14,130 nucleotides of DNA from Planctomycetota bacterium (lineage in GTDB: Bacteria > Planctomycetota > UBA11346). Both the position numbers and the translations under genes were made by a program. Positions 1 to 14,130 of this stretch are shown here, in pieces. Numbering within the stretch: position 1 is the stretch's first letter; each line of letters opens with the position of its first letter. The stretch lies in NCBI GenBank assembly GCA_038213805.1, contig JBBQSO010000115.1, positions 1 through 14,130 of the forward strand. Direction: 5' to 3'. The notes beneath the pieces are model-generated. The model saw only the letters and a program-made list of their open reading frames with translations, made no database searches and was not told where the DNA came from.

Positions 1-184
1 GGGTCTCCGTGGCGCGGGAGAGCCGTTCCGATGCGGTCGCGTCGCCCTTGGAGCCGGGCGCGATGTTCGGTGCGACTATTCGCTGCGCGACAACTTCGCT
101 GACCTATCGGGGCTGCCGCGCACGCTCGCTGAGATGCGCCGCGTGGTCGATGAGGCGCACGACCAGCGGCAGCCGGAGAGGTGA
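1..184 (+). CDS. Possible 3' end of a hypothetical protein running in from the left edge (frame 2, ...DYSLRDNFADLSGLPRTLAEMRRVVDEAHDQRQPER*)
   Basis: Frame starting at base 2 is open to TGA at 182-184 and ends 60 nt before the next start. No family recognised, and not in the supplied ORF track. Confidence 0.3.
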   Translation, partial: GLRGAGEPFRCGRVALGAGRDVRCDYSLRDNFADLSGLPRTLAEMRRVVDEAHDQRQPER

Positions 185-244
185 CGCGGCGGCGAAGCGT
201 TGACGCGAGGGGAGCGGCGCGGCGGCGGCAAACATCCCGCCGCC

Positions 245-1540
245 ATGCAGCGTCTGAAAAAGAGCGGAAACAACCGCTTCCTGGTCCACGCGGACGGCAC
301 GCCGTTCTTCTACCTCGGCGACACCGCCTGGGAGCTGTTCCACCGTCTCACCCGCGAGGAGGCGGCGCTGTACCTCCAGGACCGCGCCGCCAAGGGCTTC
401 ACCGTCATCCAGGCGGCGGTGCTGGCGGAATTCTCGGGGCTGGTCGAACCCGACGCCTACGGCCACCTGCCGCTTGCCGGCAACGACCCCACCAAGCCCG
501 ACGACGGCTATTTCGCCGACGTCGACTGGGTGGTGAATTTCGCCAATGGGCTCAATCTGGTCATCGCCATGCTGCCGACCTGGGGCGACAAGTGGAACAA
601 GAAATGGGGCATGGGGCCGGAGATCTTCACGCCCGAGAACGCGCGCACCTACGGCGAGTACCTCGGCAAGCGCTACCGCGAAGCGCGCCTGGTGTGGGTG
701 CTGGGTGGCGACCGCCCGATCGAGAACGACGGCCACCGCGCCATCATCAACGCCATGGCCGAGGGCCTCAAAGCGGGTGACGGCGGCAAGCACCTGATGA
801 CCTACCACCCGTCGGGCGGGCAGAGCTCGTCGCAGTGGTTTCACGACGCGCCGTGGCTGGACTTCAATATGATCCAGTCCGGCCACCGCCAGAATCGCGA
901 TTGCTATGATATGATCGCGCGCGACTACGCGCGCACCCCGGTCAAGCCGGTGATGGACGGCGAGCCGGCCTACGAGGACCACCCCAACAATTTCAAGCCC
1001 GAGAACGGCTGGCTTGACGAGTGGGACGTGCGCAAGGAGCTGTGGTGGGCGCTGCTCGCCGGCGCCTGCGGGCACACCTACGGCTGCCACGACATCTGGC
1101 AGTTCCTGTCGCCGGCGCGCCCCGCGGTGACCTTCGCGCGCACGCCCTGGACGGAGGCGCTGCACCTGCCCGGCTCGCACCACGTGCGCCACGCCCGCCA
1201 CCTGCTCGAGGCGCGACCCTACCTGACCCGCATCCCCGACCAGGCGCTGATCGTGGGCAATCCCGGCGTGCTCGCCGAGCGCCAGCAGGCTGCGCGCGGC
1301 GAGGACGGCAGCTGGGCAGTCATCTATTCCGCCGCCGGCCGGCCGATCGCCGTCGACCTTGGCCGACTGAGCGGCCACCTGCTGCGCGTCGCGTGGTTCG
1401 ACCCACGCACCGGCGCTGCGACCATCACCGAGACCGTCCCGCGCGCCGCCGGCGCGCGCACCTTCACCCCGCCGACGGCGGGCGCGGGCTGCGACTGGGT
1501 GCTGGTGCTGGACGACGCCGCCAAGGGGTACGCGATCTGA
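245..1540 (+). CDS. GH140-like (DUF4038/apiosidase-like) glycoside hydrolase with C-terminal putative collagen-binding-type beta domain
   Basis: Family-typical segments RFLVHADGTPFFYLGDTAWELF, YLQDRAAKGFTVIQ, WVLGGD, LMTYHP, WLDFNMIQSGH, KPVMDGEPAYE, GHTYG; C-terminal WFDPRTG...FTPP...DWVLVL. ATG 245 chosen over TTG 200. No signal peptide evident. Confidence 0.85.
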   Translation: MQRLKKSGNNRFLVHADGTPFFYLGDTAWELFHRLTREEAALYLQDRAAKGFTVIQAAVLAEFSGLVEPDAYGHLPLAGNDPTKPDDGYFADVDWVVNFANGLNLVIAMLPTWGDKWNKKWGMGPEIFTPENARTYGEYLGKRYREARLVWVLGGDRPIENDGHRAIINAMAEGLKAGDGGKHLMTYHPSGGQSSSQWFHDAPWLDFNMIQSGHRQNRDCYDMIARDYARTPVKPVMDGEPAYEDHPNNFKPENGWLDEWDVRKELWWALLAGACGHTYGCHDIWQFLSPARPAVTFARTPWTEALHLPGSHHVRHARHLLEARPYLTRIPDQALIVGNPGVLAERQQAARGEDGSWAVIYSAAGRPIAVDLGRLSGHLLRVAWFDPRTGAATITETVPRAAGARTFTPPTAGAGCDWVLVLDDAAKGYAI

Positions 1541-1584
1541 GCCCTGCGCGGCGCCCGCGCACGGCGGCCGCGCCGGGCACCCCC

Positions 1585-2427
1585 GTGCCGCGCGCGGGGG
1601 TCCAGCGCCAGCCGCGCGGCGACCTCTTCATCCTTTACCCGGACCCGCCGCTGCCGGCGCTGCCGCTGGTGGTCACCGAGGTTGGCGCCTCGCACTGGCG
1701 TGGCGACGGCACGTACGCGCGCAGCGCCTCGCGCATCCTCGCGGTCGAGCTGGTGCTGGCCGGCATGGTGCACCTCGAGCAGGATGGCCGGCGCGTCGAG
1801 GTCGGGCCCGGGCAGGCGTTCCTGCTCAAGCGCGGCAGCGACCACCGCTACAGCGCGGTCGGTGGTGCGGTGCGCAAGCGCTTCGTCGGCTTCGATGGGC
1901 CCTTCGCGCAGCAACTCATCGGCCTGCTGCCCGACCGGGTGGCGCCACGCGATCCGCGCGCGCTGGAGCGGCTCATCGGGCGCATCGAGGCCCTATTCCG
2001 CAACCGCCGGCCAGGCTGGCAGCTCGACGCGGCGGCGCTCGGCTACCGGCTGCTCGCCGAGCTCGGCGCGGCCGGCGCGGGACGCACGCCCGCGCCGCCG
2101 ACGCAGCACCCGGCTCTGATCGAGGCCCTGCGCCTGATCCACACCCGCGCCCTGCAGCCCTGCCCGGTGGCGTGGCTGGCGCGCCAGACCGGCACCAGTT
2201 CCACGCACCTCACCCGGCTCTTCCGCCAGGCGCTCGGCGTGCCGCCGCAACGCTACGCGCAGCGCTGCCTGATAGACCAGGCGCGCTTCCTGCTCAGCGG
2301 CTCGGACCTCACCTGCCAAGAGGTCGCCACGCGCCTCGGCTTCGCCGATCCATTGTATTTCAGCGCGGTGTTCAAGCGGCACGTCGGGGAATCACCGCAG
2401 GCGTATAGGAAGAGGACGAGAGGATAG
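1585..2427 (+). CDS. AraC/XylS family transcriptional regulator
   Basis: C-terminal double HTH (VAWLARQTGTSSTHLTRLFRQALGVPP...ARFLLSGSDLTCQEVATRLGFADPLYFSAVFKRHVGESPQAYR) and N-terminal cupin-like region (ELVLAGMVHLEQDG..VGPGQAFLL..H.Y). Start uncertain; in-frame GTG at 1585 chosen. The upstream part of ORF 1021..2427 overlaps the GH140 gene and looks spurious. Confidence 0.88.
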   Translation: MPRAGVQRQPRGDLFILYPDPPLPALPLVVTEVGASHWRGDGTYARSASRILAVELVLAGMVHLEQDGRRVEVGPGQAFLLKRGSDHRYSAVGGAVRKRFVGFDGPFAQQLIGLLPDRVAPRDPRALERLIGRIEALFRNRRPGWQLDAAALGYRLLAELGAAGAGRTPAPPTQHPALIEALRLIHTRALQPCPVAWLARQTGTSSTHLTRLFRQALGVPPQRYAQRCLIDQARFLLSGSDLTCQEVATRLGFADPLYFSAVFKRHVGESPQAYRKRTRG

Positions 2428-2438
2428 GAGTTGTGCGG

Positions 2439-2600
2439 GCTGCAAGTCACGAGTCACGAGTCACGAGCTGCGAGCTGCGAGCTGCGAGCTGCGAGCTGCG
2501 AGCGACCTCGATTGTCGTTGAGTGGGGACTTGCGGATACCCGAGGCAGGGATTTTCGCGAGTCGCGTAACTCGTGACTCGTGACTCGCGACTCGCAGCTC
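2439..2600. repeat. Heptamer inverted-repeat module A
   Basis: Left arm (GTCACGA)x3 2446-2466 plus (GCTGCGA)x5 2467-2501; spacer 2502-2554; right arm TCGCGAG, then TCGTGAC x2, TCGCGAC, TCGCAGC (2571-2598), the reverse-complement unit type. Confidence 0.95.
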
Positions 2601-2737
2601 CGACTGTCCACTGGCCAAAACGCCCAGCACCTCACACACGTGGTCGTATATCCCATGCCGGAAGGTCGCGGCGCCCATGGCGTGCGGCGCCGCGGGCGCG
2701 TAAGCTGCATGCTGGACCCGCGCCCACCGGAGATCGC

Positions 2738-5557
2738 ATGCGCCACCACTTTATCGTCCCGGCCCTGCTGCTGGCCGCCCTTTGCACGCCCGTGGCGCAG
2801 GCCGCCGAGGGCATCCCGTTGGCCAGCCTCGACCTCGCGCCGATGACCCAAGAGTATGGCCGGCCAGCGGTCGACCGCAGCGTCGATGGGCGCCCGATGC
2901 GCATCGCCGGCCAGGAGTTCGCGCACGGGCTGGGCACGCATGCGGCCAGCCAGCTCACCATTCGGGTCGAGCGCCACGCGCTGCGCTTCCACGCCCGCGT
3001 CGGCGTCGATGACGAGGGCCCCGGCGGCACGGTCGAGTTCCGCATCTCCGGGGACGGCAAGCCGCTGTGGTCCAGTGGCACCATGCGCGCAGGCCAGCCC
3101 GCCAAGGAGGTCGACGTGCCGCTCGCAGGCGTGGCGCTGCTGAAGCTCGAGACCGACGCGACCGCGGACGGCAACAAAGACGACCACGCCGACTGGGTGG
3201 AGGCGGAGCTGGTCATGCTGGATGGCGCCAAACCCACCACCATCGCCGACCCCGACGCCGAGCGCGACGCCGGCGCAGGCGAGCGCACGCCCTCGCACGC
3301 GCAGTACTTCACCTGGATCAACAACACCAACGAGGGCGCCACCGAGGCGCACACCCTGACCAACTTCGCCTTCTTCCGCTGGCTGCGCGAGATGTACGGC
3401 ATGCAGCTCGACATCTATGCCTGGGATGCCGGCAATCTCGACCTGCCGCGCGGCTACGGCACTACCGACAGCGCACGCTTCCGTGCCCAATACCCGCGCG
3501 GCTGGCAGCCGATCGCCGACGCCGCCGGCGCGCTCGGCTGCCGGCTCGGCCTATGGGGCGGTCCCGACGGCTTCGGCGACACGCCTGAGCAGGCGGCCGC
3601 GCGCATCGCGCTGATGTCCGGGCTGTGCCGCGACTACCGCATGGCCGAGTTCAAGTTCGATGGCGTGTGCGGCCAGCTGCGCCCCGAGAAGCAGGACTAT
3701 TTCGTACAAATGATGCAGGCGTGCCGGAAGTACAGCCCGGACCTGGTGCTGCTCAACCACCGGCTGCCGCTCGGCAAGGGCCTGCGCTACGCCACCACCT
3801 TCCTGTTCGAGGGCGCCGAGACCTACATCGACGTGCACATGGCCAACACCGGCACGGCCACCCACCACCGCGCCGGCGCCCTCGCCCGCGGCCTGCCGCC
3901 GCGCCTGACGCGTCTGACCGAGGACCACGGCGTGTGCATCTCGTCGTGCCTCGACGCCTGGGACGACGACCTGGTGCTGCAGGCCTTCAACCGTTCGCTG
4001 ATCCTCGCGCCCGAGATCTACGGCAACCCCTGGCTGCTGCGCGATGACGAATACCCGAAGCTGGCGCGCATCTACAATCTGCACCGCCGCTGGCGCGACC
4101 TCCTCACCCAGGGCATGGTGCTGCCCGCTGACGACTACGGCCCGTCTGCGGTCGCGCGCGGGGACGCGGCGACGCGCGTGGTGACGCTGCGCAACCTCGG
4201 CTGGGAGCCGCGCACCTACCAGGTGGCGCTCGACGAGGCCATCGGCCTGTCCGCCCCCGGCGCGGTCATGGTGCGCCTCTTCCATCCGCACGAGCGCATC
4301 CTCGGCACCCGGGCACACGGCGAGCGCGTGCCAGTGACGGTCGCGCCGTTCTCGGTCGCCCTGCTGCTTGCCACCACCGCGCCGTGCGCCGAACCGGGCG
4401 TGTCCGGCTGCGACGCAGAGGTCGTGCGCGACGTGCCTGGCAAGCCTCTGGTGCTGCGTCTGCTTGGCCTGCCCGGCACGACCGCGACGGCGACGTTCAC
4501 GCCCGGGCGCATGCCCGCCAAGACGGCGACCATCGACGGCCAGCCGCTGCCCGGCTTCGCCGCAGGCCAGCCGGTCTCCGTGACCTTCCGGGGCGCACCG
4601 TTGGCGCAGCCCAGCCACCGCCGCCTCGCCGAACTCGCGCCCTGCGCGGTGCCCGCCGATGCAGAGGCGCTCTACGAAGCGACCTGCTTCGCCGCCGACA
4701 ACGATGCGCTCGAGGCGCGCTCACTGCGTCGTTCAGGGCCGACGCTGGTGCCGCAGGTGCAGGCCGCGCGCGACGCCTTCTTCGCCCAGGAACTGTTCCG
4801 CACCCGCGGGTGCTGGGACAAGCTGCTCTTCGATGGCGAGCGCGGCACCGGTCTGGTGCAGGGTGGCCGGCTGCCGACGAACGTGGATGGTCAGCCCGAG
4901 CTGCGCCTCGACCTCGGCGCGCCGACCGTCGCCGACAGCTTCTCGCTGCAACTCGCCGGCGGCACCACCAGCGGCCAGGCCGAGGGCTCCGCCGACCTGC
5001 TCCGCTGGACGGTGCTGCCGACCACCGTCACCGCAGAGCAGGTGACCATCACCCCGCCCGCGCGCATGGCCCTGCGCTACCTGCGCCTCGCGCGCGGCTC
5101 CATGCACATCTGCGAGGTGACTGCCGAGCAGGGCGGCCTCGCTCTGCCGCGTACCTCCTGGCGCGCTTCGGAGCTCTTCGAGTCCTACACCAGGCGCACC
5201 GCGACCGCCGCCTGGAGCGCGACCGTCACGCTCGGCCACGAGGCTCCCGGCAGCTACCTGTGCATCGCGCTGGAAGGCGAACACGGCGTCGACGGCGCCT
5301 GGGCCGCCGCGCGCCTCGCCGGCCGCCCGCTCGGCTGCCCGGACCGCGCGCCGTCGTTCCTCAGCAACGTCTGGGAGGCACCGGTGCGGCAGGCCGGCAG
5401 CAACCTCACCTATTACCTGCCGGTGACACCCGACATGGCCGGCAAAGCGCTCGACCTGGTGGTGCTGACGCTGGCCAACGGCAAGAACACGTACAAGCCG
5501 GTGGCCTGGATCACCAGCCGCGAGCCGATGGTGGGCAGGGTGGTGGTGGTGGAATGA
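2738..5557 (+). CDS. Secreted 939-aa protein: signal peptide, NPCBM/NEW2 module, putative clan GH-D-like TIM-barrel glycosidase and C-terminal beta-sandwich (discoidin-like) regions
   Basis: GGAG RBS 2729-2732 before ATG 2738; signal peptide MRHHFIVPALLLAALCTPVAQA; NPCBM motifs DRSVDG..MRIAG..FAHGLGTHA, FHARVGVDD, VEFRISGDGK.LW, GNKDDHADW; GH27/36-like LDIYAWDAG and FKFDG; late DLG...SADLLRW...RYLR...ICEV. Confidence 0.8.
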   Translation: MRHHFIVPALLLAALCTPVAQAAEGIPLASLDLAPMTQEYGRPAVDRSVDGRPMRIAGQEFAHGLGTHAASQLTIRVERHALRFHARVGVDDEGPGGTVEFRISGDGKPLWSSGTMRAGQPAKEVDVPLAGVALLKLETDATADGNKDDHADWVEAELVMLDGAKPTTIADPDAERDAGAGERTPSHAQYFTWINNTNEGATEAHTLTNFAFFRWLREMYGMQLDIYAWDAGNLDLPRGYGTTDSARFRAQYPRGWQPIADAAGALGCRLGLWGGPDGFGDTPEQAAARIALMSGLCRDYRMAEFKFDGVCGQLRPEKQDYFVQMMQACRKYSPDLVLLNHRLPLGKGLRYATTFLFEGAETYIDVHMANTGTATHHRAGALARGLPPRLTRLTEDHGVCISSCLDAWDDDLVLQAFNRSLILAPEIYGNPWLLRDDEYPKLARIYNLHRRWRDLLTQGMVLPADDYGPSAVARGDAATRVVTLRNLGWEPRTYQVALDEAIGLSAPGAVMVRLFHPHERILGTRAHGERVPVTVAPFSVALLLATTAPCAEPGVSGCDAEVVRDVPGKPLVLRLLGLPGTTATATFTPGRMPAKTATIDGQPLPGFAAGQPVSVTFRGAPLAQPSHRRLAELAPCAVPADAEALYEATCFAADNDALEARSLRRSGPTLVPQVQAARDAFFAQELFRTRGCWDKLLFDGERGTGLVQGGRLPTNVDGQPELRLDLGAPTVADSFSLQLAGGTTSGQAEGSADLLRWTVLPTTVTAEQVTITPPARMALRYLRLARGSMHICEVTAEQGGLALPRTSWRASELFESYTRRTATAAWSATVTLGHEAPGSYLCIALEGEHGVDGAWAAARLAGRPLGCPDRAPSFLSNVWEAPVRQAGSNLTYYLPVTPDMAGKALDLVVLTLANGKNTYKPVAWITSREPMVGRVVVVE

Positions 5558-5569
5558 ATGGCGATGGGA

Positions 5570-5748
5570 GTGGCGAGGGGCGAGTGGCGAGTCGCGAGTC
5601 GCGAGCTGCGAGCTGCGAGCTGCGAGCTGCGAGACTCAAGACTGAGACAACAGCTCACTTGATGCGCACGTCGGGAGCGATTTTCTCGCCTCTCGCCTCT
5701 CGCCTCTCGCTGCTCGCTGCTCGCGACTCGAAACTCGCGACTCGTGAG
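5570..5748. repeat. Heptamer inverted-repeat module B between convergent genes
   Basis: Left arm 5570-5632: GTGGCGA, GGGGCGA, GTGGCGA, GTCGCGA x2, GCTGCGA x4; 53-nt spacer 5633-5685; right arm 5686-5748: TCGCCTC x3, TCGCTGC x2, TCGCGAC, TCGAAAC, TCGCGAC, TCGTGAG. Confidence 0.95.
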
Positions 5749-5754
5749 CGCAAA

Positions 5755-6936
5755 CTAATCGAGGGCCGGAAGATGGACGGTGAAGACCGTGCCGACGCCT
5801 TCGTGGGAGGCTACGCGGATCCAGCCGCCGTGGCTCTCGGCAATCTTCTTGCAGATGGCCAGACCGAGGCCCGAGCCGTCGTAGGTACCGCCGGTAAAGG
5901 CGCGCTGGAAGGCGCCGAAGATGCGCTCCTGATACGCTGGGGCGATGCCGATGCCGTTGTCGCGGACCGCCAGCACCCAGCCGGCGCCGTCGCGGGTCGC
6001 GGAGACGTGGACCACGGGCGGGCGCCCCGCGGCGCGGAACTTGAGGGCGTTGCCAATGAGGTTCTGCAGCAGCTGGAGGAGACGCGTGGCGTCGCCGCGC
6101 ACCATCGGCAACGCGTCGGCGGTGACCGTGCCGTGGGTCTCGGTGATGCGGCTGGTGAGGTTGTCGACCGCGGCCGCGAAGGCCTCGCCCAGGTCGACGG
6201 CTACCGCCTCGCCCTCCTCTCCGAGGCGGGCGTAGGCGAGCAGGTTGCCGATCAGCGCCTGCATGCGCGTGGTCCCGGCCATGGCGCGACCGATGTAGCC
6301 ACGTGCATCTTCGCCAAGCTGCCCGGCGCAGCGGTCCTCGAGCAGGGTCAGGAAGCCGGCCACCATGCGCAGCGGCTCCTGTAGGTCGTGACTGGCCACG
6401 GCGGCGAAGCGCTCGAGCTCGTGGTTGCTGGTCTCAAGCGCCGCGACCGCGTTGCGCAGCTCCTCCTCACCGCGCAGGCGGTCGGTGATGTCGCGCGTCG
6501 AGCCGGCGACCGCCTCCACCACGCCGTCCTCGGCCAGCACCGGGACGAAGATGTACTCGTAGTGGCGCGTACTGCCGTCCGGCCCGGTGAAAGGGGTCTG
6601 ATCGCGGACCTGCCCGCGCGTGGCGATGACCTCCTGGATTTGACGCTGCAGGCGCGCCGCCAGCTCGGTCGGATAACCAAGTTCGAAGAAGTCCCGCCCG
6701 ACGGCTTCCGCGAGGGGCTTCTGCCAGAGCATGAGCAGGGCCCGGTTGACATACAGAAAGCGGCCGTCGAGGTCGAAGATGTACGTGAAGTCGGGGGTGT
6801 GCGACAGCGCCGTGTCGAACAGCCGCCACTGCTTCCCGGTGCCGCGGGCGATGCGTGCGGTCTCTGGTCCGCGCAATCGCGTTGGGTGGAGCGCCGCCTG
6901 GTCAGCGGCGGGAATGGCAGCGGTGGGGTCCATCAT
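5755..6936 (-). CDS. Cytoplasmic PAS/PAC sensor histidine kinase (HisKA + HATPase)
   Basis: PAS region (YIFDLDGRFLYVN...AVAGSTRDIT), H-box ASHDLQEPLR, N-box NLIGNALKF, G1 DNGIGI, F-box IFGAFQR, G2 GSGLGLAICKKI. Start taken as ATG 6936 (or 6933); uncertain. Confidence 0.9.
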   Translation of the reverse strand: MMDPTAAIPAADQAALHPTRLRGPETARIARGTGKQWRLFDTALSHTPDFTYIFDLDGRFLYVNRALLMLWQKPLAEAVGRDFFELGYPTELAARLQRQIQEVIATRGQVRDQTPFTGPDGSTRHYEYIFVPVLAEDGVVEAVAGSTRDITDRLRGEEELRNAVAALETSNHELERFAAVASHDLQEPLRMVAGFLTLLEDRCAGQLGEDARGYIGRAMAGTTRMQALIGNLLAYARLGEEGEAVAVDLGEAFAAAVDNLTSRITETHGTVTADALPMVRGDATRLLQLLQNLIGNALKFRAAGRPPVVHVSATRDGAGWVLAVRDNGIGIAPAYQERIFGAFQRAFTGGTYDGSGLGLAICKKIAESHGGWIRVASHEGVGTVFTVHLPALD

Positions 6937-7036
6937 CGCCGCACTGATCCTGGACGGCACCGCGCCGCAGCCGACTGGCTGCCAGCGCGCTGCGCCACTA
7001 CCTGTGGACACAGCCCTGGGGCCACCCACCGCCCCA

Positions 7037-8803
7037 TCACAGCACCGTGTGCCACGACGGACTCACCGCGAATGCCGACATGATCAATCCCACGTGCGAG
7101 TAGCACTGCGGGAAGTTGCCGCTCTGCGTCGTGGTCGCCGGGTCGAAGTGCTCGGCGAACAGGCCCAGGGGGTTGGCCGCCTTGAGCGCCTTGCCCAGCA
7201 CCGCGGCGCCCTCCTCGACGCGGCCGAGGCGCGCGAGGGCCTCGGCCATCCAGAACGAGCAGATCAGGAAGGGGTGTTTGGGCGTGCCGAAGTCATCGTG
7301 GTGGCGGTAGCGGTAGTAGAACCCGCTCGCCGGGTCGCCACCCCAGGCAAGGTCCTTGGCGATGTGGTCGACGGTGCGCTCGCACAGCCCACGGTCGGGG
7401 AAGCCCAGCGTGGGCAGCAGCAGCAGTGCTGAGTCCGCGGTGCGGTGCCCCGGCGCGCTCCACAGCACGCCATCTGACACCGCGCGCTCGATGGCGGCGC
7501 GCGCGGTGTCGCGCCAACCGTCGATCTGCGCCGCGTCGCCGCGGATGCGGCCCATGCCGATCAGACGCGCGTAGCGGTCGAGCGCGGTCCACGACATCAT
7601 CGCGGTGTAGGTGTGCGGCTTCCAATCGCCGCGCAGCTCCCACAGCCCGGCATCGGGCTCGTCGAGGGTATCCAGACAGCGCGCCGCCAGGGTCGCGAGC
7701 AGCTCGTCGTAGTGGCGCGAGCGCAGGTGCGCGAAGCGCTCGTCGAAGTAGAGCCGCGAGAGCATCATCAGCATCTGCCCATAGACGTCGTTCTGCACGT
7801 GCTCGGCGGCCTGGTTCTCGGTGCGCACCGGCTTGGACCCGCGGTAGCCGGCCCAGTTCGTGCGCTCGGTCTCGGGTAGCGGGCGGGTGCCGTCGACGCG
7901 GTAGACGGGGTGCAGGCGGCCGACGTTCTCGCGGTGGATGACGTCGAACATGAAGCGCAAGATGCCTTCGAGCTCCTCGAAATGGCCGAGTCGATGGATG
8001 GCCGAGACCGTGAAGTAGGCGTCGCGCAGCCAGCAGAAACGGTAGTCCCAGTTGCGCACGTCGCCGACGATCTCGGGCAGGCTGGTGGTGATCGCGGCCA
8101 ACACCGCGCCGGTCTCCTCGAAGCAGTGCAGCTTGAGTGCCAGCGCCGAGCGGATGACCTCGCGCTGGAACAGCACGGGGGTGTTGCAGCCCATCACCCA
8201 GTTCCGCCACCACTGCTCGGTGCGCAGCTGGAAGGTTTCGACCAGCGTCGCCAGGTCGTCCTCCGGCGGCACCCCCCAGGTGAGGATGAAGTAGAGCGGC
8301 ACGCTCAGCGTCGCGTGTGTCCCGGCGAGCAGCTGGGTGAGCGGCATGGTGGTCGACAGGCGCAATTCGTCGTCCAGACCGAGGAAGCGCACGTGGCTGC
8401 TGCCGCGCTGCATGGGCGCGGGCTCCTTGCTCCAGCCCTGCACCGGTTGGATCTCGACGTTGATCTTGGGCAGACCGCTGAGGGGAATCACCTTGCGCAT
8501 CAGCATCAGCGGCCGGTAGGTGCGCCCGAACTGCTCGAAGCGCGGGAAGAAGTCGATGACCGCGAAGCGGTTGCCCTCAGCGTCCTCGTGGATGGTCTCG
8601 AGGACGTTGGTCGACTCCAGGTAGCGCTGACTGGACGTGCCGGGGCGCGCCGCCGCGATCGAGAAGTGCCCGCCTTGCGGGTCGAGCAGGCGTCCGAACA
8701 CCGGCGGCGAGTCGGGCCGCGGCAGGCACATCCAATCGATGGAGCCGTCGCGCCCGACCAGGGCCGATGCCTGGCAATTACCGATGAGGCCGAGTTGATA
8801 CAT
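7037..8803 (-). CDS. Glycoside hydrolase family 15 (trehalase/glucoamylase-like)
   Basis: N-terminal GLIGNCQASALV..DGSIDWMCLPRPDSPPVFGRLLD, RNWDYRFCWLRD, QNDVYG, PDAGLWELR, FLICSFW, ANPLGLFAEH, GNFPQCYSHVGLI. Confidence 0.92.
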   Translation of the reverse strand: MYQLGLIGNCQASALVGRDGSIDWMCLPRPDSPPVFGRLLDPQGGHFSIAAARPGTSSQRYLESTNVLETIHEDAEGNRFAVIDFFPRFEQFGRTYRPLMLMRKVIPLSGLPKINVEIQPVQGWSKEPAPMQRGSSHVRFLGLDDELRLSTTMPLTQLLAGTHATLSVPLYFILTWGVPPEDDLATLVETFQLRTEQWWRNWVMGCNTPVLFQREVIRSALALKLHCFEETGAVLAAITTSLPEIVGDVRNWDYRFCWLRDAYFTVSAIHRLGHFEELEGILRFMFDVIHRENVGRLHPVYRVDGTRPLPETERTNWAGYRGSKPVRTENQAAEHVQNDVYGQMLMMLSRLYFDERFAHLRSRHYDELLATLAARCLDTLDEPDAGLWELRGDWKPHTYTAMMSWTALDRYARLIGMGRIRGDAAQIDGWRDTARAAIERAVSDGVLWSAPGHRTADSALLLLPTLGFPDRGLCERTVDHIAKDLAWGGDPASGFYYRYRHHDDFGTPKHPFLICSFWMAEALARLGRVEEGAAVLGKALKAANPLGLFAEHFDPATTTQSGNFPQCYSHVGLIMSAFAVSPSWHTVL

Positions 8804-8844
8804 GCGCGGTCATCCCAGGGTGTCTGTCGTGCAAGATAAGATAA

Positions 8845-8860
8845 GCTGCGATTGTGCCAA
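8845..8860 (-). promoter_or_regulatory. Possible sigma-54 (-24/-12) promoter for the GH15 gene
   Basis: Minus strand reads TTGGCACAATCGCAGC: TGGCAC matches the -24 consensus with correct GG-N10-GC spacing, about 42 nt upstream of the start codon. The -12 element is CAGC rather than TTGC. Confidence 0.3.
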
Positions 8861-9056
8861 GTCGTGCACGCTCGCTGAAAAATCGCGCTCAGCGCACCCC
8901 GAGCAGCGCGCAGCGGCATTCCTGATGCCCAGTTCGCTGCAATACGCACGATCCTATGGATGCGCGGACGTCGTTCCGCCTGGAGCCACGGCTGCATGAC
9001 CACCATCGCGGTGTGCACATGATGCAGCTTATGGCGTTGCTCAAGGCCAACTCCAA

Positions 9057-9136
9057 GTTGCGCGCCATGAGTCGCGAGTGAAGGCAGGCTGTCCTCGCGA
9101 CTCGCGACTCGCGACTCGCTGCCCGTAACTTGCAAC
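9057..9136. repeat. Heptamer inverted-repeat module C with conserved core
   Basis: Left GTTGCGC GCCATGA GTCGCGA (9057-9077); core GTGAAGGCAGGCTGTCC (9078-9094); right TCGCGAC x3, TCGCTGC, CCGTAAC, TTGCAAC (9095-9136). Lies 23 nt past the proA stop. Confidence 0.9.
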
Positions 9137-9159
9137 GCGCACCGTGCGACTTCTCCCGC

Positions 9160-10494
9160 TCAGGCCCTGACCTGCCCCTCACCACGGCACACCCACTTGT
9201 AGGTGCACAGCTCGCGGATGCCCATCGGGCCGCGCGCGTGCACGCGGTTGGTGCTGATGCCGACCTCGGCGCCGAAGCCGAACTGGCCGCCATCGGTGAA
9301 GCGTGTCGAGGCGTTGTGGTAGACGCAGGCGCTGTCGACCTCGCGCAGGTAGGTCTCGGCCGCGGCGACGTCTGCGGTGACGATGCCGTCGCTGTGGTGG
9401 CTGCCGTGCCGCTCGGTGAAGCGGATCGCCTCGTCCAGGTCGTCGACCACCTTCACCGCCAGGATCAGCGCCAAGTACTCGGTCTCCCAGTCGGCGTCGC
9501 CCGCCGCCACGGCCCCGGGCAGCAGCGGCAGCGCGCGCGCGTCGGCGCGCAGCTCGACCCCGCGCGGCGCGAGCTCGGCCTGGAGCATCGGCAGGAAGCG
9601 CTGACTGACCGCCGCGTCGACCAGCAGGTTCTCGATGGCGTTGCACACCCCGGGGCGCTGGCACTTGGCGTTGACCACCAGGCGCAGGGCCATGGCGAGA
9701 TCGGCCGCGGCGTGCACGTAGAGGCTGCACACGCCCTTGTCGTGCTTGATCACCGGGACCTTGCTGCACGCCACCACCGCCTGGATGAGCGCCTCGCCGC
9801 CGCGCGGCACGACGATGTCGATGGCGTCGTCGCGGGCCAGCAGCACCGGGATCAGGGCGCGGTCTTGCTCCTGCACCAGCTGCACGGCGTCGGCGGGCAC
9901 GCCGGCAGCCGCCAGGCCGCGGCGGAAGGCCGTGGCGAGCGCGCGGTTGCTGTGCACCGCCTCCTTGCCGCCGCGCAGGATGCAGGCGTTGCCCGAGCGC
10001 AGGCACAGGCTGGCCGCGTCGACGGTGACGTTGGGCCGGCTCTCGAAGATGATCGCGACCACGCCGATTGGCACGGCCAGCTTCTGCGCGCGCACGCCCT
10101 GGGCGATGACGCGCTCCTCCAGCACCTGGCCGACCGGGTCGGGCAGGGTGGCGACCTGACGCAGGTCGGCGACCAGCGCGGCGAGGCGCGGGCCGTCGAG
10201 GCGCAAGCGGTCGACCATGGCCGCCGCCAGCCCATCGACGCGCGCCTGCTCAAGGTCCTTGGCGTTGGCCGCGAGCAGCGCCGCGCCGTCAGCCGCGAGC
10301 GCGTCCGCCGCCGCCAGGATGGCCGCGCGCCGCGAGGCGTCGCCCAGCAGCGCCAGGGCGCGCGCCGCCGGCCGGGCGCGCGCGCACAGCTCGGCGACGT
10401 GCGCGGCGATACGCGCCGTGGCTTCCGCCTGCGGACCCGCGGTGGCACGCTGGGCGGAGGCGGACGCGGGCGGGGTGGGCAGGGACTGGCTCAT
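9160..10494 (-). CDS. proA: Gamma-glutamyl phosphate reductase (glutamate-5-semialdehyde dehydrogenase)
   Basis: LPDPVG, VPIGVVAIIFESRPNVT, SGNACILRGGKEA, IVVPRGGEALI, NAKCQRPGVCNAIENLLV, HGSHHSDGIVT, VDSACVYHNASTRFTDGGQFGFGAEVGIST..HARGPMG..ELCTYK. ATG 10494 chosen. Confidence 0.96.
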   Translation of the reverse strand: MSQSLPTPPASASAQRATAGPQAEATARIAAHVAELCARARPAARALALLGDASRRAAILAAADALAADGAALLAANAKDLEQARVDGLAAAMVDRLRLDGPRLAALVADLRQVATLPDPVGQVLEERVIAQGVRAQKLAVPIGVVAIIFESRPNVTVDAASLCLRSGNACILRGGKEAVHSNRALATAFRRGLAAAGVPADAVQLVQEQDRALIPVLLARDDAIDIVVPRGGEALIQAVVACSKVPVIKHDKGVCSLYVHAAADLAMALRLVVNAKCQRPGVCNAIENLLVDAAVSQRFLPMLQAELAPRGVELRADARALPLLPGAVAAGDADWETEYLALILAVKVVDDLDEAIRFTERHGSHHSDGIVTADVAAAETYLREVDSACVYHNASTRFTDGGQFGFGAEVGISTNRVHARGPMGIRELCTYKWVCRGEGQVRA

Positions 10495-10600
10495 GGTAGG
10501 CGCAGCTTCGCGTTCGCCCCGCCCGCGCAAGCCGCGCGCCGCCAACGATGGCACCGGGAACCGCCATTGCCGACCCGCACCCGCGCGCTCTCATGCCATC

Positions 10601-11533
10601 ATGCTGCTGCTCATCATGCGACGGCTCGGCGCCGGGCTGGCGGTGGTGTGGCTGGTGCACCTGCTGACCTTCGCCGCCCTGCGCCTGATGCCCGGCGACC
10701 CCTGGGCCGACCTCGCCGGCGACCGCGCCGTACCGGCCGCGACGGTTGCGCGCATGCAGGCGCTCTACGGGCAGGACCGCCCGATGGTCGTCCAGTACGC
10801 CGACGACCTGTGGGCCAAGCTGCACGGCGACCTCGGCGCCAGCCTCAAGCTCGCCGCCGGCCACGACGTCGGCGACCTGCTGCTGCGCGCCGCGCCAGTG
10901 TCGCTCAGCCTCGGGTGCGGCGCGCTGCTGCTGGCCCTGGGCTTCGGTCTGCCCGCCGGGATCCTCGCTGCTCGCCGCGCGCGCGCCGGCGCCGCCGCTG
11001 CCGACCACGTGGTGCGCGCCCTCGCCACGCTCGGCAGCAGCACGCCCGCCTTCGTCGTCGGCCCGCTGCTGCTGATCGTCTTCAGCCTGACCCTGGGTTG
11101 GCTGCCCGCCGGCGGCATCGACCGCCCCGGCGCGCTGCTGCTGCCGATCGCCACCCTCGCCCTGCCGCTCGCCGCCGAATTCGCCCGCCTGGTGCGCGCC
11201 AGCCTACTCGGCGAACTCGGCGCCGACTTCGTGCGCACCGCGCGCGCCAAAGGCGCGGACGAAACGACCATCGTCCTCGATCACGCTTTACGCCCGGCCT
11301 TCGCTCCCGTGCTCGCCTACCTCGGCACCGCTGCCGCCAGCGTGCTGACTGGGGCGATGGTGGTGGAGTCGCTGTTCGCCATTCCGGGGCTGGGCTACTA
11401 CTTCGTCACCGGTGCGCTGCAGCAGGACTGGACGGTGGTCAGCGGCGCGGCGCTGCTCTACGCCGTTGCGATAGTGATCTGCAATCTGGCGGCGGATCTG
11501 GGGATGATGTGGTTGGATCCGCGGACGCGGTGA
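10601..11533 (+). CDS. Peptide/nickel ABC transporter permease, OppB/DppB type
   Basis: N-terminal RRL...LTFAALRLMPGDP, YGQDRP..VQY, GDLGAS; hydrophobic segments; EAA loop ELGADFVRTARAKGADETTIVLDHALRP; VESLFAIPGLG; C-terminal NLAADL...LDPR. Confidence 0.92.
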   Translation: MLLLIMRRLGAGLAVVWLVHLLTFAALRLMPGDPWADLAGDRAVPAATVARMQALYGQDRPMVVQYADDLWAKLHGDLGASLKLAAGHDVGDLLLRAAPVSLSLGCGALLLALGFGLPAGILAARRARAGAAAADHVVRALATLGSSTPAFVVGPLLLIVFSLTLGWLPAGGIDRPGALLLPIATLALPLAAEFARLVRASLLGELGADFVRTARAKGADETTIVLDHALRPAFAPVLAYLGTAAASVLTGAMVVESLFAIPGLGYYFVTGALQQDWTVVSGAALLYAVAIVICNLAADLGMMWLDPRTR

Positions 11534-11540
11534 AGAGGGC

Positions 11541-11610
11541 TTCTCGCTTCTCGCTTCTCGCTTCTCGCTTCTCGCTTCTCGCTTCTCGCTTCTCGCTTCT
11601 CGCTTCTCGC
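11541..11610. repeat. Perfect heptamer microsatellite D, (TTCTCGC)x10
   Basis: Ten exact copies starting 8 nt after the permease stop. In the TCG-NNN-C phase the unit is TCGCTTC, reverse complement GAAGCGA. Confidence 0.97.
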
Positions 11611-11670
11611 TTGGGAGACGGAAACTGCAGCGATGGCGCGGGCATGTCGGGAATTCTTTGCGGTTGCGGG

Positions 11671-11821
11671 GTGTGCTCTCCTTCAGGAACCCCGATTGTC
11701 CCGAGCGTGCTCGCCGTCAAGGAGCTGCGGCTGCGCCTTCGCCCGCGGGGCGCGGCGGCCGGGGCGGCCGTCCTTGACCGCTGCGCGCGCTCTGGGGTGG
11801 GGTGAGGAAAGGAGAGCAGAC
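11671..11821 (+). promoter_or_regulatory. Predicted long hairpin leader sequestering the RBS of the four-helix-bundle gene
   Basis: Nested complementary pairs: TGCTCTCCTT 11674-11683 / AAGGAGAGCA 11809-11818; ACCCC 11689-11693 / GGGGT 11799-11803; GAGCGTGC 11703-11710 / GCGCGCTC 11785-11792; GTCAAGGA 11716-11723 / TCCTTGAC 11771-11778; GCTGCGCC 11730-11737 / GGCGCGGC 11749-11756 (some with G-U pairs). Confidence 0.65.
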
Positions 11822-12175
11822 ATGCCTCGATACGAGCGATTCAGGGTTTGGCATACGGCGCGGGAGGTGGTGAAGGAGGTACAGCTGGCTGCGGCGGAAT
11901 TCGGCGACTGCGGCGGAGGACTGACCAACCAGCTCCGGCGCGCGGCGATCTCCATCGCGTCCAATATCGCGGAGGGATCCGAGAAGACCTCCGACGCGGA
12001 ACTGCGGCGGTACTTCGCCATCGCGCGGGGATCCTGCGCGGAAGCGACCGCGCAGGTGACCATCGCGTACGATATGGGACTCGTGAACGAGGAGCGCTTC
12101 GTGACGCTCACGGACCGGCTGGACCACGTCGGTCGGATGCTCTCCGCCTTCATCACCCGCCTGGAAAGCGGGTGA
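11822..12175 (+). CDS. Four-helix-bundle protein (23S rRNA intervening-sequence protein family, structurally Avd-like), 117 aa
   Basis: Strong RBS AGGAAAGGAG before ATG 11822; hallmark motifs VW..A, GLTNQLRRAAISIASNIAEG and F.IARGS..E...Q..IA.D.G. Confidence 0.92.
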   Translation: MPRYERFRVWHTAREVVKEVQLAAAEFGDCGGGLTNQLRRAAISIASNIAEGSEKTSDAELRRYFAIARGSCAEATAQVTIAYDMGLVNEERFVTLTDRLDHVGRMLSAFITRLESG

Positions 12176-12199
12176 TTGGGGTGATCACCTACGACCTGA

Positions 12200-12487
12200 G
12201 TCACGAGTGGCGAGAAGCGAGAAGCGAGTGGCGAGTGGCGAGTCGCGAGGAAGACCGGCTGTCCTCGCGACTCGCGGCTCGAAACTCGCAGCTCATCGCA
12301 ACGTTGCGCGGAGTTAGCCACGAGTCGCGAGTCACGAGGAGGACCGGCTGTCCTCGCGACTCGCGACTCGAAGCTCGAAGCTCAACCCCTTCCGTTGCGC
12401 GAAACCAGCCACGAGCTGCGAGTCACGAGTTGCGAGCGCAGGCAGGCCGTCTTCGCGACTCGCGACTCGCAGCTCGAAACTGGTCAC
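12200..12487. repeat. Cluster E: three tandem heptamer inverted-repeat modules
   Basis: E1 12200-12292 (7 left units, core GGAAGACCGGCTGTCC, 4 right units); E2 12317-12381 (3 left, core GGAGGACCGGCTGTCC, 4 right); E3 12408-12480 (4 left, core GCGCAGGCAGGCCGTCT, 4 right). Both linkers contain CGTTGCGCG. Confidence 0.95.
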
Positions 12488-12539
12488 TCCATTGCACGTA
12501 AACACCTCGCGCCACGAACGACGTCAAGCGGCGAAGACG

Positions 12540-13655
12540 CTACCGCACCCCGATCTTGCTATCCGTCACCCGCCGCCGGTACGCCCGGCTCCCCTCGTTC
12601 TTCGCCCCCGCGCTCTGCGCCGTGCAGATCGCGGCATGGTACAGCTCGACCGCGGCCGGGCCGACCACGGCGATGTCGAAGCGTGCGGCGGCCAGGCGCG
12701 CGGCGGCGCTGCGGCTCGCGCGCAGATCGCCGCTGCGCGCAAGTGCGACGATGGCGCCGGCGAGCGCGCTGGGGTCGCCGGCGGCGACCAGGGTGCCGCT
12801 CTCGCCGTCGGTGATCAGTTCGGCCATGCCGCCGACGGCGCTGGCGATCACCGCGCGGCCGCAGGCCAGGGCCTCGATCACCAGCGCGGCGGAGCGGTCG
12901 GTGCGCGGCGCGTGCACCAGCACGTCGCTGGCGGCGAGCAGCGCGGCGGCGGGGACCTCGCCAAGATCGCGGATCCAGTCCGGATCCTCCAGGCCAATCG
13001 CGCTCAGGGCTTCGGCCAGGTCGGGGCCGCCGCCGGCCACCACCAGGCGCACGTCAAGGTCGCGGCGCAGGGCCACCATGGCGGCGAGCAGGTCACCGGC
13101 GCCGGCGGCCTCGTCGTAAGGTCCGGCCATGCCCACGACCAGCGGTCCGCCGACCGGGCGCGGCGCGCGCGCGGCGCAGGCAGCGACATCGACGGCATAG
13201 GGCAGGATGCTGACGCGGTCGCGGCCCAGGCCGAAGGCGGCGATGGCGGAGGCGCGGTGGTTCTCGGTGGGGACCAGCACCCAGGACACGCGGCGGTCCT
13301 GCAGTCCATGCACCCGCGCCGCGTCGGCGAGGTGGGCGACGCTCGCCACCACCGGCAGGTGCAGGCGGCGGGCCAGGGTGCGCGCGGCCGGCAGCGAGCC
13401 CAGGCCGTGGAGATGGATCAGGTCGGGGTTCCAGGCGCCCACGCGGGCGATCAACTCGTGCCGGCCGCCCAGCCACCAGCGCGGCCGCGACGCGTGGATG
13501 GGGATGCAGGTAGTGCCGTCGAGGCTGCCCTCGCCTGGGGCGGCGAGCGCCACCTGGTGGTCGTTGGCGCGCAACCAGCTCATCATTGGCAGGACATCGC
13601 CGGCCTGGGCAGCAGCCAGGGAGTCGGCGATGTGGAGGACGCGGAGGCCGATCAC
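12540..13655 (-). CDS. Glycosyltransferase family 4 (GT-B)-like protein with degenerate donor-binding motifs
   Basis: LRVLHI N-terminus, HQVALAAP, PDLIHLHG, ILPYAVD, LVVAGGGP, ASDVLV...VIEALACGRAVIASAVGGMAELITDGESGTLV..GDPSALAGAI. GTG 13655 chosen; the longer ORF extension overlaps yacG. Confidence 0.85.
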   Translation of the reverse strand: MIGLRVLHIADSLAAAQAGDVLPMMSWLRANDHQVALAAPGEGSLDGTTCIPIHASRPRWWLGGRHELIARVGAWNPDLIHLHGLGSLPAARTLARRLHLPVVASVAHLADAARVHGLQDRRVSWVLVPTENHRASAIAAFGLGRDRVSILPYAVDVAACAARAPRPVGGPLVVGMAGPYDEAAGAGDLLAAMVALRRDLDVRLVVAGGGPDLAEALSAIGLEDPDWIRDLGEVPAAALLAASDVLVHAPRTDRSAALVIEALACGRAVIASAVGGMAELITDGESGTLVAAGDPSALAGAIVALARSGDLRASRSAAARLAAARFDIAVVGPAAVELYHAAICTAQSAGAKNEGSRAYRRRVTDSKIGVR

Positions 13656-13665
13656 GACAGAGCCT

Positions 13666-13713
13666 GAAAATGAATCATAAACTCTTTTATAACATTTGTT
13701 TGCGCTGAAAATT
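13666..13713 (-). promoter_or_regulatory. AT-rich putative promoter of the GT4-like gene
   Basis: Short AT-rich island in a very GC-rich window. Minus strand has extended -10 TGTTATAAA (13686-13694) and a second TATGAT (13674-13679); no clear -35. Confidence 0.5.
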
Positions 13714-13722
13714 CTGCGCCGA

Positions 13723-13947
13723 TCACGGGCGATCCCGATCACGACTGCGGGGCAGCTGCTCAAGCCCGGGATCCTGCTCGGCGAGGGCGGCGAGATCGGT
13801 TCCCGCGATGGTGTACTTCCCATCGAACCAGGCCCCCAGGTCGCGGTTGCGGCAGCGCGGCGAGCAGAAGGGGAAGCCCGCCGGGCGCTCGGCGCTGGCC
13901 ACCAGCACGGGTCGGCCGCAGGTCGGGCAGGGAAGGGTCTCTGACAT
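13723..13947 (-). CDS. yacG: DNA gyrase inhibitor YacG (zinc-binding)
   Basis: CPTCGRP...FPFCSPRCRNRDLGAWFDGKYTIAG matches the YacG C-x2-C...PFCSxRC..xDLxxW signature; ATG 13947, 74 aa. Confidence 0.92.
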   Translation of the reverse strand: MSETLPCPTCGRPVLVASAERPAGFPFCSPRCRNRDLGAWFDGKYTIAGTDLAALAEQDPGLEQLPRSRDRDRP

Positions 13948-14074
13948 CGTGGGGCATTCTCGCGCGGCGCGGGCGCAGTCCAGCCGCGCCGCGCACCCGC
14001 TGCGACCGCCACTTGCATCCGGTCCGGGACGCATCTGTGTCTTGGCACCCGGCGCGGCGGTCGGACACTGCGAC

Positions 14075-14130
14075 ATGCCCCGACCCTCCCCCCCGCTCCT
14101 GCCCCTGCTGATCGCGGCCGGCCTGCTGCT
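14075..14130 (+). CDS. Probable 5' end of an exported protein (truncated by window edge)
   Basis: ATG 14075 gives MPRPSPPLLPLLIAAGLL..., signal-peptide-like, divergent from yacG. Confidence 0.45.
   Translation, partial: MPRPSPPLLPLLIAAGLL

Follow-up and report, generated by a model that had tools for sequence, protein, structure and literature searches.

The window analysed here (the whole 14,130-nt stretch from the draft genome of an uncultured planctomycete, hereafter G000) contains four copies of a hairpin repeat unit, with proA, GH15, ABC-permease and GT4-glycosyltransferase genes as their neighbours. One of them, M0 (9054..9132, plus strand), is a solo unit located 18 nt past the stop of the minus-strand proA gene and ahead of a terminator-like site (8905-8884). 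The other three, E1 (12198..12300), E2 (12301..12392) and E3 (12393..12492), form a tandem array on the plus strand, and a convergent GT4 glycosyltransferase gene stops at 12540, ∼50 nt past E3. The array adjoins a small plus-strand cassette that looks mobile and is composed of a (GCTTCTC)x10.6 array (11539..11612), which begins right after the ABC-permease stop and forms the upstream arm, a structured leader (11654..11806) and a gene for a 122-aa PF05635 protein (11807..12175; E 9e-27, 95 bits versus a cut-off of 33.8), i.e. a 23S rRNA intervening-sequence protein (IVP) or Avd-like four-helix bundle. Two other CGAG-type heptamer hairpins lie elsewhere in the window, one (2439..2605) with an unrelated ∼64-nt centre between AraC-family and NPCBM genes, the other (5559..5747) with an unrelated 48-nt centre, filling the gap between convergent NPCBM and histidine-kinase genes.

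All four units follow the same plan, with a GTTGCG...CGCAAC base, arms made of CGAGNNN heptamers on the left and NNNCTCG heptamers on the right, and a 15-nt apical core. A sequence-only reading of the window had drawn attention to these cores, and all four were re-found on the plus strand, in a common orientation and with a shared 3' TCGCGACTCGCG: 9078-9094 in M0 (GTGAAGGCAGGCTGTCC), 12249-12264 in E1 (GGAAGACCGGCTGTCC), 12338-12353 in E2 (GGAGGACCGGCTGTCC) and 12436-12452 in E3 (GCGCAGGCAGGCCGTCT). The perfect 14-bp stem described for E1 is likewise present, 12238-12251 (GCGAGTCGCGAGGA) being the exact reverse complement of 12262-12275, with AGACCGGCTG as its loop. Each core forms the tip of the loop in a paralogous copy of one 80-100-nt hairpin repeat unit. 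Beyond the core, the units also have a spacer/base motif in common (CGTTGCGCG..AGCCACGAG), and their ends are inverted 7-nt sequences (CGTTGCG...CGCAACG); in the four window units the loops measure 10-17 nt and contain no ORF. The tandem units have a common spacer, E2 beginning with CGTTGCGCGG..AGCCACGAG, and recur with a period of 89 (2.2 copies, 83% matches by TRF; array periods of 89-99 nt), and E2 is 84% identical to E1 over 79 nt.

The predicted RNA folds of E1 (-64.8 kcal/mol, z -5.3), E2 (-48.2 kcal/mol) and E3 (-60.1 kcal/mol, z -6.8) have z values from -4.5 to -6.8 and were equalled by none of 200 shuffles. M0, whose 26-nt arms are 81% complementary, has a less stable fold (-40.5 kcal/mol, z -2.2), matched by 4 of 200 shuffles. 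Overall, the unit stems are predicted to be very stable on both strands. Both-side changes are seen at 1 of 21 stem pairs, and selection for pairing appears to be weak, since the arms match imperfectly (79-88% complementarity) and the left arms have not retained their complementarity to the right ones. Arm variation comes in whole-heptamer steps: E1 and its counterpart in a related genome (G010) differ in their left arms, and a related strain in sequencing run X3 has one extra heptamer (a 7-nt insertion) behind 12477.

The exact pattern GGCYGTCYTCGCGAC occurs four times in the 5.50-Mb draft genome, always within the window. Altogether, G000 has seven copies of the unit at three loci, the three further ones being located on another contig (C37:3842-4059, minus strand). 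A genome search with seven 15-nt core variants gave seven exact matches, each flanked by heptamer arms, and two-sided arms were found at none of the 160 matches with 1-2 mismatches. A covariance model of arms and core scored the seven copies at 65-78 bits (M0 78.2, E1 77.5, E2 74.7 and E3 75.3) versus 51 bits for the best unrelated CGAG-armed hairpin, with forward-strand scores 14-43 bits above the reverse-strand ones. Related copies are present at three loci in G010, one other genome out of 10 in the genus and the sole match among the 60 other genomes searched. Two observations had been named in advance as evidence against a dispersed element, namely cores without heptamer arms, which were looked for and never found, and confinement to one local duplication, which is at odds with the copies on C37 and in G010. 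These copies, together with the shared spacer and base, bear out the view that the cores mark one discrete, oriented element rather than independent slippage. This subfamily sits within a genome-wide set of 466 period-7 and 264 period-8 arrays, most of which form inverted pairs; in G000, 113 inverted array pairs have gaps of ≤260 nt, and adjacent pairs are in left-right order in 25 cases versus 6 in the reverse order.

The similarity of the cores exceeds chance, but the description of the core as conserved holds for one part of it: per column, over 10 copies in two species, the 3' half with the first 12 nt of the right arm shows 92-93% identity, and the 5' half 80%. Two core subtypes differ in the bases of the loop proper (GACCGGC versus GGCAGGC), E1 and E2 having type-1 and M0 and E3 type-2 cores, and the M0 core is identical at 15 of 15 positions to one of the G010 cores. 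The window and C37 arrays are ordered in parallel, with a type-1 core first and a type-2 core last, which, together with the tiny size of the family, is consistent with a few duplication or recombination events rather than active transposition. With respect to neighbouring genes, as the sequence-only reading had proposed to check, the core is sense in the IVP 3' region and antisense to the proA and MreB-like transcripts. Both the variation of the 5' half and this independence of transcription suggest that the cores are alike by common descent rather than as a loop recognition site. The right arm and the 3' half of the core are conserved beyond the neutral-decay expectation, and some sequence-specific constraint may act on them.

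The adjacent cassette (11539-12249) is an inverted-repeat stem enclosing the PF05635 ORF. Its upstream array (11539..11612) is complementary to GAGAAGC units at 12211-12224 and, more broadly, to the outer left arm of E1 (CGAGAAG/CGAGTGG units, 12204-12249), with which it is predicted to pair in the MFE fold of 11525-12500. In the leader, an invariant CGTGCTCG pairs with CTGCGCGCG, there is an inner GTCAAGG/CCTTGAC stem, and visual inspection pairs the Shine-Dalgarno sequence with a CTCCTT stretch upstream of it. An alignment of 18 leaders contains 16 pairs, 4 of them changed on both sides; the leader model, scoring 97.8 bits at the window, finds the leader in 23 of 101 genomes, and Rfam gave no match for it. 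Orthologs of the IVP are 95% identical in G010 and 80% in G003, at other sites in both, and the same GCTTCTC array lies upstream of the 80%-identical gene (G003:C7). We know of no role for the very large PF05635 family outside the Avd proteins of retroelements.

For six of the ten best unit copies (E1-E3, two on G010:C796 and one on G010:C593), there is a PF05635 gene at a distance of no more than ∼300 nt, and the three C37 copies adjoin a ∼40-60-nt remnant of the IVP leader. At G010:C235, weaker relatives of the unit flank another IVP gene on both sides; M0 is without an adjoining IVP gene, the nearest being 2.7 kb off. A period-7/8 array occurs within 330 nt of 24 of the 25 IVP loci in the genus, and 14 loci are flanked by arrays on both sides, the corresponding numbers for 2000 random G000 intervals being 165 and 4.

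A comparison with relatives, also suggested by the sequence-only reading, showed that the unit occupies some orthologous sites in sister genomes and is missing at others, which are either empty or occupied by another hairpin family. M0 is absent from the orthologous G010 spacer, where the proA flank is 94% identical, and the filled and empty proA sites, which align imprecisely, define no target-site duplication or exact insertion boundary. Downstream of proA, G005, G008 and G009 each carry their own array pair. In G003, where the flanks are 90% identical, the gap between the permease and GT4 genes contains neither the cassette nor the three units but a single 134-nt hairpin from a different family, and G010 carries a cassette and units where G000:C71 has neither.

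The nature of the data invites the suspicion of neutral debris or of an artefact of assembly, with the units being a single local duplication dispersed by mis-joined contigs of a metagenome bin. Indeed, G000 is a bin of 180 contigs, the genomes compared are likewise fragmented metagenome bins, 23 period-7 arrays reach contig ends, and rearrangement breakpoints between G000 and G010 fall inside the repeats, where assembly chimeras are possible. However, the sequences flanking M0 are unique on either side, and single Logan contigs from runs X1 and X2 span its region (8800-9273) with 0 differences, these runs possibly being the source samples and hence not independent. Positions 12258-12273 are bridged by none of the listed contigs, and relatives of the array ends are found in runs X3 and X4. 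Compared with the window copies, those on C37 have other arms and differ at 1-6 of 15 core positions, and are therefore not duplicates of the same reads; with the family also present in a second species, we find this explanation barely credible. A role in host-gene expression has more to recommend it, as every unit is located just past stop codons, between convergent genes or in a 3' region, the stems are predicted to be so stable on both strands, and different species have some hairpin at the same gene end (proA in G005, G008 and G009). The units would then be selected RNA elements, bidirectional factor-independent terminators or 3'-end stabilisers, with the core kept for that role. Yet no unit is followed by a T/U tract, and a scan of the window for intrinsic terminators was negative at the units, returning only two sites, both at 8905-8884 on the minus strand. 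Separate T-run terminator-like hairpins lie beyond M0 (at these positions) and beyond the C37 array, M0 is absent from G010, and termination needs no three tandem copies, all of which makes such a role rather unlikely.

Two further explanations involve a factor acting on the units. The sequence-only reading had suggested that the loop may be a recognition or cleavage site, so that a protein or nuclease (e.g. the IVP protein or a hairpin-specific recombinase) would mobilise the element through its asymmetric loop. The oriented core, the high conservation of its 3' half and right arm across 10 copies in two species, and the IVP gene adjoining most copies are all consistent with this, as is the fact that the PF05635 relatives of diversity-generating retroelements (Avd) are nucleic-acid-binding pentamers. 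On the other hand, the loop-proper bases vary between subtypes, orientation relative to transcription is inconstant, other CGAG-armed hairpins by IVP genes (e.g. C9) have different loops, there are merely seven copies, and the units are linked to no nuclease or recombinase. The oriented element thus stands, and the proposed recognition or cleavage role of the loop finds no support and appears improbable. We consider it highly improbable that the units are REP/REPIN- or MITE-type elements that depend on a RAYT (Y1 transposase), a different transposase or the integron integrase for movement in trans. G000 does have Y1_Tnp genes (5 matches) and an integron integrase (contig C7; 376 bits versus a cut-off of 265), and the units are palindromic, with inverted 7-nt ends and presence/absence between genomes. 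However, the palindromes next to the RAYT-like genes are of other kinds (seen at three of the 4 Y1_Tnp matches with flanks inspected, C48, C97 and C70, with heptamer arrays at none of the 4), the units are without a GTAG or CGTC tag, their copy number is very low, and no transposase with ends matching them was found. The attC R''/R' consensus has a defined box order closing the hairpin; the end motifs of the units run opposite to it, and a crude attC scan gave 0 candidates genome-wide. No target-site duplication was found either, the proA sites being only imprecisely aligned.

We lean towards the explanation that the units are gene-less, IVS-like hairpins within a repeat system around the 'leader + PF05635 (IVP)' cassettes of this planctomycete lineage, spread by tandem duplication and recombination. 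Such an element would have no transposase of its own: unequal crossing-over inside the arrays would produce more copies, and new sites would be reached with the cassette or via recombination between arrays. Its core would be kept by recent common descent, not as a loop recognition site. As RNA, the units would at most form highly stable stem-loops in 3' untranslated regions or intergenic transcripts and, by analogy with 23S rRNA IVS stems, could shield 3' ends or serve as RNase III substrates. A bolder proposal, which we regard as quite unlikely, is that the units, the structured leader and the PF05635 gene constitute one composite mobile cassette, with the units as cis-acting ends or landing pads and the IVP pentamer as a trans factor for repeat-armed hairpins. 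As ends or landing pads, the units would therefore read outward on either side of IVP genes. Alternative pairing, either self-folding of the unit or pairing of the upstream array with the E1 left arm across the gene, could then determine the fate of the IVP message, either retention or excision by RNase III, and the gene-less heptamer hairpins of this and many other genomes would be non-autonomous satellites of cassettes.

The 23S rRNA IVS of Coxiella burnetii, as described in PMC4990558, has an inverted-repeat stem that encloses an S23p ORF, contains tandem heptamers in variable number and is itself the site of cutting by RNase III; IVS with an S23p/PF05635 ORF are also described there for Leptospira and others. 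The likeness lies in the terminal inverted-repeat stem, in the variable tandem heptamers in or near it and, for the adjacent cassette, in the PF05635 gene inside the stem. In contrast to the IVS, the four units are ORF-less and tandem, have a conserved loop tip and are located in mRNA spacers rather than rRNA, none of which was found in the window by Rfam. Xanthomonas campestris and X. axonopodis have 70-75 convergent intergenic GGGAATC heptamer pairs per genome, whose length and sequence vary among close relatives while positions are kept (Rehm et al. 2015, PMC4692102). The units share with them the opposite-strand convergent arrangement of 7-nt tandem repeats, the intergenic location and the variation of copy number and sequence between relatives, but differ in unit sequences, in the presence of several unit families in one genome, and in forming a subfamily with a short conserved oriented centre, a base motif, ∼90-nt tandem arrays and IVP cassettes alongside; no link to PF05635 is drawn in the available part of that report. 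REP/BIME/REPIN elements, described in PMC3733652 as GTAG- or CGTC-tagged extragenic palindromes with RAYT transposases and proposed roles in mRNA stabilisation or termination, are similarly short, located past gene ends and at times clustered. Unlike these, the units have no tag tetranucleotide and have arms of heptamer repeats, and the RAYT-like genes of G000 have their own REPs. Abundant intergenic 7-nt tandem repeats (TAACTGA), with a proposed post-transcriptional function, are reported for Beggiatoaceae, Cyanobacteria and Bacteroidetes in PMC4679880, where 169 sets are direct and one indirect, upstream of start codons; the present units, by comparison, are inverted pairs after stops.

Overall, the family is a local variant of the 7-base-repeat hairpins that many bacteria have in their intergenic regions. 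Intergenic DNA of bacteria is enriched in heptamer repeats, which, going by the reports on them, are still unexplained (PMC4692102, PMC4679880). New here are the unit family, its tie to the IVP cassette, and the leader, a conserved, covarying RNA present in multiple copies across a planctomycete family. The core and base motif provide a recognisable marker by which gene-less hairpin copies can be traced across loci and species, and the hairpins so marked travel with the IVP cassette. If the link between hairpin and cassette is not causal, the units are an ordinary fast-evolving repeat family; a causal link would point to a novel type of cassette, selfish or regulatory.

The four cores described in the sequence-only reading lie at 9078-9094, 12249-12264, 12338-12353 and 12436-12452, all on the forward strand and each directly followed by TCGCGACTCGCG, and the perfect 14-bp stem with a 10-nt loop seen in the first tandem copy (12238-12251 paired with 12262-12275) was likewise confirmed. 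By repeat search, each core (the 15-nt loop-tip sequence between CGAGNNN/NNNCTCG heptamer arms) sits within an inverted repeat, with arms of 33 nt (82% complementary, gap 10 nt) in tandem unit E1 (12198-12300), 25 nt (88%, gap 10 nt) in E2 (12301-12392), 32 nt (84%, gap 17 nt) in E3 (12393-12492) and 26 nt (81%, gap 27 nt) in the solo unit M0 (9054-9132). Homology reaches past the core, from a start CGTTGCGCG..AGCCACGAG to an end ..CGCAACG, which defines the unit as a long hairpin of 80-100 nt. The junction of neighbouring tandem units is a CGCAACGTTGCG palindrome, and TRF reports the array of E units as 2.2 copies of period 89 nt with 83% matches. Whichever strand is folded, E1-E3 are predicted as RNA at -48 to -65 kcal/mol (z -4.5 to -6.8), the fold of M0 being weaker (z about -2). 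A 17-nt lead-in, GCGCCATGAGTCGCGAG, is common to M0 (window 9054-9075) and an unrelated CGAG hairpin of the source draft genome G000 (C12:~64512-64541). Inspection by eye also found a TGA triplet just before the start of several other CGAG hairpins; at M0 no ORF ends there.

The exact pattern put forward earlier occurs only four times in G000 (5.50 Mb, 180 contigs, 69% G+C), and a looser one revealed three more tandem units, on the minus strand of contig C37. A covariance model of inner arms and core (R1) scored these seven copies at 65-78 bits, their reverse strands at 30-61 bits and any other CGAG-armed hairpin of G000 at 51 bits at best. No exact variant of the 15-nt core was found elsewhere in G000, and none of its 160 near-matches (1-2 mismatches) had arms on both sides. 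The interpretation offered with the original four copies is supported in part: the seven copies, the R1 scores and the C37 array bear out copies of one discrete oriented element, and the loop as a specific recognition or cleavage site is unsupported. The unusually good preservation of the 3′ half of the core and of the right arm still leaves room for the latter reading; over 10 copies, per-column identity is 93% in the core 3′ half, 92% in the first 12 nt of the right arm and 80% in the core 5′ half. Left arms are far more variable across copies, in part owing to 1-nt register shifts in the anchored comparison. Covariation in the unit stem (both-side changes in only 1 of 21 pairs) is uninformative, since the arms are repeats.

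Two core subtypes can be distinguished, GAAGACCGGCTGTCC-like (type 1) and GAAGGCAGGCTGTCC-like (type 2), both G000 arrays having type 1 in the first unit and type 2 in the last; on contig C796 of G010, a genome of the same genus, type 2 again closes the array and the opening unit stands between the two subtypes. A second unit on G010:C593, whose core looks inverted by eye, is not scored by R1, and loop flipping is not claimed. A scan of public genome contigs for the core together with two heptamers of the right arm returned 13 loci, with the element in L031 only, where two units and the flank are the same as in G010:C796; in three of the others (Victivallales, Verrucomicrobia, Halomonas) a heptamer array happens to follow the 7-mer, as expected by chance. 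The same scan of public metagenome contigs returned 25 loci, none with the element, 19 of them being one unrelated conserved soil sequence.

Several known identities were considered for the unit. Rfam returned only sub-threshold microRNA-hairpin noise on the window. A canonical intrinsic terminator was rejected as the units lack a T tract. RAYT-like genes, the partners expected for REP elements, are present in G000, but other palindromes flank them. An integron attC site was also rejected, the unit end motifs being in the wrong order and a crude attC scan finding nothing. An integron-integrase gene does occur at G000:C7:5021-5956 (TIGR02249, 376 bits against a cut-off of 265), and the crude scan showed no attC-like sites next to it.

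The units belong to a genome with a huge excess of period-7 tandem arrays: counting rows with at least 3 copies and a score of at least 40, TRF gives 7, 69, 485, 265, 90 and 15 for periods 5, 6, 7, 8, 9 and 10, respectively. Merging leaves 466 period-7 arrays (187 of GATGGCT type) and 264 period-8 arrays (204 of GTCCGGAA type), together 0.56% of G000; 23 period-7 arrays touch a contig end. Array pairs within 3 kb are inverted in 147 cases versus direct in 32, and 113 inverted pairs are separated by at most 260 nt, typically by 70-100 nt of unique sequence. The polarity of such close inverted pairs is always the same (e.g. 56/56 in the GATGGCT family). CGAG-anchored hairpins form a minor class (23 left-right pairs with a gap of at most 60 nt), within which only the seven copies carry the core and the GTTGCG...CGCAAC base motif. 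A gene-context census of 109 array pairs, based on GC3 gene calls, was discarded as unreliable because in the background convergent and divergent neighbour pairs equalled tandem pairs in number, and called ORFs ran into 28 of the modules; of its figures only the median distance from stop codon to array, 16 nt (n=85), was retained. Many GATGGCT-type pairs enclose a short GC-rich hairpin, (G)AAACCGGCGC-NNNN-GCGCCGGTTT(C), directly against one arm (e.g. C22:65282-65492, C61:25065-25243 and C130:1773-1932), which may be a native terminator or a second conserved module. At G000:C41:19601-19794 (L002) a CGAG-type unit is nested within an outer GGCTGAC/GTCAGCC array pair.

Pfam matches place on the forward strand of the window an apiosidase-like gene, an AraC family gene, an NPCBM protein gene (ending at 5557), an ABC permease gene (ending at 11533) and the PF05635 gene (11807-12175; 23S-rRNA-IVS/Avd-like, hereafter IVP), and on the reverse strand genes for a histidine kinase (ending at 5755), GH15 (7037-8803), a proA-like aldehyde dehydrogenase (ending at 9160) and a GT4 glycosyltransferase (ending at 12540). 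M0 lies 18 nt past the proA stop and is followed by a terminator-like hairpin with a T run (8905-8884) and by a GH15 promoter-like site. The IVP and GT4 genes are convergent, with E1-E3 filling the space between them, and the C37 array sits past a canonical-looking terminator of an MreB-like gene. In these positions the core is in sense orientation downstream of the IVP gene and antisense to the proA and MreB-like transcripts.

The association with IVP genes extends beyond the core-bearing family. Repeat arrays lie close to all five PF05635 genes of G000: that at C19:5907-6407, inserted between two neighbouring genes in an ABC-transporter operon, is enclosed by (GATGGCT)5 and (AGCCATC)4; that at C29:~26290-26700, between guaB-like and guaA-like genes (so identified from flanking translations), by inverted GTCCGGAA-type octamers; the window gene has (GCTTCTC)10.6 before it and, after it, CGAGAAG/CGAGTGG units that make up the E1 left arm; the C9 gene has two CGAG hairpins directly upstream, and the C6 gene only short arrays. 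The largest heptamer and octamer families of G000 therefore each recur as the arms of an IVP gene. Among 25 IVP loci of the genus, a period-7/8 array occurs within 330 nt in 24 (random G000 intervals, 165/2000), arrays on both sides in 14 (4/2000) and inverted-complementary units in 8 (1/2000). As for the core-bearing units, E1-E3 lie downstream of the window IVP gene, two follow its ortholog (95% identical) on G010:C796, one lies just upstream of another IVP leader on G010:C593, and the C37 array adjoins an IVP-type leader of which the first 40-60 nt are present, without the gene. A mirror-image orientation of units around IVP genes was not retained, there being only two effectively independent cases and G010:C235 being ambiguous. 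In the predicted MFE fold of 11525-12500 the upstream (GCUUCUC)n array reaches over the gene to pair with the left arm of E1, whose right arm pairs with E2, so local and long-range pairings are predicted to compete. Some relatives' leader-IVP cassettes are flanked by direct rather than inverted arrays (G025:C12, L103; G002:C643, L100; G002:C616, L077), and look as if inserted into a pre-existing array.

The ~145 nt upstream of the PF05635 gene constitute a conserved structured element (window 11654-11806; G000:C6:60622-60776 and C9:21260-21423), in which a GTCAAGG/CCTTGAC stem is enclosed by the pairing of an invariant CGTGCTCG with CTGCGCGCG. In 18 leaders, whose proteins are only 30-47% identical, 4 of 16 pairs change on both sides, and by eye the Shine-Dalgarno sequence pairs with a CTCCTT-type stretch upstream, the two varying together. 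The leader has no match in Rfam. A separate model for the leader (R2) gives matches in 23 of 101 genomes, among them 21 of the 47 other family members and 1 of 53 genomes from elsewhere; R2 matches across the family exceed 180 copies, and G071 has up to 31. The leader makes a candidate for a new cis-regulatory RNA, carried by a proliferating cassette.

Sister genomes show how labile these sites are. Core-level R1 matches were confined to one of 60 other genomes, G010, with arm-only matches in four. In G010 the proA-GH15 spacer lacks ~140 nt including M0, though proA is 94% identical; downstream of proA in G005, G008 and G009 are other array pairs. The permease-GT4 gap, 1005 nt in G000 (array, leader, IVP and three units), is 134 nt in G003, with a single AGACCCT-type hairpin between 90% identical flanks, and the G003 IVP ortholog (80% identical) is on contig C7 of that genome, where a long GCTTCTC-type array and the leader precede it once more. 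The IVP gene and its units are followed by GT4 in G000 and on G010:C796 by the MreB-like gene, which is on C37 in G000 (96.6% identical); the cassette and units adjoining a gene on G010:C593 correspond to a plain 170-nt spacer on G000:C71. These comparisons indicate fast turnover, hairpins and cassettes being rapidly gained, lost or replaced at orthologous sites and marking synteny breaks, in genomes that are fragmented bins, with assemblies that break, or may be mis-joined, at these repeats. Logan contigs from two metagenome runs, possibly the source samples, span M0 and 12257-12696 with 0 differences, which backs M0 as well as the array from the E1 core onwards, through E3 and into GT4; none of the Logan contigs listed bridges 12258-12273. 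In a third run, a related strain has one extra heptamer (AACTCGC) in the E3 right arm.

Overall, the units form an oriented repeat family with tandem amplification, whole-heptamer indels and association with IVP cassettes. Their arrays would grow by slippage and unequal crossing-over, and may spread by travelling with the cassette or through inter-array recombination; the role of the units, if any, might be that of stable stem-loops in RNA or of substrates for RNase III. Processing by RNase III is suggested by likeness to 23S rRNA intervening sequences: that of Coxiella has an S23p ORF inside a 28-bp inverted-repeat stem with variable-number heptamers on its 5′ side, and RNase III cuts in the stem (PMC4990558). 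Inverted intergenic heptamer pairs are described in Xanthomonas with no function assigned (PMC4692102), and direct heptamer repeats in Beggiatoaceae and cyanobacteria (PMC4679880). Our literature search, subscription journals excepted, found nothing tying PF05635 genes to heptamer hairpins outside rRNA, nor anything on such heptamer repeats in Planctomycetes. The unit family belongs to a known kind of repeat; what is new is a family that can be traced by its core and base motif, the tandem arrays that it forms next to an IVP cassette, site-by-site turnover in sister genomes and a conserved IVP leader.

Follow-up and report, generated by a model that had tools for sequence, protein, structure and literature searches.

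A PF05635 four-helix-bundle gene among intergenic heptamer repeats in Planctomycetota is preceded by a candidate single-strand DNA promoter

Intergenic heptamer repeats are scattered through the genome of a Planctomycetota bacterium, and at one locus a small gene for a four-helix-bundle protein stands among them. What is this gene doing there, and when is it expressed? The window analysed here, a stretch of 14,130 nucleotides (GCA_038213805.1, contig JBBQSO010000115.1), comes from a genome, G000, of 5.5 Mb with 69% GC that is 90% complete. The locus is a gap of ~1 kb between convergent protein genes, bounded by the stop codon of an ABC permease (PF00528; 11533) and that of a GT4 glycosyltransferase (12540). 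As the original prediction had it, the gap contains a heptamer array, a structured leader, a 117-aa gene and three hairpin modules. The array, (GCTTCTC)x10.6 at 11539-11612, is the pyrimidine-rich right arm of a repeat element that begins 6 nt 3' of the permease stop codon. It is followed by the leader, a long imperfect hairpin of 147 nt (11674-11820; fold z = -4.0 for the minus strand and -4.2 for the plus strand) whose minus (template) strand is a candidate fold-back single-stranded DNA (ssDNA) promoter, and then by the gene (11822-12175, plus strand). Repeat and fold analysis placed the three heptamer hairpin modules at 12198-12295, 12306-12386 and 12400-12490 (z = -4.8, -3.1 and -5.4); module 1 has a CGAG-core left arm, a short loop and a CTCG-core right arm, and module 2 keeps an 89-nt period with it. 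Contigs of the runs X1 and X2, which possibly represent the source sample, reproduce pieces of the cassette without differences, none of them spanning the whole.

Three gene-free elements occur elsewhere in the window, and comparison with the sister genomes G003 and G010 shows that such sites change. The first (2439-2605), of the same repeat family, follows an AraC gene and is not kept as such in either sister; the second (5559-5747) lies between convergent stop codons and is the same element with altered units in G010; the third (9057-9122), a short-loop module with a short left arm, is related to modules 1-3 and is absent from its site in G010. It had been proposed that the elements at 2439, 5570 and 9057 are recurrences of the element type that embeds the gene. 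They are indeed present and carry the same arms, but their spacers are unrelated, so they are not copies of one element. Nor is the gene embedded: the arms around it stand in reverse order, with polarity opposite to that of gene-free elements, and for this reason we place it between two elements rather than inside one. In two of the repeat families, right arms repeatedly carry the word GGCTGTCC at their inner edge, at 9092, 12262 and 12351 of the window and in CTAG-family elements. In G003 a histidine kinase gene is missing together with its adjoining repeat element (window 5559-7029), and the flanking genes there are 22 nt apart. The window held no long dispersed repeat pair of the template/variable kind found in diversity-generating retroelements (DGRs).

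The 117-aa product matched PF05635 (95.5 bits, cut-off 33.8) and TIGR02436 (92.7 bits, cut-off 24). Its only sequence match among solved structures was XCC0516 (2GSC; 37% identity), and a structure model (pLDDT 95.5) superposed on 2GSC with TM 0.94 and rmsd 1.1, on BT_0352 with TM 0.82 and on the DGR protein Avd (4DWL) with TM 0.82 at 11% identity, which bears out the fold shared with Avd that had been foreseen. The window protein matches PF05635 alone, and 17 of 46 homologues also match Pfam bAvd. We know of no catalytic residue pattern for this family. From the parts of the sources available, XCC0516 is a homopentamer (PMC4990558), PF05635 is linked to Avd and is frequently placed near DGR-like loci (PMC10053308), and genes of the PF05635 type appear in PMC5524665 in tables only.

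The window genome has five PF05635 genes. Those of the window, C6 and C9 have a common leader, which was found nowhere else in G000, and their proteins are merely 30-33% identical; the C19 and C29 paralogues lack a leader and are each enclosed by an arm pair of the normal kind, built of the two commonest units in the genome (207 and 138 arrays). The right arms of these two cassettes (C19, 6381-6405; C29, 26746-26773) lie in coding sequence, the former being the start of the next gene and the latter, in octamer units, the end of the protein itself. Because the protein tree has few columns and places the window protein on a long branch, we claim no single origin for leader-bearing genes. Named genome records with close leaders and genes are Planctomycetota. 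Many leader-type proteins end in a conserved Ser-Gly, which we considered as a DNA end signal, and at L008, L103 and L148 leader-type genes are paired tail to tail, each with its own leader. The single-contig genome G032 has 52 PF05635 matches, many with in-frame stop codons common to several copies; a covariance model of the leader found no match there. Among 72,556 plasmids, a PF05635-type protein was found on two non-mobilizable plasmids and on no conjugative one.

The leader offers the clearest indication of when the gene might be expressed. A covariance model was built from 29 leaders; it matched 9 of 41 relatives and 4 of 151 genomes across the phylum. In a structure derived from the same alignment, 9 of 19 consensus pairs change on both sides, a value reached in none of 500 shuffles. 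On the reverse strand, the 65 distinct leaders, which come from about ten related genomes, have the form TTGACG, 14 nt, (T/G)ANNNT-N-G. The first 15 positions, which include the -35 box, were largely set by the search pattern; A(-11), T(-7) and G(-5) lie outside it and are each kept in 63 of the 65, and positions 16-21, 23, 25 and 27 vary. These three are the letters that sigma-70 reads in the open complex. In the window the minus-strand boxes are TTGACG (11715-11720), on the arm that would become non-template in the fold-back, and GACAAT (11695-11700), 14 nt away, with positions -11 to -7 predicted to be unpaired. Folding of the minus strand as DNA left the -11 A unpaired in 57 leaders (mean p 0.96), with its neighbours paired. 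On the forward strand none of the 57 had xAxxxT at a spacer of 15-19; the window's TTGACC (11774-11779, plus strand), on the downstream arm, pairs with the -35 box and has no forward -10 after it. The covariance model gave nine further leaders in three more genomes (four read by eye), which keep the A and T at 14 or 15 nt; two of them, from a different family, read TTGACA with a spacer of 15 nt. The leader pattern had no matches in viral contigs. Nucleotide identities between leaders came from a gap-tolerant alignment that inflates them and served for ranking only. GC skew changed sign along contigs and did not assign leader-type genes to a replication strand.

Strand tests on the leader gave mixed results. 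DNA energies give the minus strand the better fold in 50 of 65 leaders, and likewise in eight of eight hand-cut F/pESBL regions; with RNA energies there is no strand preference (plus favoured in 29 of 65). The count of isolated wobble pairs points to the plus strand for the hairpin in full (115 vs 97, one invariant T.G among them) and to the minus strand only for its outer stem (88 vs 44). The window leader, with G at -12, folds slightly better as plus strand (-50.0 vs -47.3 kcal/mol). The leader might also be read as an RNA device, hiding the ribosome-binding site in read-through transcripts until opened or cut by RNase III or the protein, in the manner of an rRNA intervening sequence (IVS). 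We consider this explanation improbable. It would account for the Shine-Dalgarno AAGGAG (11809-11814, plus strand) being paired within the outer stem, for the plus-strand U.G pair that is invariant in 29 of 29 alignment rows, for the overall wobble count and for the 83% complementarity of the outer arms over 46 nt (11543-11588 and 12204-12249), and 19 of 30 scored leader-type genes do have a same-strand gene upstream from which read-through could come. A precedent is the Coxiella IVS, with heptamers before its S23p ORF, which is cut out by RNase III according to the available text of PMC4990558. However, it leaves unexplained the conserved -35/-10-like letters on the other strand, the presence of the leader core before antirestriction and ParB genes (see below) and the 11 of 30 copies whose upstream gene is divergent and which, for that reason, need a promoter of their own. 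Furthermore, the Rfam matches in the cassette and at related loci were hairpins below threshold, no family reaching its gathering score. The two roles are compatible, and dual use, as a promoter in minus-strand DNA and as a cover of the ribosome site in plus-strand RNA, would fit the mixed tests.

Relatives of the leader hairpin precede leading-type genes in other bacteria, one of them on a conjugative plasmid. Weak BLAST matches against plasmids (E 0.01-5) were intergenic hairpins before radC, on that kind of plasmid, and before an ATPase-ParB pair. The exact core pattern occurred in 116 stretches of GTDB genomes. Among the matches listed, 83 distinct hairpins in 80 loci, 35 precede PF05635-type genes, many of them in relatives already counted, and 24 precede genes for DUF932 (12), RadC (8), ArdC (2), antirestriction (1) or ParB (1), families that were checked on 20 representatives; a further 3 stand before other ORFs and 21 have no ORF called. 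A metagenome scan returned at least 127 distinct copies of the exact core. Among the 127 matches listed, 66 precede DUF932, RadC, ArdB, ArdC or ParB genes (61 with a 15-nt spacer), 7 precede PF05635-type genes (all with a 14-nt spacer), 17 are too short and 37 have no gene class; 30 of these 37 show no -10 at either spacing, 14 or 15 nt, and almost all of the 30 belong to a larger non-coding element. The latter, of ~300 nt and with multiple hairpins, carries the leader core at L084, L094, L096, L106, L126, L138 and L144 (Alphaproteobacteria) and at about 30 metagenomic loci; it has neither a -10-like box nor a consistent downstream gene, and four tested examples had no Rfam match.

A group of hairpins reads TTGACG-N15-TANNNT on the reverse strand (L075, L076, L078, L080, L092, L099, L121, L142, L158). 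They are uniform, often number several per locus, and stand before DUF932, RadC, ArdC, antirestriction and ParB genes; judged by their sequence, they are candidates for a further class of mobile-element ssDNA promoter. DUF932, ParB and antirestriction genes also make up part of the leading region of F. In the klcA/ardA hairpins of F and pESBL, as we read the boxes from the sequence, TTGCAT-N15-TAAGAT-GG occupies the same arm and the same A is unpaired, and the hairpin before the F/pESBL DNA methylase shares a short core with the leader in both arms. The Frpo and klcA promoters showed no sequence likeness to it, with local scores of 32-42 vs 80-89 for the mobile-element hairpins. Three classes of ssDNA promoter, namely Frpo/ssi (1), klcA/ardA (2) and M.EcoGIX (3), are described from plasmid leading regions (PMC12672017, PMC9849209, PMC11541004), and the available text of one report gives mapped start sites for six such promoters across the three (Wen et al., 2025; PMC12672017).

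From these features we strongly infer that the leader would serve as a fold-back promoter, as in the leading genes of conjugative elements; since it closely resembles the hairpins of plasmid 'first-entry' genes, the gene is probably expressed only from DNA in the single-stranded state. Among the points that count against this assignment, besides the mixed strand tests, the non-coding element without a -10 and the finding of the protein on no conjugative plasmid, the candidate spacer of 14 nt is short for sigma-70, for which 16-18 is the norm, and is one below that of klcA/ardA; the motif class also bears no likeness to Frpo and has no more than a short core in common with the hairpin before the F DNA methylase. 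Weighing both sides, we think it rather probable that the leader is an active single-strand promoter.

We propose the following model. In double-stranded DNA the gene would be quiet, because the leader boxes point away from it, because they are only 14 nt apart and because read-through RNA would conceal the ribosome-binding site. Once the minus strand is single-stranded, it would fold so that TTGACG and a -10 that is already open face the template arm, whereupon RNA polymerase would start just 5' of the Shine-Dalgarno, at about 11806-11810 by geometry. Such single strands would presumably arise from DNA uptake, conjugative transfer or gaps in replication and repair. More speculatively, the ensuing pulse of Avd-like protein would bind single-stranded heptamer arms and help host recombination to re-establish both cassette and arms. 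That the protein acts on the repeats at all is a tentative proposal, which we would put a little short of an even chance. The reading as a whole, a transposase-free passenger cassette that would be expressed from ssDNA and whose protein would act on the arms via host recombination, seems to us evenly poised between right and wrong. Its most far-reaching form, a transposase-free mobile system in which the chromosomal cassette senses its own single-stranded state by means of a fold-back promoter that conjugative elements also have, and a pulse of an Avd-like ring protein chaperones single-stranded heptamer arms into new sites through host recombination, is possible, if doubtful.

That the cassette moves can be seen in the sister genomes. 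In G003 the orthologues of the two flanking genes, permease and GT4 (90% identical), stand 134 nt apart and enclose a different heptamer hairpin and no gene, which is the cassette-free site in a relative that had been sought. Orthologues of the window protein occur at other sites in G003 (79% identity) and G010 (95%). For the C6 cassette, G010 has an empty site, with 11 nt between the aligned flanks vs 555 in the window genome and no clear target duplication; the site orthologous to that of C9 holds REP-like hairpins in G003 and a transposase gene in G010. Leader and gene thus form a ~500-bp cassette without an enzyme of its own that turns over among the gaps filled with repeats behind stop codons, which are hot spots with the cassette among their passengers. 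A cut-off left half of the leader lies beside hairpin modules like those of the window at about G000:C37 4070-4130, where G010 has a full cassette. In the last 300 nt of G000:C149, an ORF that resembles what we take to be a MazG-type protein follows a GATGGCT arm at a site where G003 has a leader cassette; this may represent a second type of cargo, or else a mis-join where the contig ends.

The repeats themselves are abundant and orderly. Arrays of (GNNNCGA)>=3 number 108 in the window genome vs 2 in one shuffle. By our own gene calls, 487 of its 532 period-7 arrays and 133 of its 178 period-8 arrays are intergenic, whereas the intergenic share is 56 of 428 for period 5 and 25 of 444 for period 6. 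The arrays sort into unit families, with hundreds of gene-free arm pairs of fixed polarity, and the arm that directly follows a stop codon is in nearly every case the first one (120:7, 36:9, 42:1, 29:2 and 14:0). Spacers between arms are mostly 40-180 nt and mutually unrelated; 119 of them yielded 31 BLAST pairs, which were almost all due to residual repeats or to small hairpins. An origin as MITEs or other non-autonomous transposons was rejected because the spacers are unrelated and the empty C6 site has no clear target duplication. An identical hairpin at two contig ends, G000:C41:54-132 and C90:19993-20071, contains part of the leader's downstream-arm motif, and no gene link was found for it. 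Genes other than PF05635 enclosed by CGRG arms 400-460 nt apart were sought in G022, G013, G006 and G003; only G003 gave candidate sites, and the two of five inspected there held nested hairpin repeats and no convincing gene.

Are the arrays tied to the gene family? Of 33 leader-type genes, 27 have an array upstream vs 324 of the 3756 genes of G000 (over slightly different distances, 400 vs 350 nt), and 23 of 38 have one downstream vs 375 of 3756, in agreement with the expectation that they would be commoner near four-helix-bundle genes. PF05635 was present in 23 of 41 relatives. Among family-level relatives, five or more matches of a CGRG array of five units were found in 13 of 14 genomes with the gene vs 3 of 11 without, the Fisher p of 0.002 being overstated because kin are not independent. 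Some genomes count against the association: G022 (79% complete), with very long CGAGCTT arrays (L242-L246) and 1311 pattern matches, yielded no family member by Pfam model or alignment. Arrays without a detected PF05635 gene were also present in G013 and G006, and G019 and G031 have the gene and no array within the sampled sequence. The further expectation that the repeat unit would co-vary with the protein failed for the leader type; near-identical leader-type proteins adjoin many different units, so there is no one-to-one pairing.

These observations could also be taken to mean that the protein has nothing to do with the repeats: the leader would have been captured from a conjugative element, the cassette would land in repeat gaps because they tolerate insertion, and the arms would spread by slippage and host recombination independently of the protein. 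The other passengers in the sister-genome gaps, the differing units beside near-identical proteins, the arrays without a detected gene in G022, G013 and G006, and the empty C6 site without a clean target duplication are all consistent with this. Against it, arrays of 7- or 8-mers occurred in samples of 16-100 kb from 9 of 11 genomes with the family vs 2 of 15 without, and the two commonest units of the window genome form the exact arms around the two leaderless paralogues. We regard this alternative as unlikely.

The original prediction had looked for a catalytic partner acting in trans. No trans-acting reverse transcriptase was found in the window genome, which gave no RVT_1 match. Four Y1-type transposase genes exceed the cut-off there (C48, C97, C11 and C70); these have their own palindromic REP-like flanks, similar hairpins being nested inside heptamer arms elsewhere. 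A ComEC-family gene is present in G000, and two short partial matches to the coupling-protein family PF10412 were not taken as a conjugation system. The RAYT/REP-like arrangement that had been suggested, a cognate Avd-like protein with a trans-acting reverse transcriptase or HUH nuclease copying non-autonomous elements, holds as far as the Avd-like fold, the hundreds of dispersed gene-free arm pairs of fixed polarity and the arrays near the gene are concerned, and it could draw on the Y1 genes and on a cassette cDNA that would be the promoter-forming strand, but it is very unlikely, since the spacers are unrelated, the units do not track the protein, a heptamer array lies within 1.2 kb of just one of five Y1 matches, and RVT_1 is absent from G000 (90% complete), G020 and G038, all with several PF05635 members, yet present in 12 of 18 genomes without the family, so reverse transcriptases do not track it.

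The findings tie together two open questions, the role of the PF05635 protein and the origin of intergenic heptamer repeats. Inverted heptamer pairs (GGGAATC) close behind stop codons are described in Xanthomonas (Rehm et al., 2015; PMC4692102) and TAACTGA heptamer arrays in Beggiatoaceae (PMC4679880); neither source, in the text available, mentions a four-helix-bundle or S23 gene. Like those of the window genome, these repeats are intergenic 7-mers, often in convergent pairs and close behind stop codons on the sense strand, with a function left unexplained; unlike them, G000 has several unit families and no G-quadruplex unit. In our search, which left subscription journals mostly outside its coverage, no publication was found linking PF05635 to genome-wide heptamer arms or to a single-strand promoter. 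A transposase-free single-strand-sensing system, if true, would explain bacterial intergenic 7-mer repeats and give PF05635 a function.

The closest known relatives of the protein are those of the Coxiella S23p IVS and XCC0516, with the same family and fold, heptamers beside the ORF and complementary outer arms. In Coxiella the heptamers stand before the ORF and, by the available text, the protein is apparently not produced in vivo (Warrier et al., 2016; PMC4990558). In contrast to a 23S rRNA IVS, the window cassette does not lie in rRNA, has its own 147-nt leader and carries arms with outward polarity. The DGR protein Avd shares its four-helix-bundle fold with the window protein; unlike a DGR, the window system has no reverse transcriptase, either in the window or detected in G000, and its protein matches only PF05635. 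RAYT/REP systems combine one gene, encoding a HUH nuclease, with many dispersed hairpin repeats after stop codons. The window system likewise pairs a gene with many such repeats, but the protein is of PF05635 rather than a HUH nuclease, and the repeats are tandem 7-mers around unrelated spacers.

The resemblance to ssDNA promoters is of another kind. The leader, like them, is a long imperfect hairpin directly before a gene, with its boxes on the reverse complement of the upstream arm and an unpaired -11 A, and its core precedes the same kinds of gene (antirestriction, DUF932, ParB) in other bacteria. In contrast to the plasmid promoters, the window cassette is chromosomal, multi-copy and 500 bp long, with no oriT or relaxase seen and a spacer of 14 vs 15 nt; its leader lies between housekeeping genes and not in the leading region of a conjugative element. 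The ssDNA promoters described to date belong to plasmid leading regions; multi-copy use on a chromosome would bring the device to a new kind of element. Many environmental genomes contain the mobile-element hairpin family, itself a candidate for a further class of ssDNA promoter. PF05635 is a large family in which structures have been solved and no function is known, and the leader provides a first clue to when its genes may be expressed.

Follow-up and report, generated by a model that had tools for sequence, protein, structure and literature searches.

A conserved leader hairpin of planctomycete PF05635 cassettes belongs to a cross-phylum family and may act as a single-strand-DNA promoter

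Results

The PF05635 cassette

The window, i.e. the whole stretch of DNA analysed here (14,130 nucleotides, contig JBBQSO010000115.1 of assembly GCA_038213805.1), contains a PF05635 gene placed between protein genes for an ABC permease and a glycosyltransferase, in an ordinary chromosomal neighbourhood. Its product matches the Pfam family with 95.5 bits (E 2.6e-27), and the nearest solved structure is XCC0516 (PDB 2GSC, E 1.3e-14). An in-frame upstream extension (open reading frame 11633-12175) was rejected, as the Pfam domain begins at residue 6 counted from the ATG at 11822 and the Shine-Dalgarno (SD) sequence of this start is good. Directly upstream of the gene lies a long hairpin (Table 1).

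The gene lies, as in IVS-like cassettes, between arrays of short tandem repeats in inverted orientation, and the two arrays can pair as 46-nt arms with 83% complementarity. Among the homologous copies with enough flank, 61 of 73 have an array within 130 nt upstream. The likeness to 23S rRNA intervening sequences (IVS) and IVS-like cassettes lies in the PF05635 protein and in the position of its gene between inverted arrays of ~7-nt units; insertion into 23S rRNA, the original definition of an IVS, does not apply, as no rRNA match was found in the window. PF05635 genes are also reported inside cas operons, and the leader hairpin goes unmentioned in the consulted portions of the literature on these cassettes (including PMC3936711, likewise used in part).

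The window genome holds five PF05635 genes, two of which (on C19 and C29) have no hairpin leader. The leaders of paralogues in this genome are 88% identical, the proteins only 30%. The cassettes C115, C19 and C29 are co-directional with the upstream host gene; in convergent cassette pairs one gene runs against its host neighbours. Matches on opposite strands ~800 nt apart, considered as a possible transposon terminal inverted repeat, turned out to be the separate leaders of two convergent PF05635 genes. The planctomycete cassettes were not accompanied by a recombinase or primase gene in the regions examined.

Table 1. Positions of the cassette and leader features within the window
Feature	Position	Strand	Basis or remark
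Tandem array GCTTCTC, 10.6 copies of a 7-nt unit; left inverted-repeat arm	11539-11612	+	TRF, 100% matches
Leader hairpin	11671-11821	+	RNA fold, bottom-strand DNA fold, covariance model (132.1 bits)
5' outer arm with anti-SD CTCTCCTT at 11676-11683	11671-11683	+	Fold and repeat pairing
-10-like hexamer GACAAT in unpaired bulge/internal loop	11695-11700	-	A in column 35, T in column 39 (80 of 81 copies each)
Conserved core, 5' half, CGTGCTCGCCGTCAAGG	11706-11722	+	Near-invariant alignment columns 46-62
-35-like hexamer TTGACG in nearly invariant 7-bp stem	11715-11720	-	14 nt from -10-like hexamer
Apical stem-loop, variable	11723-11771	+	49 nt in the window; 22-55 nt among relatives
Conserved core, 3' half, CCTTGACCGCTGCGCGCG, one bulged T	11772-11789	+	Alignment columns 147-165
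SD AAGGAG, paired to 11676-11683	11809-11814	+	Sequence and fold
PF05635 gene (23S rRNA intervening-sequence protein/four-helix-bundle, Avd-like), 117 aa	11822-12175	+	Pfam
CGAGNNG heptamer array, inverted with respect to 11539-11612; right cassette arm	12204-12249	+	Period 7, 6.6 copies

Structure and conservation of the hairpin

The RNA of the leader folds into one nested rod-like hairpin with a minimum free energy (MFE) of -95.9 kcal/mol (RNAfold), at the position at which the first-pass annotation had placed it. The outer arms (11671-11683 and 11809-11821, 13 nt each) are 92% complementary, and the inner stem of 8 bp that had also been described, GTCAAGGA (11716-11723) with TCCTTGAC (11771-11778), is indeed a perfect complement. 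In the shuffled-sequence control that had been suggested, the dinucleotide shuffles average -74.8 kcal/mol with a standard deviation of 4.55, which gives a z-score of -4.64 for the hairpin, and none of the 200 is as stable. The bottom strand, folded as DNA (11660-11830), has an energy of -47.9 kcal/mol, which a single one of 200 shuffles equals (z -3.18). The covariance-model match at this locus spans 11666-11824.

The comparison of homologous leaders, likewise suggested at first pass, was made with 81 distinct copies. Of all cells, 93.1% are paired, a share that drops to 36-42% in controls with the partner column shifted by 1-3 positions. Compensatory changes on both sides are found at 24 of the 32 pairs (264 cells), and none of the five measures used was reached by any of 500 shuffles; these values come from related copies aligned to the covariance model, an alignment that favours the structure. 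A model-free alignment of 18 copies (MAFFT/RNAalifold) agrees, with 16 of 32 pairs compensatory, as do the shifted controls. The outer helix shows compensatory changes at 5 of 5 modelled pairs (89.1% of cells paired), and the apical helices (4 and 5) covary as well. The hairpin is thus confirmed as real and strongly conserved, far beyond chance.

The core behaves differently from the rest of the rod. Its stem is fixed in sequence, whereas the adjacent stems covary freely, which indicates that the constraint on the core exceeds pairing alone. The 5' half keeps a U•G wobble in 72 of the 81 copies, plus one U opposite C. Rfam has no match to the hairpin in the window, in 13 related loci or on L239; the family has no entry in Rfam 15, though it is well supported by the copies and compensatory pairs described above.

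Pairing of the Shine-Dalgarno sequence

The SD lies in the 3' arm of the hairpin, 7 nt before the ATG. Its burial by the outer arm, proposed at first pass, holds for the PF05635-linked copies in general: of the 79 distinct copies ending in ATG, 71 pair 80% or more of their SD bases with the 5' arm in the MFE fold, and 59 pair all of them. Conservation by covariation of a helix that sequesters the SD is confined to these PF05635-linked copies. Ahead of other genes such pairing occurs in 0 of 15 copies, the hairpin closing before the SD, so that SD burial is not the common function of the family. Where the SD is buried, blocked translation of read-through transcripts would be a fair consequence.

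Promoter-like boxes on the bottom strand

The bottom strand, which is the template of the gene, reads TTGACG-N14-[T/G]AnnnT. The -35-like box is TTGACG in 61 of the 81 copies, TTGACA in 7 and TTGACT in 5, and each of its first five positions is paired in 94% or more of them. In the loop, 80 of 81 copies have A in column 35 and 80 have T in column 39; the neighbouring columns vary, and the loop side opposite the two invariant bases is unconserved. In the bottom-strand DNA folds of the 81 copies the A at -11 is unpaired in 99% and the -35-like box is paired; in the fold of the window copy ACAATC is unpaired. Copies from other phyla have the -10-like element at N15, in the form of TGATAGGCT, TGTTACGCT, TGGCACGAT, TGCTAAACT, TACAAT and similar hexamers. 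The spacer of 14 nt (15 in Proteobacteria) is shorter than the usual 16-18 nt, a rule that may not be that of Planctomycetota.

The pattern AnnnT is its own reverse complement, and the invariant A and T alone therefore do not name the strand. Folding separates the two strands little. The mean MFE of sense versus antisense is -85.4 versus -83.5 kcal/mol as RNA and -45.3 versus -47.0 kcal/mol as DNA, and the variable pairs comprise 106 G•U cells (good on the sense RNA) versus 82 A•C cells (good on the bottom strand).

A consensus scan of 11450-12550 returned zero promoters with a 16-18 nt spacer and zero terminators, and a search for RNA runs covering 11300-12300 found none. A rightward duplex promoter within the 3' arm was rejected by eye, as the TTGACC found there has no -10-like hexamer at sensible spacing. 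Some copies could be read as sigma-54-like (TGGCAC) or sigma-32-like, and comparison by eye with the consensus sequences led to the dismissal of both readings.

Distribution of the hairpin

In the planctomycete lineage the covariance model gave 211 matches, spread over 10 of 18 genera and present in 23 of the 48 genomes, with as many as 40 in a single genome; these counts of matches are not copy numbers, and the 48 genomes are the same set at family, order and class breadth. Hairpin-rich genomes are also rich in PF05635 (30, 19 and 17 matches), and two hairpin-free genomes have none. The downstream reading frame is PF05635 in 66 of the 75 tested. It starts 43-46 nt past the core, as compared with 65-110 nt for other genes, and the orientation of the hairpin relative to the downstream gene is always the same.

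A scan of GTDB genomes with the core pattern found at least 130 stretches in Planctomycetota, Acidobacteriota and Alpha-, Beta- and Gammaproteobacteria. The covariance model (E ≤ 1e-8) gave 45 hits in the 61 loci searched, of 80 retrieved. Outside the lineage, the 21 downstream reading frames tested include DUF932 (five), RadC (four), ArdC-N (three), Antirestrict (two) and DUF2958 (one); a further DUF2958 gene follows the hairpin in L116. No PF05635 gene adjoins the hairpin at the DUF932, RadC, ArdC, KlcA-type and DUF2958 loci. The first-pass proposals of autoregulation by the Avd-like protein, or of a structured RNA partner specific to it, find no support here: the same core stands before unrelated genes in other phyla, and the hairpin is therefore not an Avd-specific operator or partner RNA.

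These relatives sit in the establishment regions of integrative and conjugative elements (ICEs) or plasmids. One Steroidobacteraceae contig carries three tandem copies, and in one cluster (L160-L162) the hairpin recurs ahead of each gene. A betaproteobacterial variant is present on 289 PLSDB plasmids, 259 of them typed as conjugative; it adjoins integrase, ParB and relaxase genes, with two copies in one element. Cultured carriers of ICE or plasmid copies include Variovorax, in which a copy precedes a DUF2958 gene, Diaphorobacter and Hydrogenophaga. The alphaproteobacterial copies have neither the -10-like motif nor a downstream gene. The hairpin is one member of a cross-phylum family (~130-165 nt) that otherwise heads anti-restriction genes of conjugative elements; on the IVS-like cassettes it is an added module, common to those elements.

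The multicopy nature of the element, its spread across phyla and the promoter-like boxes on the opposite strand do not appear in the first-pass annotation.

Discussion

A possible promoter in folded single-stranded DNA

Single-strand promoters are described for the F plasmid and the IncI1 plasmid pESBL, namely Frpo1/Frpo2 (ssp1a/b), ssp2 and a class 3 promoter (PMC12672017, PMC11541004, PMC13478746, 10.64898/2026.01.09.698686, each consulted in part, which also cite Masai and Arai 1997 on such promoters). In the portions of this literature used here, experimental proof concerns enterobacterial F and IncI plasmids only. We favour, tentatively and with appreciable doubt, the reading that the hairpin is a Frpo-like single-strand-DNA promoter joined to IVS-like cassettes, the RNA copy of which would also lock the translation of read-through transcripts.

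According to this proposal the bottom strand, i.e. the template of the PF05635 gene, would fold when single-stranded. The invariant stem would then present TTGACG and, 14 nt on, the unpaired loop would present [T/G]AnnnT, both boxes lying on the hairpin arm that acts as the non-template strand. RNA polymerase would start a few bases ahead of the SD and read into the gene, and the transcript begun on the hairpin, lacking the 5' arm, would be translatable. In the duplex state the boxes would face away from the gene, leaving no rightward promoter, and a read-through transcript from the upstream permease gene would carry the whole hairpin as RNA, with the SD paired as in the folds and translation presumably blocked. 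The module stands ahead of multicopy PF05635 cassettes bounded by inverted heptamer arrays in the planctomycete lineage studied here, and ahead of establishment and anti-restriction genes of conjugative elements elsewhere.

Like the Frpo/ssp elements, the hairpin is long and GC-rich, stands immediately before a gene and recurs before successive genes, and its putative boxes lie on the arm that would be usable as non-template only when the template strand folds. A stable template-strand hairpin directly upstream of the served gene, as in those elements, is found in the window. The gene families overlap with those of F and pESBL (antirestriction of KlcA/ArdB type, DUF932, methylase), as far as the consulted portions of the F and pESBL reports list them. 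The F ssp2 element, for which 5' RACE and RNA-seq have mapped a single-strand promoter (PMC12672017, PMC13478746, 10.64898/2026.01.09.698686, in the sections used here), offers the closest comparison. Its region folds like the window hairpin, the -10 region being partly unpaired in both, and the same arm carries TTGCAT-N15-TAAGAT with three unpaired bases in or at TAAGAT (boxes placed from the sequence, not from published figures).

The differences are also clear. The window hairpin has ~150 nt, as compared with ~250-330 nt, and a spacer of 14-15 nt; it heads chromosomal multicopy PF05635 cassettes, and its base pairs the SD. The family occurs in Planctomycetota, Acidobacteriota and non-enteric Proteobacteria, where promoter activity is predicted from sequence. 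No similarity to the leading-region hairpins of F was detected (covariance model with filters off, F 50000-67000, best E 0.43), and the core 8-mers were not found in 10 supplementary files of PMC11541004. Against a promoter stand also the chromosomal place of the window copy, between the permease and glycosyltransferase genes and outside any conjugative element, hence not in a conjugative leading region, and the near absence of PF05635 relatives from PLSDB plasmids (two records only for relatives of the window protein, both non-mobilizable). A literature search outside the subscription journals found no single-strand promoter in Tn4371-type ICEs or Planctomycetota, no PF05635 leader and no paper on the radC RNA motif.

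The wider proposition is more doubtful and, in our estimate, rather unlikely: expression of the PF05635 cassettes of this lineage would be restricted to single-stranded DNA, with translational silence at all other times, and the hairpin would represent a pan-bacterial kind of single-strand promoter that has passed from conjugative elements to a selfish gene family of the chromosome. If so, the DNA could become single-stranded on entering a cell by transfer or transformation, in replication gaps, or at a stage in the spread of the cassette itself; PF05635 proteins would join functions of the establishment or anti-defence type, or those of cassette mobility; and the class would span Planctomycetota, Acidobacteriota and Proteobacteria.

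Alternative explanations

The most serious alternative, which we consider improbable on balance though it keeps real weight, is a purely RNA-level cis element: the folded leader hides the SD and keeps the gene silent on read-through or on its own transcripts, to be opened, for example, by an endonuclease at the conserved single-stranded A/U bulge, by heat or by a trans factor. The frequent pairing of the SD and the fully compensatory outer helix speak for it, as do the preserved U•G wobble and the slight excess of G•U over A•C cells. The model scores of the sense strand (57-132 bits) exceed those of the opposite strand (30-50 bits), a difference that is partly sequence asymmetry, and the shared direction of C115, C19 and C29 with their upstream host genes would suit read-through. 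However, the hairpins of other phyla close before the SD, and the opposite strand folds about as stably. Pairing would be enough for a translational lock, and yet the very sequence of the 7-bp stem and of its flanks is fixed from phylum to phylum. In the convergent pairs, moreover, one gene opposes its host neighbours, so read-through is not the sole source of transcripts.

Fold-back inhibition of translation is known for the IS10/IS50 transposase. There too, transcripts entering from outside include a sequence complementary to the ribosome-binding site and are not translated, and an internally started transcript would escape. The hairpin cassette differs in having no transposase, and its internal start is a supposed one that would need single-stranded DNA.

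Less probable still is a hairpin that works as single-stranded DNA with no promoter activity. It could be an ssi signal that primes complementary-strand synthesis, an obstacle to replication of the ssp2 type, or a site recognized during movement of the cassette or conjugative element. The equally good fold on both strands, the association with conjugative elements and the multicopy cassettes bounded by inverted arrays are consistent with such a role; in addition, the structure of F ssp2 is described as a roadblock, and Frpo transcripts can serve as primers for DNA synthesis (10.64898/2026.01.09.698686, PMC12672017, in the portions consulted). On the other side, the constant orientation relative to a gene that begins 43-46 nt or 65-110 nt past the core and the repetition before each gene of the L160-L162 cluster are the behaviour of a promoter or leader rather than of an origin-type signal, and no recombinase or primase gene accompanies the planctomycete cassettes in the regions examined.

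An operator or partner RNA of the Avd-like protein, in which a PF05635 pentamer binds the leader or the leader serves as an RNA cofactor, is very improbable. The Avd proteins of diversity-generating retroelements bind nucleic acid, and the predominance of PF05635 among the downstream genes of the lineage fits this explanation. It is opposed by the occurrence of the core before DUF932, RadC, ArdC, KlcA-type and DUF2958 genes with no adjoining PF05635, by the missing leader of the C19 and C29 genes, and by the conservation of the leader between paralogues whose proteins have diverged.

Lastly, an ordinary duplex promoter on the bottom strand, firing leftwards away from the PF05635 gene, is scarcely credible: the boxes do read leftwards on duplex DNA, but their spacer is 14 nt, the scan for 16-18 nt spacers was empty, and the left flank differs in each copy (heptamer arrays or unrelated host-gene ends, in either direction) while the right flank is constant.

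Implications and relation to the radC motif

If the single-strand promoter proposal is right, a family defined by sequence, with an invariant core and members in at least three phyla, could be used to search ICEs and plasmids beyond the enterics for establishment genes that are expressed early. It would also reveal a two-layer design, a promoter active only in folded single-stranded DNA combined with SD burial on all other transcripts, which would make the gene strictly conditional. The control module shared by PF05635 and anti-restriction genes is a testable lead on the timing of PF05635 protein production, and the hairpin family fills a gap in Rfam.

The radC RNA motif (RF01754), classified by Rfam as cis-regulatory, is comparable as a structured element before radC, antirestriction and related mobile-element genes. 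It differs from the hairpin in consisting of four short hairpins of different sequence, and no match to it was found in the window (E ≤ 1), in 13 related loci (E ≤ 1) or upstream of radC on L239 (E ≤ 10). The RF01754 model itself works, as the Diaphorobacter genome (G048) carries seven true copies of the motif (85.9-123.3 bits, against a threshold of 40 bits), all of them away from its copy of the hairpin.

The hairpin and its cassette

The leader of the PF05635 gene (23S rRNA intervening-sequence or four-helix-bundle family, Avd-like) folds as RNA into one rod-like hairpin of -95.9 kcal/mol. Dinucleotide-preserving shuffles of the same stretch gave -74.8 ± 4.55 kcal/mol (z -4.64), and none of 200 was as stable. 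The leader hairpin claimed in the first-pass annotation, with its outer and inner stems, is thus present, its energy lying beyond all the shuffled controls. Leader and gene stand between two inverted arrays of short units, which pair as 46-nt arms (83% complementary). This is the layout of an IVS-like cassette, and the PF05635 genes on two other contigs of the genome (C19 and C29) have it as well. The nearest solved structure to the encoded protein is XCC0516 (PDB 2GSC, E 1.3e-14).

Features of the window around the PF05635 cassette
Feature	Position	Details
Spacer arrays of 7-nt units	2439-2605, 5559-5744, 9094-9119	CGAGCTG, AGTCACG, TGGCGAG / TCTCGCC, CTCGCGA
ABC-transporter permease gene	10217-11533	+ strand, upstream of hairpin
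Left array	11539-11612	10.6 copies of GCTTCTC, upstream side of leader and gene
Hairpin	11671-11821	directly before PF05635 gene
Outer stem, 5' arm	11671-11683	GTGTGCTCTCCTT
Inner stem, 5' arm	11716-11723	GTCAAGGA
Inner stem, 3' arm	11771-11778	TCCTTGAC
Outer stem, 3' arm	11809-11821	AAGGAGAGCAGAC, complementary to 5' arm at 12/13
Shine-Dalgarno (SD)	11809-11814	AAGGAG, within 3' outer arm, ATG 11822 7 nt on
PF05635 '23S rRNA intervening-sequence protein' gene	11822-12175	+ strand, Pfam 95.5 bits
Right array	12204-12249	CGAGNNG units, inverted relative to left array, downstream of gene
Tandem repeat	12217-12500	89-nt unit
GT4 glycosyltransferase gene		downstream of cassette, strand opposite to PF05635 gene

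The PF05635 frame is open for 63 codons 5' of the ATG, running through the hairpin. An in-frame upstream extension of the gene (11633-12175) was rejected, the Pfam domain beginning at residue 6 when counted from ATG 11822; open frames of this length are frequent in the GC-rich DNA of the window. Some of the spacer arrays form inverted pairs that enclose no gene, and they look like cassette arms without one. MicroRNA-family matches at 5580-5746 were discarded as weak, reflecting long hairpins only. The 89-nt unit directly past the cassette occurs about three times in tandem (TRF period 89, 2.2 copies, 83% matches), and each repeat forms a hairpin in which heptamer units surround GGACCGGCTGTCC.

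Conservation in the planctomycete lineage

The genome of the window has five PF05635 genes, three of them with the leader (on C115, the contig of the window, C6 and C9). These leaders are 88% identical over ~118 nt; the C115 and C9 proteins share only 30% identity. By blastn, the leader was found in 20 of the 48 genomes of the family; the order and class comprise no further genomes in the collection searched. A covariance model built from 18 copies gave 211 matches at E ≤ 0.001 in 23/48 genomes and 10/18 genera (at most 40 in a single genome); these are not copy numbers, 150 being listed individually and the weak ones beyond them possibly including opposite-strand echoes. Three leader-rich genomes (G043, G016 and G027) have 30, 19 and 17 PF05635 matches, respectively, and the family is absent from two near-complete genomes that have no leader.

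RNAalifold, applied to the 18 copies without a model, found 32 pairs, 16 with compensatory changes. For the larger alignment, 82 matches (E ≤ 1e-11) from 71 sources, including 40 further places, were taken, comprising 81 distinct sequences. Standard pairs occupy 93.1% of the cells, against 36–42% with the partners slid by 1–3 columns, and both partners have changed in 24 of the 32 pairs (264 cells). Covariation scores 0.308 versus 0.108 for shuffled alignments, and none of 500 shuffles matches the observed alignment on any measure; relatedness of the copies and their alignment to the model favour structure in such a comparison, and the slid controls and the model-free run concur. Covariation among homologous leaders therefore upholds the structure first proposed from the window.

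Anatomy of the hairpin and Shine-Dalgarno burial

The base of the hairpin is an outer helix of anti-SD and SD, variable in sequence with the pairing kept. Next inward lie an asymmetric internal loop or bulge and a helix of 3–4 bp that covaries freely (GAGC/GCTC, GGTC/GACC, GGCC/GGCC and others). This helix encloses a near-invariant core, CGTGCTCGCCGTCAAGG ... CCTTGACnGCTGCGCGCG, whose irregularities are a fixed U•G wobble (72/81), a U facing C, a single bulged U and a C-N mismatch. The tip is an apical stem, variable and 22–55 nt long. Because its neighbors covary while its own sequence is fixed, the core points to a constraint in addition to pairing. Two loop positions 4 nt apart, one A and the other T, are each kept in 80/81 copies; the information content of adjacent positions is 0.3 bits or slightly above, and the facing side of the loop lacks conservation. 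In one sub-lineage (L087, 251-393, and L088, 1104-1247, both of G027) the core has lost its irregularity and forms a regular helix, CGTCCTCGG / CC-GAGGACG: standard pairs stand where the U•G wobble, the bulge and the U-C mismatch were, and the C-C mismatch alone is retained.

After 75 of the 81 copies, the aligned ATG opens a reading frame of 40 codons or more. PF05635 was found in 66 of these ORFs (65 exceed the Pfam cut-off), and eight are short or cut, with no match at E ≤ 0.001. The last, after the weakest model match (56.8 bits; L059, 198-346, contig C457 of G031), is a fragment with GH3 C-terminal and Fn3-like domains instead. In the remaining six copies the gene is broken, cut or missing. 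Judged by such damage to the downstream genes, about an eighth of the 81 copies are pseudogenes or remnants with the hairpin intact.

The SD burial claimed for the window recurs in most copies of the lineage: among 79 distinct copies with a terminal ATG, the MFE fold pairs 80% or more of the SD bases with the 5' arm in 71 and every SD base in 59. A tandem array of 6–9-nt units lies within 130 nt upstream in 61 of the 73 copies with sufficient flank. Match pairs on opposite strands, ~800 nt apart, were considered as transposon ends and rejected, as they stem from two convergent PF05635 genes that are both headed by a leader. A decaying convergent pair is seen at L013 (979-1165 and 1497-1661, contig C47 of G027), where one PF05635 frame has an early in-frame TAG and the other leader has neither start codon nor gene.

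Relatives in other phyla and before other genes

An exact pattern (the 5' half of the core, a 25–55-nt gap, CCTTGAC) was scanned against one genome per GTDB species and found in at least 130 stretches, with a rough chance expectation below 10. Carriers among the listed matches are Planctomycetota (including Phycisphaerae and Tepidisphaeraceae), Acidobacteriota (Bryobacteraceae, Acidobacteriaceae, Solibacteraceae) and Alpha-, Beta- and Gammaproteobacteria, with cultured Variovorax and a complete Diaphorobacter aerolatus genome among them. Among the listed matches 80 loci were examined, where the 3' half of the core continues in 64 of 81 pattern matches; in the 61 loci searched with the planctomycete-trained model, 45 matches reach E ≤ 1e-8, several of them full-length. 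Six loci (L120, L121, L126, L127, L128 and L145) were judged chance matches inside coding sequence.

Outside the PF05635 group, Pfam searches of 21 downstream ORFs gave DUF932 (five), RadC (four), the ArdC N-terminal domain (three), Antirestriction, PF03230 (two), and one each of DUF2958 (with another in L116), IS110 transposase, cupin, a sigma-70 region 2 fragment and a cytochrome match under Pfam's cut-off; two had no match. On a Steroidobacteraceae contig three copies are spaced by ~1 kb, the second before DUF932 and the third before RadC; the ORF after the first (L160) has no Pfam match on 35 codons and by eye looks like a methyltransferase. Since the core occurs outside PF05635, before other families, it is no operator or partner RNA dedicated to the Avd-like protein, and the partner-RNA or autoregulatory role suggested at first is not supported. 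An operator or partner function towards the PF05635 protein, which the position before so many genes of that family might suggest, is very improbable.

The betaproteobacterial variant is present in 289 PLSDB plasmids, 259 of them typed as conjugative. The copy on an E. coli plasmid lies between a PDDEXK nuclease gene and radC, adjoining an integrase gene. A Hydrogenophaga plasmid has two copies, before a hypothetical gene and a DUF2958 gene, in a block (integrase ... DUF932-ParB ... RepA-ParA ... relaxase) that we regard, from the gene order, as a putative Tn4371-type ICE. About 300 nt (hairpin, flanks and start of the DUF2958 gene) are identical at L116, L131 and L188, from Variovorax sp. UMC13, Diaphorobacter aerolatus and a Burkholderiaceae MAG, which suggests one recently transferred element.

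In the non-PF05635 relatives the start codon lies 65–110 nt past CCTTGAC, versus 43–46 nt for PF05635. As the hairpin there closes ahead of the SD, which is paired to the 5' arm in none of 15, SD burial is peculiar to the PF05635 version.

Promoter-like signature

Read as a non-template strand outwards from the loop, the reverse complement of the sense 5' arm carries promoter-like boxes on the bottom strand, the template strand of the PF05635 gene. In the 81 copies the -35-like hexamer is TTGACG (61), TTGACA (7) or TTGACT (5), and 14 nt separate the TTGAC box from a -10-like [T/G]AnnnT hexamer (TACGGT 15, GATGCT 9, GACAAT 8, TATGGT 6), whose A and T are the two nearly invariant loop bases. They would correspond to -11 and -7, which in sigma-70 promoters are the most important -10 positions. 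When the bottom strand is folded as DNA, 99% of copies leave the -11 A unpaired and at least 94% pair the -35 box; the window copy folds with -47.9 kcal/mol (z -3.18), leaving ACAATC unpaired. In the other phyla the spacer is 15 nt from TTGACG, the hexamers are TGATAGGCT, TGTTACGCT, TGGCACGAT, TGCTAAACT, TACAAT, CACAAT and similar, and several copies have an extended -10 TGn.

Genes of the ardC, klcA/ardB, DUF932 and DNA-methylase type occur in plasmid leading regions, in which large hairpins of the transferred strand rebuild -35/-10 boxes and serve early transcription. In pESBL and F, 5' RACE and RNA-seq have located such promoters: Frpo/ssp1, ssp2 and one of class 3 (PMC12672017, PMC11541004, PMC13478746, 10.64898/2026.01.09.698686). 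The F ssp2 region folds like the present hairpin (-82.4 kcal/mol, z -6.63) and, with the boxes placed from the sequence and not from published figures, has TTGCAT-N15-TAAGAT on the equivalent arm, where the three unpaired bases lie within or at TAAGAT. F ssp2 is thus a precedent for both the short spacer and the open -10.

By this analogy, the hairpin is tentatively read as a Frpo/ssp-like single-strand-DNA promoter, a reading that falls a little short of probable. With the bottom strand single-stranded, the folded hairpin would present the boxes towards the PF05635 gene, and a start ~7 nt past the hexamer would lie a dozen bases ahead of the SD, giving a transcript that lacks the anti-SD arm. 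The boxes aim away from the gene when the DNA is duplex, the 3' arm has no -10-like hexamer, and a consensus scan of 11450-12550 found neither a promoter with a 16–18-nt spacer nor a terminator. A two-layer model is therefore proposed, in which the gene would be transcribed from folded single-stranded DNA and SD burial would keep read-through transcripts silent.

Against the single-strand promoter it must be weighed that the spacer is short, that AnnnT is its own reverse complement, and that neither strand is favoured, folding energies being near-equal on both with RNA and DNA parameters and the variable pairs holding 106 G•U versus 82 A•C cells. An element acting as RNA only, as a lock or in processing, is considered possible, if rather unlikely. 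The window, moreover, lies outside any conjugative element, close PF05635 relatives are found in two PLSDB plasmid records only, and alphaproteobacterial copies (L119, L176, L151, L185 and others; in Roseiarcus, Bradyrhizobium and elsewhere in the class) have neither the -10-like loop motif nor a following gene. Some other role of the hairpin in single-stranded DNA appears improbable. A leftward duplex-DNA promoter formed by the same boxes is hardly credible beside the empty consensus scan. For a single-strand promoter on a chromosomal cassette, candidate occasions on which the DNA would be single-stranded are replication gaps, transformation, chromosome transfer and a single-stranded cassette stage.

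The gene-less alphaproteobacterial copies may represent a branch of the family in decay or put to another use; at L119 and L176 a second near-perfect palindrome immediately follows the core hairpin.

Comparison with known elements

No Rfam 15 family was found for the hairpin in the window and the related loci searched, no similarity to the F hairpins was detected, and the core 8-mers are absent from ten supplementary files of PMC11541004. By sequence and location the element falls outside the Frpo/ssp classes, and would share with them, if anything, the mode of action. The literature search returned no report of a PF05635 leader, nor of single-strand promoters in Tn4371-type ICEs or Planctomycetota; as far as found, a hairpin on chromosomal IVS-like cassettes with SD burial is undescribed.

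The radC motif (RF01754) comprises four short hairpins, unlike the present single rod, and identity with it was rejected on this architecture and on the separate location of its Diaphorobacter sites. On contig C1 of Diaphorobacter aerolatus (G048), seven strong RF01754 matches (85.9–123.3 bits) lie within 2204471-2209778 and 4242446-4313987: three at 2.204–2.210 Mb, three at 4.305–4.314 Mb and one alone at 4.242 Mb. The present hairpin is located at 1.337 Mb, away from all seven; as both occur, apart, this genome has two structured leader families with similar gene types.
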